This document shows, piece after piece, positions 1-64,000 of a stretch of DNA of 64,000 bases. Source of the stretch: Nitrospirales bacterium. GTDB taxonomy: Bacteria > Nitrospirota > Nitrospiria > Nitrospirales > UBA8639. The position numbers and the translations under genes are program-made. The stretch spans positions 1,952,001 through 2,016,000 of the forward strand of contig OY820905.2 of NCBI GenBank assembly GCA_963555755.3, written 5' to 3'. Numbering within the stretch: the first letter of the stretch is position 1; the number at the start of each line of letters is the position of its first letter. A model generated the notes under the pieces. It did no database searches and was not told the origin of the DNA. It was given only the letters and a program-made list of their open reading frames with translations.

Positions 1-704
1 ACAATGCCTTCCGCCGCGGCTTGTTCAAGGGCCAACCGAATGGGCCCGCCAGCCTGGGATTTCCAGGCGCCCGAGACTCCAAGTAAACGCGATGGCAAGA
101 CCACTAAGTCGGCAGCCGGGGCAATACGGTATTCACCATTCCCAATTTCATTCGGGGTTTCCATGGTCTGATCCTGAAACACGACCCGATGATTCAAGCC
201 ACTTGAATGGGGATCTGCTCGCATCAAGACACCGGGATTCGCCTTCCAGCCTGTATCCCCGGGCCGCCCAATGGCGACCATCACTCGTCCATCCTTAACT
301 CCTGCCCGCAGGGAATCCACCAACGACGGGGCAAACACCATATGGCAACCCAGGATAAGACACGACCCCGTAATTTCATTCGCTAAAGTTTCCCAGGTCT
401 GAGGATCACCAGGTGGAAACTCTCGCACAGGTAGCCAACGAATGGCGGCTTGGACCCGGTCATCCCCATGAATGAGGGACCGAAGATGCTGCTCTTCTTC
501 ACCCACCAACGCCAAAATCTGGGAAATCCCCGCTCGCTGCAACGTGAACACAGTTCGTTGAAATAGAGTCAACCCACTGATGCGGGTCAACGCATTCACC
601 TTGGTTCGATCGGTCGCCAGCGTTAAATCAAAGACGCCGGAAGAAGCCAACAGAATCGCAGTGTCCACGGTGCTGACTTCTGGTTTATTAAGCGTGCTAT
701 CCAT
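1..704 (-). CDS. 5' part of a nucleotidyltransferase-like / probable CDP-alcohol phosphatidyltransferase family protein (runs off window)
   Basis: Manual translation from ATG at 704: MDSTLNKPEVSTVDTAILLASSG...ISGLTLFQRTVFTLQRAGISQI..., open to the window edge. Overlaps the stop of the upstream cytidylyltransferase. The C-terminal domain is inferred from context only. Confidence 0.6.
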   Translation of the reverse strand, partial: MDSTLNKPEVSTVDTAILLASSGVFDLTLATDRTKVNALTRISGLTLFQRTVFTLQRAGISQILALVGEEEQHLRSLIHGDDRVQAAIRWLPVREFPPGDPQTWETLANEITGSCLILGCHMVFAPSLVDSLRAGVKDGRVMVAIGRPGDTGWKANPGVLMRADPHSSGLNHRVVFQDQTMETPNEIGNGEYRIAPAADLVVLPSRLLGVSGAWKSQAGGPIRLALEQAAAEGI

Positions 705-1452
705 TACGACTTAGATCCCTATCACGTTCAGGCAACTTCGGCAAGACGTCATTTTCCGCACGGACCACATCTTCGGGAAAATCTATCTCGATCCACGGCA
801 GCCCACCGATCTTTTCCACACCCACCGAAGTGGCTTGAAAAAAATCTTGCAGCGCATCTTCATATTCCATGTCCAGGAGACTTTGACTGATCCGGACCTC
901 CACCGATTTCAGTAAACTCGGGGCATCGTGCCGGCTGAGTTTCAAGAATCCCACACCCTCACCAGCTTCGTCATAGGTGTCCGGCATCTGCTTCGTGAGG
1001 GCAATAACACGGCCCTGCCGAACCACGACCATGCATTCTTCCGTGTCCTGCACAACGGTGTCATCCATCAGCAAGGCATTGGGATGGGATGAGGCTACGA
1101 GTCGTTCGAGTATAGACGGATGGAACAACACATCCGCATCCATAATCACCGTATCATTATCTAATAAGGCTTGCCGAGCCACCCACAACGAAACAATACT
1201 GCCTCGTTCATACTCCTCGTTCACCAAAAAATGGACAGGGATTGACCCCGACCATGAGGCCACGGCCTCTCGAATCAATTCCTGTTTATACCCAACAACG
1301 ATGGTGAGTTGCGAAACACCGACATGCTCCAAGGCTTCAAGATATCGAACAAGAAGGGTTGTTCCTCCAATCGGGATCAGGCATTTCGGATGATGCTGAG
1401 TTAAGGTATGAAGACGCCGCCCAACTCCTGCAGCAAGAATCACGGCTTTCAT
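697..1452 (-). CDS. phosphocholine/phosphonate cytidylyltransferase family NTP transferase (LicC/PntC-like)
   Basis: MKAVILAAGVGRRL...PKCL motif, DADVLF, WIEIDFPED. Confidence 0.85.
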   Translation of the reverse strand: MKAVILAAGVGRRLHTLTQHHPKCLIPIGGTTLLVRYLEALEHVGVSQLTIVVGYKQELIREAVASWSGSIPVHFLVNEEYERGSIVSLWVARQALLDNDTVIMDADVLFHPSILERLVASSHPNALLMDDTVVQDTEECMVVVRQGRVIALTKQMPDTYDEAGEGVGFLKLSRHDAPSLLKSVEVRISQSLLDMEYEDALQDFFQATSVGVEKIGGLPWIEIDFPEDVVRAENDVLPKLPERDRDLSRNG

Positions 1453-1488
1453 GCGTTAGGAGTCCTGGGCCACATGCTCATCCACACC

Positions 1489-2562
1489 TTAAACAATTTC
1501 TTTGAACGCGGTAACAAAGCCTTCAAAATCGGCTTGCGTGAGTGCGCCCATATTCGCCACCCGAAATATTTTGTCGCTCAAATGACCTTGTCCTGCATAA
1601 ATGACATACCCTCGCGCCTTTAACCGATCATGCAAGTCTTGATAGATCAGGCCTTCGGGCAAATAAAACGCCGTCAACGAATTCGATTGCCTCTCAGAAG
1701 GCAAGACCGCCTTGATCCCAAGCGCGCCGAGCCCCTCACGTATCAACGCGGCAGAGCGGGCATACCGTTGAATACGATTTTGCACCCCCTCTTCCAACAA
1801 TTCCTTCAGGGCTTCATCAAGGGCCGCATACACTTGAATGGCTGGAGTAAACGGAACGCTGCCCTGTTCCTGCGCTTCAAAATAGCGGGAAAGATTGAGA
1901 TACATGGAACGCTTGGGATACTTCGCAATTCGCTCGATAAATCCCGTCCGGATCAGAACGAACGATGCTCCCGGAAACCCTTGGATGCATTTTCCTGCCG
2001 TCCCAGCCACGACATACATATGGGACCCTGCAATATCGAGGGACTCTCCGCCCAAACCACTAACCGAATCCACCACACAGACCCGGTTCATATCATCCAC
2101 CATCTTCGCGATTTCATTGACCGGATTGATTAACCCCACCGTGGTCTCATGATGCACAATCGCCACCGTTTGGACTTCCCTGTGAAGCTTGAGGACAGTA
2201 CGGATTTTTTCCAGATCAGGGACGGTATCCCAATCCAATTTTATCTCAGGGATCCCGAGCCGCTGACTGGTAACAATGTCGGAAATGCGTTGCCCATACA
2301 TGCCATTATTGATGGTCAACACACGTTTTGCCATTGGCAAACAAGAGAGCACTGCGGCTTCGACGGCGGCCGTTCCTGAGCCGGTCAGCAGGATCGCCGT
2401 ATACTCAGACTCAGCCCCTGGCACAAAGGCCTGAAGCAATTTCTGGCGAACATTCTGGATCAATTCCCCACATTCGGATTCTCGATGGCACATATCTGGA
2501 ATGGCGAGTGCCTTCCTCACCCGATCTGACACATTCACCGGTCCTGGGTTAAGTAGGATCAT
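1489..2562 (-). CDS. 2-aminoethylphosphonate:pyruvate aminotransferase-like class V PLP enzyme (PhnW/AepZ-like)
   Basis: LLNPGP, GSGTAAVEA, HHETT, DSVS, GKCIQGFPG, FTP, IYAGQG, FRVANMG motifs. Confidence 0.85.
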   Translation of the reverse strand: MILLNPGPVNVSDRVRKALAIPDMCHRESECGELIQNVRQKLLQAFVPGAESEYTAILLTGSGTAAVEAAVLSCLPMAKRVLTINNGMYGQRISDIVTSQRLGIPEIKLDWDTVPDLEKIRTVLKLHREVQTVAIVHHETTVGLINPVNEIAKMVDDMNRVCVVDSVSGLGGESLDIAGSHMYVVAGTAGKCIQGFPGASFVLIRTGFIERIAKYPKRSMYLNLSRYFEAQEQGSVPFTPAIQVYAALDEALKELLEEGVQNRIQRYARSAALIREGLGALGIKAVLPSERQSNSLTAFYLPEGLIYQDLHDRLKARGYVIYAGQGHLSDKIFRVANMGALTQADFEGFVTAFKEIV

Positions 2563-2669
2563 TGGTTACATCACTCCTCATTCTTCTTAGGATTAGAAAG
2601 CAGAAAGACGTGATCCGTAAAGCGTGATCCGCGAAGCGGAAAAACCTTCTTTTCGTTACGCATAACGCT

Positions 2670-3260
2670 TCACGCTTCACGGCTTTCAAGCGCTGCCCGA
2701 AACCGCTTCGTCAGATCGGCTGGTCCCACTGCGACCCGATCGGCATCTTCAATTTGCTCATTCACTTTGATCAGCAAGAAACTTGGGCCCTCTTGTTTCA
2801 ACATATCCTTGAATTCATATACAATATCTTCCCGTTCCCATACCCGCTCGATATTCACATAGCCCGCAGCCTTGGCCATTTGGTCCAATCGAACCATTCG
2901 AGAATACGTGGGTTGGTTGCCGGTCGTCCCATATACTTCGTTATCAAACACAACGTGGATCAGATTCTTCGGCTTTAATGCCCCGATCGTAGCAAGCGTA
3001 CCCAGGCCCATCAGCACATTGCCATCCCCGTCAAACACGATAACTTTTTTCTCCGGTTGTGCCAGCGCTAGACCCAAACCAATTGAAGCCGTGACTCCCA
3101 TTGATCCAATCATATAAAAATTTTGTGGCCGGTCGCGAATCTTTTGCGCTTCGCGGGATGGAAACCCATTGCAAATGATGACGGGTTGGTCAGTCACGAG
3201 CTCAAACAACGCCTGCATGGCTTGGGCTCGACTTTGCATCACACCTTCTTCCGGTCTCAT
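2670..3260 (-). CDS. phosphonopyruvate/sulfopyruvate decarboxylase beta subunit (ThDP-binding, ComE-like)
   Basis: NFYMIGSMG, DGDGNVLM, DNEVYGTTGNQ. Confidence 0.85.
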   Translation of the reverse strand: MRPEEGVMQSRAQAMQALFELVTDQPVIICNGFPSREAQKIRDRPQNFYMIGSMGVTASIGLGLALAQPEKKVIVFDGDGNVLMGLGTLATIGALKPKNLIHVVFDNEVYGTTGNQPTYSRMVRLDQMAKAAGYVNIERVWEREDIVYEFKDMLKQEGPSFLLIKVNEQIEDADRVAVGPADLTKRFRAALESREA

Positions 3261-3295
3261 TTCAGTGTATCCTTACTTACCCATGACGAATTTTT

Positions 3296-3415
3296 CCAGG
3301 TGGTCAAAAAAATCGTCCAGCAAGGCCGCAGGCAGTGAGAAGGCCGAGGCGTACCGCAGTACGTCGAGGCCTACGAACAACGAGAACGCAGCTGGCGGTC
3401 TTTTTGACCATCTGG
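3296..3415. repeat. MITE/REP-like element, family B
   Basis: TIR ccaggtggtcaaaaa/tttttgaccatctgg. Core CAGCAAGGCCGCAG...CGTAC..GTACG...GAGAACGC shared with the copies at 9104, 14086 and 30222. Confidence 0.8.
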
Positions 3416-3913
3416 CTAAGGTTGAACAGTTTTCACCACTCCCTTTTTCAGGAACAGCGCAACGGGAATACGCTGTTCCATAAAGGTTTTCGCGGTCCAC
3501 TGAAGATCATCGGCTATGGTGTGTTCGGAAAGAGTTCGGTGGGGAATCCGAATCGTGTCCATGAGTTGTGGCATGGTTTCCCCCATGACGAGATGCTCCG
3601 GATCATCTTTTCCTTCAAAGCCACGCCAGGCAATAACCATGACGCATGGAATGGTGTAAATCAGATTCAGCGACATCAACACATTCAAGGCATTCCCCAA
3701 CCCTGAATTTTGCATGAGCACGACCGGGATTTTTCCCCCAAGAAAGGCACCGGCAGCCATCGCCACGGCTTCATCTTCACGTACAGCCGGGGTATAAAGG
3801 CGCCGCTCCCCCAACACTTCGATAATTCCGCCGAGAATCGTGTCAGGAACACCGGTAAAAAAATCACACCCAATGCCTTCTAAGGCTTGAACAAATTCGT
3901 CACTCTCAATCAT
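3416..3913 (-). CDS. phosphonopyruvate/sulfopyruvate decarboxylase alpha subunit (ComD-like)
   Basis: FFTGVPD, REDEAVAMAAGA, LMQNSGLGN, WRG..DDPEH. Confidence 0.85.
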   Translation of the reverse strand: MIESDEFVQALEGIGCDFFTGVPDTILGGIIEVLGERRLYTPAVREDEAVAMAAGAFLGGKIPVVLMQNSGLGNALNVLMSLNLIYTIPCVMVIAWRGFEGKDDPEHLVMGETMPQLMDTIRIPHRTLSEHTIADDLQWTAKTFMEQRIPVALFLKKGVVKTVQP

Positions 3914-3982
3914 GCCGTCGGCAAGCCTCGCTGGAATGTTCCAAATGGGAATGTTGAAAAAACCGCCAGCCTTCGGAAAGAC

Positions 3983-5185
<1,203 letters not shown>

Positions 5186-5190
5186 CTTGC

Positions 5191-5196
5191 ATTATA
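5191..5196 (-). promoter_or_regulatory. -10 box TATAAT of the IS110 circle-junction promoter (paired -35 TTGACT at 4005-4000)
   Basis: Joining the right end to the left end over one CT gives TTGACT-ttaatcacggttgcttg(17 bp)-TATAAT. Confidence 0.85.
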
Positions 5197-5561
5197 CAAG
5201 GGCATGCTTTTTTGAACATTCCCTCCAGCTGATGATGACTGTCTCCTCTTGAGCATGTATTTGCCATGGGAGTGAAATATCCAACAGTCTCCAAATCGGA
5301 CTGATTTCATGAGATCAAAGGCCCCTTGGAAATGGAGTTCACAAAGGCAGAATAAAAAAAACGACCGGCACGCGGGTGATCCGGCCCCTCAACGAGAAGG
5401 ATTATAACGAACCGGTTCTCCGGTTCTCAAGAAAATGAGGAATGGCACTGAGAACTTGGAAAAATCAGGAGATTGCAGCCTCAACACACGCAGTGTACAC
5501 TCCCCACCGCAAGGCAACAGAGGCAATTGGCACGCGGAAATACACGAGGAGTGTTGAGCTC

Positions 5562-5963
5562 ATGAAAGGCAGGAAACCATCGGCGGGCGCCTACACCGAC
5601 GCCCATGCCCAAAGCGGAATTACCACGCCACTACCCGAGTTAGAAACATGGCCGAATCAATACGCTGGGTATGAAATTACCATCAAGATCCCGGAATACA
5701 CCGCGATATGTCCCAAGACCGAGCTCCCTGACTTTGGGATCATCACAATCCACTACATGCCTCACAAAACCTGCGTGGAACTCAAATCGTTAAAAGTCTA
5801 CATTCAGGCCTACCGCAACATTGGCATTTTTTACGAAAACGCCGTGAACCGCATCCTCCAAGACCTGGTCAAAGCCTGCAAACCCAAATGGGCAACTGTC
5901 ACCGGCATCTTTACCGCACGCGGCGGATTGAGTAGCACCATTCTGGCCAAGTATCCAAAATAG
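5562..5963 (+). CDS. queF: NADPH-dependent preQ0 reductase (type I QueF)
   Basis: EYTAICPKTELPDFG, VELKSLKVY, FYEN, RGG. Start placed at ATG 5562 after GAGGAG. Confidence 0.92.
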   Translation: MKGRKPSAGAYTDAHAQSGITTPLPELETWPNQYAGYEITIKIPEYTAICPKTELPDFGIITIHYMPHKTCVELKSLKVYIQAYRNIGIFYENAVNRILQDLVKACKPKWATVTGIFTARGGLSSTILAKYPK

Positions 5964-6088
5964 CCACACCTTTTCCTTCAGGCCAAAGCCTTTAGGCTGA
6001 TTCATATACCTCAACACGCTGCGAGACTGGAATCCAAGTGGATGTAATTATTTTAGCAGAAGAAAACTGAGGAGAAAGAGGAGACAGC

Positions 6089-7207
6089 CTAGTTATTTTG
6101 GTAAAAATCTCTAATCGTACTCACAACCAACTCCATCTGGGTTTCAGACAACTCAGGATAAATCGGCAAGGAGAGCACTTCGGTGGCCATGCGCTCGGAG
6201 ACAGGCAGGTCACCTTTTTGATAGCCCAAGGGTTGAAAGCATTCTTGAAGATGCAACGGAACCGGATAATACATTTTGTGTCCAATTCCCTGTTCTTTGA
6301 GATAGCCCATTAGCTGATCACGCTTTTTCGCTCGAATCGTGTATTGATTAAAAACATGGACGTTCCCTGGAACCGTTCGCGGCAATGTCACCCGATCGAG
6401 CAAGCCAGCCTCGGCAAACAGTCGTTCATAGTTCGTGGCGTTCTTGGCCCGTTTTTCATTCCATGTATTGAGGTGTTGAAGTTTCACCCGCAACACAGCA
6501 GCCTCCATCGCATCCAGCCGGCTATTGAGCCCAATGTGATCATGGTGGTAATCGGAACGGCTACCATGCACACGTAGAGCCAAGAGCAATTCCCTGAGCG
6601 CTTCATCGTTCGTGGCAATGAGTCCGCCATCGCCGACTCCGCCAAGATTTTTCGACGGAAAGAAACTGAAACACCCGGAATACCCCAGCGTCCCTGCCTT
6701 GTGACCATTCTGCGCCGCACCAATCGCTTGGCAGGCATCTTCGATGACCCTGACGCCATGCTGATTGGCCACATCCAAAATCTTTTCCATATCCGCGCAC
6801 TGTCCAAACAGATGTACCGGGATGATGGCTTTCGTCCGAGGGGTAATTTTCTTTTCGATCTGCTCGGGGTCAATGTTAAACGTGTCAGCCTGAATATCCA
6901 CAAACACGGGGGTTGCATGGATCCGCGACACGACACTGGCCGTAGAAAAGAAGGTAAAGGGAACCGTGATGACTTCATCACCCGGCTTCACGTCCAGGGC
7001 CATTAAGGAAAGCAACAGCGCATCACTCCCCGACGCTACGCCCACGGCATACCGACAACCCAGATACCGGGCGATATCCTCTTCAAAGTCGGCAACCCGT
7101 TGGCCCAGAATAAAACTCTGATCGTCACACACCCCTTCAATGGCCGAGAGTACTTCAGTACGGATTTCTTTGAACTGCACTTTTAAATCTAACAGAGGGA
7201 CCTTCAC
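6089..7207 (-). CDS. DegT/DnrJ/EryC1/StrS family aminotransferase
   Basis: VPLLDL, SGSDAL, PVHLFGQ, EDACQA, SFFPSKNLGGVGDGG, LSLPIYP. Confidence 0.93.
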   Translation of the reverse strand: MKVPLLDLKVQFKEIRTEVLSAIEGVCDDQSFILGQRVADFEEDIARYLGCRYAVGVASGSDALLLSLMALDVKPGDEVITVPFTFFSTASVVSRIHATPVFVDIQADTFNIDPEQIEKKITPRTKAIIPVHLFGQCADMEKILDVANQHGVRVIEDACQAIGAAQNGHKAGTLGYSGCFSFFPSKNLGGVGDGGLIATNDEALRELLLALRVHGSRSDYHHDHIGLNSRLDAMEAAVLRVKLQHLNTWNEKRAKNATNYERLFAEAGLLDRVTLPRTVPGNVHVFNQYTIRAKKRDQLMGYLKEQGIGHKMYYPVPLHLQECFQPLGYQKGDLPVSERMATEVLSLPIYPELSETQMELVVSTIRDFYQNN

Positions 7208-7450
7208 GGATGGTTCTGCTCCTGCTACGATGGGTAATTAACAATTTGTCAATGAATCAACGTATATAAGAATTCCAATTTTCGCGGGGCCTTCAAAAAA
7301 ACTGAGGGCATGGCATATCACAGCTTGTCAAAAAACGAAGAACATTGAATCACACCTGACGATTAGGAGCAAGTCACACCCAAAGTGTGCGACCACATTT
7401 CCTAAAAACCTATCAACTTGTCTAACCTCTATGGAGTATCAGACGATCGA

Positions 7451-7993
7451 ATGAAATATTGCAGTGACTGCGGAGCTTCTACATCCCTTAAAATTCCCCC
7501 TGGCGACACGTTGCCTCGACATGTCTGTCAGAACTGTGGGACCATTCACTACCAAAACCCGAAAATCGTCGCAGGCTGCATTCCGGAATGGCACGATCAA
7601 ATTTTGCTGTGCAAACGGGCCATCGAACCTCGACTCGGATTATGGACCTTTCCCGCGGGTTTTATGGAAAACGATGAAACAATCGAAGATGCCGCCATTC
7701 GTGAAACGAAAGAGGAAGCCCAAACAATCATAGAACTCGCTGGCCTGTATACGGTATTTAGCATTCCACATGTGAGCCAAGTGTATATGGTCTTTCGCGG
7801 GACAATGAAAGAAAATGAATTTGGAGCGGGTGAAGAAAGCCTGGAAGTCCGGCTTTTCAATCTCGATCAAATTCCATGGACGGAATTAGCCTTTCAGGTG
7901 ATTGAGGAAACCTTGAAACTCTATTGCCAAGATCGTGAAACAAAGCACTTTTCCATCCACGTTGGCACTATTCAACGCCCAAAAAATTCGTAA
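7451..7993 (+). CDS. NUDIX hydrolase with N-terminal Zn ribbon
   Basis: MKYCSDCG..CQNCG..YQNPK; Nudix box GFMENDETIEDAAIRETKEE. Confidence 0.9.
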   Translation: MKYCSDCGASTSLKIPPGDTLPRHVCQNCGTIHYQNPKIVAGCIPEWHDQILLCKRAIEPRLGLWTFPAGFMENDETIEDAAIRETKEEAQTIIELAGLYTVFSIPHVSQVYMVFRGTMKENEFGAGEESLEVRLFNLDQIPWTELAFQVIEETLKLYCQDRETKHFSIHVGTIQRPKNS

Positions 7994-8054
7994 TCCGTCG
8001 CTTGTTGCTCGCGTTTCGTTTTTTTTTTACAAGCAACGAGTGACATCCCGCACT

Positions 8055-8480
8055 TTACGAGGCCGCATAGACAATCACGGCATACCGTGCAGCCTTGCCA
8101 ATCCCAATCCAAAACAGGGCAGGGAGCCAGTGGATCCGCAACCATCCCCCAGCTAAGCAAAGAGGATCTCCCACAACCGGGACCCACGATAATATCAACA
8201 CCGGACTCCCCCATCGCCTTAACCATTCCATGGCCCGTTGATATTTTTGTTGGGAAACATTCGAGGAGGGATACCACCAATCCACGAACCGACCCACAGC
8301 CCAAGTGAACATCCCGCCTAAAGTATTTCCCGTCGTCGCCACAACCAGGAGTGTCCAGGGATCATCCTGACCTTGGTAGGCCAACGCGGCGAGCACCACT
8401 TCGGAGCCACCAGGGAGTAACGTTGAAGCTAAAAAGGCACTCAAGAAAAGAGCCCAGAGGGTGGGAATGTCAGCGGGCAT
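8055..8480 (-). CDS. YqaA family (DedA/SNARE-associated) membrane protein
   Basis: FLASTLLPGGSE, GNTLGG, LSWVPVVGDPL, GKAARY. Confidence 0.88.
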   Translation of the reverse strand: MPADIPTLWALFLSAFLASTLLPGGSEVVLAALAYQGQDDPWTLLVVATTGNTLGGMFTWAVGRFVDWWYPSSNVSQQKYQRAMEWLRRWGSPVLILSWVPVVGDPLCLAGGWLRIHWLPALFWIGIGKAARYAVIVYAAS

Positions 8481-8550
8481 ACAATGTGGTGAACATCAGG
8501 GCCAAGAAACCCGACAGCCACGTGTACAGTTCAAAGCCAATAACAGTCGG

Positions 8551-8772
8551 TTACCGCAGCTTTCTAATTCTGATAAATTTGTGGTGGGCATTAAATTGAA
8601 TCACGAATTCCCCATCAATCCCATCGTGCGTCAGAAACGGTCGCAACACTCTGGCAGGAAATTTGACCTTTCGCCCGTCAGCGGCACGAGTGACCACAGT
8701 ATCTGCCACCCCCTTATAATAGGCGAGATACTTATGTGATGAAATGGTAAGACTCACTCGAACTTCAGGCAT
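8551..8772 (-). CDS. DUF2835-like small protein
   Basis: YLAYYKG...DGRKVKFPARVLRPFLTHDGIDGEF. Confidence 0.75.
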   Translation of the reverse strand: MPEVRVSLTISSHKYLAYYKGVADTVVTRAADGRKVKFPARVLRPFLTHDGIDGEFVIQFNAHHKFIRIRKLR

Positions 8773-8890
8773 AGAAATACACCACCCGCATCGGTCACAA
8801 GGTTGATCTCACATGAGGCTAGCATGCCACTTCAACTATGTACATTCTAGCTGTGTTACCCACATACCTTGACATTGAATCATCCTAATT

Positions 8891-8973
8891 ATTTCGATCC
8901 CTTCCTTCTCATTTCAGCCCCCTCCTTGTTATTTCGACCTCCTCGTTGTCATTTCGACCGAAGGGAGAAATCT
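8891..8973 (+). repeat. decayed 20-bp tandem repeats ending in a REP-like half-palindrome (GTCATTTCGACCGAAGGGAGAAATCT)
   Basis: ATTTC-initiated units at 8891, 8911, 8931 and 8951; related palindrome at 12914-12986. Confidence 0.6.
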
Positions 8974-9024
8974 AGAAATCTGTAGTTCGGCAACGTGCAA
9001 CATTAACTCTCACAATTATTATGT

Positions 9025-9340
9025 GGGGTTTCGCCCCCACACGACGAGGCACTTTTGTTTCGGCAAAAGTGCCCAAAACCATTTCCGCCCGTGCGCGGCC
9101 TACAGAGAATGATCAAAACGTTCGTCAGCAAGGCCGCAGGCGCTTTGGCGCGCGCAGCGTACAGGTTTGTACGTGAGCAGGCAAAGGGCCGAGAACGCCG
9201 CTGACGGACGTTTTGAACATTCTCTTCCGGGTCCCTCCGCCTCCGCCCCGAATAAGAAGGCTCAGGAACTCGCTCCGCTCAAACAGCCTTCGCCAAAAAA
9301 GTCGATTCGGGGCTACAGCTACGCCGCGCCCAACGCGGGG
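9025..9340 (+). repeat. structured dispersed repeat, family D (interrupted by family B)
   Basis: GGGTTTCGCCCC..CGAGGCACTTTTGTTTCGGCAAAAGTGCCCAAAACC...AACTCGCTCCGCTCAAACAG; six copies in the window. Confidence 0.85.
9104..9225. repeat. MITE family B copy
   Basis: TIR agagaatgatcaaaacg/cgttttgaacattctct with the shared core. Confidence 0.8.
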
Positions 9341-9408
9341 AGCAGTAGATCATTTTATTCTGTCAAAACTCTCAATAGGAAAACTGCCCAGAAACCGCTC
9401 AAAACATT

Positions 9409-9714
9409 TCAAAACCCGGCCTCGGTGAGTGCAATTCGAGGAGCCCTTCGTAATCCTTTAATCTTTTCCTTCCGTGCTTGCCACAAGTCATAGCTTTGTT
9501 GCAGGGCCAACCAGGTCTCAGCCGATGGAGGAAAAACACGCTCCAGGCGAACAGCAACATCTGGAGTGACGGGAGCATGTCCATGACAGACGCGGGACAG
9601 CATCGCTCGACTAAGCCCTAATGCTTTCGCAGCTTCAGTAACTGTCCACCCGACCGATTTAATACAATCTTCCAAAATCGTTTCCCCGGGGTGCGGGGGA
9701 TTATGCATCCTCAT
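9409..9714 (-). CDS. higA: HigA family antitoxin
   Basis: MHNPPHPGE, HTH, WLALQQSYDLW. Confidence 0.9.
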   Translation of the reverse strand: MRMHNPPHPGETILEDCIKSVGWTVTEAAKALGLSRAMLSRVCHGHAPVTPDVAVRLERVFPPSAETWLALQQSYDLWQARKEKIKGLRRAPRIALTEAGF

Positions 9715-9726
9715 ATCTCAACTCCT

Positions 9727-10005
9727 TTAATGGTAGTCTTCATAATTCACCTTCCTGGCAGAACCATCCTCAAATTCAAACGTCACCCGGTAGTTCCCAG
9801 TGACCCATACCGCCCATGCGCCCTTTCGTTTCCCTGATAGTTCATGCAACTTCCAACCGGGCACCCTCATATCATCCAAGGTTCTCGCCAGAGATAATTG
9901 ATGCAAAATCCTTCTAATCTTAGGGACTTGCTCTGCGGGAAGACCTCGCGTTGAACCCCGATCAAATAGCCATTTCAACCCCCGATGCTTAAAATCTTCA
10001 ATCAT
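9727..10005 (-). CDS. higB: HigB (RelE/ParE family) toxin
   Basis: MIEDFKHRGLK...PGWKLHELSG...VTGNYRVTFEF...YEDYH; toxin-first gene order. Confidence 0.9.
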   Translation of the reverse strand: MIEDFKHRGLKWLFDRGSTRGLPAEQVPKIRRILHQLSLARTLDDMRVPGWKLHELSGKRKGAWAVWVTGNYRVTFEFEDGSARKVNYEDYH

Positions 10006-10012
10006 TTCTCAA

Positions 10013-10039
10013 TGTGTATCATTACTACACAGACGTCAA
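10013..10039 (-). promoter_or_regulatory. higBA promoter/operator
   Basis: TTGACG -35 box followed by the palindrome TGTGTA-N7-TACACA just upstream of the higB ATG. Confidence 0.55.
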
Positions 10040-10178
10040 GCGTTTTTTTTTGAGTTTTTCAATGAAGGGGAGCCGTGGAGAGAATATTTAAATGCAGGGT
10101 TTCGCCCCTGCAGACGAGGTCCTTTTGTTTCGGCAAAAGGACCCAAAACCATTTTCGCTCGTGCGCGGCCCTCCGGGT

Positions 10179-12756
10179 CAATGGCATTCGGTTTGGTTCG
10201 AACGAACAATCTGCCTTCTCTGTTATCAGCGGAACTGGTTGATTGATCAGGGCTTCTGAACCGAAGTCGCCCTGGTGTCCTTTTTCGCTTGACTTCTTTT
10301 CCGTCTTCTGAGAGACTATCCTCGATGAAGACTGTGGACACCTTACCCAAGACGACCTTTAGCGGGCGGCGGTTCACCCGCAAGCAGTTGGCGCAGGTCC
10401 AAGAAACCGTCCAGCTGTTCCCCCACCTGAGTCGGAAGGAATTGGCCCTCACCGTCTGTGAGCATCTCAGCTGGACCACGCCGACGGGCCACAACAAGAT
10501 TCATTCCTGTTTGACCTTGCTGACCGAGCTGGAAGCGCACGGGATCGTGACTCTGCCGGCCACGCGCCACAAGCGCGCGCCGGGACACCCCATCCCTGCG
10601 TTTCACGAGCCGCCCCCCACCGAGCCACTCACCGACACCCTCGCCGCCGTGGCCCCAATTACCCTGCACCGGGTGGTCTCGAAAGAGGAACGCGAGAGCT
10701 GGAAAGCCTACCTGCAGACCTATCATTATTTGGGCTATAAACACCCGATCGGGGCCCAGCTGGGCTATCTGGTGAGATCGGCCGCCCAGCCGTACCCGCT
10801 GGGCTGTCTGCTGTTTTCGGCCTCGGCCGCCTGGGCGCTGGCCCCCAGAGATCACTGGATTGGCTGGGACGTGACGCACCGGAGGAAGCTCCTGCCATTG
10901 GTGTTGCGCAATGATCGGTTTTTGATCTTTCCGTGGATTGACGTGCCGAATCTCGCCAGCCATGTGCTGGCGCGGGCCACCAAGCAGATCGGGGACGACT
11001 GGGTTGAAGTCTACGGTTATCGCCCGGTGCTGATTGAAACGTTCATCGATCCCTCCCGGTTTGCCGGGACCTGTTATCGAGCGGCCAATTGGCACTTCGT
11101 GGGCTACACCGAGGGGCGCGGGCGGTTTGGCTCAACGTCGGACCGTCCACCCACGACAAAAGAGATTTTTCTCTATCCGCTCCAACCCGACTGGCGCGCG
11201 TGCCTGACTGCCGGGCATCGAGCCGTCACGGTGAAGACACGCTATCGCAACGACGTGCGAGCCAGTCGCACACGGTCCGTCGGGGAAGGGTTTGTCGCCT
11301 GGTGGAAACAGGTGGTCCACATCCTCCACGACGTGGCGGCCCAGTACGATGACCAGTGGCGCGTCCGGAAACGGGTGATCGATTCCCTGATCCTGATGCT
11401 GTTGATCTTTCGGTTGGTGTCGTCAACCAACTCCCAAAGTTACGGCACCACCATTGATGACTTGTGGGACAGTTGCGACAACCTGGCGCTCGCGCTCCCG
11501 CAACCCCACAGCATCGCGCCGGCGTCCTTTTGTGTCGCACGTCGCAAACTGGACGAAGCCATTTTCCAGTCCGTCAACCGGAACATTCTGGACGCCTATG
11601 CCCCACACGACTCCAACGACACCTGGTTGGGCCATCGGGTGTTTGCCGTCGATGGCTCCAAGCTTACACTGCCCCGCGCGTTGCGGGCGTGTGGCTACCC
11701 CTTGCCCTCTGACAATGCACACTATCCTCAAGGGTTGCTGAGTTGCCTCTACCACCTCACGTCGCAAGTGCCCTGGGATTTCGACCTCGTCGCGCATGGC
11801 AACGAGCGACGGTGCGCCCTGCGGCACCTGGCTGTGCTGAAGCCCAACGATGTCGTGGTGTACGATCGAGGCTATTTCTCCTACGTCCTGCTGCATCAGC
11901 ACTGGACCGCCGGGATCCACGCCGTGTTTCGTCTCCAAGACAGCGGGTTCAAGGAGATTCAAGAGTTTTTTGCCGGCCCGGACACCGACACCACGGTCAC
12001 CCTCTTCCCCGCCGCACGCACGCAACGAGACATCCGGGCGGTCTATCCTGATCTCGCCATCATCCCGTTGAGCCTGCGGCTTCTGAAATATGAGATGGCC
12101 GGCAGCCGATTTTGCTTGGGCACCACCCTGGTCGGCCCCCAGCAGCGGTATCCGCTCCAGGAGTTCATGGATCTCTACCATGCCCGTTGGGGCATCGAGG
12201 AACTCTACAAGGTGAGCAAGCGCCTGTTCCTCATCGAGGAGTTTCATGCCAAAACCGAGCGCGGCGTCAAACAAGAGCTCTTCGCGCATTTCGTCCTGAT
12301 CACCATGAACCGGCTGTTCGCCAATCGGGCGGACCACGCACTCAATCCCGAAGCCCCCGCAGCTGAGCCCATGGCCCCTCCCGGATCGTCCATAGTTGGA
12401 ACCGGCACCGGGGCGAGGCGGACATTCAAGACCAACTTCAAACATTGCCTTCACGTGTTTGCGCGAAGCTTCGAAGATCTGCTCGTGCTCCATGCTCGGA
12501 TGCAGACCGCCGTCCAACGGGCCTTCGAGTCCATTGTGAGTCACTACCAACGGGTGAGGCCGGGCCGATCCTATCCTCGAACATCCATGAAACCGGAGTC
12601 CACGTGGCATCCACCCAAAAAGAACAGCCAGTCCAAGAACCCCACAGGGTCGATGGCCTCTATCTGAAAGTCCCTTAAGCACATGGAATCCGTTTCTTAA
12701 ACGAATGAGCCAAATCCTTAAACGAATGCCGCCCATTCCTTAAACGAATGCCATTG
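10179..12756 (+). mobile_element. IS4-family element carrying a DUF4338-fused transposase
   Basis: TIR CAATGGCATTCG/CGAATGCCATTG; 10-bp target duplication CCCTCCGGGT at 10169-10178 and 12757-12766. Confidence 0.92.
10325..12667 (+). CDS. DUF4338 (DruA-like) domain + IS4 family DDE transposase fusion
   Basis: N-terminal YHYLG, RDHWIGW, RFLIFPW, NLAS, ETFID..RFAGTCYRAANW; C-terminal AVDGS, YDRGY, YHARWGIEELYK (IS4 YREK). Start ATG 10325 or TTG 10289. Confidence 0.88.
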   Translation: MKTVDTLPKTTFSGRRFTRKQLAQVQETVQLFPHLSRKELALTVCEHLSWTTPTGHNKIHSCLTLLTELEAHGIVTLPATRHKRAPGHPIPAFHEPPPTEPLTDTLAAVAPITLHRVVSKEERESWKAYLQTYHYLGYKHPIGAQLGYLVRSAAQPYPLGCLLFSASAAWALAPRDHWIGWDVTHRRKLLPLVLRNDRFLIFPWIDVPNLASHVLARATKQIGDDWVEVYGYRPVLIETFIDPSRFAGTCYRAANWHFVGYTEGRGRFGSTSDRPPTTKEIFLYPLQPDWRACLTAGHRAVTVKTRYRNDVRASRTRSVGEGFVAWWKQVVHILHDVAAQYDDQWRVRKRVIDSLILMLLIFRLVSSTNSQSYGTTIDDLWDSCDNLALALPQPHSIAPASFCVARRKLDEAIFQSVNRNILDAYAPHDSNDTWLGHRVFAVDGSKLTLPRALRACGYPLPSDNAHYPQGLLSCLYHLTSQVPWDFDLVAHGNERRCALRHLAVLKPNDVVVYDRGYFSYVLLHQHWTAGIHAVFRLQDSGFKEIQEFFAGPDTDTTVTLFPAARTQRDIRAVYPDLAIIPLSLRLLKYEMAGSRFCLGTTLVGPQQRYPLQEFMDLYHARWGIEELYKVSKRLFLIEEFHAKTERGVKQELFAHFVLITMNRLFANRADHALNPEAPAAEPMAPPGSSIVGTGTGARRTFKTNFKHCLHVFARSFEDLLVLHARMQTAVQRAFESIVSHYQRVRPGRSYPRTSMKPESTWHPPKKNSQSKNPTGSMASI

Positions 12757-12913
12757 CCCTCCGGGTCCCTCCGCCTCCGCCCGGAATAAGATGGCGAGGG
12801 AACTCGCTCCGCTCAAACAGCCCTCGCCGAGAGGCCGATTCGGGGCTGCGGCTCCGCCGCACCCAACGCGGAGCCCCAAGAACGAAGCAGGAATTGAAGG
12901 AGCAACCTTTGAT

Positions 12914-13050
12914 TGTCATTTCGAGCGAAACGAGAAATCTCTCCCCATTGCCGAACGAGAGATTTCTCCCAAGAATCGAAATGGCAAAGGAGGGGTTTAA
13001 ATGACAGAGGGAAAAACCTGGATTCCCGATTACTACTGTCGAGAATGACA
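12914..13050. repeat. REP-like palindromes (GTCATTTCGAGCG..AGAAATCT / GGATTCCCG..GAATGAC types)
   Basis: Inverted pair at 12914-12986; related units at 13018-13050, 24118-24149 and 50378-50457. Confidence 0.65.
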
Positions 13051-13120
13051 GAAAAGATTAACAGGCCTCGACTTAACAAACCTTTTTCACGCATTCAAAA
13101 TATAGAAATGTCCCTTCTCT

Positions 13121-13500
13121 GCCGCCTTCGTGCGCGGCGGAGCCGGAGCACCGAATCGACTTTTTGGCGAAGGCTGTTTGAGCGGAGCGAGTTCCTGAGC
13201 CATCTTAGGGTTCGCGCAAGAACAACTTCCCCTGTTTGGATGTCGATCCATCCTGTCTGGCGGCGTTGCTCGTCCTTTCCATACGAGGAGTATGCGCAAT
13301 CCTCTCGCCTTGCCAAACAGGCGTCTCACCACCCAAACAGGGGAAGTTGTTCTTGCGCGAACCCTGATTCGGTGCGGAGGCGGAGGCATCCCGGAGAGCC
13401 TGCTTCGGAGCAGGGTCGGAGGGACCGCGAACGGGCGAAAATGGTTTTGGGCACTTTTGCCGAAACAAAAGGGACTCGTCGCGCGGGGACGACACCCCGC
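13121..13500 (-). repeat. family D repeat interrupted by family A MITE
   Basis: Matches 55673-55866 with an insertion at the TTA of gagccatcTTAttcgg. Confidence 0.85.
13208..13364. mobile_element. 157-bp MITE, family A
   Basis: ~33-bp TIR GGGTTCGCGCAAGAA(T/C)AACTTCCCCTGTTTGG; six copies, all 157 bp. Confidence 0.85.
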
Positions 13501-13510
13501 TATTAATAAA

Positions 13511-13987
13511 TCACTCCTCTACCCAAGACACTGGGTCACCAACAAGGATCTCCCCATCATCCAAGACCTCACCAAACGCGCCACCGGCCCAAGATTCCGC
13601 CATGGCCTGTTGCAAGCCAGGCAAAGTCTCCTCCATCCGTTCACAGGGTTTCGTCTCGCCTAACATCCTGATTCGGCACCGTCCGATCAAAAGAATTTGC
13701 TTGCGGCATTGAGTGAGACTCAGGCCACTGATCAACAAATTGGCACGCCGAGCAGACGGAGATAAAGGACCTTGCACTTCACGCATCAATCGATCCCACA
13801 CCTCACGCTCAATGATGGTGACCTGACGCCGACCCCCTTGGTTCGCATTCCCCACCAAACCAGCATCTCGTTCCAGCGTGGCATGTTCCACCGAATCCAT
13901 GGGCCCACGCTTCATTCGCTTGATCCAGATGGCTTCAAGTTTTCCCGATAGTGGTTGGACTTGTTCACCTGAAAAAAGATCCAACAC
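13511..13987 (-). CDS. MOSC domain-containing protein
   Basis: RQVTII, RRANLLISG, ETKPCERM, GEILVGD. Confidence 0.88.
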   Translation of the reverse strand: MLDLFSGEQVQPLSGKLEAIWIKRMKRGPMDSVEHATLERDAGLVGNANQGGRRQVTIIEREVWDRLMREVQGPLSPSARRANLLISGLSLTQCRKQILLIGRCRIRMLGETKPCERMEETLPGLQQAMAESWAGGAFGEVLDDGEILVGDPVSWVEE

Positions 13988-14085
13988 GCACCTCCGATCT
14001 CACTTGATTTTATTCATAGCCTATTCAATCATTGCACTCCAATAGTCAATCAAAGTTCCCAATAAGCCACGCATCGTCAAGGGGA

Positions 14086-14232
14086 GGGAATGTTCAGAAA
14101 AGCATGCCCTGAGTCTTTCCGAAGGGTCTCGTCCAGCAAGGCCGCAGCCCTTTTGACGCGCGGAGCGTACTCTCAGTACGTGAGCACGGCAAAAGGGCGA
14201 GAACGCCGCTGGCGGCTTTTTTCAACATTCCC
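14086..14232. repeat. MITE family B copy containing an empty IS110 target (14102-14115)
   Basis: TIR gggaatgtt/aacattccc; internal GCATGCCCTGAGTCTTTCCGAAGG. Confidence 0.85.
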
Positions 14233-14383
14233 ATTCACGCGAATCCCACTGAGGGTGTCCCAGCGGGGTTATGTCTACATTTCTCACAGAATTTTTGACT
14301 CAACCCAACTTGGAGTTCTATATTGTCTTATGAGAACCGATCACAGGCAGGGACACTGTATCGCAGATCAGGCACGGAGGGAA

Positions 14384-14914
14384 ATGGTGAGTCGCGCAAG
14401 AACATGGATACTCGCCACGGCATGTGCTATGGGCAGTCTCGTCTTCCCAGCCACTGTCGTGAGAGCCGAACACCCCACGCTCACTGATACCCCCTTTGAA
14501 CAAATGAAAACCCTCATCGGCACATGGCAAGGTACCAGAAAAGCCTATGATGGTGAGGAAACCATCACCGCACGATATGTATTGACGGCAAAAGACAGTG
14601 CCGTGATGGAGAAATTATTTCCAGGCACCTCAAAAGAAATGCTGTCGATATATACACAAGAGGGCCACACTCTGGTGATGACGCATTATTGCATGCTCGG
14701 CAATCAGCCTCGAATGAAAACCCATGGGCAGACCCCATCAGACACCATTACCTTGACCTACTTTGATGGGACCGGCATGCGGTCCATGGATGATATGCAC
14801 ATGCATGAACTGACCATCACCTTCATGGATGAAAATCATATGACTCACCATTGGACCCTGTTCGACAAAGGGCAAAAAAAAGTGGCCCACACCTTCATGT
14901 TCATTAGGCAATAA
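14384..14914 (+). CDS. putative secreted protein of unknown function
   Basis: GGAGGG RBS before ATG 14384; signal peptide ending VRA; THYCMLGNQPRM and HMH motifs. The ORF-track 5' extension derives from the repeat. Confidence 0.7.
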   Translation: MVSRARTWILATACAMGSLVFPATVVRAEHPTLTDTPFEQMKTLIGTWQGTRKAYDGEETITARYVLTAKDSAVMEKLFPGTSKEMLSIYTQEGHTLVMTHYCMLGNQPRMKTHGQTPSDTITLTYFDGTGMRSMDDMHMHELTITFMDENHMTHHWTLFDKGQKKVAHTFMFIRQ

Positions 14915-15018
14915 TTCAGAAAGCTTGATCATTCACTCCCTCTCAATCAACCCAATAACCGTTCACCGTCCTTCTCCATTTAGGACTTCTCTATTCAACA
15001 CATGGCTCTGGCCCACTG

Positions 15019-15825
15019 ATGAAAACCGAACTTGAAGTTGCCTTGGAAGCTGTCCACCGCGCGGGAACACGTGTCTTACAACTTGCCGACCAAGGATTCG
15101 AGACACATCGAAAAGCTGATCACTCGCCCGTAACATCAGCCGACCTTGCCGCCAATGACATCCTTCGGGAAACCCTGATGAACCGCTTCCCCAACGATGG
15201 CTGGATGTCCGAAGAAAGTCCCGATACGCCGGAACGTCTCAACACATCTCGTGTATGGATCATCGATCCCATCGATGGCACTTCGTACTTTATAAAAGGT
15301 GTGCCGCAATATTCCATTTCCGTTGCCTTGGTGGAAGACCATCAACCGATTCTCGGGGTCGTGTACAATCCAGCCACGGAGGAATTATTTTCGGCTGAAA
15401 AAGGAAAAGGGTTATACTTGAATGGGAAACCAGTCGAAGTCGATCAATCGGTCAGCGAACGTTTAACGATCCTCGTCAACCCTTCTCGTTTGGACCGTCA
15501 CGAGTTCACCATTTTCAAAGATCTCGCCACCCTTCAACCGATGGGATCTATCGCCTATAGTTTAGCACTCGTTGCTGCGGGGCAAGCCGATGGTACAATC
15601 AATTTTGACCCATTACACGAATGGGATATCGCGGCAGGCTGGTTGTTAGTCCACGAAGGCAAGGGCATGGCAACAGACTCTACGGGAAACCCCCTCCGAT
15701 TCAATCAACCCGACCCCATTTCTCGCGGAATCCTTGCGGCGCGGTCCGGCGCAGGAGAACCCTTTGACGCACTAGTTGCAAGACGTCTAAAAACCCAGCC
15801 TGAATCCCCCCCTACAAGGAAATAG
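15019..15825 (+). CDS. inositol monophosphatase family / CysQ-like phosphatase
   Basis: SPVTSAD, SEE, WIIDPIDGT, EWDIAAG. Confidence 0.9.
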   Translation: MKTELEVALEAVHRAGTRVLQLADQGFETHRKADHSPVTSADLAANDILRETLMNRFPNDGWMSEESPDTPERLNTSRVWIIDPIDGTSYFIKGVPQYSISVALVEDHQPILGVVYNPATEELFSAEKGKGLYLNGKPVEVDQSVSERLTILVNPSRLDRHEFTIFKDLATLQPMGSIAYSLALVAAGQADGTINFDPLHEWDIAAGWLLVHEGKGMATDSTGNPLRFNQPDPISRGILAARSGAGEPFDALVARRLKTQPESPPTRK

Positions 15826-16318
15826 ATTCAACAAGAGACCAGTCCCGCAGATGAAGGGATTCGGCTCGAATGAGTTTCAATTCATTCGCAAGAAATGTTT
15901 TGGGAAAATCAACAGGGAGGGAAGCGATGACCTCTCGCTTCGCAGTTTCGGGAAAGAGGCCATACAGCAAACTAACATGTGGACGAAAGGGTGACACAGG
16001 CGTTTTGCCGAAGATCAATTTTGCCTCCTCATGCGCGTCACGAATTTCTGGCGTGTCTTTCACGGTGAAATACACACAGCGAAAATATTCGTCTTCATAG
16101 GTAGGTTGTTGGAGGTGAACCACAAAAGGAGTGAGCCTTTTTGCCAACTCAATGACTTGTTCAGAGAGAATGGATTCCTCTCCTTCGAGTTCTCCCAAGA
16201 GCGTGATATGGGGTTCAAATTTTGGTCCTCGATACTGATCGCTTAAAGTATTGATAAGGTTGGCAAGGCGATTACGGGAATCTCCATTTGGCGTGAGCCA
16301 CAAATGGTACTGAGTCAT
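15812..16318 (-). CDS. 2H phosphoesterase (cyclic phosphodiesterase / 2'-5' RNA ligase family)
   Basis: Two HxT/S motifs: PHITL and PHVSL. Confidence 0.85.
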   Translation of the reverse strand: MTQYHLWLTPNGDSRNRLANLINTLSDQYRGPKFEPHITLLGELEGEESILSEQVIELAKRLTPFVVHLQQPTYEDEYFRCVYFTVKDTPEIRDAHEEAKLIFGKTPVSPFRPHVSLLYGLFPETAKREVIASLPVDFPKTFLANELKLIRAESLHLRDWSLVESISL

Positions 16319-16998
16319 TCTTCTTGCTCTCCTAACGCTTCAATACACCGAGGGTCGTCAAATCGTGCGTTATTGACTAAACGACTCACCGGATTCGCCA
16401 CCATTTCTTCAGCCGGATAGGACACGAGAAGGGTTGCCAGCCGCACCACATCTTGTTGGTCCGGATCGAGCCAATCATCATACGCATCCGGATTCAAAAT
16501 AACCGGCATGCGGTTATGAATAGGCGCCATCAACGCATTGGGTTCGGTCGTCAACAGGGCACATGTTTCAATCGTTTTTCCATCAGCACTCGCCCAATGA
16601 TCCCACAGACCGGCAAAGGCAAACGGCCTTTCGCTTTTCAAGCGAATATAGTACGGCTGTTTGACTCGGCCCTCCTTCTGCCATTCATAAAAGCCATCCG
16701 CCAGCACCAGGCATCGCCGCTGTTTGAACGACTTCCGAAATGATGGCTTCTCTGCAACGGTCTCTGCCCGAGCATTAATCAACTTCATCCCAATGGCGGG
16801 ATCTTTGGCCCAAGATGGAATGAGTCCCCAGCGTAATATGCTTCCTTCGCGCGTTGTCGAACCAGATGTTATTCTTACACAGGCCACGAGTTGCGATGGT
16901 GCAATATTGTATCGAGGTTTAAGGTCCGATAATTCCTCAAAGTGGAATTGATCAGCCACGACATCAGGTGTAGTTTTTAACGTGTACCGCCCGCACAT
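16315..16998 (-). CDS. SOS response-associated peptidase (SRAP/HMCES/YedK family)
   Basis: N-terminal MCGRY, RYNIAPSQ, INARAET, FYEW, IHNRMPVIL. Confidence 0.95.
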   Translation of the reverse strand: MCGRYTLKTTPDVVADQFHFEELSDLKPRYNIAPSQLVACVRITSGSTTREGSILRWGLIPSWAKDPAIGMKLINARAETVAEKPSFRKSFKQRRCLVLADGFYEWQKEGRVKQPYYIRLKSERPFAFAGLWDHWASADGKTIETCALLTTEPNALMAPIHNRMPVILNPDAYDDWLDPDQQDVVRLATLLVSYPAEEMVANPVSRLVNNARFDDPRCIEALGEQEE

Positions 16999-17099
16999 AG
17001 GATAAACTTGCTCCTGTCATTCTCCATCAATATGTAATGGATTCACCCCGAAAAGGACTCTAAAAAAGAACGGCGGCAATCTCAAGAAGAAATGGAGAC

Positions 17100-17663
17100 A
17101 TGCTTATGAATAGATCATTCCCTTCCCTCAATCGGCAACATGTCATGGTGGCCTGTCTTATTGGGTTTTTTCTATTCATTTGGGTGCCATCTTATCTCCA
17201 CGCCCAAACCGGCATCCCTGCCCCAGACATCTCCAACGAAGTCTGGCTCAATTCCACACCACAACAAAAAATGAAGGATTTACGCGGCAAGGTTGTCATA
17301 GTCGAGTTTTGGACCTTCGGGTGCTACAACTGCCGCAACATCGAACCCTACGTCAAAGAGTGGCATGCCAAGTACGCGGACCAAGGCTTGGTCGTCATTG
17401 CCATTCATTCGCCGGAGTTTAGCTTCGAGCGATCCATCAACAGCGTCAAGGAATATATCGACGAGCATGAGATTCAGTATGCCGTGCCGATTGATAATGG
17501 GTTTGAAACCTGGAGGAACTATCGGAATCGCTATTGGCCTACACTGTACCTCATCGACAAACAGGGAGTCATTCAATATGTCAAAATTGGCGAAGGTGGG
17601 TATCCGGAAACGGATCGACAGATCCGCCGGCTCCTGGCAGAAAACGATTCGCCGTCATCCTGA
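17100..17663 (+). CDS. redoxin (DipZ/TlpA-like) exported thiol-disulfide oxidoreductase
   Basis: FWTFGCYNC, HSPEF, RYWP, GEGGY. Confidence 0.88.
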   Translation: MLMNRSFPSLNRQHVMVACLIGFFLFIWVPSYLHAQTGIPAPDISNEVWLNSTPQQKMKDLRGKVVIVEFWTFGCYNCRNIEPYVKEWHAKYADQGLVVIAIHSPEFSFERSINSVKEYIDEHEIQYAVPIDNGFETWRNYRNRYWPTLYLIDKQGVIQYVKIGEGGYPETDRQIRRLLAENDSPSS

Positions 17664-17717
17664 TGGACGAAGTCGCTCATGTCTCGGGCCAAGACAACCC
17701 AATATATTCCATTCGCA

Positions 17718-18932
17718 TCACTCATCACGTTTCACTTTCGAAAGAAGAGTCGCCGGCTGAATGGCTTGATCACCGAAACGGGATCGGATCGCATCCACCG
17801 CTTTCGTGACTTGGGCTTTGGGTTCCTCAGCTGAAGAAAACAGTGCCAATTGGCGAGAGCCCTCGGGCTTGAGAAAATTGGACCCCGCAACCCCTAATAA
17901 CCGGGCTTTCTCATTGGCGCAGGGCAGACGAGCGAGTAACGTGAGCGCCACGTGATACATAATCGAATCCTGGTCCGTTGGTTCCTGAAGAGTGATCGAA
18001 CGAGTGTAGGTCTGAAATTTCGAGGTGCGGAATTTCAATGTCAGAGTTTTGGCTTGCACACCCGCTGTCCGCAAACGACTCCCTACCCGTTTCGCTAATT
18101 CCAAGATGGTTTTGTGAATCATCTGAATCTCTGACGTATCGTTTTCAAACGTCGTTTCCGCACCAATGGATTTTTCCGGTTTCTCTGGTGCCACCTCGCG
18201 AGCATCAACCCCATTCGCCAATTCCCACAGATGCTTTCCTTGTTTTCCTAACCACGTCGAAAGGTCTGCACAGGATGCCTCGGCCAATTGCCCAATGGTC
18301 TCATACCCGCGACGACGAAGCAGATTCGCCGTCTTCGGACCGGCCCCCCACAACCGTGTAATCGGCAGGTCATGAAGAAACGCGCGCGCCGTGCCATCAG
18401 GCACGATGACGAACCCTTGAGGTTTCTGAAGATCCGATGCCACCTTCGCGACAAATTTCGTGGTCGCCACACCGACCGAGGCATTCAAATGCACTTCCTC
18501 CCAAATGTCTCGTTGAATTTGTGCACCAATGGCTTGCGGAGTGCCAAATAGACGAAGGCTTCCTGTCACATCAAGAAACGCCTCATCCATACTCAACGGT
18601 TCAACCAAATCCGTATAGCGGCGAAAAATGGAAAAAATGTGCGAGGACACTTCTTGATACCGCGCCATCCGAACAGCCAGGAAAATGCCGTGAGAACACC
18701 GACGATACGCCTGCCCAATGGGCAAGGCCGAATGAATACCAAACTCCCGCGCCTCATACGAAGCCGCAGACACCACACCCCGCCCCTTGCCCTCCTTGGG
18801 ATCCGCACCGACAATCACCGGCTTCCCACGAAATTCTGGATGATCACGCTGCTCCACGGATGCATAAAACGCATCCATATCCACATGGATAACCCAGTGA
18901 GTCGGCTGTTCAGTATGAGGGCCTTGTTCCAT
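17718..18932 (-). CDS. dinB: DNA polymerase IV
   Basis: HVDMDAFYASVE, SYEAREFG, SMDEAFLD, ASDLQKP, KSIGAETTF. Confidence 0.95.
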   Translation of the reverse strand: MEQGPHTEQPTHWVIHVDMDAFYASVEQRDHPEFRGKPVIVGADPKEGKGRGVVSAASYEAREFGIHSALPIGQAYRRCSHGIFLAVRMARYQEVSSHIFSIFRRYTDLVEPLSMDEAFLDVTGSLRLFGTPQAIGAQIQRDIWEEVHLNASVGVATTKFVAKVASDLQKPQGFVIVPDGTARAFLHDLPITRLWGAGPKTANLLRRRGYETIGQLAEASCADLSTWLGKQGKHLWELANGVDAREVAPEKPEKSIGAETTFENDTSEIQMIHKTILELAKRVGSRLRTAGVQAKTLTLKFRTSKFQTYTRSITLQEPTDQDSIMYHVALTLLARLPCANEKARLLGVAGSNFLKPEGSRQLALFSSAEEPKAQVTKAVDAIRSRFGDQAIQPATLLSKVKRDE

Positions 18933-19006
18933 GACACGCATTGTAGGCTCAGGAGAGAAAAACCAAAAGAGGGGAGCAATCGATGAGGAAAACTAATCAA
19001 CCCTTA

Positions 19007-19185
19007 GGGCCTGTTAAAAGATAACCTGCACAAAATCGCCCCTGGATTTGGGTCGATTTGGACGTAACGATTGAGAAAAAGCCGAGACATTGCACCGCCA
19101 TGTTGAGGCTTTTTCGATTGAGGCGCGTTCAAAGGTGACCCGAAGATGGGATGGGATTTTGTCCAGGTTATTTTTTAACAGGCCC
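19007..19185. mobile_element. ~180-bp MITE, family C
   Basis: TIR GGGCCTGTTAAAA; TTA on both flanks; further copies at 26986 and 46986. Confidence 0.85.
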
Positions 19186-19428
19186 TTAGTTGGAACTGGG
19201 TGGCTCAGGGAAGAGCCGCCATTCGACTATTGACCGGCGGGATAATTCCTGGCGTTTCTGTAGTTTGAGATGAAATTGCCAAGCATAAAATTCCTGATTT
19301 TCCTGGAAGGTCTCCAGGAACTTACTTTCATGCTTGAAATCGTTTTTGACAGTCGCAATGGGAGTCTTCGGAACCATGACTCATTATAGCACATCCTTCC
19401 TCATTCATCAGCCCCTTAACCGCATTCT

Positions 19429-21332
19429 CAGGGCCATTTCATTCTTTTTATAAGCAAGGGATTCCATGAGGTTTTTTGTGCGCTCTTTTTCAGGGCAGGG
19501 CCATGCGGATGGCTAAATGGGGCTTGCCCCAGAGCAGTCTACACGCCTGCGCGATATTGGTGTAGCCTTTCAGGCGTAAGAGACTGATGGCATAGCGTCT
19601 CAGACAGGTCATGACCATTGGGCCATTGAGACTTCGTATCTGACTCCTGTCTTCATCAAAGGTGACGTCCAACACATAATGCTGCTTATTCTCCACACTC
19701 CAATGCTTTCGGTTTTGCGAGAGGATGGTCTTCGGCCCCGCCTTGTCTTTGGACTGACTCGTGACACCGCAGACCGCTTCGACGGTCGTGAGGCCCTGCT
19801 TGAGATGCGTCACTTCCCTCTCAATGCAGAAGACTTGCTGGACATGAGGAAAGTTGACATAGGCATTCAGGGAGTCATCGCACCAGATCCTGCGGGTCGT
19901 GATCTGCCCATGGCCTTTCTCGGTGGTGGCATAATCGCACCGGCGTGCTCGCAACGCTAAGGCCTCAATGTCGTGCTTCAAGGTGGGCTGGTTTCCCTTG
20001 ACGGTGAAGACGAAGTCGGCGCCGCGTTCGTGCACCAGGTACTCGGCAATCTCTTTCTGGGTGAGGAGCGCATCCGCCGTGATCACCTTCCCTGCGATCT
20101 CGAGCGCATCTAACAGGGGCCGCACGCAGGGGATCTCATTGGTCTTGGAGTGAACTTTTTTTGGGTGAGGTGGCGCCCGGCTTGATGGGTGACGGCGCTG
20201 AGGACGTGGGTCTGTTCGCTTGGGACCTTCGACGTCCCCCGCATGGTCTTCCCATCAATGGCAATGCCCTGATCCTCCCCGCCGAAGGTGTCCAGCCACC
20301 GGCCGAGCAGGGTATCGACTTCACAGGGGTCGACGGCCGTGATAAAGCGGTAAAGAGTGCTGCGGCTCGGGACGAGGTAGCGCCCCCCTCGCTGAGTACA
20401 GCCTAGCCGCTTGCGCATCGGCTGCGATAACTGCTGGGCCCAGTCCGAGATCGCTTCATAGCCGCGCGCGCCGCACAAGGTGGCACAGAACATGATCGCC
20501 GTGAGGGCGCGTCGGGTGTGCCGTTGCCCTTGCAAATGGCGGGGATCGGTCAGCTGCACCACATACGTAAAGAGGGAGTCCGTCTGTTTTGTATTCAATC
20601 TCATCTGAGGCGCTTCTCCTTTCTGATAGGGCTGATCAAGCATCGGGCGTGCAAGGATCTCTCGGGCTTGGGGATGCAGCCGCACGACTAGGATGCGCTT
20701 CGGTCTCTCATGCTGAACATAACACGTGTTCGACTTGCGAAACCCTCGTGTCAGACCGAGCTCGTGCCACCCGGCGGCCCGATAGCAGGTCCCGGTGAAG
20801 CGGGCAGGATCGACGAAGGTCTCTAAGAGGAGCAAGGGGTAGCCGTGGTACAGTTGCCAATCGGCCGAGATCCGTTTCGCGCAGAGCGACAGGACTTTCG
20901 AGGCGAGGTTCTTTTGCGAACAGCCCGGCAGCATGAGAAACCAGGTGTTGTTGGCCAGTAAATGGAGTCGTTGCCATTGAAAACAGGGGGGCCAGCCGAT
21001 CCAGTGGTCTCGCGGTCTCGATTTGAGGGCCGCCGCCGCAAACACCAGCAAGGCCAGCCAGCGATCCTGCACACAGGCGAGATATTGTATCGATTGGCCA
21101 ATCAGCGGGGCATGACCGAGGTAGTGGTGTCTGTCGAGAAGGGTCTTGAAGGCGTCCTTTTCGTCTCGGACAATTGGGCGAACCACGACTTGCCTCAGAT
21201 CAATGTCCGGCTGTCCGCTTGGCGATTCGTCTGGCATGCAAAAGAGTATGCCGTAAACGAAAAGAAAAAGCCAGCCTAAATCGATTATTCCTTATTATCT
21301 ATAAAGTTACACTTTAATATGAAATAGCCCTG
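19429..21332 (-). mobile_element. ISAs1-family element carrying a DUF4338-fused transposase
   Basis: TIR CAGGGC(C/T)ATTTCAT; 9-bp duplication CCGCATTCT at 19420-19428 and 21333-21341. Confidence 0.9.
19490..21237 (-). CDS. DUF4338 + ISAs1 transposase, split in two frames by a -1 shift at A-AAA-AAG (20161-20155)
   Basis: ORF1 20110-21237: HHYLG, RDHWIGW, ETFVD..FTGTCYRAAGW, DPRH..G.RH, IAIDGKTMRG. The -1 frame continues KVHSKTNEIP..TADALLTQ..HWSVEN..LDVTFDED to 19490. Confidence 0.85.
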
Positions 21333-21406
21333 CCGCATTCTTCTTCTGGATTCCTCCTTCCTGCCGCGGCACTACGAACAAGAAACCCTACCTCCTCCCT
21401 GAACTC

Positions 21407-22201
21407 CTAATTGGACGCGGAGGGGGTATTAGAATATACCATGGGGTCGGGAATTTTTTTTGATGAACCCTGAATTTCATGGGAGATTTCTTGGTACGCT
21501 CTCTCTTTTAATTCTTCTATTTGATGCGTATCGTATTGGCTGGCGTCAATCGGCGGCAATACTTTTACTTTAATAAAGATTTTTCCAGGCCCCAGCAAAA
21601 AGGAATGTTTTTGTAAAATATCACTGGTCCCTGTAATGGCAATTGGCACAAGATGTGTCTTTTCTTCAATGGCTAAACGAAAAGCTCCCGAGTGAAAAAT
21701 TCTCATTTCTCTGGTTTCGGATCGAGTTCCCTCTGGAAAAATAATAATTGAAACTCCGCGCTGTAGCCATTTCCGACAATCTTGAAGGGCAGCCACTCGG
21801 TTTTTCAGGCTACCTCTTTGAATGGGGATGTAGCGGTTTAAAGACATATTCCACCCAATGAAGGGGATTTTGAATAATGATTCTTTTGCCAGCCATTTAA
21901 ATGGACGGAATAGGCAAAAAAGAACAAAAATGTCGTAAACGGATTGATGATTGGAAACTAGGATATACGTTTTGCCCCATTGAATATTTTTTCGGCCTTC
22001 CACTTCAAGGTGCCATAACGGATTAATTTTAATGCCCAACCAGGCCCAAAAACAGGTGGGCAAGCTGATGATCACTCCTTTGCGATCAAAAGGGAAGGTC
22101 AACAAAAAGATGGTGAGATTGAGCAAGAATAAGGGAAGGGAAATAAGGCCAAAGGATAACCAATAGATTGCCGAATATATCCTGTTTCCCAGATTTCGCA
22201 T
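21407..22201 (-). CDS. 1-acyl-sn-glycerol-3-phosphate acyltransferase (PlsC family)
   Basis: NHQSVYD, FPEGTRS; AT-rich compared with its neighbours. Confidence 0.9.
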   Translation of the reverse strand: MRNLGNRIYSAIYWLSFGLISLPLFLLNLTIFLLTFPFDRKGVIISLPTCFWAWLGIKINPLWHLEVEGRKNIQWGKTYILVSNHQSVYDIFVLFCLFRPFKWLAKESLFKIPFIGWNMSLNRYIPIQRGSLKNRVAALQDCRKWLQRGVSIIIFPEGTRSETREMRIFHSGAFRLAIEEKTHLVPIAITGTSDILQKHSFLLGPGKIFIKVKVLPPIDASQYDTHQIEELKERAYQEISHEIQGSSKKIPDPMVYSNTPSASN

Positions 22202-22521
22202 CAGTTCCTGTATTCAAAATTGTTCAGAGGTTGGAAGAAAACCCTCCGGAAAATGATTCCGCTTAATTTACGATCCATTTACGACTAAAAATAGTTTCGT
22301 GTGTAATACGAGACAATGTCAACCAGTAGGCATTTAGTAGGAGGCAGAATCATGAGCCAAACTCTAATGTGCCTTCTCAATGCCATGTTCTTTTTTGGGA
22401 GGCCCAGTGGGAAGAGCAATCTTAGAGAGGAGCGGGTTCCCGTGAGAAGAAGCCAGCCACATGCCCTGGGAGGATGATCATGGAACGAGTCGCCACCAGG
22501 GATTTCCTCACGCCTGAGGTT

Positions 22522-22552
22522 ACAAAAAAAAGGGTAGCGCCTCTTTTTTGTA
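22522..22552. terminator. bidirectional intrinsic-terminator-like hairpin
   Basis: tacaaaaaaaagggtagcgcctcttttttgta. Confidence 0.5.
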
Positions 22553-22627
22553 GGTCCTTATTGCTTTAATGAACTTTCTCCGGCAAATTCCCTGAGATCA
22601 AATCCAACTATTCTCCTCAAAAAACCA

Positions 22628-23272
22628 ATGCGCGCCAAAATTTGCGGAATAAAAACCGTTAAGGATGCCAAGCTCGCTCAGAAATGCGGGGCAGATGCCA
22701 TTGGTGTACTAGTCGGAAGAGTACATCGGTCGAATGATTTTGTATCGTCCAAAACCGCAGCCGAGATATGCCGAGCCGTTGGACCGTTCATAACCACCGT
22801 TCTGGTTACGCACTTCGAAGACCTAGTCAAAATACTCAAGCTGGCTAAACAAGTTCCCACCTCGGCCATTCAACTACACTGTGACCTTCCATCCCGAACT
22901 ATCAAAAGCCTGACTCGGAAACTATTCCCTCGAAAAATGATCGCCAAGGTGAGCGTCGATGGGCCAGAAGCCATTCACCGTGCCCGCAAGTTATACAACG
23001 TGGCGGACGTCCTATTGCTAGACTCCATTAATAAACGAACCAACAAGGTCGGCGGCACAGGCCACACCCACGACTGGTCAATCTCCGCTCAGATTGTTCG
23101 AGAGTCACCAATTCCCGTCATCCTCGCCGGCGGGCTCACCCCCAAAAACGTGCAATCTGCCATTGAAAAGGTCAAACCCTACGGAGTGGATGTCAACACA
23201 GGCGTGAAAAATCAAAAAGGCGGGAAAAGCCAACGACTGATTCAGGAATTTATTCAAGCAGCAAAAGCCTAA
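22628..23272 (+). CDS. trpF: phosphoribosylanthranilate isomerase family protein
   Basis: KICGI, QLH, LLLDS, GGTG, ILAGGLTPKNV, GVDVNTGV. Confidence 0.85.
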   Translation: MRAKICGIKTVKDAKLAQKCGADAIGVLVGRVHRSNDFVSSKTAAEICRAVGPFITTVLVTHFEDLVKILKLAKQVPTSAIQLHCDLPSRTIKSLTRKLFPRKMIAKVSVDGPEAIHRARKLYNVADVLLLDSINKRTNKVGGTGHTHDWSISAQIVRESPIPVILAGGLTPKNVQSAIEKVKPYGVDVNTGVKNQKGGKSQRLIQEFIQAAKA

Positions 23273-23299
23273 CTTCAGATAGATAAAATTCTACATGAA

Positions 23300-23702
23300 G
23301 TCGGCCGCCTTCGGCGTGGCTGAGCCTTAGGGTTCGCGCAAGAATAACTTCCCCTGTTTGGGCGTCGATCCATCCCGTCTGGCGGCGTTGCTCGTCCTTT
23401 CCATACGAGGAGTATGCGCAGTCCTCGCGCCTTGCCAGACAGGTGTCTCAGCACCCAAACAGGGGAAGTTATTCTTGCGCGAACCCTTAGTACCGAATTC
23501 GACATTTTGGCGAGCGCTGTTTGAGTCCCTCGACAAGGCTCAGGATAGACTCCGCGAGTTGCGCAGCCATATAATTCGGTGCTGTGGTGAGGGAACCCCC
23601 GGGGCCACGACGGGGGGAAATGGTTGTAGGTCCTTTTGCCGAAACCAAAGAGCCTGTCCCAAGTCCGTCGAGGGAACCTCGTCGGCGGGGGCGAAACCCC
23701 GC
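23300..23702 (-). repeat. diverged family D repeat interrupted by family A
   Basis: GGTCCTTTTGCCGAAAC..GGCGAAACCCCGC end; family A inserted at TTA. Confidence 0.7.
23330..23486. mobile_element. 157-bp MITE, family A
   Basis: TIRs present; TTA on both flanks. Confidence 0.88.
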
Positions 23703-23715
23703 TTAAATAAAACCC

Positions 23716-24081
23716 TTATGAACGACTTAAAAGATATTCCCTCAAAGCTATCGCATTATTATAAGATTCGTTCTTAGCAGAAAAAAGAAACGTGACTTTG
23801 CCTTCCCATGTATGTTGAGTCAGTTGATCAACCAGATCCTGTTGTTGATCTAATTCTTTGAAATAGCGGCGTTTAAATTCTTCCCATTTCTCTGAATCAT
23901 GATTGAACCACTTCCGCAAAGAATCGGAGGGAGCGATTTCTCTAAGCCAGAGGTCGATTTTAGCGTCGTCTTTTTTGATTCCACGAGGCCAGAGTCGATC
24001 GATGAGAAGGCGAAAGCCATCATCAGGATTTGGGGATTCGTAGATTCGTTTGACGCGAATGGAGAATTTCTTTTTTGGCAA
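23716..24081 (-). CDS. DUF488 / YeaO family protein
   Basis: KRIYE, DRLWPRGIKK, APSDSLRKWF, NNAIAL. Confidence 0.9.
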   Translation of the reverse strand: MPKKKFSIRVKRIYESPNPDDGFRLLIDRLWPRGIKKDDAKIDLWLREIAPSDSLRKWFNHDSEKWEEFKRRYFKELDQQQDLVDQLTQHTWEGKVTFLFSAKNESYNNAIALREYLLSRS

Positions 24082-24201
24082 GCCTCCGCCTCACATATTC
24101 AAGAAACAATAATTAGCCTGGATTCCCGCTTACGACCGCGGGAATGACCATTTTGATACGGGCATCAGGCATATGCGGCACTCATTTGCCAATCACAATT
24201 T

Positions 24202-24804
24202 TCACTTCACGATCGACGCTGGCTGACCCCATTGTCCGCTAAACACAAACTCTGACAGAGGCTTCCTTGTGCGTATGGCCTGTTCCCGTTGAGCGAGTTC
24301 TTCAGGAAGAAGCGTGGGATCGCCTACATACCCCAAGGCCAAACCCGCCACGGGTTCGAACCCTTGTGGCACTCTGTACAGCTCTCGTATGCGATCTGGA
24401 AGAATGCCAGCCATTTGATGAAGGCTGAGGCCTAGCGTGGTGGCTTGTATCACCAAATTGCCCACGGCCAACCCGACGTCGTGCCAGGCATGAGGATTCG
24501 CTTTGCTATTATGATCAAAAGTGGACTTGGCGACGGTTAACATTAAAACTGGCGCCAACTTGGCCCATGTCTGATTGCCTTCGACAAGACAGGAGAGCAT
24601 GCGTTCGTATTCCTGCGGCGTGGACTTGGTCGCGACGATGAACTGCCAAGGTTGTTCGTTAAAACACGACGACGCCCACCGCGCGGCTTCAAACAGAATC
24701 GTTAATTGTTCGTCAGCAATCGGACGATCGGCAAAAGCCCTGGGGCTCCACCGTCGTTGAAGCGGGCCGTGAAATGGGTAACTGGTTTCAGCGGGTTTTT
24801 CCAT
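24202..24804 (-). CDS. nitroreductase family protein
   Basis: RRWSPRAF, EAARWASSCFNEQPW, HQMAG; start ATG 24804. Confidence 0.9.
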   Translation of the reverse strand: MEKPAETSYPFHGPLQRRWSPRAFADRPIADEQLTILFEAARWASSCFNEQPWQFIVATKSTPQEYERMLSCLVEGNQTWAKLAPVLMLTVAKSTFDHNSKANPHAWHDVGLAVGNLVIQATTLGLSLHQMAGILPDRIRELYRVPQGFEPVAGLALGYVGDPTLLPEELAQREQAIRTRKPLSEFVFSGQWGQPASIVK

Positions 24805-25297
24805 GATGTGCTCTTTCTTTTTTCTTCGCCGGAGACAACGGTTTTGATTGAAAACTATCCTGTAGACGAATGAGTTGAGTTCGTAAAGCTTCCACATCTT
24901 TCGTCGTAAACGCCTGCTGGATAAAGGGCCGCATAAACTCGGCATGAGCTGGAAACGCTTTGCAAAACAACTCTTCCCCCTTGGCCGTCAAGCGCACGCG
25001 AATGGCTCGCCGATCACCCTTGACGCCTTGCCGTTCCAGCAATCTTTTTCCTTCCAAACGGTCCAACACACCGGTGAGCGTCCCCTTGGTAATCAGCGTC
25101 GCTTCTCCGAGTTCAGCACATGTCAGGCCCTCCGTTCCACCAAGCTCTGCCAACACATCAAATTGCGGCCCCGTCAGCCCCATGCTTTCGATATGCCGAC
25201 TACCGACACGATAAAACCCCAAATAGGCCTGCACCAGCGGACGGATTAATCGCAAATACGGGTCACGTTGAAAGTCCAGAATTTTGGTACGCGCCAT
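24788..25297 (-). CDS. MarR family transcriptional regulator
   Basis: GLTGPQFDVL, TLTGVLDRLE, DRRAIRVRLT. Confidence 0.9.
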   Translation of the reverse strand: MARTKILDFQRDPYLRLIRPLVQAYLGFYRVGSRHIESMGLTGPQFDVLAELGGTEGLTCAELGEATLITKGTLTGVLDRLEGKRLLERQGVKGDRRAIRVRLTAKGEELFCKAFPAHAEFMRPFIQQAFTTKDVEALRTQLIRLQDSFQSKPLSPAKKKERAHHGKTR

Positions 25298-25374
25298 GCT
25301 TCAAGCCTCTTGATTCAACATTGGCATTCGTGCATCTCGTTCCCAACATCATCACATAACATGTTAAAGAAACA

Positions 25375-26031
25375 TCATTCTTTCGTATCGGGATACTCTA
25401 TGGAACCTGTCCGAAAAAATGCCCCAGCCTCGGGAACGATCCAGTCCGCATCCTCAACCATTTCTAACGGGGAAACCGCATCACCGACTGGATCCTCTGA
25501 GGGTTCTTGGGTCCCCTCATCAACAGGCTCTTCGTCGAACTCATCGTGTTCCAAAGTATGCCAGTCACTGGACATTGGTCTGAGCAAAAAATCCGTATCC
25601 CAAAAATAAATGGTCACGATCGCTTCCCCATCGACGCGACCGATTCGAAATGCCCCAATGGCCCTCGACCCCTGGGGGTCGTCTTCAACCAAGTCGTTAT
25701 GGGTTGCGCAAAAATTTTGAAGACATTCGTAGAGCACCGACCAGTGCACATCCAGGAGGTGATACACCGAGGCGTCCCGCGTTGCCGCTAATAATTGCGC
25801 CATCAATCGAATGGCCGTATACGGACCAAAGGCTGAAGAGCTTTCGGGATAGAGGCCTTCCCACGAATCAATCGCCCCATCAGCCGCGAGGTTTTTCACC
25901 TCGGTCATTTCACTCAGCAAGGCTTCCTCCAAGATGGCTTCAAAGACGGCATCGGGTTTGGTTTGAAAGTAAATCACAGTTCCCTTGTTTTCAATCCGGG
26001 CAATTTCCATTAAGCATGACGCAAAATTCAT
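25375..26031 (-). CDS. hypothetical protein (acidic C-terminus)
   Basis: 218-codon ORF co-oriented with marR; start uncertain. Confidence 0.6.
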   Translation of the reverse strand: MNFASCLMEIARIENKGTVIYFQTKPDAVFEAILEEALLSEMTEVKNLAADGAIDSWEGLYPESSSAFGPYTAIRLMAQLLAATRDASVYHLLDVHWSVLYECLQNFCATHNDLVEDDPQGSRAIGAFRIGRVDGEAIVTIYFWDTDFLLRPMSSDWHTLEHDEFDEEPVDEGTQEPSEDPVGDAVSPLEMVEDADWIVPEAGAFFRTGSIEYPDTKE

Positions 26032-26055
26032 TTCGCCACACAGTCTGCTCCTTTC

Positions 26056-26369
26056 AACCTAGAAACGGCAGTTGGGCGCAAAAAAGACGTGTGAGATATT
26101 GGTGTGCATGGTGAAATACAAAAAGTCGTAGTCACCCAAGGGCTCGCGCAAGAATAACTTCCCCCGTTTGGGCGGCGATCCATCCCGTCTGGCAGCGTTG
26201 CTCGTCCTTTCCATACGAGGAGTATGCGCAGGCCTCGCGCCTTGCCAGACAGGTGTCTCAACACCCAAACGGGGGAAGTTATTCTTGCGCGAGCCCTTAG
26301 TGGTGATGAGACATTTTTGTATTGTGCCAGATGCGCGGACTTTTGTGATCCAACTGCCGTTTCTCAGTT
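26056..26369. mobile_element. MITE family E with nested family A
   Basis: TIR AACCTAGAAACGGCAGTTGG / CCAACTGCCGTTTCTCAGTT; second copy at 40436. Confidence 0.8.
26140..26296. mobile_element. 157-bp MITE, family A
   Basis: TIR GGGCTCGCGCAAGAATAACTTCCCC. Confidence 0.88.
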
Positions 26370-26509
26370 CATAGCACAAAAGCCCATCTTAAAGAAAATG
26401 GTACAGGATTCAGCTATTCGTTTCTAATGCTTTTCTTTTGAGGCTTTTGAAAAAAAAATTCTATATTGCCGTTCGTACGTGCTCCTTTGAAGAAACCTCA
26501 AGAGCAACA

Positions 26510-26844
26510 GGTGATGTTCAAAACCTGTCCTGAGCCAACGCCGAAGGAAGGTGTGCTCAGTCCTGTCCTGAGCTTGTCGAAGGAAAGGCCGCAGGCGCTC
26601 CCGGCATACGTAGCCACTCCTGGCCTCCGTAGCCACTTCGGCGGAGGTGGCTCGGCGGAGTAGGCTTGGCGTGCGGAGCGTACGGGAGTATATGAGCACG
26701 ACAAAGGACCGACCTGCCTGCACGCTTGCGCGTTGTAGCGGCTACAGCGCGTAAACGCGAAGCCGTTTCTACGTAGGCAGGGAACGCTTCTGGCTTGTCT
26801 GCCGTAGCTTTGACGAAGGCTGACGCCCTCTTTCAACATTCCCC
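26510..26844. repeat. expanded family B copy with several inserted REP-like hairpins
   Basis: gatgttcaaaa...ttcaacattccc ends; internal CCTGTCCTGAGCTTGTCGAAGG and similar units. Confidence 0.65.
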
Positions 26845-26985
26845 TTTTGAGTATTCCCACGAAGGGCAGACACAGTCAAAAAGGGGCTAGGGGCTAGGAA
26901 AAAGAAACTTGGCCCCTCGGAGAAATGGCCTATTCGCCTCAGGGTAAATGGTCAGATGAGGAAGGAGGGGAAGGTGCGGCACCAA

Positions 26986-27167
26986 GGGCCTGTTAAAAAA
27001 TAACCTGGGCAAAATCGCGCCTAGATTTGGGTCGGATTTTGGACGTAACGATTGAGAAAAAGCCGAGGCATAGCACTGCTATGAAGAGACCTTTTCGATT
27101 GAAGTGCGTTCAAAGGTGGGCCGAAGATGGGACGGGATTTTGTCCAAGTTATTTTTTTAACAGGCCC
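26986..27167. mobile_element. MITE family C
   Basis: TIR GGGCCTGTTAAAAAA(A)TAAC. Confidence 0.85.
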
Positions 27168-28480
27168 TCAGAGGAGGCATGTTGTATCTCAGGCATAAAA
27201 CACAGATCGTCCTGAATGCCTTCTTCAAACGGATTCAATATTCGTAAGACACGAACAGACGTGTTGTCTGATGTGTACTTGGACAAGTCCACAACACACG
27301 GAGTGGCAAGCTTTTCCCGCGTGTGACTCCACACCAGTTTTATGGTTGGAAGCATCTGATCGGCCTGATTACCCGACACCACCCAACCCCGTGCTCCTGT
27401 ACTGAGTTCGACCAAGCTGCCAACCGGATAGAGCCCCAAACATTGGATCAGTTTTACTACCCATTCCATGGAAAACTCACCATCAATCCCCAATTGATAC
27501 AATCGACGAACGACAAGGGCTGGCGGAGTCGGTGAGCGCCCGCCCCGTTTGCTGACTAAGGCATCATACTGGTCCACGAGACCGACTAATTGAGCCAAGG
27601 TTGAAATCGTCGTCCCTTTTCGTCCCCAGGGATATCCCAATCCATTCACGCGTTCATGATGTTCCAACACAATGCGCCGAGACACTTCGGACATATTTTC
27701 GGCCTTGGACAAAATCGAAGAACCGAGTTTAGGATGGGTCAAATAGAGATTGTGCTCTTCCTTTGAAAAGTCTCCCCTTTTCGAAAGAAGATTCCGTGGC
27801 AAACGAAGTTGTCCCACATCATGCAACAAGGCCCCAATGGCCAGGTCTTGTAACTGGAGTTCGGTCATCTGCGACCGATGCCCCACCACTAAGGCTAGCA
27901 CGCACACATCCACGGCATGGGAAAAGAGCGAGGCATCAAATTGTATCATCCGTTGCAACTGCGCATCGACAAGCATGTTGCCTTCCCGAGCCTTCAAACA
28001 ATCCAATAAGGTTTCCGTCACGTCACGCAGAGGCCCCACGTCCAAAACCACCCCGGTTTTGATCCCTTCAAACACCTGTTTAATGGCAGAAATTGCCTTG
28101 GAACGAACCTCTTGAGCAAGGCGAAGCTCTTCTTCAAACGCCGCCAGATCAAAGGTTTTTTCCAAAACAGGCCCGGCTTCATCTAGCTCCCATTCGCCTC
28201 GATTCTCGCGGGGAAGTTCAGCCATATCCGTCACCTGAAAAGACGCCCCCTTCTCTAAATCCGCGCACACATTCATCTCGCTGGAAGACTCCTCAACATC
28301 AAGACCCTGTTCAGGATCGATCGTGACTTCACGAACTCCGGATTGCTTGAGTTTAAAAATAACAGCATGTGATTTCACAGAACCCCGATGAATCCAAAAC
28401 GGAGATTTGAGCCACGACAGGTCCAGGCCAGCCAAATACATTCCCGGTTTCAATTGCTCAATAGGGATACGTCGTTGCAT
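27149..28480 (-). CDS. HD-GYP domain c-di-GMP phosphodiesterase with DUF3391-like N-terminus
   Basis: QLKPGMY, LLHDVG, HHERVNGLGYP. Confidence 0.88.
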   Translation of the reverse strand: MQRRIPIEQLKPGMYLAGLDLSWLKSPFWIHRGSVKSHAVIFKLKQSGVREVTIDPEQGLDVEESSSEMNVCADLEKGASFQVTDMAELPRENRGEWELDEAGPVLEKTFDLAAFEEELRLAQEVRSKAISAIKQVFEGIKTGVVLDVGPLRDVTETLLDCLKAREGNMLVDAQLQRMIQFDASLFSHAVDVCVLALVVGHRSQMTELQLQDLAIGALLHDVGQLRLPRNLLSKRGDFSKEEHNLYLTHPKLGSSILSKAENMSEVSRRIVLEHHERVNGLGYPWGRKGTTISTLAQLVGLVDQYDALVSKRGGRSPTPPALVVRRLYQLGIDGEFSMEWVVKLIQCLGLYPVGSLVELSTGARGWVVSGNQADQMLPTIKLVWSHTREKLATPCVVDLSKYTSDNTSVRVLRILNPFEEGIQDDLCFMPEIQHASSEGLLKK

Positions 28481-28864
28481 ACCAAAGACCTCACGAATTT
28501 TCACGAAAAGGCATGTCAAAGAAGTGCGAAAAATAAATATTCAAGGGGCGTGCTAAGCAAACTGGTCTGATCCCTTTATAAAAGAAGGGGCCGCAGACGG
28601 ACTATAATGACTCCTAAACAATTTGTCGGTTAATCAAAGACGACCTTGAGCCAACAAATCTGCTGGTTCCTTTATTTTCTTACTGGTTTATTGTGAGTAA
28701 AACATATTTCTAAACATTTTAATTAAATAGAATTACGTAAAAAAACAAAAAAATTCCTTACGCTTTGAGTACTTGTGTAATTATTTTTGGAATTTGGTAT
28801 TGCGACACAGGTTTACATCTCTTATCCTGAGATATGGTTTAATTGCATTTCCCACTAGCCCATC

Positions 28865-30181
28865 ATGTTAAGTTTCCCCATGAATCCACCTCGACCCATT
28901 TCAACTTTCTGCATTCAGGTGGTCATCTTTCTTATGGCCATAGCAACACCCGTTTGGGGTGCCACCATCGGAGTGCCACTCTATCAACCTCAAACGCCAC
29001 CTGGCGCCAATGATTATCGAGAAGGGATCAGGGCACTTGCCAAAGGGGACCTCAGGCTGGCGAAACAGGCGTTTTACGCTACACTTAAAAAAACTCCTGC
29101 CCACGTCGGCGCGATAATCGGCTTGGCTGAAATCGCGCTGAAAGAAGGAACCCCCGATGTCACGGAACAATATATTCAACAAGCCCTGAACATCGCGCCC
29201 AAAAATGCCGTGATCCATCAAATATGGGGAAGGCACCTCACACAACAAGGCCGGCTTGATGAAGCAGAAGCAGCCTACCAACATGCCCTAAAATTAGAAC
29301 CGAAACTCCTGCGTCTTCATTTGGAGATGGGCGATTTCTATCTCCAACGAGTCCATCAACCCAAGAAAGCCATCAAGGCCTACGAAGCGGCTCTTGCGTT
29401 AAACCCTTCACACGCCGGTGCTCATTTTGGCCTTGGGTCGGCGTTGGCGAATACCGGAAAAATCGACCAGGCGGTGAAAAAGTTGGAGGAAGCCGGGCGA
29501 ATCGCTCCCACCAACCCGCTTCCCTTCTTCGCGTTAGGTCGAATCCATGCCGTCCGCAAGCAATATGACGAGGCCCATCAAGCCTTTGGCAAAGCCTTGC
29601 AAGCCCAACCAAAATTTGCGCAAGCCCATATTTCGCGTGGTGACGTCTACACGATCCAAAAACAAGACACCAAAGCCATCGAAGACTATGAAGCCGCTCG
29701 CACCCTCGCACCTCGTATTGCCGGGCTTCACGTCAAACTCGGGCTCCTGTACGAACGAAACGAACGCTTTGATCAAGCCATCGACTCATTTCGTACCGCG
29801 ATCTCTCTTGACCCGAGGCAGCCGGTTGCCTTGAACAATTTGGCCTGGATCTCGGTTCAACACAACACACGATTGGATGAAGCGGTCACATGGGCAGAAC
29901 AAGCCGTCGCCCTCGCGCCCAAGATAAGCGCCTTCCAAGATACCCTAGGTTGGGTGCACCGAAAACGGGGAGAACTGGACAAAGCGGCAGATGTTCTTGA
30001 AAAAGCCACAGCCCTCAAGCCGGAGCAGGCGGATATTTTCTACCATTTAGGGGTGGTCGAGGCCGAGCGTGGCCAAAACCAGAAGGCGGTCGCAGCGCTC
30101 ACCAAAGCCTTGGAGCTGAATGCCAAATTTACCGACGCCGACGATGCCCGCCAACGACTCCAATCGCTTCAAAAGCCCTAA
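28865..30181 (+). CDS. exported tetratricopeptide repeat protein
   Basis: Signal-like N-terminus, multiple TPRs, LNNLAW, DTLGWV. Confidence 0.88.
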   Translation: MLSFPMNPPRPISTFCIQVVIFLMAIATPVWGATIGVPLYQPQTPPGANDYREGIRALAKGDLRLAKQAFYATLKKTPAHVGAIIGLAEIALKEGTPDVTEQYIQQALNIAPKNAVIHQIWGRHLTQQGRLDEAEAAYQHALKLEPKLLRLHLEMGDFYLQRVHQPKKAIKAYEAALALNPSHAGAHFGLGSALANTGKIDQAVKKLEEAGRIAPTNPLPFFALGRIHAVRKQYDEAHQAFGKALQAQPKFAQAHISRGDVYTIQKQDTKAIEDYEAARTLAPRIAGLHVKLGLLYERNERFDQAIDSFRTAISLDPRQPVALNNLAWISVQHNTRLDEAVTWAEQAVALAPKISAFQDTLGWVHRKRGELDKAADVLEKATALKPEQADIFYHLGVVEAERGQNQKAVAALTKALELNAKFTDADDARQRLQSLQKP

Positions 30182-30221
30182 CACGCTTTTACCCCATTCC
30201 CGCAACCCTCACATGGAACTA

Positions 30222-30343
30222 GGGAATGTTCAAAAAAGTTCGTCCAGCAAGGCCGCAGCCCTTTTGACGCGCGGAGCGTACTCTCAGTACGTGAGCACGG
30301 CAAAAGGGCGAGAACGCCGCTGGCGGCTTTTTTCAACATTCCC
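30222..30343. repeat. MITE family B copy
   Basis: Near-identical to 14086-14232 but lacks the REP/IS110-target insert. Confidence 0.85.
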
Positions 30344-30346
30344 AAC

Positions 30347-30802
30347 CTACACAATCCAAGGAATCAATTTATGAGTGCGCTGTTGATACTCCGCATATTC
30401 GGGAAAGGTTTTTACTAACAACACTTCTTCATACCGCAGCTTCAAAAACAAATCCACGAGCAGTACGACCCACATCAGGCCCCGCCAATAGGTAAATTCC
30501 TCGCACACCAGAGCCAACATCAGCAGTAACAAAGCCGTATACATGGGATGTCGAATCCACTGGTACGGGCCTCCAGTCTGAAGAGGACTATTTGATTTAA
30601 TGTCAGGCAAGGCGCTCAAATTCCGAAGCTTTATAGTCCAGAGAGCCCACACGCCGAGAATCCCCCCAAACAGTTCTACCAGAAAGAGCCCCGGGGTTTT
30701 GGCCAACCAAGGACCTGTGGCTAGAATCAACCCGAGACAAACAAATTGGACCCCAACAAATAAATAGGACTGAACTCGATGGTTGGATTGACTCACGTGC
30801 AA
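30347..30802 (-). CDS. isoprenylcysteine carboxyl methyltransferase family membrane protein
   Basis: GPYQWIRHPMY, EE..L..F.EY..Y. Confidence 0.88.
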   Translation of the reverse strand: MHVSQSNHRVQSYLFVGVQFVCLGLILATGPWLAKTPGLFLVELFGGILGVWALWTIKLRNLSALPDIKSNSPLQTGGPYQWIRHPMYTALLLLMLALVCEEFTYWRGLMWVVLLVDLFLKLRYEEVLLVKTFPEYAEYQQRTHKLIPWIV

Positions 30803-30977
30803 ACCTGTCGTGCTACATGTCCAAAGCTCAGTTTATTCCCAACCACTGTCCCTTGAGCCATCATTCCCCGAACACTCAAGAGCCTTCTCAAACCCGGCGA
30901 CAAAGTAGCGTGTTTTATTTTTCAATTAATACTCCCTCGCCCCTGTGGGGAGAGGGTGAAGATGCGTCAACTGTACG

Positions 30978-31382
30978 CTAATACCGATAGCCTCCACTGA
31001 GGTGCTTCTCCAGCGTTGAGGACAAACCAAGGTGATTGCGGTAGGTGGATGACTCCACAATTTCTTTGTTGTTCGGTGCGAGTTCTCCGGCGGTTTGGAA
31101 ATGCTCCTTGGCTTGATCATGCAGCCCAAGCTTGTGCTGGGTCAGTGCGAGATTAAAGTGGGCCTCCGGCAACTGTGGATCATTTTTCACCGCCGCCACG
31201 AAATGCTCTCGTGCTGCCTTCCAATTCCCATTGTTGTACGATTTGATCCCTTCAAGATTGTGTTGAGCAGCCGTCGGGCTCGATATGGGCAGGACCGCTA
31301 AAGGACCAGTTTTCGTTGCACATCCTGCGAGCATGGCGAGGAACCCGATAACAAAGAAGCCTTTTAACATTCTGCTTGGCAT
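30978..31382 (-). CDS. TPR lipoprotein
   Basis: Lipobox LAGC; TPR AHFNLAL. Confidence 0.8.
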   Translation of the reverse strand: MPSRMLKGFFVIGFLAMLAGCATKTGPLAVLPISSPTAAQHNLEGIKSYNNGNWKAAREHFVAAVKNDPQLPEAHFNLALTQHKLGLHDQAKEHFQTAGELAPNNKEIVESSTYRNHLGLSSTLEKHLSGGYRY

Positions 31383-31875
31383 ACCCTATATCTTTGCCGT
31401 TGGTGACGTGAATGGCATGCATGAGATTGTGCACATTGCTATTGAACAGGGAGAAATCGCCGGCTGGAATGCCGTGCACCCGAACGACTCATCGCGCAAG
31501 TATGACGATAGACTAAAAACCCAAGTCGTCTTTACCGACCCCCAAGTCGCCAGCGTGGGCCTGAGCGAAAAAGAATGCCGAAGAGAGAACATTGCATACA
31601 TGGCAGCATCGTATCCGTTTAACGACCATGGAAAATCCATGACCCTTGGTGAAACCCATGGTCATGTCAAACTCCTAGCCGATCCTCTAACAGGCACAAT
31701 CCTCGGCGCTCATATCGTCGGCCCCGAAGCCGCTGAGCTGATCCATGAACTCATTTCCGTGATGTATTTCCATGGCACGGTTCATGACTTAATGCCCATG
31801 CCCCACTATCATCCCACCCTAGCCGAAATCATGACCTATCCAGCGGAAGAATTGCTAAAACGCATTCCAAGATAA
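31383..31875 (+). pseudogene. C-terminal fragment of a dihydrolipoamide dehydrogenase-like flavoprotein
   Basis: YIFAVGDV, VFTDPQVASVG, ILGAHIVG, HPTLAE. The N-terminal FAD/CxxxxC part is missing. Confidence 0.8.
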
Positions 31876-31984
31876 AATTGCGCCTGCAAATCATCCTTCT
31901 TGGAACCAGTCAGAGATTAGGATTGCGACAATAAAGATTCAAATAAGTGGAATAAGGGGTCAAGGAATAAGGGAACAATCTTAT

Positions 31985-32125
31985 GGGCACCTCTACAAAC
32001 CAGGCATTTTTTGTGAGGGCAAGGAAGCCGCGCGCGGAAAACCGGAGTGTATGGGCGAATACATGAGGATGTGAGCACGCGGCTGACGCCGCCATCACGG
32101 AAAAGGACGGTTTTTAGAGGTGCCC
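31985..32125. mobile_element. MITE family G
   Basis: TIR GGGCACCTCTA/TAGAGGTGCCC; ERIC-like core. Confidence 0.75.
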
Positions 32126-32439
32126 TTATTTTATAATATATAAATCACCCATCACCCTACCAAACTCGGCTTGAAGGTCTCCTGCCTCCAAATCGTGATT
32201 TCCGGGCTTGTACCGACGGGGAGATACTGCCTTCATGGGTTAGCCCAAACACGCGCGCAATTTCTTTTAACTAGACATCCCCTAATTGCCGCCCAGTTAA
32301 CGAGGAGACCGTCACATGGAATCGGGTTGCCACTGCATGTTCGATATCCCGGACAACAGGACGATTAATCAATAAGATTGATCATTGTTGTCCCGGCAGG
32401 CGTAGCGAGGACGGGGCGCTCGCCGCAGAGCGGTGTCCG

Positions 32440-32520
32440 CTCCAACGAGGTGATAACCGGTGCCTCGCAAGCGAGCGAAGCCCACTTGCGAAGGGTCCGT
32501 ATTCACGCACGGGTTAGGGC
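32440..32520 (-). other. integron attC-like recombination site
   Basis: GCCCTAAC-ccgtgcgtgaatACGGAC-[cttcgcaagtgggc ttc gctcgcttgcgagg hairpin]-CCGGTTAtcacctc-GTTGGAG at the end of higA. Confidence 0.65.
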
Positions 32521-32835
32521 ACGACTTGCATAGGCCCCAACACCCGCCCAGGGTTTAATCTTCGCCAGCTTACCGTGCAAAATCCGTTCCGCGACTTCCG
32601 TGTCATGTGCTACCTGGGCACGCAGCCAGTAGCCGTTAGAAAGACCGAAGAACCGGCACAGGCGCAAGTCAGTGTCAGCCGTGATAGCACGTTTGCCCGC
32701 CACAATATCCCCAATACGTTGCGCCGGGACTCCGATTTCCTTCGCTAGCCGGTACTGGCTGATCACCATCGGCTTGAGAAATTCTTCCAGCAACAGTTCG
32801 CCTGGCGTGACGGGCTTGTGTTTACGCATAATCAT
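32503..32835 (-). CDS. higA: HigA family antitoxin
   Basis: PVTPGELLLEEFLKP, RAITADTDLRL, YWLRAQ. Confidence 0.92.
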   Translation of the reverse strand: MIMRKHKPVTPGELLLEEFLKPMVISQYRLAKEIGVPAQRIGDIVAGKRAITADTDLRLCRFFGLSNGYWLRAQVAHDTEVAERILHGKLAKIKPWAGVGAYASRALTRA

Positions 32836-32841
32836 CCTCCG

Positions 32842-33120
32842 TCAGTGATAATCCACAATTTCGACATCTTCAGGGCCTGCGTCCGTCCACCGGAAGCACA
32901 CGCGACATTGATCGTTCACCCGAATACTATGCTGTCCCGCACGATCACCTTTCAGCGATTCCAACCGATTGCCGGGTGGCACCCGAAGATCATCCAATCG
33001 GTCTGCGATCTCCAACTGCCGCAGCTTGCGACGTGCGACGGACGCAATGTTCACAAACTGTTTAACCCGCTCGCCCTTCGAAAGAGATTGCGTGTCGGCA
33101 CACTTGAACGTCTTAATCAC
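32842..33120 (-). CDS. higB: HigB family toxin
   Basis: IKTFKC..LRVPPGNRLESLKGDRAGQHSIRVNDQ..VEIVDYH. GTG start just after TTGCCG..TACTAT with a TAAC..GTTA palindrome. Confidence 0.92.
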   Translation of the reverse strand: MIKTFKCADTQSLSKGERVKQFVNIASVARRKLRQLEIADRLDDLRVPPGNRLESLKGDRAGQHSIRVNDQCRVCFRWTDAGPEDVEIVDYH

Positions 33121-33348
33121 GAGTCTGATAGTAACACATGACGTTATTAACGGCAAGAATGATTATGACTAGGCACAGAGCTTGCCCCCCCCCTGACGAG
33201 AAGGAGAAAAGGTCAAGTCCATTGTTGAGAGTGTATTTCACCACCCCAGGGGGAAGAAGGGGGCAATGAGGGAGTCATCAATGAGGGGGTCAAGCTTATC
33301 TTATAATATATAAATCCCCCCTATTCTCGTGCAGATCCTCAGATCGAT

Positions 33349-34113
33349 TTACGAGGTCCCCTCTCTCACCCCACACCAAGAACAAGGCTTTGGGGAGTTG
33401 TCCTGTTGAGTAGAAGACGCCACCATTTCTGATGGTGCAGGCGCTTCTCCTTGAATCAGACGGACCCACCATGTGGATCGATTATTAAGGAGCAACTTCG
33501 GCAAGAAAAGAAATAACCCGGCCAAGAGCAACCCCGACACGATGATAGGCCACTGCATTGTTGGCACGCTGCCCCCCAAATAGGTTAACGCGAACGTCGG
33601 CGGGATCATTCCCAACAGCGTGGCAATGGCAAAGACTCTCAAGGACATTCTCGTCAGGCCCGCGCCGTAGCTGATGATATCAAATGAAAAGATCGGAAGA
33701 AGACGCGCGACGAAGATCAACCCCATGAGATGATGATCGGAGCACTTCTCACAAAATGTCACTTTCGTTTTCAGAAGACGCCCCAGCACTTCCTTCCCCA
33801 AGGCGCGGGCAATGAGAAAACTCACAATCGCGCCAATCTCCGCACCAATCACCGCGTACACCATCCCCCAGAACGGTCCAAACACGATCCCCGCCGCAAT
33901 GTCCAACGGGAGACTTGGAATGGGACTGACCACCACAGCCAGCGTCATCAACCCCACAAACACCAATGGCCCCATGGCCCCCAAGGACTCAAGGTCACTG
34001 ACAAGCCGATCAGGGTCAAGCAATGTTTCGATATCAAAAAATTGAAAGACCCCATAGGCGCCAAACATCAGTAACACTAACAGGCCTAATTTCACGATTT
34101 GAGAAAAACGCAT
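33349..34113 (-). CDS. TVP38/TMEM64 (DedA superfamily) membrane protein
   Basis: SPIPSLPL..AAG..FG, RLLPIFSFDIISYGAGL; CEKC and CSWC motifs; ATG 34113 after AAGGAAGG. Confidence 0.85.
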   Translation of the reverse strand: MRFSQIVKLGLLVLLMFGAYGVFQFFDIETLLDPDRLVSDLESLGAMGPLVFVGLMTLAVVVSPIPSLPLDIAAGIVFGPFWGMVYAVIGAEIGAIVSFLIARALGKEVLGRLLKTKVTFCEKCSDHHLMGLIFVARLLPIFSFDIISYGAGLTRMSLRVFAIATLLGMIPPTFALTYLGGSVPTMQWPIIVSGLLLAGLFLFLPKLLLNNRSTWWVRLIQGEAPAPSEMVASSTQQDNSPKPCSWCGVREGTS

Positions 34114-34382
34114 CAATCCTTCCTTTTCACGTACCGCCGGTAATCCAAGTCTCAATCCACCTTTGTTAATATAATGGACATTGGCATAATGCGAAAGAGA
34201 TTGCTCGATCTTTTGCTCTTGAAGGAACCGAAGAGACAGTCTAGGCTCTCCCCAAGGTCTCATCCCCAGTTTTTCTGGGAAATACCCCTGTAACGACCAC
34301 ACCGCTCATAAGACTGTAGTGTTGAAGCAGCCAAGTTGTTTTATCTTCAACCACTGTGTTCCACAAATAGGGGTTCTCAACC

Positions 34383-35123
34383 ATGAAGACCGAAACCATG
34401 GAGTCTACGATGGCCGACTCAACAGCCGCTAAATCTTCCTCTACTCCCATAGGAAAAATTGTTATTCTGTTGATACTTGGACTTGGGATTGGGGCGTTCT
34501 TGTATTTCGACCTTGGCCAACATTTTTCCCTTGATGCCTTGAAAGCCAACCGCGACAGCTTACTGGCCTATTCCGACGCGAACTTTGCCACTGCCGTTGT
34601 CCTCTTTATTGCCCTCTACATCGTTCAAACAGGATTCTCATTACCTGGCGGGGCCATCATGACCCTGGCTGGTGGTTTTTTATTCGGCAGTGTCCTGGGC
34701 ACGATCTTTGTGAATATAGGCGCCACCATAGGTGCAACCCTTGCTTTTTTGGTGGCACGGTATTTATTACGGGACTGGGTCGAAGGAAAATTTGGCGATC
34801 GGATTGAGCCCATTCAAGCCGGGTTTGCCAAGAACGCCTTCAGCTATCTCATGACACTCCGGCTTATTCCAGCTTTCCCATTTTTTCTGGTGAATCTCGT
34901 GTCCGGTTTAACTCGAGTGAACCTGGGAACCTATATTATAGCAACCTCCATCGGCATTATCCCGGGCAGCTTTGTATTCGCGTTTGCCGGCAAACAACTT
35001 GGATCCATTAACTCCTTAGGAGAGATTGCGTCGCCACCGGTATTAATGGCTTTTAGCCTCCTTGGATTGCTAGCCCTCATGCCCATTGCCTATCGCAAAT
35101 TCATAGAAAAGAAAAATTCGTGA
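34383..35123 (+). CDS. TVP38/TMEM64 family membrane protein
   Basis: SLPGG..TLAGGFLFG, LRLIPAFPFFLVN. Confidence 0.9.
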   Translation: MKTETMESTMADSTAAKSSSTPIGKIVILLILGLGIGAFLYFDLGQHFSLDALKANRDSLLAYSDANFATAVVLFIALYIVQTGFSLPGGAIMTLAGGFLFGSVLGTIFVNIGATIGATLAFLVARYLLRDWVEGKFGDRIEPIQAGFAKNAFSYLMTLRLIPAFPFFLVNLVSGLTRVNLGTYIIATSIGIIPGSFVFAFAGKQLGSINSLGEIASPPVLMAFSLLGLLALMPIAYRKFIEKKNS

Positions 35124-35211
35124 TTGAGGCAACCATTTTCACCAAACCCACGACCCACCGACAGGGAAAAAAGTGAACGCTCTGTATTGATTCCCTGAGA
35201 AAAGACCAATC

Positions 35212-36765
35212 ATGACGACAGTAGCACGCAAAGACGGACCAGTCGAAATCGCCCCCATGGACGAGTTTAACCAACAATTGGTCAACAACGTTCATCCTCC
35301 GGCATGGATCAACCCTGAACCCACAGGACGATACAATCTGGTCATCATTGGAGCCGGCACCGCAGGATTAGTAACTGCTGCCGTGGCTGCCGCCGTGGGA
35401 GCCAAAGTCGCGCTGATTGAACGCCACTTGATGGGCGGGGATTGCCTCAACGTCGGATGTGTTCCCTCGAAAGGCGTCATTCGGGCGTCCCGTGTTTGGG
35501 CAGAAGTGAAAAATGCCGCCGAATTTGGCATACACATTCCTGGTGGAATCAAGACGGACTTTGGCGCGGCGATGGCCCGAATGCGAAAATTGCGTGCCCG
35601 GATCAGTCATGTGGATTCTGCTCATCGGTTTAAAGACCTGGGCGTGGATATCTTCATCGGAGACGGGCGATTTACCGGGCCAGGAACCGTAGAAGTCGTG
35701 GGCAAGTCCCTCACATTCGCCAAAGCCGTTATCTGTACCGGGGCTCGTGCTGCTGCACCACCAATTTCCGGTTTGGAAGATACCGGCTATCTCACCAACG
35801 AAACCATTTTCTCATTGACCGAACTCCCACCACGTCTCGCCGTCATTGGGGCAGGCCCCATTGGCTGCGAAATGGCCCAGTCCTTCACTCGCTTTGGAAG
35901 CAAAGTATGCTTGTTCGAGCAAATCGATCATATCCTGCCGCGTGAAGATGCCGACGCCGCAGAGATCGTTCAACGTCAAATGGCAAAGGACGGCCAATGC
36001 TTCGTGTTTAATTCAAACATCACTCACGTGGAATCCCGTGGCCATGAGAAGGTCGTACATTATGATCAAGAAGGCGAACACAAAGAACTTGTGGTCGATG
36101 AGATACTTGTTGGAATTGGACGAGCCCCAAATGTCGAAGGACTCGGAATGGAAACCGTTGAGGTCGAGTACGACAAACGATCCGGCGTGAAGGTCAACGG
36201 CAAACTCCAAACCACGAACCCCAAAATTTATGCGGCCGGGGATATCTGCTTCCCCTTCAAGTTTACCCACACCGCCGATGCCATGGCCCAAATCGTTATT
36301 CAAAACGCCCTATTCCCGCATCCGTTAGGGCTAGGGTATGCCAGCACGGATTCGCTCATTATTCCCTGGGCCACCTATACCGCACCCGAGATTGCTCATG
36401 TTGGTATGTATGCAACGGAAGCCAAAGACAAAGGCATCGAGGTTGACACCTTCACCTTTAAACTCAACGAAGTAGATCGGGCGATTTTAGATGGGGAAGA
36501 TGAAGGATTTGCTCGCGTTCATGTGAAGAAAGGGACGGATACAATTCTGGGCGCCACCATTGTCGCAGCCCATGCCGGCGACATGATTAGCGAATTTACC
36601 TTAGCGATGAAAGGTGGCTTAGGACTCAGTACGATCACCGGGACGATTCATCCGTATCCCACACAAGCCGAGGTCATCAAAAAGGTAGCCAATGCCTGGC
36701 GTAAGACGACATTCACTGAAGGCAAGAAAAAGCTTCTGAGTAAACTGTTTACCTTCATGCGATAA
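35212..36765 (+). CDS. pyridine nucleotide-disulfide oxidoreductase (MerA/Lpd-like)
   Basis: GAGTAG, GGDCLNVGCVPSK, GAGPIGCE, HPYPT; no C-terminal Cys pair. Confidence 0.9.
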   Translation: MTTVARKDGPVEIAPMDEFNQQLVNNVHPPAWINPEPTGRYNLVIIGAGTAGLVTAAVAAAVGAKVALIERHLMGGDCLNVGCVPSKGVIRASRVWAEVKNAAEFGIHIPGGIKTDFGAAMARMRKLRARISHVDSAHRFKDLGVDIFIGDGRFTGPGTVEVVGKSLTFAKAVICTGARAAAPPISGLEDTGYLTNETIFSLTELPPRLAVIGAGPIGCEMAQSFTRFGSKVCLFEQIDHILPREDADAAEIVQRQMAKDGQCFVFNSNITHVESRGHEKVVHYDQEGEHKELVVDEILVGIGRAPNVEGLGMETVEVEYDKRSGVKVNGKLQTTNPKIYAAGDICFPFKFTHTADAMAQIVIQNALFPHPLGLGYASTDSLIIPWATYTAPEIAHVGMYATEAKDKGIEVDTFTFKLNEVDRAILDGEDEGFARVHVKKGTDTILGATIVAAHAGDMISEFTLAMKGGLGLSTITGTIHPYPTQAEVIKKVANAWRKTTFTEGKKKLLSKLFTFMR

Positions 36766-36796
36766 GAGACGAGATGACATTTTACTAGGAACGATC

Positions 36797-37567
36797 ATGC
36801 CACACCCACCTCAAACCACTTATAGATTGATCATATTTTTTGGGTGTCTGTTGGGACTCAGCACCGTCCCGTGGTCAGTAGGTGCGGGCACAGATTCCAT
36901 TTTGAAAGTGGGCACGTTTTCCACAGCCAGTCCAGGGGGGCCTTTCCCCGAGGGCTGGGAACCGCTTACCTTCGAAAAAATTCCGCAACACACCAAGTAT
37001 GAATTGGTGCAAGACCGTGACACTGTGGTGGTCAGAGCCACCAGCAAGCAATCGTCCTCCGGGCTGACCAGAAAGATGACCATTAACCCTAAAGCATTCC
37101 CGATCGTTCAATGGCGCTGGAAAATCGACAACATCATTCAATCAGGTGACGTCACGAAAAAAGAGAGCGACGATTATTCAGCCCGGATCTACATTACTTT
37201 TGAATATGACAGCAGCAAAGTTGGATTTTTTGAAAGGGCCAAATTCGAAATTATTAATCTGGCCTATGGCGAGTATCCACCAAGCGCGATCAACTATATT
37301 TGGGAGAGTAAAACACCTATCGGAACGATCGTGCCCAACCCCTATACGGATTACGTTCAAATGATCGTGACGCAAAGCGGCTCCCAACGGGTGGGGGAAT
37401 GGGTCACGGAGGAACGCAATGTATACGAAGACTACAAAGAAGCCTTTGGTGAAGAGCCACCAAACATTTCTGGCATCGCTATCATGACGGACACAGACAA
37501 CACCAAAGAATCCGCAACGGCGTATTTTGGCGACATCGTATTCAAGAAAGGGTTCGCGCAAGAATAA
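36797..37567 (+). CDS. DUF3047 domain exported protein
   Basis: WRWK, DDYSARIY, INYIW, IAIMTDTDNT. Confidence 0.85.
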   Translation: MPHPPQTTYRLIIFFGCLLGLSTVPWSVGAGTDSILKVGTFSTASPGGPFPEGWEPLTFEKIPQHTKYELVQDRDTVVVRATSKQSSSGLTRKMTINPKAFPIVQWRWKIDNIIQSGDVTKKESDDYSARIYITFEYDSSKVGFFERAKFEIINLAYGEYPPSAINYIWESKTPIGTIVPNPYTDYVQMIVTQSGSQRVGEWVTEERNVYEDYKEAFGEEPPNISGIAIMTDTDNTKESATAYFGDIVFKKGFAQE

Positions 37568-37706
37568 CTTCCCATGTTTGGGTTCTGAGACGCCTGTCTG
37601 GCAAGGCGCGAGGACTGCGCATACTCCTCGTATGGAAAGGAGGAGCAACGCCGCCAGACGGGATGGATCGACGCCCAAACATAGGAAGTTATTCTTGCGC
37701 GAACCC
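37550..37706. mobile_element. 157-bp MITE, family A (supplies the stop codon of the DUF3047 gene)
   Basis: The TIR reads ..GFAQE*. Confidence 0.85.
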
Positions 37707-37927
37707 AAAGCCCCTGCCCCTTGAATAACCACTCCATGTCCCGGACAGAGTACTGTTTTTCTAATGTGTACGCCTCTTCACAGAAATATTTTTCCGGAAG
37801 GTGTAACATTTCACCCCTACAGCTGACTCTCAAATAACATCGGAAGGAAAGGGCGAGGTGGATCAGGCTTCGTCCTTGTCACCGCACTCATCTTGAGAGG
37901 CATTTTAACCACAAGGAGGAGTTCTTT

Positions 37928-38209
37928 ATGATTTCCACAAAATCTATTCTTGTCAGCACGGCACTTACAGGTCTTCTCATGGCTTCCAGCGCCTATGCTG
38001 GCGCCGGTCACGAGGGCGGCCACGGCGACAAAGCTGCCGGACAATGCCATGGAGTCAACGCCTGCAAAGGACATGGAGCATGCAAAGGCGTAGGGCATTC
38101 TTGTGAAGGCAAAAACTCCTGCGAAGGCAAGGGTTGGCTGAAAATGACGAAAGACATGTGCGAGAAATTACAAGATGGAAAATGGAACGCCATGCCAAAG
38201 AAAAGCTAA
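37928..38209 (+). CDS. six-Cys bufferin (BufA2-like) precursor, Sec signal
   Basis: AAGGAGG RBS, signal ending AYA, His-rich linker, CHGVNACKG..C.....SCEGKNSCEGKGW....C. Confidence 0.75.
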   Translation: MISTKSILVSTALTGLLMASSAYAGAGHEGGHGDKAAGQCHGVNACKGHGACKGVGHSCEGKNSCEGKGWLKMTKDMCEKLQDGKWNAMPKKS

Positions 38210-38360
38210 TTGAGCATTTTCACTTTCAGATGGCATTTCTCAAACAGCCCTCGCCCCTGAGGGGAGAGGGTAGGGTGAGGGGTTCCTCATCAGGACAATG
38301 AACATACTGAAGTAATCGAATATGATCACACAATTTGGTTCAAGCAAGGAGGTTGGTAAC

Positions 38361-38678
38361 ATGATTTCAAAAAAAAGTTTACTCACCAGCGCTGCACTCA
38401 CAGGGCTGTTACTCGCTGCGGGATGCGCTCATCAAGGTGGAGGTGGAGGGTACGATGGGTACGGGGGATACGGTAGTGGCGCCCAGGCCGCCCTTGGACA
38501 ATGTCATGGCGTCAATGCCTGTAAAGGCAAGGGAGAGTGCTCCACTGCGATACACGACTGTGCAGGAGAGAATTCTTGTGAAGGCAAGGGTTGGTTGAAA
38601 ATGTCAAAATCCATGTGCGGCGACATTAAAAGCAGCGCCTGGAACCCCATGCCGGAAAACATGAAACACAAAGGCTAA
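38361..38678 (+). CDS. six-Cys bufferin (BufA2-like) precursor, lipoprotein form
   Basis: AAGGAGG RBS, lipobox-like AAGC, Gly/Tyr linker, same Cys pattern. Confidence 0.72.
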   Translation: MISKKSLLTSAALTGLLLAAGCAHQGGGGGYDGYGGYGSGAQAALGQCHGVNACKGKGECSTAIHDCAGENSCEGKGWLKMSKSMCGDIKSSAWNPMPENMKHKG

Positions 38679-38753
38679 GACACTCAGCCATGAAATGACA
38701 AAAGGCTGTGCGTCAACCAATACAACGCACAGCCTTTTGAACAAAAGCTTTCG

Positions 38754-39332
38754 CTACATGTAGTTTGGGATTCCTCCGGGTTTCCATTTAATGTTACACC
38801 CCGCACTGGGACGTTGATCCTGGTCCACAGGTTGTCCCGCCAACACGGCATCAATCGCCTCGCGTACATCCTTGCCCGTAACCGGCTTGCCATTTCCAGG
38901 ACGGCTCTCATCCAATTGCCCTCGATACACCAATTGTTGATTGGCATCGAAAAGGAAAAAATCCGGCGTGCATGCGGCGGTGAAGGCCTTGGCCACCTCC
39001 TGTCCCTCGTCATAACAGTAGGGAAAAGTAAATCCAAGCTCCTGCGCCATGGCCTTCAATTGCTCCGGACGGTCATCCGGATAGTTGTCCGCATCGTTGC
39101 TACTGATCCCCACAAGCCCAAGACCGTTCTCAATATAATCCTTTCCTAACCGAGCGAGCTCATTTTGCACGTGAACCACATAGGGGCAATGCCGACAAAT
39201 GAACATCACCAAGATTCCCTGTTTCCCAGAAAACTTGGTTGACGAAAACCTGGTGCCCGATACCACATCAGGTAACTCAAAAGTGGGAAGTGGTGTTCCT
39301 AGCGGCAACATCGTCGAGTTCTTTAAGGACAT
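38754..39332 (-). CDS. thioredoxin family (AhpC/TSA-like) protein
   Basis: FICRHCPYV, SSND..YPDD, AACTPDFF, YRGQLD, SAGCNIKW. Confidence 0.9.
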   Translation of the reverse strand: MSLKNSTMLPLGTPLPTFELPDVVSGTRFSSTKFSGKQGILVMFICRHCPYVVHVQNELARLGKDYIENGLGLVGISSNDADNYPDDRPEQLKAMAQELGFTFPYCYDEGQEVAKAFTAACTPDFFLFDANQQLVYRGQLDESRPGNGKPVTGKDVREAIDAVLAGQPVDQDQRPSAGCNIKWKPGGIPNYM

Positions 39333-39453
39333 ATCAATGATTCCTCTTGCTTGAAAACGAAAGGGAGATTCGGGCCTACGGAGAAAGAGGTTCCAATCCA
39401 CCCATCCCCGCCACGGTACTTGGAAGGACCAGGCATGCCCCCTCGGAAACAGT

Positions 39454-39732
39454 TTATCCCTTTTTCCATGTACGAAAACGCTTGAGCAATTCCTCTCGTA
39501 CTTCCGTCGGCATGGGTTCGGGTGAGAGTTGTCCAAGGGTACGAATGGTAGCCTTCATTTGATTCAAATAGTTCCGACACCCCACACAAAAACCCAAATG
39601 GATTTGAAACCGAATTCGATCGGTAAAGGTCAACGTTCCCTCAAGGTACTCAGTCATTAAGTCAACAAGTTCCTGACAGGATATATTGCCGGCCATCAAG
39701 TGCATGACCTGGCCTTTAAGATCATTTGCCAT
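39454..39732 (-). CDS. zf-HC2 (ZAS) anti-sigma factor
   Basis: SCQELVDLMTEYLEG..HLGFCVGC. Confidence 0.88.
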   Translation of the reverse strand: MANDLKGQVMHLMAGNISCQELVDLMTEYLEGTLTFTDRIRFQIHLGFCVGCRNYLNQMKATIRTLGQLSPEPMPTEVREELLKRFRTWKKG

Positions 39733-40421
39733 CAGCGTTTTGCCTTTGTGTTATTTAGTTGAGGTTCAATCATCTTCCTTACTCGGCTTCTGGCTCGATG
39801 CAGGAGGACCCGTTGATTGGTCTCGGTGACCTCTAAAATATTACAGACTTCTTTGGAGTCAACTCCATCAAGGTCCCTCAAGGTAATCACCTGCCGTTGA
39901 ACTGGCGGCAGGGCATCAATGGCTTGTTCAATGAGCATCCGGCTTTCTTTGGACAGTAACAGCCTCTCCGGGGTCTCCTCATCCCACATACTGGGCAAGG
40001 TGATCCAATGGCCCACTAATGCGCTCGAGGACTGAAATCGCTCAGGCTCTCTCCAGCCTTCATCATCACCGTCACTGTGCCCATCTCCGGTATCCAGAGA
40101 TTCATAACGACTTTCCCGCTTTCCACGGGTTTTGGCTCGATTCGTCAAAATTCGAAACATCCAGGTCTTGAGCGACGACCGGCCTTCAAACCGAGGGAGA
40201 CTCTCCAAGACTCCCATCCAGGTTTCTTGGACCACCTCTTCGGCCACAGCACGTGAGGGAACATAGGCCATCGCCAACCGCAAGAGTGAGCCATAATAGG
40301 TATCGATGAGAAATCCAAAGGCGGCTTCATCTCCCTGCCGTAAGGCCTCGACCAATACCTGCTCATCGTTCCATTTCGATTCAGGCGAGGCGGTCGGCTG
40401 CTGTTGTCCCTCTTCCTTCAT
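39732..40421 (-). CDS. ECF RNA polymerase sigma factor
   Basis: AEEVVQETW, FEGRSSLKTW, QRVLLHRAR; ATG 40421 after GAGG. Confidence 0.92.
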   Translation of the reverse strand: MKEEGQQQPTASPESKWNDEQVLVEALRQGDEAAFGFLIDTYYGSLLRLAMAYVPSRAVAEEVVQETWMGVLESLPRFEGRSSLKTWMFRILTNRAKTRGKRESRYESLDTGDGHSDGDDEGWREPERFQSSSALVGHWITLPSMWDEETPERLLLSKESRMLIEQAIDALPPVQRQVITLRDLDGVDSKEVCNILEVTETNQRVLLHRARSRVRKMIEPQLNNTKAKR

Positions 40422-40519
40422 GACCACCTCATTTAAACCTAGAAACGGCATTGGGGCGCAAAAAAGACGTGTAAGATATTGGCGGGCATGGTGCAATACA
40501 AAAAGTCGTGGTCACCCAA

Positions 40520-40676
40520 GGGCTCGCGCAAGAATAACTTCCCCCGTTTGGGCGTCGATCCATCCCGTCTGGCAGCGTTGCTCGTCCTTTCCATACGAGG
40601 AGTATGCGCAGTCCTCGCGCCTTGCCAGACAGGTGTCTCAGCACCCAAACAGGGGATGTTATTCCTGCGAGAGCCC
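40520..40676. mobile_element. 157-bp MITE, family A
   Basis: TIRs as in the other copies. Confidence 0.85.
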
Positions 40677-40719
40677 TTAGTGGTGATGAGACATTTTTTT
40701 ATTGTGCCAGGTGCGCTCA

Positions 40720-40982
40720 GGGTCCGTCACGAAATAACCGGGACAATTGGGAGGCCCAGATTTGTGATCGGGGCAAGGCGCGACGAGGGAGCCTAGCGGG
40801 GCTATGTGACTGAGGAGCAACGCCGCCCCGGGCCAAAGATGGGCCTCCCCGGAGGGCCGGACACTTTTGGGCTCCGCCGGCGTCGCTCATCGCTTCCATA
40901 CTCCCGGTATGCGCGCTCATCGCTCCTTGGCTCGCTCCAAAATTGTCTCGGCCAATTGTCCCGGTTATTTCGTGACGGACCC
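40720..40982. mobile_element. MITE family F (two inverted ERIC-like cores)
   Basis: 31-bp perfect TIR GGGTCCGTCACGAAATAACCGGGACAATTGG. Confidence 0.8.
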
Positions 40983-41234
40983 TAAGAGCTTGCGCGGACT
41001 TTTGTGATCCAACTGCTGTTTCTAGGTTAAACCTTGACTCACCGAAAGAAGCGACGAGAACCCCTTCCTTGCACACCCTTTTGCAACCCTTTCCTCAACC
41101 CATGCATTATGGTCAGGGGGAAGGCTTGAATCAAGTTCAGGAGAAGAGAACGATTTTACTCAAACGACTGTGACTCAGAGGAAAGGAAGAAACGGCAGAC
41201 AATGGAGAAGGAACACAGCACCCTGGGAAATGAA

Positions 41235-41873
41235 TCAAGCGAATCGAAATATTTGAGCTAAAATTCCGGTCCTTGTGGAACTCCCTGTTTTCTTGAAGAT
41301 GTGCTTGATATGTTCTTTGACCGTATGTTCGCTAATATCGAGGAGTTCGGCAATTTCTCTGTTTGTCTTTCCGTCGGCGACGTGCATGACAATTTCAAGT
41401 TCACGATCCGTGAGATGGAAGTGCTTTTTGGCCGTATCGGATGGCGGTTGGATGCGCCGACCAAGCTTCTCCATGAGAATCAAATAGCGAGGCTCGTTTT
41501 CATCATTCCCGGGAATAAAAAACCCTCGAAGCAGGATAGGATTTGCCTCCTCACCAATGAATCGGCGCAATTGGATCTCCTCGCCATTCGGTGAACCGGT
41601 GGCAGCTTCCATTTCCTGTTGAAGAGCGGCGCACAATTCATGAATTTCTTGTGGAAGCACCCCATTGCCAAAGTCAACATTGCCGGGCATTCCTTGCCCA
41701 TGCACCACCTGATGGCACAACGCTTCTGCCTCTGCATTCATAAACAACAGACACTTCGCTCCCGTTAACGATACCACGCCGGGAACCGACCGGTTGTTCG
41801 CAATATTTTCAAGAACCATCGAAGACTGTTGGCCCGATTCTTTGTTAGACACGTTCGCCACCCATTCACCCAT
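41235..41873 (-). CDS. LuxR-type HTH transcriptional regulator
   Basis: LTDRELEI..GKTNREIA..ISEHTVKEHIKHIFKK. Confidence 0.88.
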   Translation of the reverse strand: MGEWVANVSNKESGQQSSMVLENIANNRSVPGVVSLTGAKCLLFMNAEAEALCHQVVHGQGMPGNVDFGNGVLPQEIHELCAALQQEMEAATGSPNGEEIQLRRFIGEEANPILLRGFFIPGNDENEPRYLILMEKLGRRIQPPSDTAKKHFHLTDRELEIVMHVADGKTNREIAELLDISEHTVKEHIKHIFKKTGSSTRTGILAQIFRFA

Positions 41874-42188
41874 TCTTGGTCATCGAAATATCATCTATCG
41901 AGATTTTCCTGTGGTAAGCCATCGGCAGCAATGCACCCCTTGCCTAGACAACGACTTCGTCGAAATTTGCACTTCGGGCACACGACAATCTTGTCATCGA
42001 CCCGTGGCACTGATATTAGGGTTTAATCGGTTAACTTGGTGGGTTTCTTTAAAGTCCTTACGCCAAGTTATTCCATAAATCTGAGAGATTCCGCATTCCC
42101 ACGACCTATTCAAAATTCTTTAACAAGACCATCGAGAAGGAATAGAGACCAATGAGCAATGGGGCACACCAGACTCACCTGGGAAGAA

Positions 42189-42345
42189 GGGTTCGCGCAA
42201 GAATAACTTCCCCTGTTTGGGTGCTGAAACACCTGTCTGGCAAGGCGCGAGGGCTGCGCATACTCCTCGTATGGAAAGGACGAGCAACGCCGCCAGACCG
42301 GATGGATCGACGCCCAAACAGGGGAAGTTATTCTTGCGCGAGCCC
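42189..42345. mobile_element. 157-bp MITE, family A
   Basis: TIRs as in the other copies. Confidence 0.85.
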
Positions 42346-42417
42346 AAAAGGCAAAAAAAGCCCTGACACTCACGGGAAAACGAGTATCAGGGCCTTATCA
42401 AGATAATTGGATCTAGA

Positions 42418-42894
42418 CTACTCTTCTTTTTTAATCTGCTCGCTCAGATAATTTTGCAGACCAACCTGCTTAATTATTTCTAATTGTGTTTCGATCCAAT
42501 CGATATGCTCTTCCTCATCTTTGACCATCTCTTCGAGCATATGCCGGGTGGTATAGTCACCGACTTTCACACAATGCACAATGCCTTCGGTCATCAATTT
42601 GACCATGGCTTTTTCTTTGTCGAGGTCGGCCTTTAATTGTTCAGGCACGTTTTCCCCGATCTTGACGGTTCCCAACTTTTGCATATTCGGTAGACCATCA
42701 AGATACAAGATATGATCGATCACCACCTGTGCATCTTTCATTTCTCCAAAACTGCGATCGAGCACATAATGATGGAGTCGATCATAGCCCCAATTTTTGC
42801 ACATCTTGGCATGGAGAAAATACTGATTAATGACGGTCAATTCCTCCGTCAAAATCTTATTGAGTAAATTGATCACTCCTTCTTTGGCTTTCAT
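42418..42894 (-). CDS. bfr: bacterioferritin
   Basis: ELTVINQYFLHA..NWG, EMK, LDGLPNMQ, EEEHIDWIETQ. Confidence 0.92.
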   Translation of the reverse strand: MKAKEGVINLLNKILTEELTVINQYFLHAKMCKNWGYDRLHHYVLDRSFGEMKDAQVVIDHILYLDGLPNMQKLGTVKIGENVPEQLKADLDKEKAMVKLMTEGIVHCVKVGDYTTRHMLEEMVKDEEEHIDWIETQLEIIKQVGLQNYLSEQIKKEE

Positions 42895-43287
42895 AGCGAT
42901 CTCCTTTCTATTGTCTTCACGAAAACATGATTAATATTTTTGACATGACTTCCAAGTATTTTTCGTCCATTTCTTTTGACCATCTTGTGTTCATGCTACC
43001 CCTCATTTTCGGACTCTGTCAATAGAAAACTTTAGGTATTTCTTCTTAGTCATGATTCTCTTTCTCAACTTCGCTGATTTGGATTCTCAACCTCGCTGAT
43101 TCGAATTTTCAACCTCAGAGAAAAGCCGTAATGCGTGACGCGTAAAGCGTGATGAGTAAAGAGCAGATCAACGGTCCTATTGCCTCACTCCTTCCGTTTT
43201 GCGCATTACGCATTACGCATAACACATCACACTTTACGTCCTCGACTGAGTTGACCAATATTCTTAGCCAGTGCTACCGTCCCTTCC

Positions 43288-46200
43288 ATGTCTAATGCAA
43301 AACCGAATCAACCGGCCAACCGGCTCATTCACGAAACCAGTCCCTATTTAATTCAGCACGCCTACAACCCCGTGGATTGGTATCCCTGGGGCAAGGCCGC
43401 TCTCGCGCGGGCCAAAACCGAAGACAAACCCATTCTGCTTTCCATCGGCTATTCCGCCTGTCATTGGTGTCACGTCATGGAACGGGAATCTTTTGAAAAC
43501 GACGAGATCGCCCGACTCATGAACCAAGAATACGTCTGCGTGAAGGTGGACCGGGAAGAACGCCCTGACCTCGACGAAATATACATGCAAGCCACTTTGG
43601 CGATGAATCAGGGAAACGGCGGTTGGCCCATGACCGTGTTTCTCACTCCTGATCAACAACCCATTTTTGCAGGCACATACTTTCCCCCGACTGATAAATG
43701 GGGACGCCCGGGCTTTGCCACGGTTCTGAAAAAAATCGCCGAGGGTTGGCACAAAGATCGTGCCGAAATTGTCGAGTCGGCCACCCGTTTTACCACACGA
43801 CTTCAAAAATCCATTCAAGTTCCATCACCCACCACAGTGGGACAAGCGGAACTCGATGCCGGGACGGAACAGTTCGCCAAGAACTTTGATCCGGTCTTTG
43901 GCGGGTTTGGGCAAGCGCCGAAATTTCCACCAGCTATTGGGCTCTCCTTTCTGCTTCGCCATTTCCATCAGACAGGGCATGAACCAACCTTACGCATGGT
44001 GCGGAAAACTCTCGATGCCATGGCTGCCGGTGGCATGTATGATCACATCGGTGGAGGATTTGCTCGTTACTCCACCGATGAACGATGGTTGGTCCCGCAC
44101 TTTGAAAAAATGTTGTATGACAATTCGTTGTTGGCAAAAACCTATATTGAAGCGTATCTAGTCACCCATGATGCCAATTACCAACGCATTGCGACGGAAA
44201 TCCTCGACTACATCATCCAAGAGATGACCTCCCCGGAAGGTGGATTCTACTCCGCAACCGATGCCGACTCGGAAGGGGTTGAGGGAAAGTTCTTTGTGTG
44301 GGATCCCGATCAAATTGAGACAATCGTTTCATCTGAAGAAGACATCAAACGCTTTTGTGCGTTTTACGACATCACAGCCGATGGCAATTGGGAACACCAC
44401 AGTATCCCTAATACGCCTCGCGATCTTGAAGATGTGGCTCAAGAACTGGGCTGCTCTCCAGAAGCACTCCAAGAAACCATCGACCGCGTTCGACCACTCG
44501 TTTACCAAGCTCGGTTGAAACGCGTGGCACCAGGACTTGACGACAAAGTCATCACCGCCTGGAACGGCATGATGATTAGCGCCATGGCTGAAGCCGCTCG
44601 CGTGTTAGGACAAACCCGATACTTGGAAGCTGCCACCAAGGCAGCCGACTTTCTCCTGACTACGCTCTCACGACCTGACGGTGGATTGTATCGGACGTCT
44701 CGGGCAGACAAAGCACATCTAGACGCCTACCTCGAAGATTATGCCTTCCTCATCGAAGCCTTGATCGATGTGTATGAAGCCGGTGGGAAGGAACACTATT
44801 TGAAGGAAGCCGTTCGACTCGCCGACCGACTCATCAAAGATTTCTCCGATGAACAACATGGCGGATTTTTCACAACCGCGAAAGACCATGAGACCTTGAT
44901 ACTTCGCAGTCGGGAAGGCCCCGATGGAGCCACACCCAGCGGCAATGCGGTCGCGGCTATGGCCTTGGCTCGGCTTTCGTTTCATTTTGGTAGGGAAGAT
45001 TTTCGTGACGCCGCCACGGCAGCGATTCGGGCCTATGGCCGACAGATCGCGCAAATTCCTCGTGGCTTTGCCAAATCGTTGATCGCCTCTGACCTCCTTC
45101 TCAGAGGGCCGGTCGAATTGGCACTTGTCGGCACCCCAGGGGAAACAAAATTTGAAGCCCTTTCCAAAGAACTCCGTCGCCATTACGTGCCCAATCGGGT
45201 CATCGCTCATATAGATCCCCAGCACCCCGAGACGGTGCATCCTCTTCTTCAAGGCAAAACATTAATCAATGGACAGCCAGCCCTATATATCTGCCGAAAC
45301 TTTGCATGCGAAGCACCCATCACCGACCCGGGATTCATCGAGCAGGCTGTAAGAAGCCAATCGAATCCAACTCCCGTTTCGGCCTCAGGCAAAGCCACCA
45401 CGCTGACAACTTCGGGACTCCCAGGCAAAGCCACTGCAGGAGGCACGGGTACCTATGTCTCACGCGCCTTGGCCAGCCCATTGCCTTCCCGACCATCGGC
45501 CACAGGCTATACACCGTTCGGCTCCACGGGTCTCACCACATCTCGCATCGGATTTGGCGGCTACCGCATTGCTGAAGGCCAAGATGAACATCGTGAGGCC
45601 CTTTGCAAAGCCATCCGGGAGGGATGCAATCTCATCGACACCTCAACAAACTATACAGATGGAGCCAGCGAACAATTGATCGGGAGTGTGTTGAAGGAAT
45701 TAATTGGCAAACAGGAAATCACGCGAGAAAATATCATCGTCGTTTCAAAGATTGGCTATGTGCAGGCCAAAAACCTCGCCCGTGCCGAAGCCAAGGAACA
45801 AGCGGGCCAGGCTTACCCGGACATGGTCAAATATGGTGAGGGCTTGTGGCATTGCCTCCACCCCGAGTTTCTCGAAGATCAGCTCACGCTTTCACTTGAC
45901 CGACTCGGATTAGACACGCTTGACGTATGCCTACTCCACAACCCGGAATATTTCCTTTCCGATGCCAAGAATCGAAAGCTTTCGGTTGATGACGCGAAGC
46001 TCCTGGAATTGCGAAATGAATTTTATCGTCGCCTTCAACAGGCATTCACCTATTTTGAAGAACAAGTCACGGCCGGACGGCTCCAATTCTACGGCGCGTC
46101 GTCCAACACCTGCACGGCTTCTCCGGATGATCCCGAAGCCACCTCCTTGTCACGAATGCGTGAATGCGCGCAAGCCGCAGCCCAAGCACTTGGAAAGTCA

Positions 46201-46986
46201 TCACATGCCTTTCGAGTCCTGCAACTTCCCATGAACCTGTTCGAGTCTGGAGCATTACTCACTCCCAACACTGGAAGTGACGGAACGCAAACCGTCCTGG
46301 AATTCGCGCAACGGGAGCAGATTGCCGTATTAGTAAACCGTCCACTCAATGCCATTCCGGCTAAGCATCAAGGCATGATTCGGTTAGCCGATCCACAAAC
46401 CGAACCGGTTGAATTCACATTTGAATCTCAGCATGAAAAACTGGCCACGTTGGAAGAAGAATTTCTGAAAGACTTTGTCCCGCATATCCCTTATTCAGGG
46501 AAGGGGCTCGAGCCCAAAGACTTTTTTTCCTTTACCGAAGAGCTCACCAGCCTTCGGCCTCAACTCCAAAGTCTCGAACATTGGGATCAAATCGAATCGC
46601 AAATGATTGCCCCCCACATCAACCAAGCCCTCCAAGTCGTCACCAAGCAACTCGGTGAAGACAAAGCCACCGCCTGGAAAAGTTGGCAAAACCGTTACAT
46701 TCCCACACTCGTGACTCTGTTTCTTATTCTACGAAAAGAGGCGGCTGCAAAAAATCGTGACACCCTCAAAGGGATCACAGCTACGATCGATCCCCTTCTG
46801 CCTGAAGAAAAGCGCCCAGAACCCATTTCCCGAAAAACCCTCTGGATTCTCACCAGCACGCCCGGCATCACCTGTGTCCTTAACGGCATGCGAACAACAC
46901 ACTATGTCGACGACGCACTCACCATCTTAAGCTGGGACCCACTTGCCACTCCACGAAACGTGTTTGAATCACTCATCCGGCCTTAG
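43288..46986 (+). CDS. YyaL/DUF255 thioredoxin-domain protein fused to an aldo/keto reductase
   Basis: [37 protein letters not shown]; then GFGGYR, IDTSTNY, VSKIGY, LLHNPEY. Confidence 0.9.
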
Positions 46987-47165
46987 GACCTGCGAGAAAA
47001 TAACTTGATCAATATCGCGCCAAGATTTGGGTCGGATTTGGACGGAACGATTGAGAAACACCCGAGGCATAGCACAGCTATGGTGAGGGTGTTCCGATTG
47101 AGGCCCGTTCAAAGGTGGCCCGAAGATTGGATGCGAGATTGATTAAGTTATTTTCTCGCAGGTCC
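46986..47165. mobile_element. MITE family C variant
   Basis: TIR GGACCTGCGAGAAAATAACTT; TTA on both flanks. Confidence 0.82.
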
Positions 47166-47210
47166 TTAGGGTTCTACAGCAACATTCCCAGAAACACTAC
47201 CAAATCTGTC

Positions 47211-47639
47211 TCAGCTCAGAGGGTGTCTCCAGCGAAGTCCGGGGAACCGGCTGTAGTCTCGGTCGGTCGTGATCCATTCGCTTCCTGACTCAATGGCCAT
47301 AGCCGCAAGATAGGCGTCAGGCACCAAATTGCCTTTGATGCCAGCCTCCCGGCACAGTCGAGCAAAGATTTCCCAATGCCGTGTCCCTGGAGAGAGGAGT
47401 ACACAGTTGGGTCGCGAGCGAATGGCATTCACAAATGAAAACGCTATGGAGGTTGGGGTTGGCCTGTTGAAGACTTTTGTATGGGTCACCACCCGAAGAA
47501 ATCCACTGAGAACAAGATCGCAGATGCCAAATGCTGTCTCTGCCTCGACCCAGCGTTCTAGCCAAGACCGGTATAGCGCATGATCGAGAGCGTCTTCTCG
47601 GTGGGCGTAAACAAGAATGTTTACGTCAACGAGTTCCAT
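47211..47639 (-). CDS. vapC: VapC PIN-domain toxin
   Basis: VDVNILVYA, VPDAYLAA, TTDRDY. Confidence 0.92.
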   Translation of the reverse strand: MELVDVNILVYAHREDALDHALYRSWLERWVEAETAFGICDLVLSGFLRVVTHTKVFNRPTPTSIAFSFVNAIRSRPNCVLLSPGTRHWEIFARLCREAGIKGNLVPDAYLAAMAIESGSEWITTDRDYSRFPGLRWRHPLS

Positions 47640-47877
47640 CTACCCGTTCCATGACGTCTAACAAGTCGGCACTGTTGTCAAGATCGATTCCAGGCTGAAG
47701 GCCGCCCCCATGATAGGTGGGAAGCTTCAACCGTCGTTTGACTGGGGCATGGCGTTTCATCGCCAGAAACGTTCGCAAGGCATCTTCAAGCAGTGCTGTG
47801 AAAGTACGGCCCGTTTTGGCGGCATGTTGTTTCGCCTCATTAAGGAGCTGGTCGTCAAGCCGAACCGTCGTTCTCAT
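47626..47877 (-). CDS. vapB: VapB ribbon-helix-helix antitoxin
   Basis: MRTTVRLDDQLL, PGIDLD. Confidence 0.88.
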   Translation of the reverse strand: MRTTVRLDDQLLNEAKQHAAKTGRTFTALLEDALRTFLAMKRHAPVKRRLKLPTYHGGGLQPGIDLDNSADLLDVMERVDGTR

Positions 47878-47942
47878 ACACCAAAGCATATGACTAATGC
47901 ATCAATATGTCAATAATGGCTTTTTTGCGGAATTCCTCAGGT

Positions 47943-47979
47943 TCGCCGACTCCTGCGAAGGGCTCGCGTTGTGTCTCAC
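47943..47979 (-). pseudogene. ~37-bp fragment of yoeB
   Basis: gccgactcctgcgaagggctcgcgttgtgtctcac is identical to sequence within yoeB (~49398-49432). Confidence 0.75.
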
Positions 47980-48040
47980 ATATTATAGCTATTTCAATTA
48001 ACTTCCGTTCTTTTTGCTGATGGCGGAAGAACAATACCGT

Positions 48041-48152
48041 AAATCCGAAACTTGAAAATCGAAATCCGAAACAAATGAGAATAACCAAATTGAAAAATTC
48101 GAATTTAGCATTTCGGATTTGTTTCGAAATTTGATATTGGCATTTCGAGTTT
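48041..48152. repeat. inverted arrays of degenerate 7-mers (AAATCCG/TTTCGGA)
   Basis: aaatccgaaacttgaaaatcgaaatccgaaac ... tttcggatttgtttcgaaatttg. Confidence 0.6.
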
Positions 48153-48215
48153 ATGGACTTTATTTGGAGTGTAATTCTATTACATTTTTAAATAGGTTTG
48201 ACCCCTTACTGTCCT

Positions 48216-49090
48216 TGCACGGCTTCTCCCAATGACCCCAAGGCCACCTCATTTTCTCGAATGCTTAAATGTGCGCAAGCCGCAGCCCAAGCACTAGGGA
48301 AAACGTCGCATGCCTTTCGAGTCGTACAACTTCCAATGAACCTGTTCGAGTCCGAGACATTACTCACTCCCAACACTGGAAGTGACGGGACCCAAACCGT
48401 TCTGGAATTCGCGCAACAAGAGCAAATTGCCATATTGGTGAATCGGCCCCTCAACGCCATCCCGGCTAAGCATCGGGGCATGATTCGGTTGGCCGATCCC
48501 AAAACCGAACCGGTTGAATCCACATTTGAATCCCAGCATGAAAAACTGGTCACGTTGGAAGAAGAGTTTCTGAAGGACTTTGCCCCGCATATCCCTTATT
48601 CTGGGAAGGGACTCGAGCCCAAAGACTTTTTCTCGCTAACCGAAGAGCTCACCAGCCTTCGGCCTCAACTCCAAAGTCTCGAACATTGGGATCAAATTGA
48701 ATCGCAAATGATTGCCCCCACATCAATCAAGCCCTCCAGGTCGTCACCAAGCAACTCGGTGAAGACAAAGCCACCGCCTGGAAAAGTTGGCAAAACCGCT
48801 ACATTCCCAAACTCGTGACCCTGTTTCTTATTCTCCGAAAAGAAGCCGCTGCAAAAAATCGTGACACCCTCAAAGGGATCACGGACACCATCGCTCCTCT
48901 CCTCCCAGAGGAAAAACGCACCGAACCAATTTCCCGAAAAGCCCCCTGGATACTCACCAGCACTCCCGGTGTCACCTGCGTGCTCAACGGCATGAGAACC
49001 CCAAACTATGTGGACGACGCCCTCACCATCCTGGGCTGGGACCAACTTACCACTCCACGAAACATATTTGAATCGCTTATTCGGCCTTAA
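48216..49090 (+). pseudogene. diverged duplicate of the last 876 bp of the YyaL-AKR gene, with a 1-bp frameshift
   Basis: Colinear with 46111-46986; C6 to C5 deletion near 48716. Confidence 0.9.
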
Positions 49091-49271
49091 CCTCCTGTCC
49101 ACTTCACCCGCAACCGGTGTTCTTCGCCACGGGGTGTGCCCACGCGGGCTTCATCGCGTCCCTTCTTACAGCATCTTCACCGGCGTAGGGTATGAAGACA
49201 GAGGGAAGGGGGTAGTGGATACTCGACGGGTTGTTGAGAGAGTGGAGTGGAGCATTCCGCTGAACCAAGGC

Positions 49272-49526
49272 TCAGTAATGAAACCGTAACTGGGCGATCA
49301 TGAGGGTCTTACCCTCAACACGATATACCATGCGATGCTCATCGGTTATTCGGCGTGACCAGAAACCTGCAAGGGCATGCTTCAAAGGTTCGGGTTTGCC
49401 GACTCCTGCGAAGGGCTCGCGTTGTGTCTCACGTATCAACTTGTTGATGCGCTCGACCATGCGTTTGTCTTGTTTTTGCCAATACAGATAGTCTGCCCAT
49501 GCTTCGTCAGCAAAGAGCAGTTTCAC
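49272..49526 (-). CDS. yoeB: Txe/YoeB toxin
   Basis: AWADYLYWQ, GVGKPEPLK, WSRRITDEHR, RFHY. Confidence 0.95.
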   Translation of the reverse strand: MKLLFADEAWADYLYWQKQDKRMVERINKLIRETQREPFAGVGKPEPLKHALAGFWSRRITDEHRMVYRVEGKTLMIAQLRFHY

Positions 49527-49774
49527 TTGGCGAGCTTCCGCCCAACGCCTTTGCCGGCGTTCAATTGAGCGACGGCGGCAAGAAGACGCTTAGCGTTGGC
49601 AGGTGTGCGTAAGAGATATGCGGTTTCCTCCAATGCCTTGAAATCTTCGAGGGAAAGCATCACGACGGACTGTCGTCCATTGCGGGTAATAATCAAGGGT
49701 TCGTGGTCGTTGCACACACGATCCATTGCACTGGCGAGATTTGCACGAACGGTGGTGTACGTGTTGGCATCCAT
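49523..49774 (-). CDS. yefM: YefM/Phd antitoxin
   Basis: YTTVRANLA, IITR, LEETAYLLRTPANA. Confidence 0.95.
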   Translation of the reverse strand: MDANTYTTVRANLASAMDRVCNDHEPLIITRNGRQSVVMLSLEDFKALEETAYLLRTPANAKRLLAAVAQLNAGKGVGRKLAK

Positions 49775-50015
49775 AATCGATCTCCTAATATATGTACAGG
49801 ATACTGTACGTTATAAGTGGAAGTTTGTCCAGTTCAACGGCACTGCTTGTCTTCTGAACATCCTTACCTTCTTTCGCATTTAAAGGTCTGCCATTTTGTC
49901 CAATGAGTCCTGTCCATGACGCTCCCAAACTCGTCACCTTGTTTCTTATTCTATGAAAAGAGGCCGCTGCACAAAGGTACGTTTGAGGAAGGTTTTTATG
50001 GGGGAATTATTAGAG

Positions 50016-50208
50016 GCAGGGTTTCGCCCCTGCACGACGAGGCCCTTTTGTTTCGGCAAAAGGACCCAAAACCATGTTCGCCCGTGCGTGTCCCTACGGG
50101 TGAACTCCGCCACCTTACCGAATCAAAATGGTTCAGAAACTCGCTGCGCTCAAACAGTCTTCGCCAAAGAGTCGGATTCGGTAAGGCGGCTCCGCCGCGC
50201 CCAAGGCG
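50016..50208 (+). repeat. family D repeat (uninterrupted)
   Basis: Same motifs as the 9025 copy. Confidence 0.82.
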
Positions 50209-51133
50209 GAAAGAAACTCAAGAAACAAATCAGGAATACAAACTGCGGGCAAACCCTACTAAAACTGGCTCCTCCGAAGAATTTGTGGGTACTTCTCAGG
50301 TAACTCCTAAGTAACTTCATGCTATCCTCCGTCGTCCGGGTGCGCCGCGCGCCATAAGGGCGCTAGGTACCTCCCCGCGTCATTCCCGACGTCTGTTATC
50401 GGGAATCCAGGTTCGTTCTTAAGATAGATCCCCGATAACCAACGTCGGGGATGACGGATTCAGGTTCACCAGACCTCGGCCTTTCTTCTCTCCTGTGCCT
50501 CCTCAGTTGCCTCACAAGTTACTTTCCGTCGTCTGGGTGGGCCGCGCCCCATAAGGGCGCTACTCAGGAGGTTTCCCACAAGGCCACATGCCATAGCCCC
50601 TGCACCGTAGGCTTAATCGGCTTGTGGACCCTGAGGGAAACTTCGGATCAATCGCAATTTTGGTGGAGTGAGACTCGCGTCTTGAGTCAGACCTTGACAG
50701 AATCCGTTCGCCCTGAGCTTGTCGAAGGGTCAGAAACTTCAATGTGTACCATTCATGGTTCGACAAGCTCACCACGAACGGAACGGGATTGGACGCCTAA
50801 ATCAGAACAGGAGCCCCTCGCATAGTATGTCCGTCATCGCCATAGGCCTCGACTCCACCAAAATTGCAACTGATCCGAAACTTCCCCATGAGTCAATTGA
50901 ATATGAGCATCGAAATAAAACCGGTCCCCGGTGGGAAAATTCGTTGGTTTTTCAGTGCCTTGGAAAGGATTCGTTAGGTGCTCGACCCACAAATTTTCCT
51001 GAAGAGCCCTAAAACTCAATACTCATATCTGACCCCACATCCAAGAAATGCCGTAAACTGAAATTGAAATTTTCCTAGGGGTGGCGTAAATTGTTTCAAT
51101 GGAATCAAAATGATTTCGGTATGGGGTGTGTAA

Positions 51134-54076
51134 ATGAAAAAGTATCCTAAATCCATTTTAATACTGGCTTTTATCCTGCCTCTTATTCCCCTTGTATTTT
51201 CTTCTTGTGTTTCGCCAGCAGCTCACTTAACCGGAAAAGTCGATCCTCATTTTACCTTTGATAAATCCCAATCAATACATATTGCGCTGCTAGAGTCAGC
51301 AAACATAGAAGACAAGCAATTTCATCATCAACTCGTAAAGGAAATGAAGCAGGCAGGATTCCAAATTGCAAACGAATGGACGAGGGATACCTTGGCACTA
51401 TTTTTTAACTTAAATGCAGACAGATCACTTGTTCATTCTATTCTTGTGTTGCCAGATAGTACCACCACTACTGGGCATATTGGCATGAAATCATTCAGGG
51501 CAACCACTGAAGGCACACAAGTGGTTCCTTACAGTAAATACATTACAATAAAACGAATCCAACTGGCTCTTTTCAGAATCACCAAAAAAGAAAAACTTGA
51601 TTTAGTGTGGGAAGGACACCTGGGAACACGACAAGAGAACTTACGCTACGGGGCTTCGTCGGCCATAAGGCAGCTCATTAAGGTTATTGGAGAAAACTTT
51701 GAAGGCCCTGTGGAAATGCCAGTGCAAAGTGCTCAACGTTCCCAAGACTCAAACGATGTTAAGCAATTAGAGCACCAAGTAAAAACGCTTCAAGCACAGA
51801 TTCAAGAGTTGCAAGGAAAGGATGGCAAGTTAACTGGCTCCAAAGCCGTACACAATGAACCGGAACCTTTGAAGCAAGAGAATGCTAAGCTAGCCCAAGA
51901 CTGCCAGCAAGAAAGGTTAGATGCCTGTGTTGAACTTGCTGCTCGCTACCAGGTAGGCGAGGGGGTTCCGAAGAATCTGAAAACTGCAGTTTCTCTTTAC
52001 GAAAAGGGATGTGAAGGTAACAATGCAAAAGCTTGTGCGGGTCTTGGAATGCTTTACGCAAAGGGAAGTGGGGTACAAGTGGATAAAGAAATGGCCAAAA
52101 ACCTATTTTCGAAGGCCTGTGACAATGGATTTGCCAAAGCATGTTTTATCCTTGGTGGTTTGTTCAAGTCCGGCGAAGTCAGTAGAAAGGATGAGGTGCA
52201 ATCCGTAAAGCTTTTTCAAAAGGCTTGCGATGGTGGGGATGGTATGGGGTGTACTTCTCTCGCATTCAACTACCTTATGGGTAAAGTAGGTCAAATAGAT
52301 CATAAGCGAGCCATGGCTCTCCTTGAGCAGGGTTGCCAGTATGGGGAGCCTTTCGCCTGTGGTAGCGCAGCAATGAGATACAGAATAGGTCTTTCAGTTC
52401 AAAAGGACACAGAGAAGTCTTTGTCACTTCAAAAGAATGCTTTCCCTCTTTATCAGAAGGGGTGTCAGGAAGGAGACGCTTCCTACTGTGGAGCGGTCGG
52501 GGCATACTACGAGGGACGAATTGTAGTACCTGTGGACAAATCGGTGGTCGGGGCATACTACGAGGAGGGAGGTGTAGTACCTGTGGACATATCGCAAGCT
52601 CTCCTTCATTACGAAAAAGCTTGTAAAGGTGGATCACTCTCTGGGTGTGTGCGCCTTGGTAATCTGTATCTGGAAGGCAATAAAGTTTCCAAAGATCACC
52701 AGAAAGCAATTCAGATTTATAGCAAAGCCTGCGAAACAAAGGAGTTAGCTCCTTGGGAGGGGGGAGAAGCTTTTTGGAAAAGTAGCTGCTACAGAAATCT
52801 CGGATCCCTCTATGAGAATGGTGAAGGTTTACCCACGGACAAAGCGCATGCCGCAACCTTTTATCGGAAAGCTTGTGATCTAGGTGACGAAAGCAGTTGC
52901 ATTAAGCTTGGCCTGCTAACATTCGATGAGGATCGTCTGGGGTCAATAAACAAAACGAATAATCTTCCCCTCCTCCGTAAAGGTTGTCATAAGTACTACG
53001 ACACAGCCAATACCTGCCAGCAATTTGAAGAAACCTTAGTAGGCTTATGCGAAAAGGAGGACCTTAAAGCTTGTCGTGAGCTATCAGATAGTTATTGGGA
53101 AGGAAGACTCAATCCCAAAAAAGCACTTTTCCCCGTGGCTTCTCTCAATCGGATGCTTTGTGATGAAGGAACACTAGAAAGTTGCGATAGATTAGCTTTC
53201 CATTTTACTGTCGGTTCCACTAGAGACATCACCCGCGCGGAAGAGCTCTATGTAAAAAACTGTCAAGATGGTTATTTAGATAGCTGTGAAAGCCTTGCTG
53301 GTCTGGCCTTGGAATATTTAGAGGGACTTGTTAACACACCTGTAGATCCCGTTAAAGCTGGACAACTTCTTAAACTCTCTTGTGACGGAGGGGTGGCTTC
53401 TTCCTGTAGACAACTCGGCGAACTCTATGAAGAGGGGGAGGGCGTGAAACAGGACTACACCTCTGCAGAGAAAGCCTATAAGGTGGCCTGTGACAAAGGT
53501 GATGCCAGGGGTTGTGATTCTCTAGCCCACCTGTATAAGAAGGGGTACTTAGGAAGAAAGGGAAAGGCGGAAATTGCAGCACTATACAGCCGTGCAGTTG
53601 CGCTGTATCGAAAGGGTTGTGAGAAGGGAAAAGACCTCAAGAGAATTGATAGGTATGATAGTGATTGGGATTGCTATTGGTTGGCTTCTCATTACGAGCG
53701 TGGACGAGGGGTTTCCCGAGATGAACTAAAGGCATCAATTTTTTACAAGCAGGCTTGTGGCCGTGGACTTCAGAAGGCCTGTAAGCAAGCTACAAGCTTT
53801 TACGTTAAGGATTGTAAAAAAGGACAGGTTGCGGACTGTACGATTTTAGGGAGAATGTACCTGCATGGCCGCATTCTTGAAAAAAATACCCAACGCGCCA
53901 TGCATTTTTTTCAACAAGCGTGTGACGGGAAAGACGGGAAAGGCTGTTATAACCTTGGCTCCATACACGTGAATGAAAAGGGCGACCTATATAAACCAGA
54001 TAAGGCGCAAACCTATTTTCAGATGGCCTGTGATTTCGGGTATACGTTAGGTTGCCTACATGATAAAGCGAAGTAG
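51134..54076 (+). CDS. Sel1-like (Cys-rich, Hcp-type) repeat lipoprotein
   Basis: Lipobox-like FSSC; repeated KAC..G....C..LG..Y..G.G units. Confidence 0.85.
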   Translation: MKKYPKSILILAFILPLIPLVFSSCVSPAAHLTGKVDPHFTFDKSQSIHIALLESANIEDKQFHHQLVKEMKQAGFQIANEWTRDTLALFFNLNADRSLVHSILVLPDSTTTTGHIGMKSFRATTEGTQVVPYSKYITIKRIQLALFRITKKEKLDLVWEGHLGTRQENLRYGASSAIRQLIKVIGENFEGPVEMPVQSAQRSQDSNDVKQLEHQVKTLQAQIQELQGKDGKLTGSKAVHNEPEPLKQENAKLAQDCQQERLDACVELAARYQVGEGVPKNLKTAVSLYEKGCEGNNAKACAGLGMLYAKGSGVQVDKEMAKNLFSKACDNGFAKACFILGGLFKSGEVSRKDEVQSVKLFQKACDGGDGMGCTSLAFNYLMGKVGQIDHKRAMALLEQGCQYGEPFACGSAAMRYRIGLSVQKDTEKSLSLQKNAFPLYQKGCQEGDASYCGAVGAYYEGRIVVPVDKSVVGAYYEEGGVVPVDISQALLHYEKACKGGSLSGCVRLGNLYLEGNKVSKDHQKAIQIYSKACETKELAPWEGGEAFWKSSCYRNLGSLYENGEGLPTDKAHAATFYRKACDLGDESSCIKLGLLTFDEDRLGSINKTNNLPLLRKGCHKYYDTANTCQQFEETLVGLCEKEDLKACRELSDSYWEGRLNPKKALFPVASLNRMLCDEGTLESCDRLAFHFTVGSTRDITRAEELYVKNCQDGYLDSCESLAGLALEYLEGLVNTPVDPVKAGQLLKLSCDGGVASSCRQLGELYEEGEGVKQDYTSAEKAYKVACDKGDARGCDSLAHLYKKGYLGRKGKAEIAALYSRAVALYRKGCEKGKDLKRIDRYDSDWDCYWLASHYERGRGVSRDELKASIFYKQACGRGLQKACKQATSFYVKDCKKGQVADCTILGRMYLHGRILEKNTQRAMHFFQQACDGKDGKGCYNLGSIHVNEKGDLYKPDKAQTYFQMACDFGYTLGCLHDKAK

Positions 54077-54423
54077 GTGCGTTCGTTTCAGCTCCTGCAA
54101 AGAATGCAACGTTTCCTGTCAGTTCTTGTTCTACTTGGGCTCTCGCTTTGGTTTATTGGAATATTTGAAGTGATCGAGTATCAAATTATTGCTTATTGAG
54201 AAAAGTGCTCCAAGAAAAACCCCAAGACCCTCGGGTGTTAGCAGGAGCAATTGAAACAGGAATCGTTATCAGGGATTTTAGGTAGCCTTGCTGTAGATAC
54301 GGCTGGGTGATGAGCTGCAGGCCGAACACCGGGCACCGCAAACCAACATTAACCTAGAGAATGTTGCGGTGACCGCTTTGTTTGCAGCCCGTCTGCTCCT
54401 TTGTTTTGGGCAGAGAGTGCTGC

Positions 54424-54906
54424 TTAACCTACAAGCTCTTCCAACCGTTTTGTGAAATTGTCACAAAACTTCTTCAAATCTGCCGCATTGATTTTTGCGC
54501 GCCAATTGATCGGGGCATTTGCGCTGGAAGCATCTTCAAACTCAATTTCCACCTTGTCCATTTCTCGATGATCAGAAGAGAACATAATTCGCCGGTGAGA
54601 TGCAGCATTTCGCAAATGCCAAATCAATTTTCCCAGGGTGTTGGTGTCACCTTTTTCGTCCAATAGGATATCCCACCGAGGCCAACCTTCCTCCTCAAGT
54701 TCGCTCAGACATAAGTTATCAAGTTGATTCAATGCTCCATCTGCCCAAGGGAAAACAATGAGGCCCAATAGAGATGTCACTAACTGAGTGACTTCATGTA
54801 CGTCTTCGTCCTCAACGCGTTTTTTGATAATAAAGTCCAGGTTTTTGCGAACGCGTCGGGCAAATTCCTTAGTGTTGTTTCGGTCAAGCGAATATTTCTT
54901 AGGCAT
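54424..54906 (-). CDS. HEPN family nuclease (pEK499_p136-like)
   Basis: EVTQLVTSLLGLIVFP; RNAASH (Rx4H); GGAGG RBS before ATG 54906. Confidence 0.78.
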   Translation of the reverse strand: MPKKYSLDRNNTKEFARRVRKNLDFIIKKRVEDEDVHEVTQLVTSLLGLIVFPWADGALNQLDNLCLSELEEEGWPRWDILLDEKGDTNTLGKLIWHLRNAASHRRIMFSSDHREMDKVEIEFEDASSANAPINWRAKINAADLKKFCDNFTKRLEELVG

Positions 54907-54952
54907 GCCAATATCCTCCGCCTCACACTGCAAGTCAGCTACATTTTCCTAG

Positions 54953-55435
54953 TTAGGAACCGCCGACATATTGATAAACTAGGTAAAACACGGCTACTGA
55001 AAGCATCACAGCCACTAGAACAACTGGCCACTGATTACCCCACTCCCTGGCATCATTTGCAAGGTTCGTGTTGAGGATCTGATAGTGAACAAGCTCTCCA
55101 AAGAAGTACCCGAATAGTAGCACCAACGCGGCAACTTCGCCCGCAGCGCCAATTCCAACACTAAACAGCGTTCGCGAGGCAGGGACAGCCAATGCAACAA
55201 GCGGAAATACAAAACCAAACAAGGCCGCTACAAGCGTTGACAGGAGCAACAATAGAAGTGGACCAGTAAAGTGAGTAAGACCCAGGTAGATATCGCGGGC
55301 CTTTTTTTGATCAAAGTCAACAGCTACTTGTCGGTAGTAGTTTGCTTCTCGCTGAAGCCGGAATGACAAAAAAGTGCCGCAGAACCCTGTTAATATCGCA
55401 CCAGCTGAAAGGGCCGAACCATAAAATTGTTCTAT
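54953..55435 (-). CDS. hypothetical multi-pass membrane protein (start possibly mutated to ATA)
   Basis: Frame open from ATA after AAAGGAAG: IEQFYGSALSAGAILTGFCGTFLSFRLQRE...; several hydrophobic segments. Confidence 0.55.
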   Translation of the reverse strand: MEQFYGSALSAGAILTGFCGTFLSFRLQREANYYRQVAVDFDQKKARDIYLGLTHFTGPLLLLLLSTLVAALFGFVFPLVALAVPASRTLFSVGIGAAGEVAALVLLFGYFFGELVHYQILNTNLANDAREWGNQWPVVLVAVMLSVAVFYLVYQYVGGS

Positions 55436-55672
55436 GGTGCTTCCTTTTTGACTAACTATGGATTATCTGCTTCTGTATAAGATCCCACTTCATTGGTTCT
55501 GCAGTATAAGCCCTTTGAAATGGTGAGACAATTAATGGCGTTTGAGGCTGCCTGACAGAGAGCCACGGTAGACGGCTTTGATTTGGTGTCAGGTCTGAGT
55601 ATGGAATTTTGGTAAGATTTGCTCTCCCCACGCTTGAGTTTGAAAACTTAATTTGTTTCTTGAGTGTCTTCA

Positions 55673-55866
55673 CGCCTTCGAGTGCGGCGGAGCTGGAGCC
55701 CCGAAACGGCTTTTTGGCGAAGGCTGTCTGAGCAGAGCGAGTTCCTGAGCCATCTTATTCGGGGCGGAGGCGGAGGAACCCCAGAAGGGGCCGCACACGG
55801 GCGACAGTGGTTTTGGGTACTTTTGCCGAAACAAAAGTGCCTCGTCGCGCGGGGACGAAACCCCGC
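55673..55866 (-). repeat. family D repeat (uninterrupted)
   Basis: Reverse copy of the family D motifs. Confidence 0.85.
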
Positions 55867-55917
55867 ATAAAAAATTTCCAGCACCTTTCACCATGACTGA
55901 CAGGACGTCTTTCATGA

Positions 55918-58479
55918 TCAATCACCCCCTGTCCACTTCACCCATAACCGATGTACATTGTCGGCTTCCTGCTGAAGAAGACTTCCTTCTCCGCTGACCA
56001 CAGAAAGAAATTGCTCTTGGGTTGTTTGGATGGTTGTGTCAAATGAGTCTACACGTTGTTTGATGACAATGGCTCCATCTTGATCTGTTCGATACACTTC
56101 AATGCCTTGTTGGTCATAGTGCTGAAGAACGGAGGGAGCAGGATGCCCATAACGATTCCTTTGCCCAGCCGAGACCACAGCCGTCTTTGCCGTTAACCGA
56201 TTGAACCAATCCGCATTGAATGAACTCTTGGCGCCATGATGAGGAATCTTGACCAGCGTGGCGACTTGAACCGAAGGGTCATTGGCCATGCGCTCCAATG
56301 CTTCAACTTCGGCGTCCGCCGTTAACAGAACCGAATGCATCCCACAGGTCACACTCAAGACAACGGAAAGATTATTTAATTCAGTACCACTTTTTTTGTC
56401 AGGCGCAGCTTGGGATATTCCACTCTCTGATCGAGGCGGATTCAGTGAACGCACCTGGCAAGGGCTCCCCTTCACAAGATCTAGGCCGGCCCAGGCAACC
56501 TGCTCGGTCAGATTCTTCTCGCTCATCGCACCATTCAATCGTTGGTAAAACGGTTCATCTCGTTGAACGCCATTGGTCCAAAAGTGACGAATGTTGAAAT
56601 TCTTGATGACCCAAGCAAGTCCCCCGACATGATCGAGTTGTGGATGGGTGGCGATGAGATGATCAATCGTTCGAATGCCTCGATCCCACAGATACGGGCC
56701 GACGACCATCCGCCCCATATCCCACCGCTCATAGGCTGCGCCTCCGTCAATGAGTATTGTTTGACCATCAGGCAATTCAAGCAAAGTCGCATCGCCTTGC
56801 CCAACATCCAGAAATGTCGCGCGTAAGGTCTCGCCTTCAAAGATCTGACGCGGAGACCATGCCCACCAAACAACGAGCACGATAACGACGGCTGTACTGG
56901 TCCACCGAAGAACTGGCTTGGGACACATGAGCGCGAACAGCAGACACATGTAGAAACCAACAATCGCCAACAGCGCTGGTGAAGCAACATGCCATTCCGC
57001 CCCAGGGGTGTTGGCGAGGAATCCAACGAGAGAGCTCACGCTATCCAGGATGGATTGATTCACCCATGCCAGGGGAAGATGGTCCAAACCCAACACCAAA
57101 ACGAGGATCGAGGAAAATAACCCTAACGGCACCACGAACAAGCCAACAAACGGCACAACAGCCATATTGGCAAATACCCCAAGCCAGGCCACTTGGTTAA
57201 AATAATATGCCACCAACGGCAGCGTGGCGAGTGTCGCCGAACCGGAAATGAGGAAATATTGCTTCAGCCATGTCTTGAGTTTGTCCCACAACGACGGGGC
57301 AGATTCCTCCGCCTCTTCCTCATCAGAAGGATCTGTCCAGCGTAGCGCCATGGCAATCGCCAATACCGACAGGTACGACAATTGAAACGACAAGTCATAG
57401 ATCACCATGGGATTGACCAACGTGGTGAGAAAGGCCGATACCCCCAAGGCAACGAGAATGCGCCGCTCGTGTCCAACCCAAACCGCCAGTAAGTACAGCA
57501 CAATCATCATCAAGGATCGAACCGTGGCCACATGCACCCCGGACAACACGGTATAAAACACGACCAGAGGAATGGTCATCACGACGGCAAGTTGTTTCGG
57601 GGTGATCCGGCAAGAGAGCCGTTCCAACCATGGCGCGGGCATCCGACGGGTGAGACCTCTGATCGACAGGAAAGACAGAAACGCCAGAAGCCCCAAATGA
57701 GAACCGGAGATGGAAATAATGTGGACAGTCCCGGTTGTCATAAAATCATCGCGAACCTCCTGGTCAATATACCGTTGTTCACCGACGATCATCCCGAGAA
57801 ACAGAGCCCGTGCTGGATCCGTGAGACTCGATAATACTGCTTGGCGGACTTGGTTTCGCCAGCGATCAATTCGATTCCACAGAAACGTTCCCATTGTCGA
57901 TAGACCTGGAGCACTGATTTGAATGTGATCAGGTCCCCTCACTATGGCCACCGCTTCTATCCCGCGTTGCCGGAGATACGCGCCATAGTCAAATCCTCCA
58001 GGATTGCGCGTACCAAACGGCGCCCGCAGACGGGTCCTGACTGTTATGGCATCTCCTCGATACACTGCTGTGTTGGGGTTGCGCCATGTCAATCGAAGTT
58101 TCCCCTGAACAACACGCTTTTTGGCTTTTTCCCCAATCGATATGACATCGACCAGCATCGTCATTCGTCCTGGCGCATGCTGAACCGGATCCGCAATCAC
58201 CCCCGATAGGAGCACTTCTTGTTCACCAGCTTTTTGGAGAAGGGCACCTGCGGAATTATGCCATTCGCCCACATTCCAATAGCCAACGCCACACAGCAAA
58301 CAGGCATAGAGAATGAGACTTCTTTTCGATGCCAACCGACCTTGACGCTCACACCACGTGAGACCAATGGCACAGAGAACGAGGATGGAGACAATGGAAA
58401 AGGGAATATAACGAACATAGGACCCGAACCAGAGGCCTACAAGGAAGGACACAATACAGGGCAGGAGAACTGAAGGCAC
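55918..58479 (-). CDS. comEC: DNA internalization competence protein ComEC/Rec2
   Basis: NPGGFDY, HIISISGSH, FQLSY, DVGQGD, THPQLDHVGG, PHHGA, RYGHP. Confidence 0.95.
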   Translation of the reverse strand: MPSVLLPCIVSFLVGLWFGSYVRYIPFSIVSILVLCAIGLTWCERQGRLASKRSLILYACLLCGVGYWNVGEWHNSAGALLQKAGEQEVLLSGVIADPVQHAPGRMTMLVDVISIGEKAKKRVVQGKLRLTWRNPNTAVYRGDAITVRTRLRAPFGTRNPGGFDYGAYLRQRGIEAVAIVRGPDHIQISAPGLSTMGTFLWNRIDRWRNQVRQAVLSSLTDPARALFLGMIVGEQRYIDQEVRDDFMTTGTVHIISISGSHLGLLAFLSFLSIRGLTRRMPAPWLERLSCRITPKQLAVVMTIPLVVFYTVLSGVHVATVRSLMMIVLYLLAVWVGHERRILVALGVSAFLTTLVNPMVIYDLSFQLSYLSVLAIAMALRWTDPSDEEEAEESAPSLWDKLKTWLKQYFLISGSATLATLPLVAYYFNQVAWLGVFANMAVVPFVGLFVVPLGLFSSILVLVLGLDHLPLAWVNQSILDSVSSLVGFLANTPGAEWHVASPALLAIVGFYMCLLFALMCPKPVLRWTSTAVVIVLVVWWAWSPRQIFEGETLRATFLDVGQGDATLLELPDGQTILIDGGAAYERWDMGRMVVGPYLWDRGIRTIDHLIATHPQLDHVGGLAWVIKNFNIRHFWTNGVQRDEPFYQRLNGAMSEKNLTEQVAWAGLDLVKGSPCQVRSLNPPRSESGISQAAPDKKSGTELNNLSVVLSVTCGMHSVLLTADAEVEALERMANDPSVQVATLVKIPHHGAKSSFNADWFNRLTAKTAVVSAGQRNRYGHPAPSVLQHYDQQGIEVYRTDQDGAIVIKQRVDSFDTTIQTTQEQFLSVVSGEGSLLQQEADNVHRLWVKWTGGD

Positions 58480-58499
58480 GCCAATTAGAAAAAACTGAA

Positions 58500-59849
58500 T
58501 TAGCCGATTGTGGCTTTGACCACGCCAACTAACGTATCCGCCACGTGACGGATTTGAGCGTCATTTTGTCCTTCGACCATTACACGAACAAGCGGTTCCG
58601 TTCCCGAGTACCGAACGAGCACTCGGCCCGTTCCATGCAAGGCTTCCTCACTTGAGCGAATCGCCTGTTGCAATTCAGGAAGAGACGACAGATCAGGTTT
58701 ATGGGAGACTTCAACCCCAAGCAATACCTGAGGGACCGCTTCCATGCATCGGGCGACATCCGAAAGTGGACGAGCAGCCCGCTTCATGAGCTTCAACATT
58801 TGCAGGCCGGAGATCACCCCATCCCCGGTTGTATTGTAATCCAGGAATATCAAATGCCCCGATTGTTCGCCTCCGAGGTTGTAGCCATCGGCAAGCATCC
58901 GTTCGAGGATGTACCGATCCCCCACAGGTGTGCGAATGAGTGTAAGACCAGCTTTGCGTAAGGCGGCTTCAAATCCAAAATTACTCATCACGGTTCCGAC
59001 AACCGTCTGTTTGTGTAACCGTCCACGTTGCTGGAGATCAAAGGCAAGCGCGGCTAAAGCCTGATCACCAGTGACGACGTCACCCTGCTCATCGACAAAC
59101 ACCGATCGATCAGCGTCTCCATCCAGGGCAATGCCAATGTCTGCACCCTGGGCTCGCACCACATCTTGGAGGCGTTCAGGACACATGGCTCCGAATCCTG
59201 CATTGATGTTCGTGCCATCAGGATCATCGCCAATCACATGCACTTCGGCGCCCAACTCCCGAATAACCTTGGGAAACACGGAATAGCCTGCGCCATGAGC
59301 ACAATCGAGAACGACCTTGATCCCCTGGAAATCCATATCACGAGGCACGGACCGTTTCACGAATTCAATGTACCGACCTTCCGCATCATCAATACGATGG
59401 GCTTTGCCGATCTCACTAGCTGTCGGCCGAAGATGCTCGATTTCGTTGGAAAGAATGAGTTCCTCCATCCGCAGTTCCATATCATCGGGAAGCTTAAACC
59501 CATCATGGGAGAAAAATTTAATCCCGTTGTCTTGATAGGGATTATGCGAAGCCGAGATCATCACTCCAGCATCGGCACGAAGGCAACGCGTGAGAAAGGC
59601 CACCCCTGGAGTTGGCATCGGCCCCACCAGCAACACATCAACACCCATCGAGCAAATCCCGGAGGTCAACGCTGACTCCAACATGTACCCGGACAACCGG
59701 GTGTCCTTGCCAATGACAATTTGATGACGACCTTCACGCCGCTTAAACAGGTGAGCCACTGCCCGACCTAACTTCATGGCGGTTTCACTAGTTATCGGCT
59801 CTAAATTGGCAACACCTCGCACACCATCTGTCCCGAATAACTTCCGCAT
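58500..59849 (-). CDS. glmM: phosphoglucosamine mutase
   Basis: [35 protein letters not shown]. Confidence 0.97.
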
Positions 59850-59857
59850 GAACCCTC

Positions 59858-60730
59858 CTAGTTCCAATGAGCTCGTTTAATCGCCGTGGCCATCGTCACC
59901 ACGTCACGCATCTGCTCAACATCATGAACCCGAACGACATGGGCACCGTGCAACACCGCTGTAGCCACCGCCGCCGCCGTTCCCATCATCCGTTCACCAA
60001 CAGGCTTATTCAAAACCGCTCCAATGAACGATTTATTCGACACCCCTACTAATACCGGTTGCCCCAAACTTTCAAGGGAAGACAGCCCATTCATGAGGCT
60101 GAGATTTTGTTCGATCGTCTTGGCAAAACCGATTCCTGGATCAATAAGGATTTGCTCGGGCAGGATACCATACGATTCAGCCACCTCAATTCGATCCCGT
60201 AAAAACCTTTTAACCTCTTCAACCACATTGTCATAGTGACAACAGTCCTGCATGGTCTTCGGATCGCCCTGCATATGCATCAGCACAACCCCAGCCTGAG
60301 CTTCAGCCACCACATAGCCCATATCCGAATCAAACTCCAAAGCACTGATATCGTTAATAATATGGACGCCCCAATCAAGTGCTCTCCTCGCCACTTCCGC
60401 CTTTTTTGTATCCACCGACAGTGTGACCTGACACTGTTTTCCAAGAACCTCCAAGACCGGTCGAAGACGCCGAAGTTCTTCCTCCGCATTAATACCGACT
60501 GAACCCGGTCTGGAAGATTCAGCCCCCACATCAATTATATCCACACCAGCAGCAATCATGTGTTGTGCCTGATCAAGGGCATACTGAGGGTCCAGGAAAC
60601 GGCCTCCGTCAGAAAAGGAATCTGGGGTGACATTTAACACGCCCATCACTAACGGACGAACACCAAAAGGGATGCGTTTGGTTCTGGCACGAATCCATCG
60701 TTCAGTGTCTTCCGTGACTGAACCCGACAT
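59858..60730 (-). CDS. folP: dihydropteroate synthase
   Basis: [29 protein letters not shown]. Confidence 0.97.
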
Positions 60731-60914
60731 GAAAATGGACTCCTCTGACGGGGAGGTTAACGATTTATTCGGACGTCAGGAAAGCATCCTTGAGCGATGG
60801 AGAGAGTATAAGAAATGATTTGAGACGTGAATGCCTGGATCTTTTCCACCACCAGGCCTTCCTTGAACCTATGGGGACTCAGGGTTAGGATGATCGCGAT
60901 CGCCAGAAACCCTA

Positions 60915-62735
60915 TCAGGAAATTTGTGCAGCCTCCTGAACAATTGTCCCCGAATTGATGATCTGGTCAATTTCTAACGAATCCAATACTTCCTTTTCCA
61001 ACAACGCTTCGGCCAGAGCCCTCAAGGTATGGATATGTTCCGTCAACACACGCTTCGTACGATCATAGGATTCCACAATAAGCCGTTTAATTTCATAGTC
61101 AATCTCTAAAGCCATTTGATCACTGATATCATGGCGTTGACTGAGTTCCCGACCAAGGAAGACTTCCGCCTCTTTTTTCCCAAAGGTGACGGGGCCGAGC
61201 TTGGCACTCATACCCCATTCACACACCATTTTTCTGGCCAAATCGGTGGCCCGTTCAATATCGTTTCCTGCTCCTGTGGTCACATCCTTAAACACCAATT
61301 CCTCAGCCACTCGCCCGCCTAACAAAATCGACAGGGTGTTATATAAAAATTCTTGCGAATAACTGTGCCGATCATCCGTCGGCAACTGCATGGTCATTCC
61401 CATCGCCCGACCACGCGGGATGATCGTCACCTTATGAACAGGGTCAGTGCCCGGCAACAATTTCGCCATGAGGGCATGACCAGCCTCATGATACGCCGTC
61501 GTTCGCTTTTCTTCTTCGCTGAGCACTAAACTCTTGCGTTCCACCCCCATCATGACTTTATCTTTAGCATTTTCGAAATCGACCAATTCCACAACCTTCT
61601 TATTCAGTCGAGCCGCCCACAAGGCAGCCTCGTTGACGAGGTTTTCCAAATCCGCTCCGGAAAAGCCAGGCGTTCCTCTACCAATTTGCTCAAGATTGAC
61701 ATCTGTCGCGATAGGCACCTTCTTGGTGTGGACTTTCAATATTTCAACTCGCCCCTTGATATCGGGACGATTCACGATAACCTGCCGATCAAACCGCCCT
61801 GGACGTAGTAACGCAGGATCCAAAACATCAGGACGGTTTGTCGCTGCGACAAGAATCACACCTTCCGTCGTATCAAAACCATCCATTTCCACAAGCAGTT
61901 GGTTCAGCGTTTGTTCCCGCTCATCGTGCCCACCGCCCAGTCCAGCTCCACGCAAACGGCCAACCGCATCGATTTCATCGATGAAAATGATACAGGGAGC
62001 GTGTTTTCTCCCTTGTTCAAACAAGTCACGAACCCGAGAGGCACCAACACCCACAAACATTTCAACGAAGTCAGATCCGCTGATGAAAAAAAATGGGACC
62101 GCGGCCTCACCTGCAATAGCTTTGGCCAAGAGTGTTTTCCCAGTCCCTGGGGGGCCGATGATAAGAACACCTTTAGGAATGCGTCCCCCAAGTTTCTGAA
62201 ACTTTTGCGGATCCTTTAAAAAATCTATAATTTCAACGACCTCATCTTTCGCCTCGTCTATACCAGCCACATCGGCAAACGTGATTTTCTTTTTATCTTC
62301 CGTCAGCATTCTGGCACGACTTTTCCCAAACGACATTGCGCGATTACCACCCATTTGCATTTGTCGCATCAAAAAGAACCACAGCCCCAGGAATAGAATA
62401 AATGGTCCCCAAGTGACCAGGAACGTGATATACCAGGGGCTATCAACCGGTGGTTTGGCTTCTATTTGCACACCTTTTTCCCTGAGGGCTTTCACCAGAT
62501 CGGGATATTCAACCGTAAAGGTGTTAATCCGTGTCCCATCTTTCAACACAGCACTAATTTGATTATCTTTCATGGTCACCTTGGAAATTTCACCACGTTC
62601 CAGGTGCAACATGAATTCGCTAAAAATAACTGGTTCTTCAGGAGAATTGGATGGGACTGTAAACAAATTGAACAAGAGAATCATAAACAGGCCAACAACC
62701 ACCCAAAACAGTAAATTCTTTACTCGAGAATTCAT
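60915..62735 (-). CDS. ftsH: ATP-dependent zinc metalloprotease FtsH
   Basis: [27 protein letters not shown]. Confidence 0.98.
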
Positions 62736-63001
62736 TCGAGTTCTCTTCCTCCTAGACTATAATTTCTCTGTAGATGTGGATCGTGAATAATCATTAACAA
62801 CAACGAGATAATCTCACGAATACTACCATGGGTCTTGATTCTATGACAACCAAATCCCCTCTAGTTTTTTTAGAAGCTCGTTCATTATCCAGTTTCCCAT
62901 GACTCAACCCATTGAATTTCCAGTCGATTCCTGGCTGTTTCAAAATTTTTCAGGCGGAGAACTGTGTGGTGGTAGTGAGGAAGGGGGTGCCAAAATAGTG
63001 C

Positions 63002-64000
63002 CTACAATAGAGAGGGGGTAGGGAATTCAGAACCTAACTTCAGCGCAATAAATCTTCTGGTGTCCGTCATCACGCGGAATCGATGATCCGGTCGAAAACC
63101 AGCAACCCATACAATGCCCTCTGGAGCCACGACTAAGGGCACCTCAGAACGCCTCGTTCGGCTCAGTTTGATGTCAGAGAAAAAATCCTGAATTTTTTTC
63201 TTTTGACCATTCATCCCCAAGGGATAAAATGAGTCGCCTGATTTCCACTGACGAATCACAAGATCATGGGTAAAATGATCCGCATCGAGATACACGCAGG
63301 ATGGGTCATTTTTCCAGTTATCGGGGAGACGGTCTACCAGACAAGCCTCAAGAGTTTGACCCGTGAACGGCCAGGATAACAACCCAGGTACGGATAACGG
63401 AAGGATCGGATGAGATGGTGGCAAATGAAACGGTGTCTCGCCTTCCACCGCGCACACATGAACCTCTTTATAATCGCGACGGACTCGGATGCCATGGGAT
63501 TGAATCACGCGACCCGAAGTACTTCGATTCACTACATCCAAAATTGCTTCCACACAATCAAACGGTGGATGAACATTTGTCCGGGTCACCTGCCGGTAGA
63601 GCAATAACACCACTCTTCGCTGAATTGACCGCGGGAGTCCGGACAACGTGACCTGATTCAACACCACCCTATCGACATCAGCCTTGAGCATGACCGATGC
63701 CAGAGCTTGTGACGCTACCCGGTCAAGATATTCGGATTCCTCACGAAGAATGTTGGCCTGACGTGATAACACTTGAACAATTTTGGGATTGAATTGTTTC
63801 AGAACAGGCATCAACTCCTGACGGATACGATTACGCCTGTATTGAGGACTCGCATTACTCGAATCGATACGAAAAGACCATTGGTTCTTTTTGAGGTAGG
63901 CTACAATCTCAACACGCAATACTCCTAACAACGGTCGAATGAAGTAGGGAGCTCGAAAAGCAGGCATGCCTGATAATCCAACCGACCCAGCTCCCCTGAG
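63002..64000 (-). CDS. tilS: tRNA(Ile)-lysidine synthetase, 3' part (5' end beyond window)
   Basis: IRPLL, DSSN..YRRNRIR, GDSFYPLGMNG.KKIQDFF, IVWVAG; upstream of ftsH. Confidence 0.93.
   Translation of the reverse strand, partial: LRGAGSVGLSGMPAFRAPYFIRPLLGVLRVEIVAYLKKNQWSFRIDSSNASPQYRRNRIRQELMPVLKQFNPKIVQVLSRQANILREESEYLDRVASQALASVMLKADVDRVVLNQVTLSGLPRSIQRRVVLLLYRQVTRTNVHPPFDCVEAILDVVNRSTSGRVIQSHGIRVRRDYKEVHVCAVEGETPFHLPPSHPILPLSVPGLLSWPFTGQTLEACLVDRLPDNWKNDPSCVYLDADHFTHDLVIRQWKSGDSFYPLGMNGQKKKIQDFFSDIKLSRTRRSEVPLVVAPEGIVWVAGFRPDHRFRVMTDTRRFIALKLGSEFPTPSLL

What the first reader, a model, noticed from the sequence alone, without database searches (positions are those of the whole stretch)
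10179..21332. The same DUF4338 (DruA-like) domain is fused to two unrelated transposases
Seen: both the IS4 element (10179-12756) and the ISAs1 element (19429-21332) encode an N-terminal domain HYLG..RDHWIGW..NLAS..DW..YGY..ETF(I/V)D..RF.GTCYRAA.W..G.T.G, and both have intact TIRs and target duplications. Established: DUF4338 is the DruA component of Druantia defence systems. From recall, the D..GT.Y.A..W motif resembles the GNAT-fold DNA-modifying Mom family. Inference: a candidate DNA-modifying module recruited independently by different IS families, perhaps to mark element ends, evade restriction or regulate transposition. Its function appears uncharacterised.
Basis: partly seen in the sequence, partly recalled or inferred. 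Interest (0 to 1): 0.8.

Follow-up and report, generated by a model that had tools for sequence, protein, structure and literature searches.

The report
Insertion sequences carrying Mom-like acyltransferase
Two intact, recently multiplied jumping genes here carry the same extra domain, whose predicted shape is closest to a phage enzyme that chemically tags DNA; it likely tags DNA to help the elements survive in new hosts, and one of the two copies has a change predicted to switch it off yet has kept spreading.

Summary
Confirmed. The IS4 (10179-12756) and ISAs1 (19429-21332) elements have intact ends and 10/9-bp target duplications. Both encode a PF14236 domain (38% identical). The predicted fold is GNAT, closest to phage Mu Mom (Z 15.5 vs 13.3 for the next hit; profile probability 96.6%). 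Mom's H58, Y59, R111, S124, D149 and Y159 align; Mom's HTH insert is missing. It is not Druantia: PADLOC DruA1 scores only E 0.01 and the genome has no DruE. It is a large IS-borne clade, in four IS types in this genome (76 matched stretches) and six across genomes, with separate fusions.

The ISAs1 transposase is split by a conserved A_AAA_AAG -1 slip site. The window's ISAs1 copy has Trp in place of the Mom-R111-equivalent Arg (Arg in 392 of 392 homologous stretches), yet 8 identical copies sit at 8 sites with target duplications. So catalysis seems unnecessary in cis for spread within a genome, although the domain is under purifying selection like the transposase.

Best guess: a tRNA-dependent DNA acyltransferase that helps the element on entry to a new host (0.4). 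No activity is shown. The scan noted this family before (29 findings, at least 23 genomes).

The parts
10179..12756 (+). IS4-family element, 2578 bp; 11 full copies >=99.9% identical in contig C1 plus one cut by the end of C2
10169..10178 (.). left copy of 10-bp target duplication CCCTCCGGGT (right copy 12757-12766); the site lies in a REP-like repeat
10179..10190 (+). IS4 left terminal inverted repeat (12 bp perfect; partner 12745-12756)
12696..12750 (+). three copies of CTTAAACGAATG at the IS4 right end (12696-12707, 12717-12728, 12739-12750); tandem end repeats recur in homologous elements; likely transposase binding sites
10289..12667 (+). 792-aa fusion ORF (probable start ATG 10325): small helical N-terminal domain, Mom-like GNAT, IS4 DDE transposase (D455, D526, E637)
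10325..10558 (+). N-terminal three-helix domain (HTH-like by secondary structure only; no Pfam family); a similar-length N-terminal region precedes the GNAT in IS66, IS50 and ISKra4 forms and is absent from this ISAs1
10649..11212 (+). Mom-like GNAT domain of the IS4 protein; H146, Y147, R210, S224, D254, Y263 align to Mom H58, Y59, R111, S124, D149, Y159; all intact
19429..21332 (-). ISAs1-family element, 1904 bp; 36 full-length copies at 85-100% identity in the genome, 27 of 36 with a 9-11 bp duplication
19420..19428 (.). 9-bp target duplication CCGCATTCT (other copy 21333-21341)
20110..21237 (-). ISAs1 first ORF, 375 aa: Mom-like GNAT plus DDE_Tnp_1_assoc; stops before most of the catalytic core
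20650..21207 (-). Mom-like GNAT domain of the ISAs1 protein (H38, Y39, W99, S113, D143, Y152)
20941..20943 (-). codon 99 = Trp where the family has Arg (equivalent of Mom R111); predicted inactivating; 9 of 33 near-identical copies carry it
20155..20161 (-). A_AAA_AAG slippery heptamer, present in all 36 full copies; a -1 shift gives a 582-aa stop-free GNAT-transposase in all 8 variants tested
19490..20161 (-). ISAs1 DDE core in the -1 frame

Best explanation
The extra domain is a predicted Mom-type GNAT enzyme that insertion sequences of several families carry as a fusion or as a neighbouring gene, and it likely transfers an acyl group (probably from charged tRNA) onto DNA bases, which would help element-bearing DNA escape restriction when it enters a new host. 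Shown: intact multi-copy elements, homology to Mom, conserved residues, purifying selection, spread over IS families, and the multiplied Trp99 variant. Inferred: catalytic activity (about 0.8), DNA as the substrate (about 0.6), protection on host entry as the purpose. On this reading the enzyme is not needed in cis for copying within one genome, where intact sister copies could also supply it in trans. Dead variants can then spread locally but would be purged across host jumps.
For: AF2 domain model pLDDT 92. Mom 8bv8 ranks first in three structure searches: Foldseek E 2.3e-6; Z 15.5, 165 aligned, rmsd 3.3, next 13.3; Z 15.3 vs 12.9 among 48,161 chains. Profile-profile match to a 13-sequence Mom alignment: probability 96.6, E 5.4e-10, pairing six of the seven Mom residues named in PMC13219725. 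Like Mom, the domain has NLAS/NSES where typical GNATs have a glycine-rich CoA loop (canonical loop recalled). The Arg is kept in 392 of 392 stretches and in 77 of 77 IS4 loci that cover it, as well as the DDE triad (80, 80, 79 of 80). dN/dS 0.23-0.27 for the GNAT vs 0.16-0.26 for the DDE core in six variants. Mom protects against more than 20 restriction enzymes (PMC7261163 passages). Distribution is patchy: the ISAs1 DNA was found in 1 of 6 other same-genus genomes and 0 of 54 more distant relatives. Target choice differs between carriers, so the domain does not set a common target. Eight identical Trp99 copies lie at 8 sites, all with duplications.
Against: No activity was measured. Mom's essential HTH-like insert (175-209) is absent, and R151, also essential, has no aligned equivalent. 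Identity to Mom is 16% and ordinary protein or small-molecule acetyltransferases score only about 2 Z lower. Mom overexpression kills E. coli, which is hard to square with about 60 intact copies unless activity is local or tightly limited. The domain is nearly absent from the vehicles of transfer that I could search: 2 of 72,556 plasmids, 0 of 50,697 phages, 5 IMG/VR loci; these collections are biased to other hosts. Fusion to the transposase suggests a local, transposition-linked job. The Trp99 burst fits a brake on transposition equally well. Four genomes of one genus keep the gene at a fixed site without a transposase, which points to a host-level use.
Confidence: 0.4

Rival explanations
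1. The enzyme is a self-limiting brake. It would modify the element's own ends or promoter, or its transposase, and lower transposition, as Dam methylation does for IS10 and IS50 (recalled). Dead variants would be hyperactive cheats.
For: The Trp99 form is the largest single haplotype (8 of 31 ungapped copies) with no internal variation, so it is probably the youngest burst. The slip site would make the GNAT-bearing short product in excess of the transposase (low shift rates in PMC3711429 passages). Long-term selection is purifying.
Against: With 24 Arg99 sister copies and 26 intact IS4 and IS66 copies present, a trans-acting brake would still act on Trp99 copies. No end motif is shared between families. 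One burst is a single event.
Confidence: 0.2
2. The enzyme acylates a protein or tRNA rather than DNA, for example a host silencing, repair or defence factor, and so eases transposition in many hosts.
For: RimI, SpeG and Naa-type acetyltransferases follow Mom at Z about 13. Mom's proposed DNA-binding insert is missing. PMC10853773 treats DUF4338 fused to DndF as a GNAT that may target proteins (passages).
Against: Mom-specific residues are kept and the typical CoA loop is absent. Mom stands clear of all other GNATs in three searches.
Confidence: 0.2
3. It is defence cargo for the host: the elements persist because the enzyme interferes with phage, as the PF14236 'DruA' label suggests.
For: Homology to stand-alone DruA (profile probability 94.7). 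Apparent host capture at a fixed site in four genomes of one genus. Often a separate gene beside IS66 or ISKra4.
Against: No DruE in the genome. True DruA lacks the HY, NxR, LAS and ETFxD residues. All 76 stretches in this genome lie in IS copies. Repeated in-frame fusion to transposases is not expected of host-defence cargo.
Confidence: 0.12
4. It is a non-catalytic nucleic-acid or host-factor binding module that helps the transposase find targets or assemble.
For: A copy lacking the key Arg kept multiplying. The domain is fused to transposases in four lineages.
Against: Active-site-type residues are as invariant as the DDE triad. Carriers choose different targets. It often stands as a separate gene.
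Confidence: 0.08

Closest known systems
Phage Mu Mom (PF25680, phrog_1384, PDB 8bv8), tRNA-dependent DNA adenine aminoacyl-transferase
   Same: GNAT fold, top structural match (Z 15.5); H58, Y59, R111, S124, D149, Y159 equivalents; no glycine-rich CoA loop; carried by a transposing element
   Different: 16% identity; no HTH-like insert (Mom 175-209) and no R151 equivalent; has its own RDxWIGW helical insert; fused or coupled to IS transposases; below the PF25680 cut-off for the window's proteins; activity untested
DruA of type I Druantia (PF14236; PADLOC DruA1)
   Same: Same Pfam family; shares the RD.WIGW segment and C-terminal strand (profile probability 94.7)
   Different: Matches only profile positions about 36-224 of 297; PADLOC E 0.01 or none; no DruB-E context; DruA itself lacks the Mom-type residues
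IS4-family and ISAs1-family insertion sequences (NF033592, NF033564)
   Same: Terminal inverted repeats, 9-10 bp target duplications, DDE core, many identical copies
   Different: An extra 190-300 aa N-terminal module; this ISAs1 uses a conserved -1 slip site, while several homologs are in frame (about 590 aa)
DndF-fused DUF4338 GNAT (PMC10853773)
   Same: Same domain recognised as a GNAT in a conflict system
   Different: Defence-system context; proposed there as a co-effector on proteins; the passages I saw do not mention IS or Mom

Membership tests
GNAT superfamily | GNAT alpha/beta fold | tested here: met
   all 50 listed entries of the wide search are GNAT or acyltransferase folds
Mom family | Closest structure and profile is Mom | tested here: met
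   phrog_1384 E 1e-4 and 0.0095
Mom family | PF25680 above curated cut-off | tested here: not met
   IS4 domain 13.5 bits, ISAs1 no hit, cut-off 27.1; 1 of 3 IS4 homologs tested passes, as do 2 of 98 representatives
Mom family | Active-site residues H58, Y59, R111, S124, D149, R151, Y159 | tested here: inconclusive
   6 of 7 align in the IS4 protein, 5 of 7 in the window's ISAs1 copy; R151 is unmatched; pairing is from a profile alignment, not residue-level superposition
Mom family | HTH-like insertion 175-209 needed for activity | tested here: not met
   gap of about 26 columns; essential per PMC13219725 passages
Mom family | Modifies adenine in dsDNA using Gly-tRNA | not testable with these tools
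   needs biochemistry
Druantia type I | druA within druABCDE, with DruE (DUF1998 helicase) | tested here: not met
   PF09369 0 matches in the genome (99% complete, control rings in 8 of 14); definition from PMC7251935 passages
Druantia type I | Strong match to PADLOC DruA1 models | tested here: not met
   E 0.01 and none for the window's proteins; 1e-82 to 1e-181 for four stand-alone proteins
IS4 family | DDE transposase, terminal inverted repeats, target duplication | tested here: met
   NF033592 153.8 bits vs cut-off 115; Tn5 top fold hit; ends and duplication
ISAs1 family | PF13808 plus DDE core, terminal inverted repeats, 8-10 bp duplication | tested here: met
   NF033564 151 bits for the second frame
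Programmed -1 frameshift IS | Conserved slippery heptamer restoring one transposase ORF | tested here: met
   present in 36 of 36 full copies; 582 aa without stops in 8 of 8 variants; the shift itself was not measured and no strong stimulator was found

The most novel reading that the evidence does not exclude
Thousands of insertion-sequence lineages from at least six transposase types share a dedicated tRNA-dependent DNA-hypermodifying enzyme. This would be an IS-encoded epigenetic mark with a new base chemistry that shields or regulates mobile DNA. This genome would hold a natural cheater allele that spreads on the enzyme made by its sister copies.
Probability: 0.35. Interest if true: 0.85.

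Novelty: new variant of a known kind. Interest (0 to 1): 0.6.

Why it matters
Simple insertion sequences are thought to carry little besides a transposase. Here a conserved enzyme, related to one of the few known DNA hypermodifiers, is standard equipment of very large IS lineages in environmental bacteria (6,315 clusters at 50% identity match it at E<=0.001). Databases label it 'Druantia protein DruA', which can inflate defence-system counts. If it modifies DNA, it adds a new base modification and a counter-defence or self-control layer to IS biology. This genome supplies matched natural alleles (Arg99 and Trp99) and four carrier types, so the question is directly testable.

Tried and rejected
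Shared 18-nt motif near both right ends (12677-12699 vs 19451-19473). It looked like a common binding site, but it drifts in in-genome variants, is absent from the IS66 ends, and only 3 of 76 homologous IS4 ends match at up to 4 mismatches. Rejected as a family feature.

Frameshift as an assembly error: rejected, since it is conserved across variants 85-100% identical.

Trp99 as an assembly error: unlikely. It is linked to a second marker 1.46 kb away in 8 copies, and one public run's contig (X9) shows the window's letter while X1, X8 and X11 show the Arg letter. Contigs cannot give allele shares.

Common target selection by the domain: rejected, because targets differ between carriers.

Sequence searches of the PDB gave nothing significant. 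The full-length model was poor across the GNAT's second half, so a domain-only model was used. RNA runs X8 and X9 hold the element as contigs, which does not show transcription. The careful tree did not finish; quick trees were used. The profile scan of the genome collection could not be run, and a single-protein scan gave 3 loci.

Papers: nine searches found none on DUF4338, DruA or Mom domains in IS transposases. Iyer et al. 2009 and 2013, which treat Mom homologs, are not held and may mention them. One search fetched an unrelated paper. No supplements were read; those of PMC10853773 could list such architectures.
Full report
1. Observation. Both elements are real and intact at the stated coordinates. 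The IS4 element (2578 bp) has 12-bp perfect ends and a 10-bp duplication; the ISAs1 element (1904 bp, minus strand) has 13/14-bp ends and a 9-bp duplication. Their first ORFs carry PF14236 at E 2e-36 and 1.3e-26 and are 38% identical over 200 columns. Both transposase cores hit PF01609, so they are distant relatives rather than unrelated. One search found no similarity outside the shared domain, but it compared only the first ISAs1 frame.

2. Activity in this genome. The IS4 has 11 full copies in contig C1 at 99.9% or more; 7 of 11 have exact 10-bp duplications, 2 lie in poly-G runs and 2 lack an exact one. The ISAs1 has 36 full-length copies at 85-100%, 27 of 36 with duplications. A profile search of all six frames found 76 matched stretches, all in IS copies: 47 ISAs1-type (3 of them fragments), 14 IS66, 13 IS4 and 2 IS50/Tn5-type. 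In IS66 the domain is a separate gene just ahead of the transposase. The host is probably a Nitrospirota bacterium (inference: the closest ISAs1 relative in the genome collection is titled Nitrospiraceae).

3. Frameshift. The ISAs1 first ORF stops after 375 aa. The rest of the transposase follows in the -1 frame behind A_AAA_AAG (20155-20161). The heptamer is present in all 36 full copies, a second ISAs1 in the genome breaks at the same place, and a -1 shift gives 582 aa without stops in 8 of 8 variants. A_AAA_AAG is a known slip site in transposase genes (PMC3711429, passages). The GNAT-bearing short product would therefore exceed the full transposase (inference). Several homologs are in frame.

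4. Fold and family. A model of the IS4 domain from a 107-sequence alignment has pLDDT 92 and pTM 0.87. Mom (8bv8) is first by Foldseek (E 2.3e-6, TM 0.60; RimI next at 2.2e-5), by realignment (Z 15.5, 165 aligned, rmsd 3.3; next 13.3) and in the Foldseek-free search of 48,161 chains (Z 15.3 vs 12.9). Against a 13-sequence Mom alignment the profile match has probability 96.6. It pairs H146, Y147, R210, S224, D254 and Y263 with Mom H58, Y59, R111, S124, D149 and Y159. PMC13219725 (passages) names these as active-site candidates, calls R111 and S124 essential, and shows that Mom transfers glycine from tRNA to adenine in dsDNA. Against membership: Mom's R151 and its essential HTH-like insert have no counterpart, and the window's proteins stay below the PF25680 cut-off. 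So it is built like Mom but I do not file it as a Mom.

5. Not Druantia. In 201 genomes of the phylum, 30 had PF14236 matches. Four were full-length stand-alone proteins of about 400 aa that score 1e-82 to 1e-181 on PADLOC DruA1; the window's proteins score 0.01 and nothing. The stand-alone proteins are homologous (probability 94.7), but the one shown in the alignment lacks HY, NxR, LAS and ETFxD, and the four-sequence profile did not match Mom (a shallow profile). The genome has no DruE domain.

6. Spread and history. A search of 1.84 billion representatives gave 6,315 clusters at E<=0.001. Of the best 150, the 98 of 300 aa or more were scanned, and 79 of 98 carry the ISAs1 domain PF13808. 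Searches from the IS4 side listed 118 of 120 with PF01609. A profile search of longer proteins listed 112 Tn5-type, 6 IS701-type and 2 without a partner among 120. These lists are the top hits of each query, not family shares. Loci from two phyla (30 of 201 and 38 of 251 genomes) add IS66 and ISKra4 as neighbours. In a quick tree of 108 domains, fused IS4 (16 rows, support 99), IS50 (23, 96) and IS701 (11, 99) each form one group, ISAs1 lies apart, and the stand-alone genes of IS66 and ISKra4 are scattered along the backbone; 15 label changes vs 69 when shuffled. In a thinned set of 44 rows (unlabelled rows and L119 left out), one clade of IS4 plus ISAs1 domains is rejected (p-AU 0.02), as is one IS66 clade (0.002). 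This fits a module passed between IS families and fused several times. The trees are unrooted, so the donor is unknown. One exception: four genomes of one genus keep the gene next to a DUF3443 gene, syntenic at 70-83% identity, with no transposase found within about 1.5 kb.

7. Selection and a natural mutant. The Arg aligned to Mom R111 is present in 392 of 392 aligned stretches from 390 fetched proteins. In 80 metagenomic IS4 loci found by DDE motifs it is present in all 77 that cover it, matching the DDE triad. Among in-genome ISAs1 variants, dN/dS is 0.23-0.27 for the GNAT and 0.16-0.26 for the DDE core. Yet the window's ISAs1 copy has Trp99. Nine of 33 near-identical copies share it. Eight are identical over 1904 bp and sit at 8 sites, all with duplications, forming the largest single haplotype among 31 ungapped copies. 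One public run's contig shows the same letter. Since Mom R111A is dead and R111K drastically reduced, Trp99 is predicted inactive. The simplest reading is that the enzyme is not needed in cis for copying within a genome. Supply in trans by about 60 intact copies, or gene conversion, cannot be excluded.

8. Mechanism. I favour a Mom-type acyltransferase acting on DNA that pays off on entry to new hosts (0.4). This fits deep conservation, local dispensability, patchy distribution and Mom's known anti-restriction role (PMC7261163, passages). It fits less well with Mom's toxicity, the missing insert and the near absence from plasmid and phage collections. Rivals are a self-limiting brake (0.2), a protein or tRNA acylase (0.2), host-defence cargo (0.12) and a non-catalytic module (0.08). 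A common targeting role is unlikely. The IS4 sits in G+C-rich sites, 5 of 11 in a repeat covering 0.27% of the genome. The ISAs1 has TTGAC 15-19 nt from a junction at 12 of 36 sites vs 2.4% of random positions. The 8 IS66 sites printed are mostly A+T-rich.

9. Novelty. DUF4338 was called a GNAT in PMC10853773 (passages), and automatic database names already list the fusion. Nine searches found no paper on the IS link or on Mom likeness; two likely papers were not held. Earlier notes of this scan reached the same family-level reading in at least 23 genomes; I treat them as leads, and the calls above are my own tests. A word search of those notes for an ISAs1 frameshift or inactive allele found nothing. 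Verdict: a new variant of a known kind, function untested, interest 0.6.

Noticed in passing
window 19420-19428 / genome-wide ISAs1 sites: ISAs1 insertions have TTGAC (a sigma-70 -35-like box, facing away) 15-19 nt from a junction at 12 of 36 sites vs 2.4% of random positions (window tested 12-22 nt; some sites are tandem, so not independent). It suggests promoter-guided targeting, as recalled for TnGBS/ISLre2 elements. The window's own site lacks it.
   Followed up: partly
window 10113-10178, 12767-12860, 13134-13480: REP-like palindromic repeat with about 80-90 copies in the genome; 5 of 11 IS4 copies are inserted in it. Homologous IS4 elements also sit in G+C-rich, often palindromic flanks.
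   Followed up: partly
L008, L009, L012, L013: The GNAT gene with its N-terminal helical domain is kept at a fixed site beside a DUF3443 gene in four genomes of one genus, with no transposase nearby; it looks host-captured.
   Followed up: partly
window 12677-12699 and 19451-19473: 16 of 18 nt are shared near the right ends of both elements, loosely IHF-like; not conserved in homologs, probably chance.
   Followed up: yes
window 9409-10005: HigB-like toxin and HTH antitoxin pair just left of the IS4.
   Followed up: no
window 16315-18941: SRAP-family gene and a DinB/Pol IV gene between the two elements.
   Followed up: no
P0275: One homolog joins the GNAT and the ISAs1 N-terminal domain to a Dam-type adenine methyltransferase; a single case, possibly a chance join.
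   Followed up: no
G000:C1 near 89417-93234, 987418-991234, 1120295-1124112, 4163783-4167523: ISAs1 copies occur as head-to-tail pairs separated by one target duplication.
   Followed up: no
L031:2781-4757: The IS50-type copies in this genome have HP in place of HY and appear interrupted at their 5' end by another repeated element.
   Followed up: no
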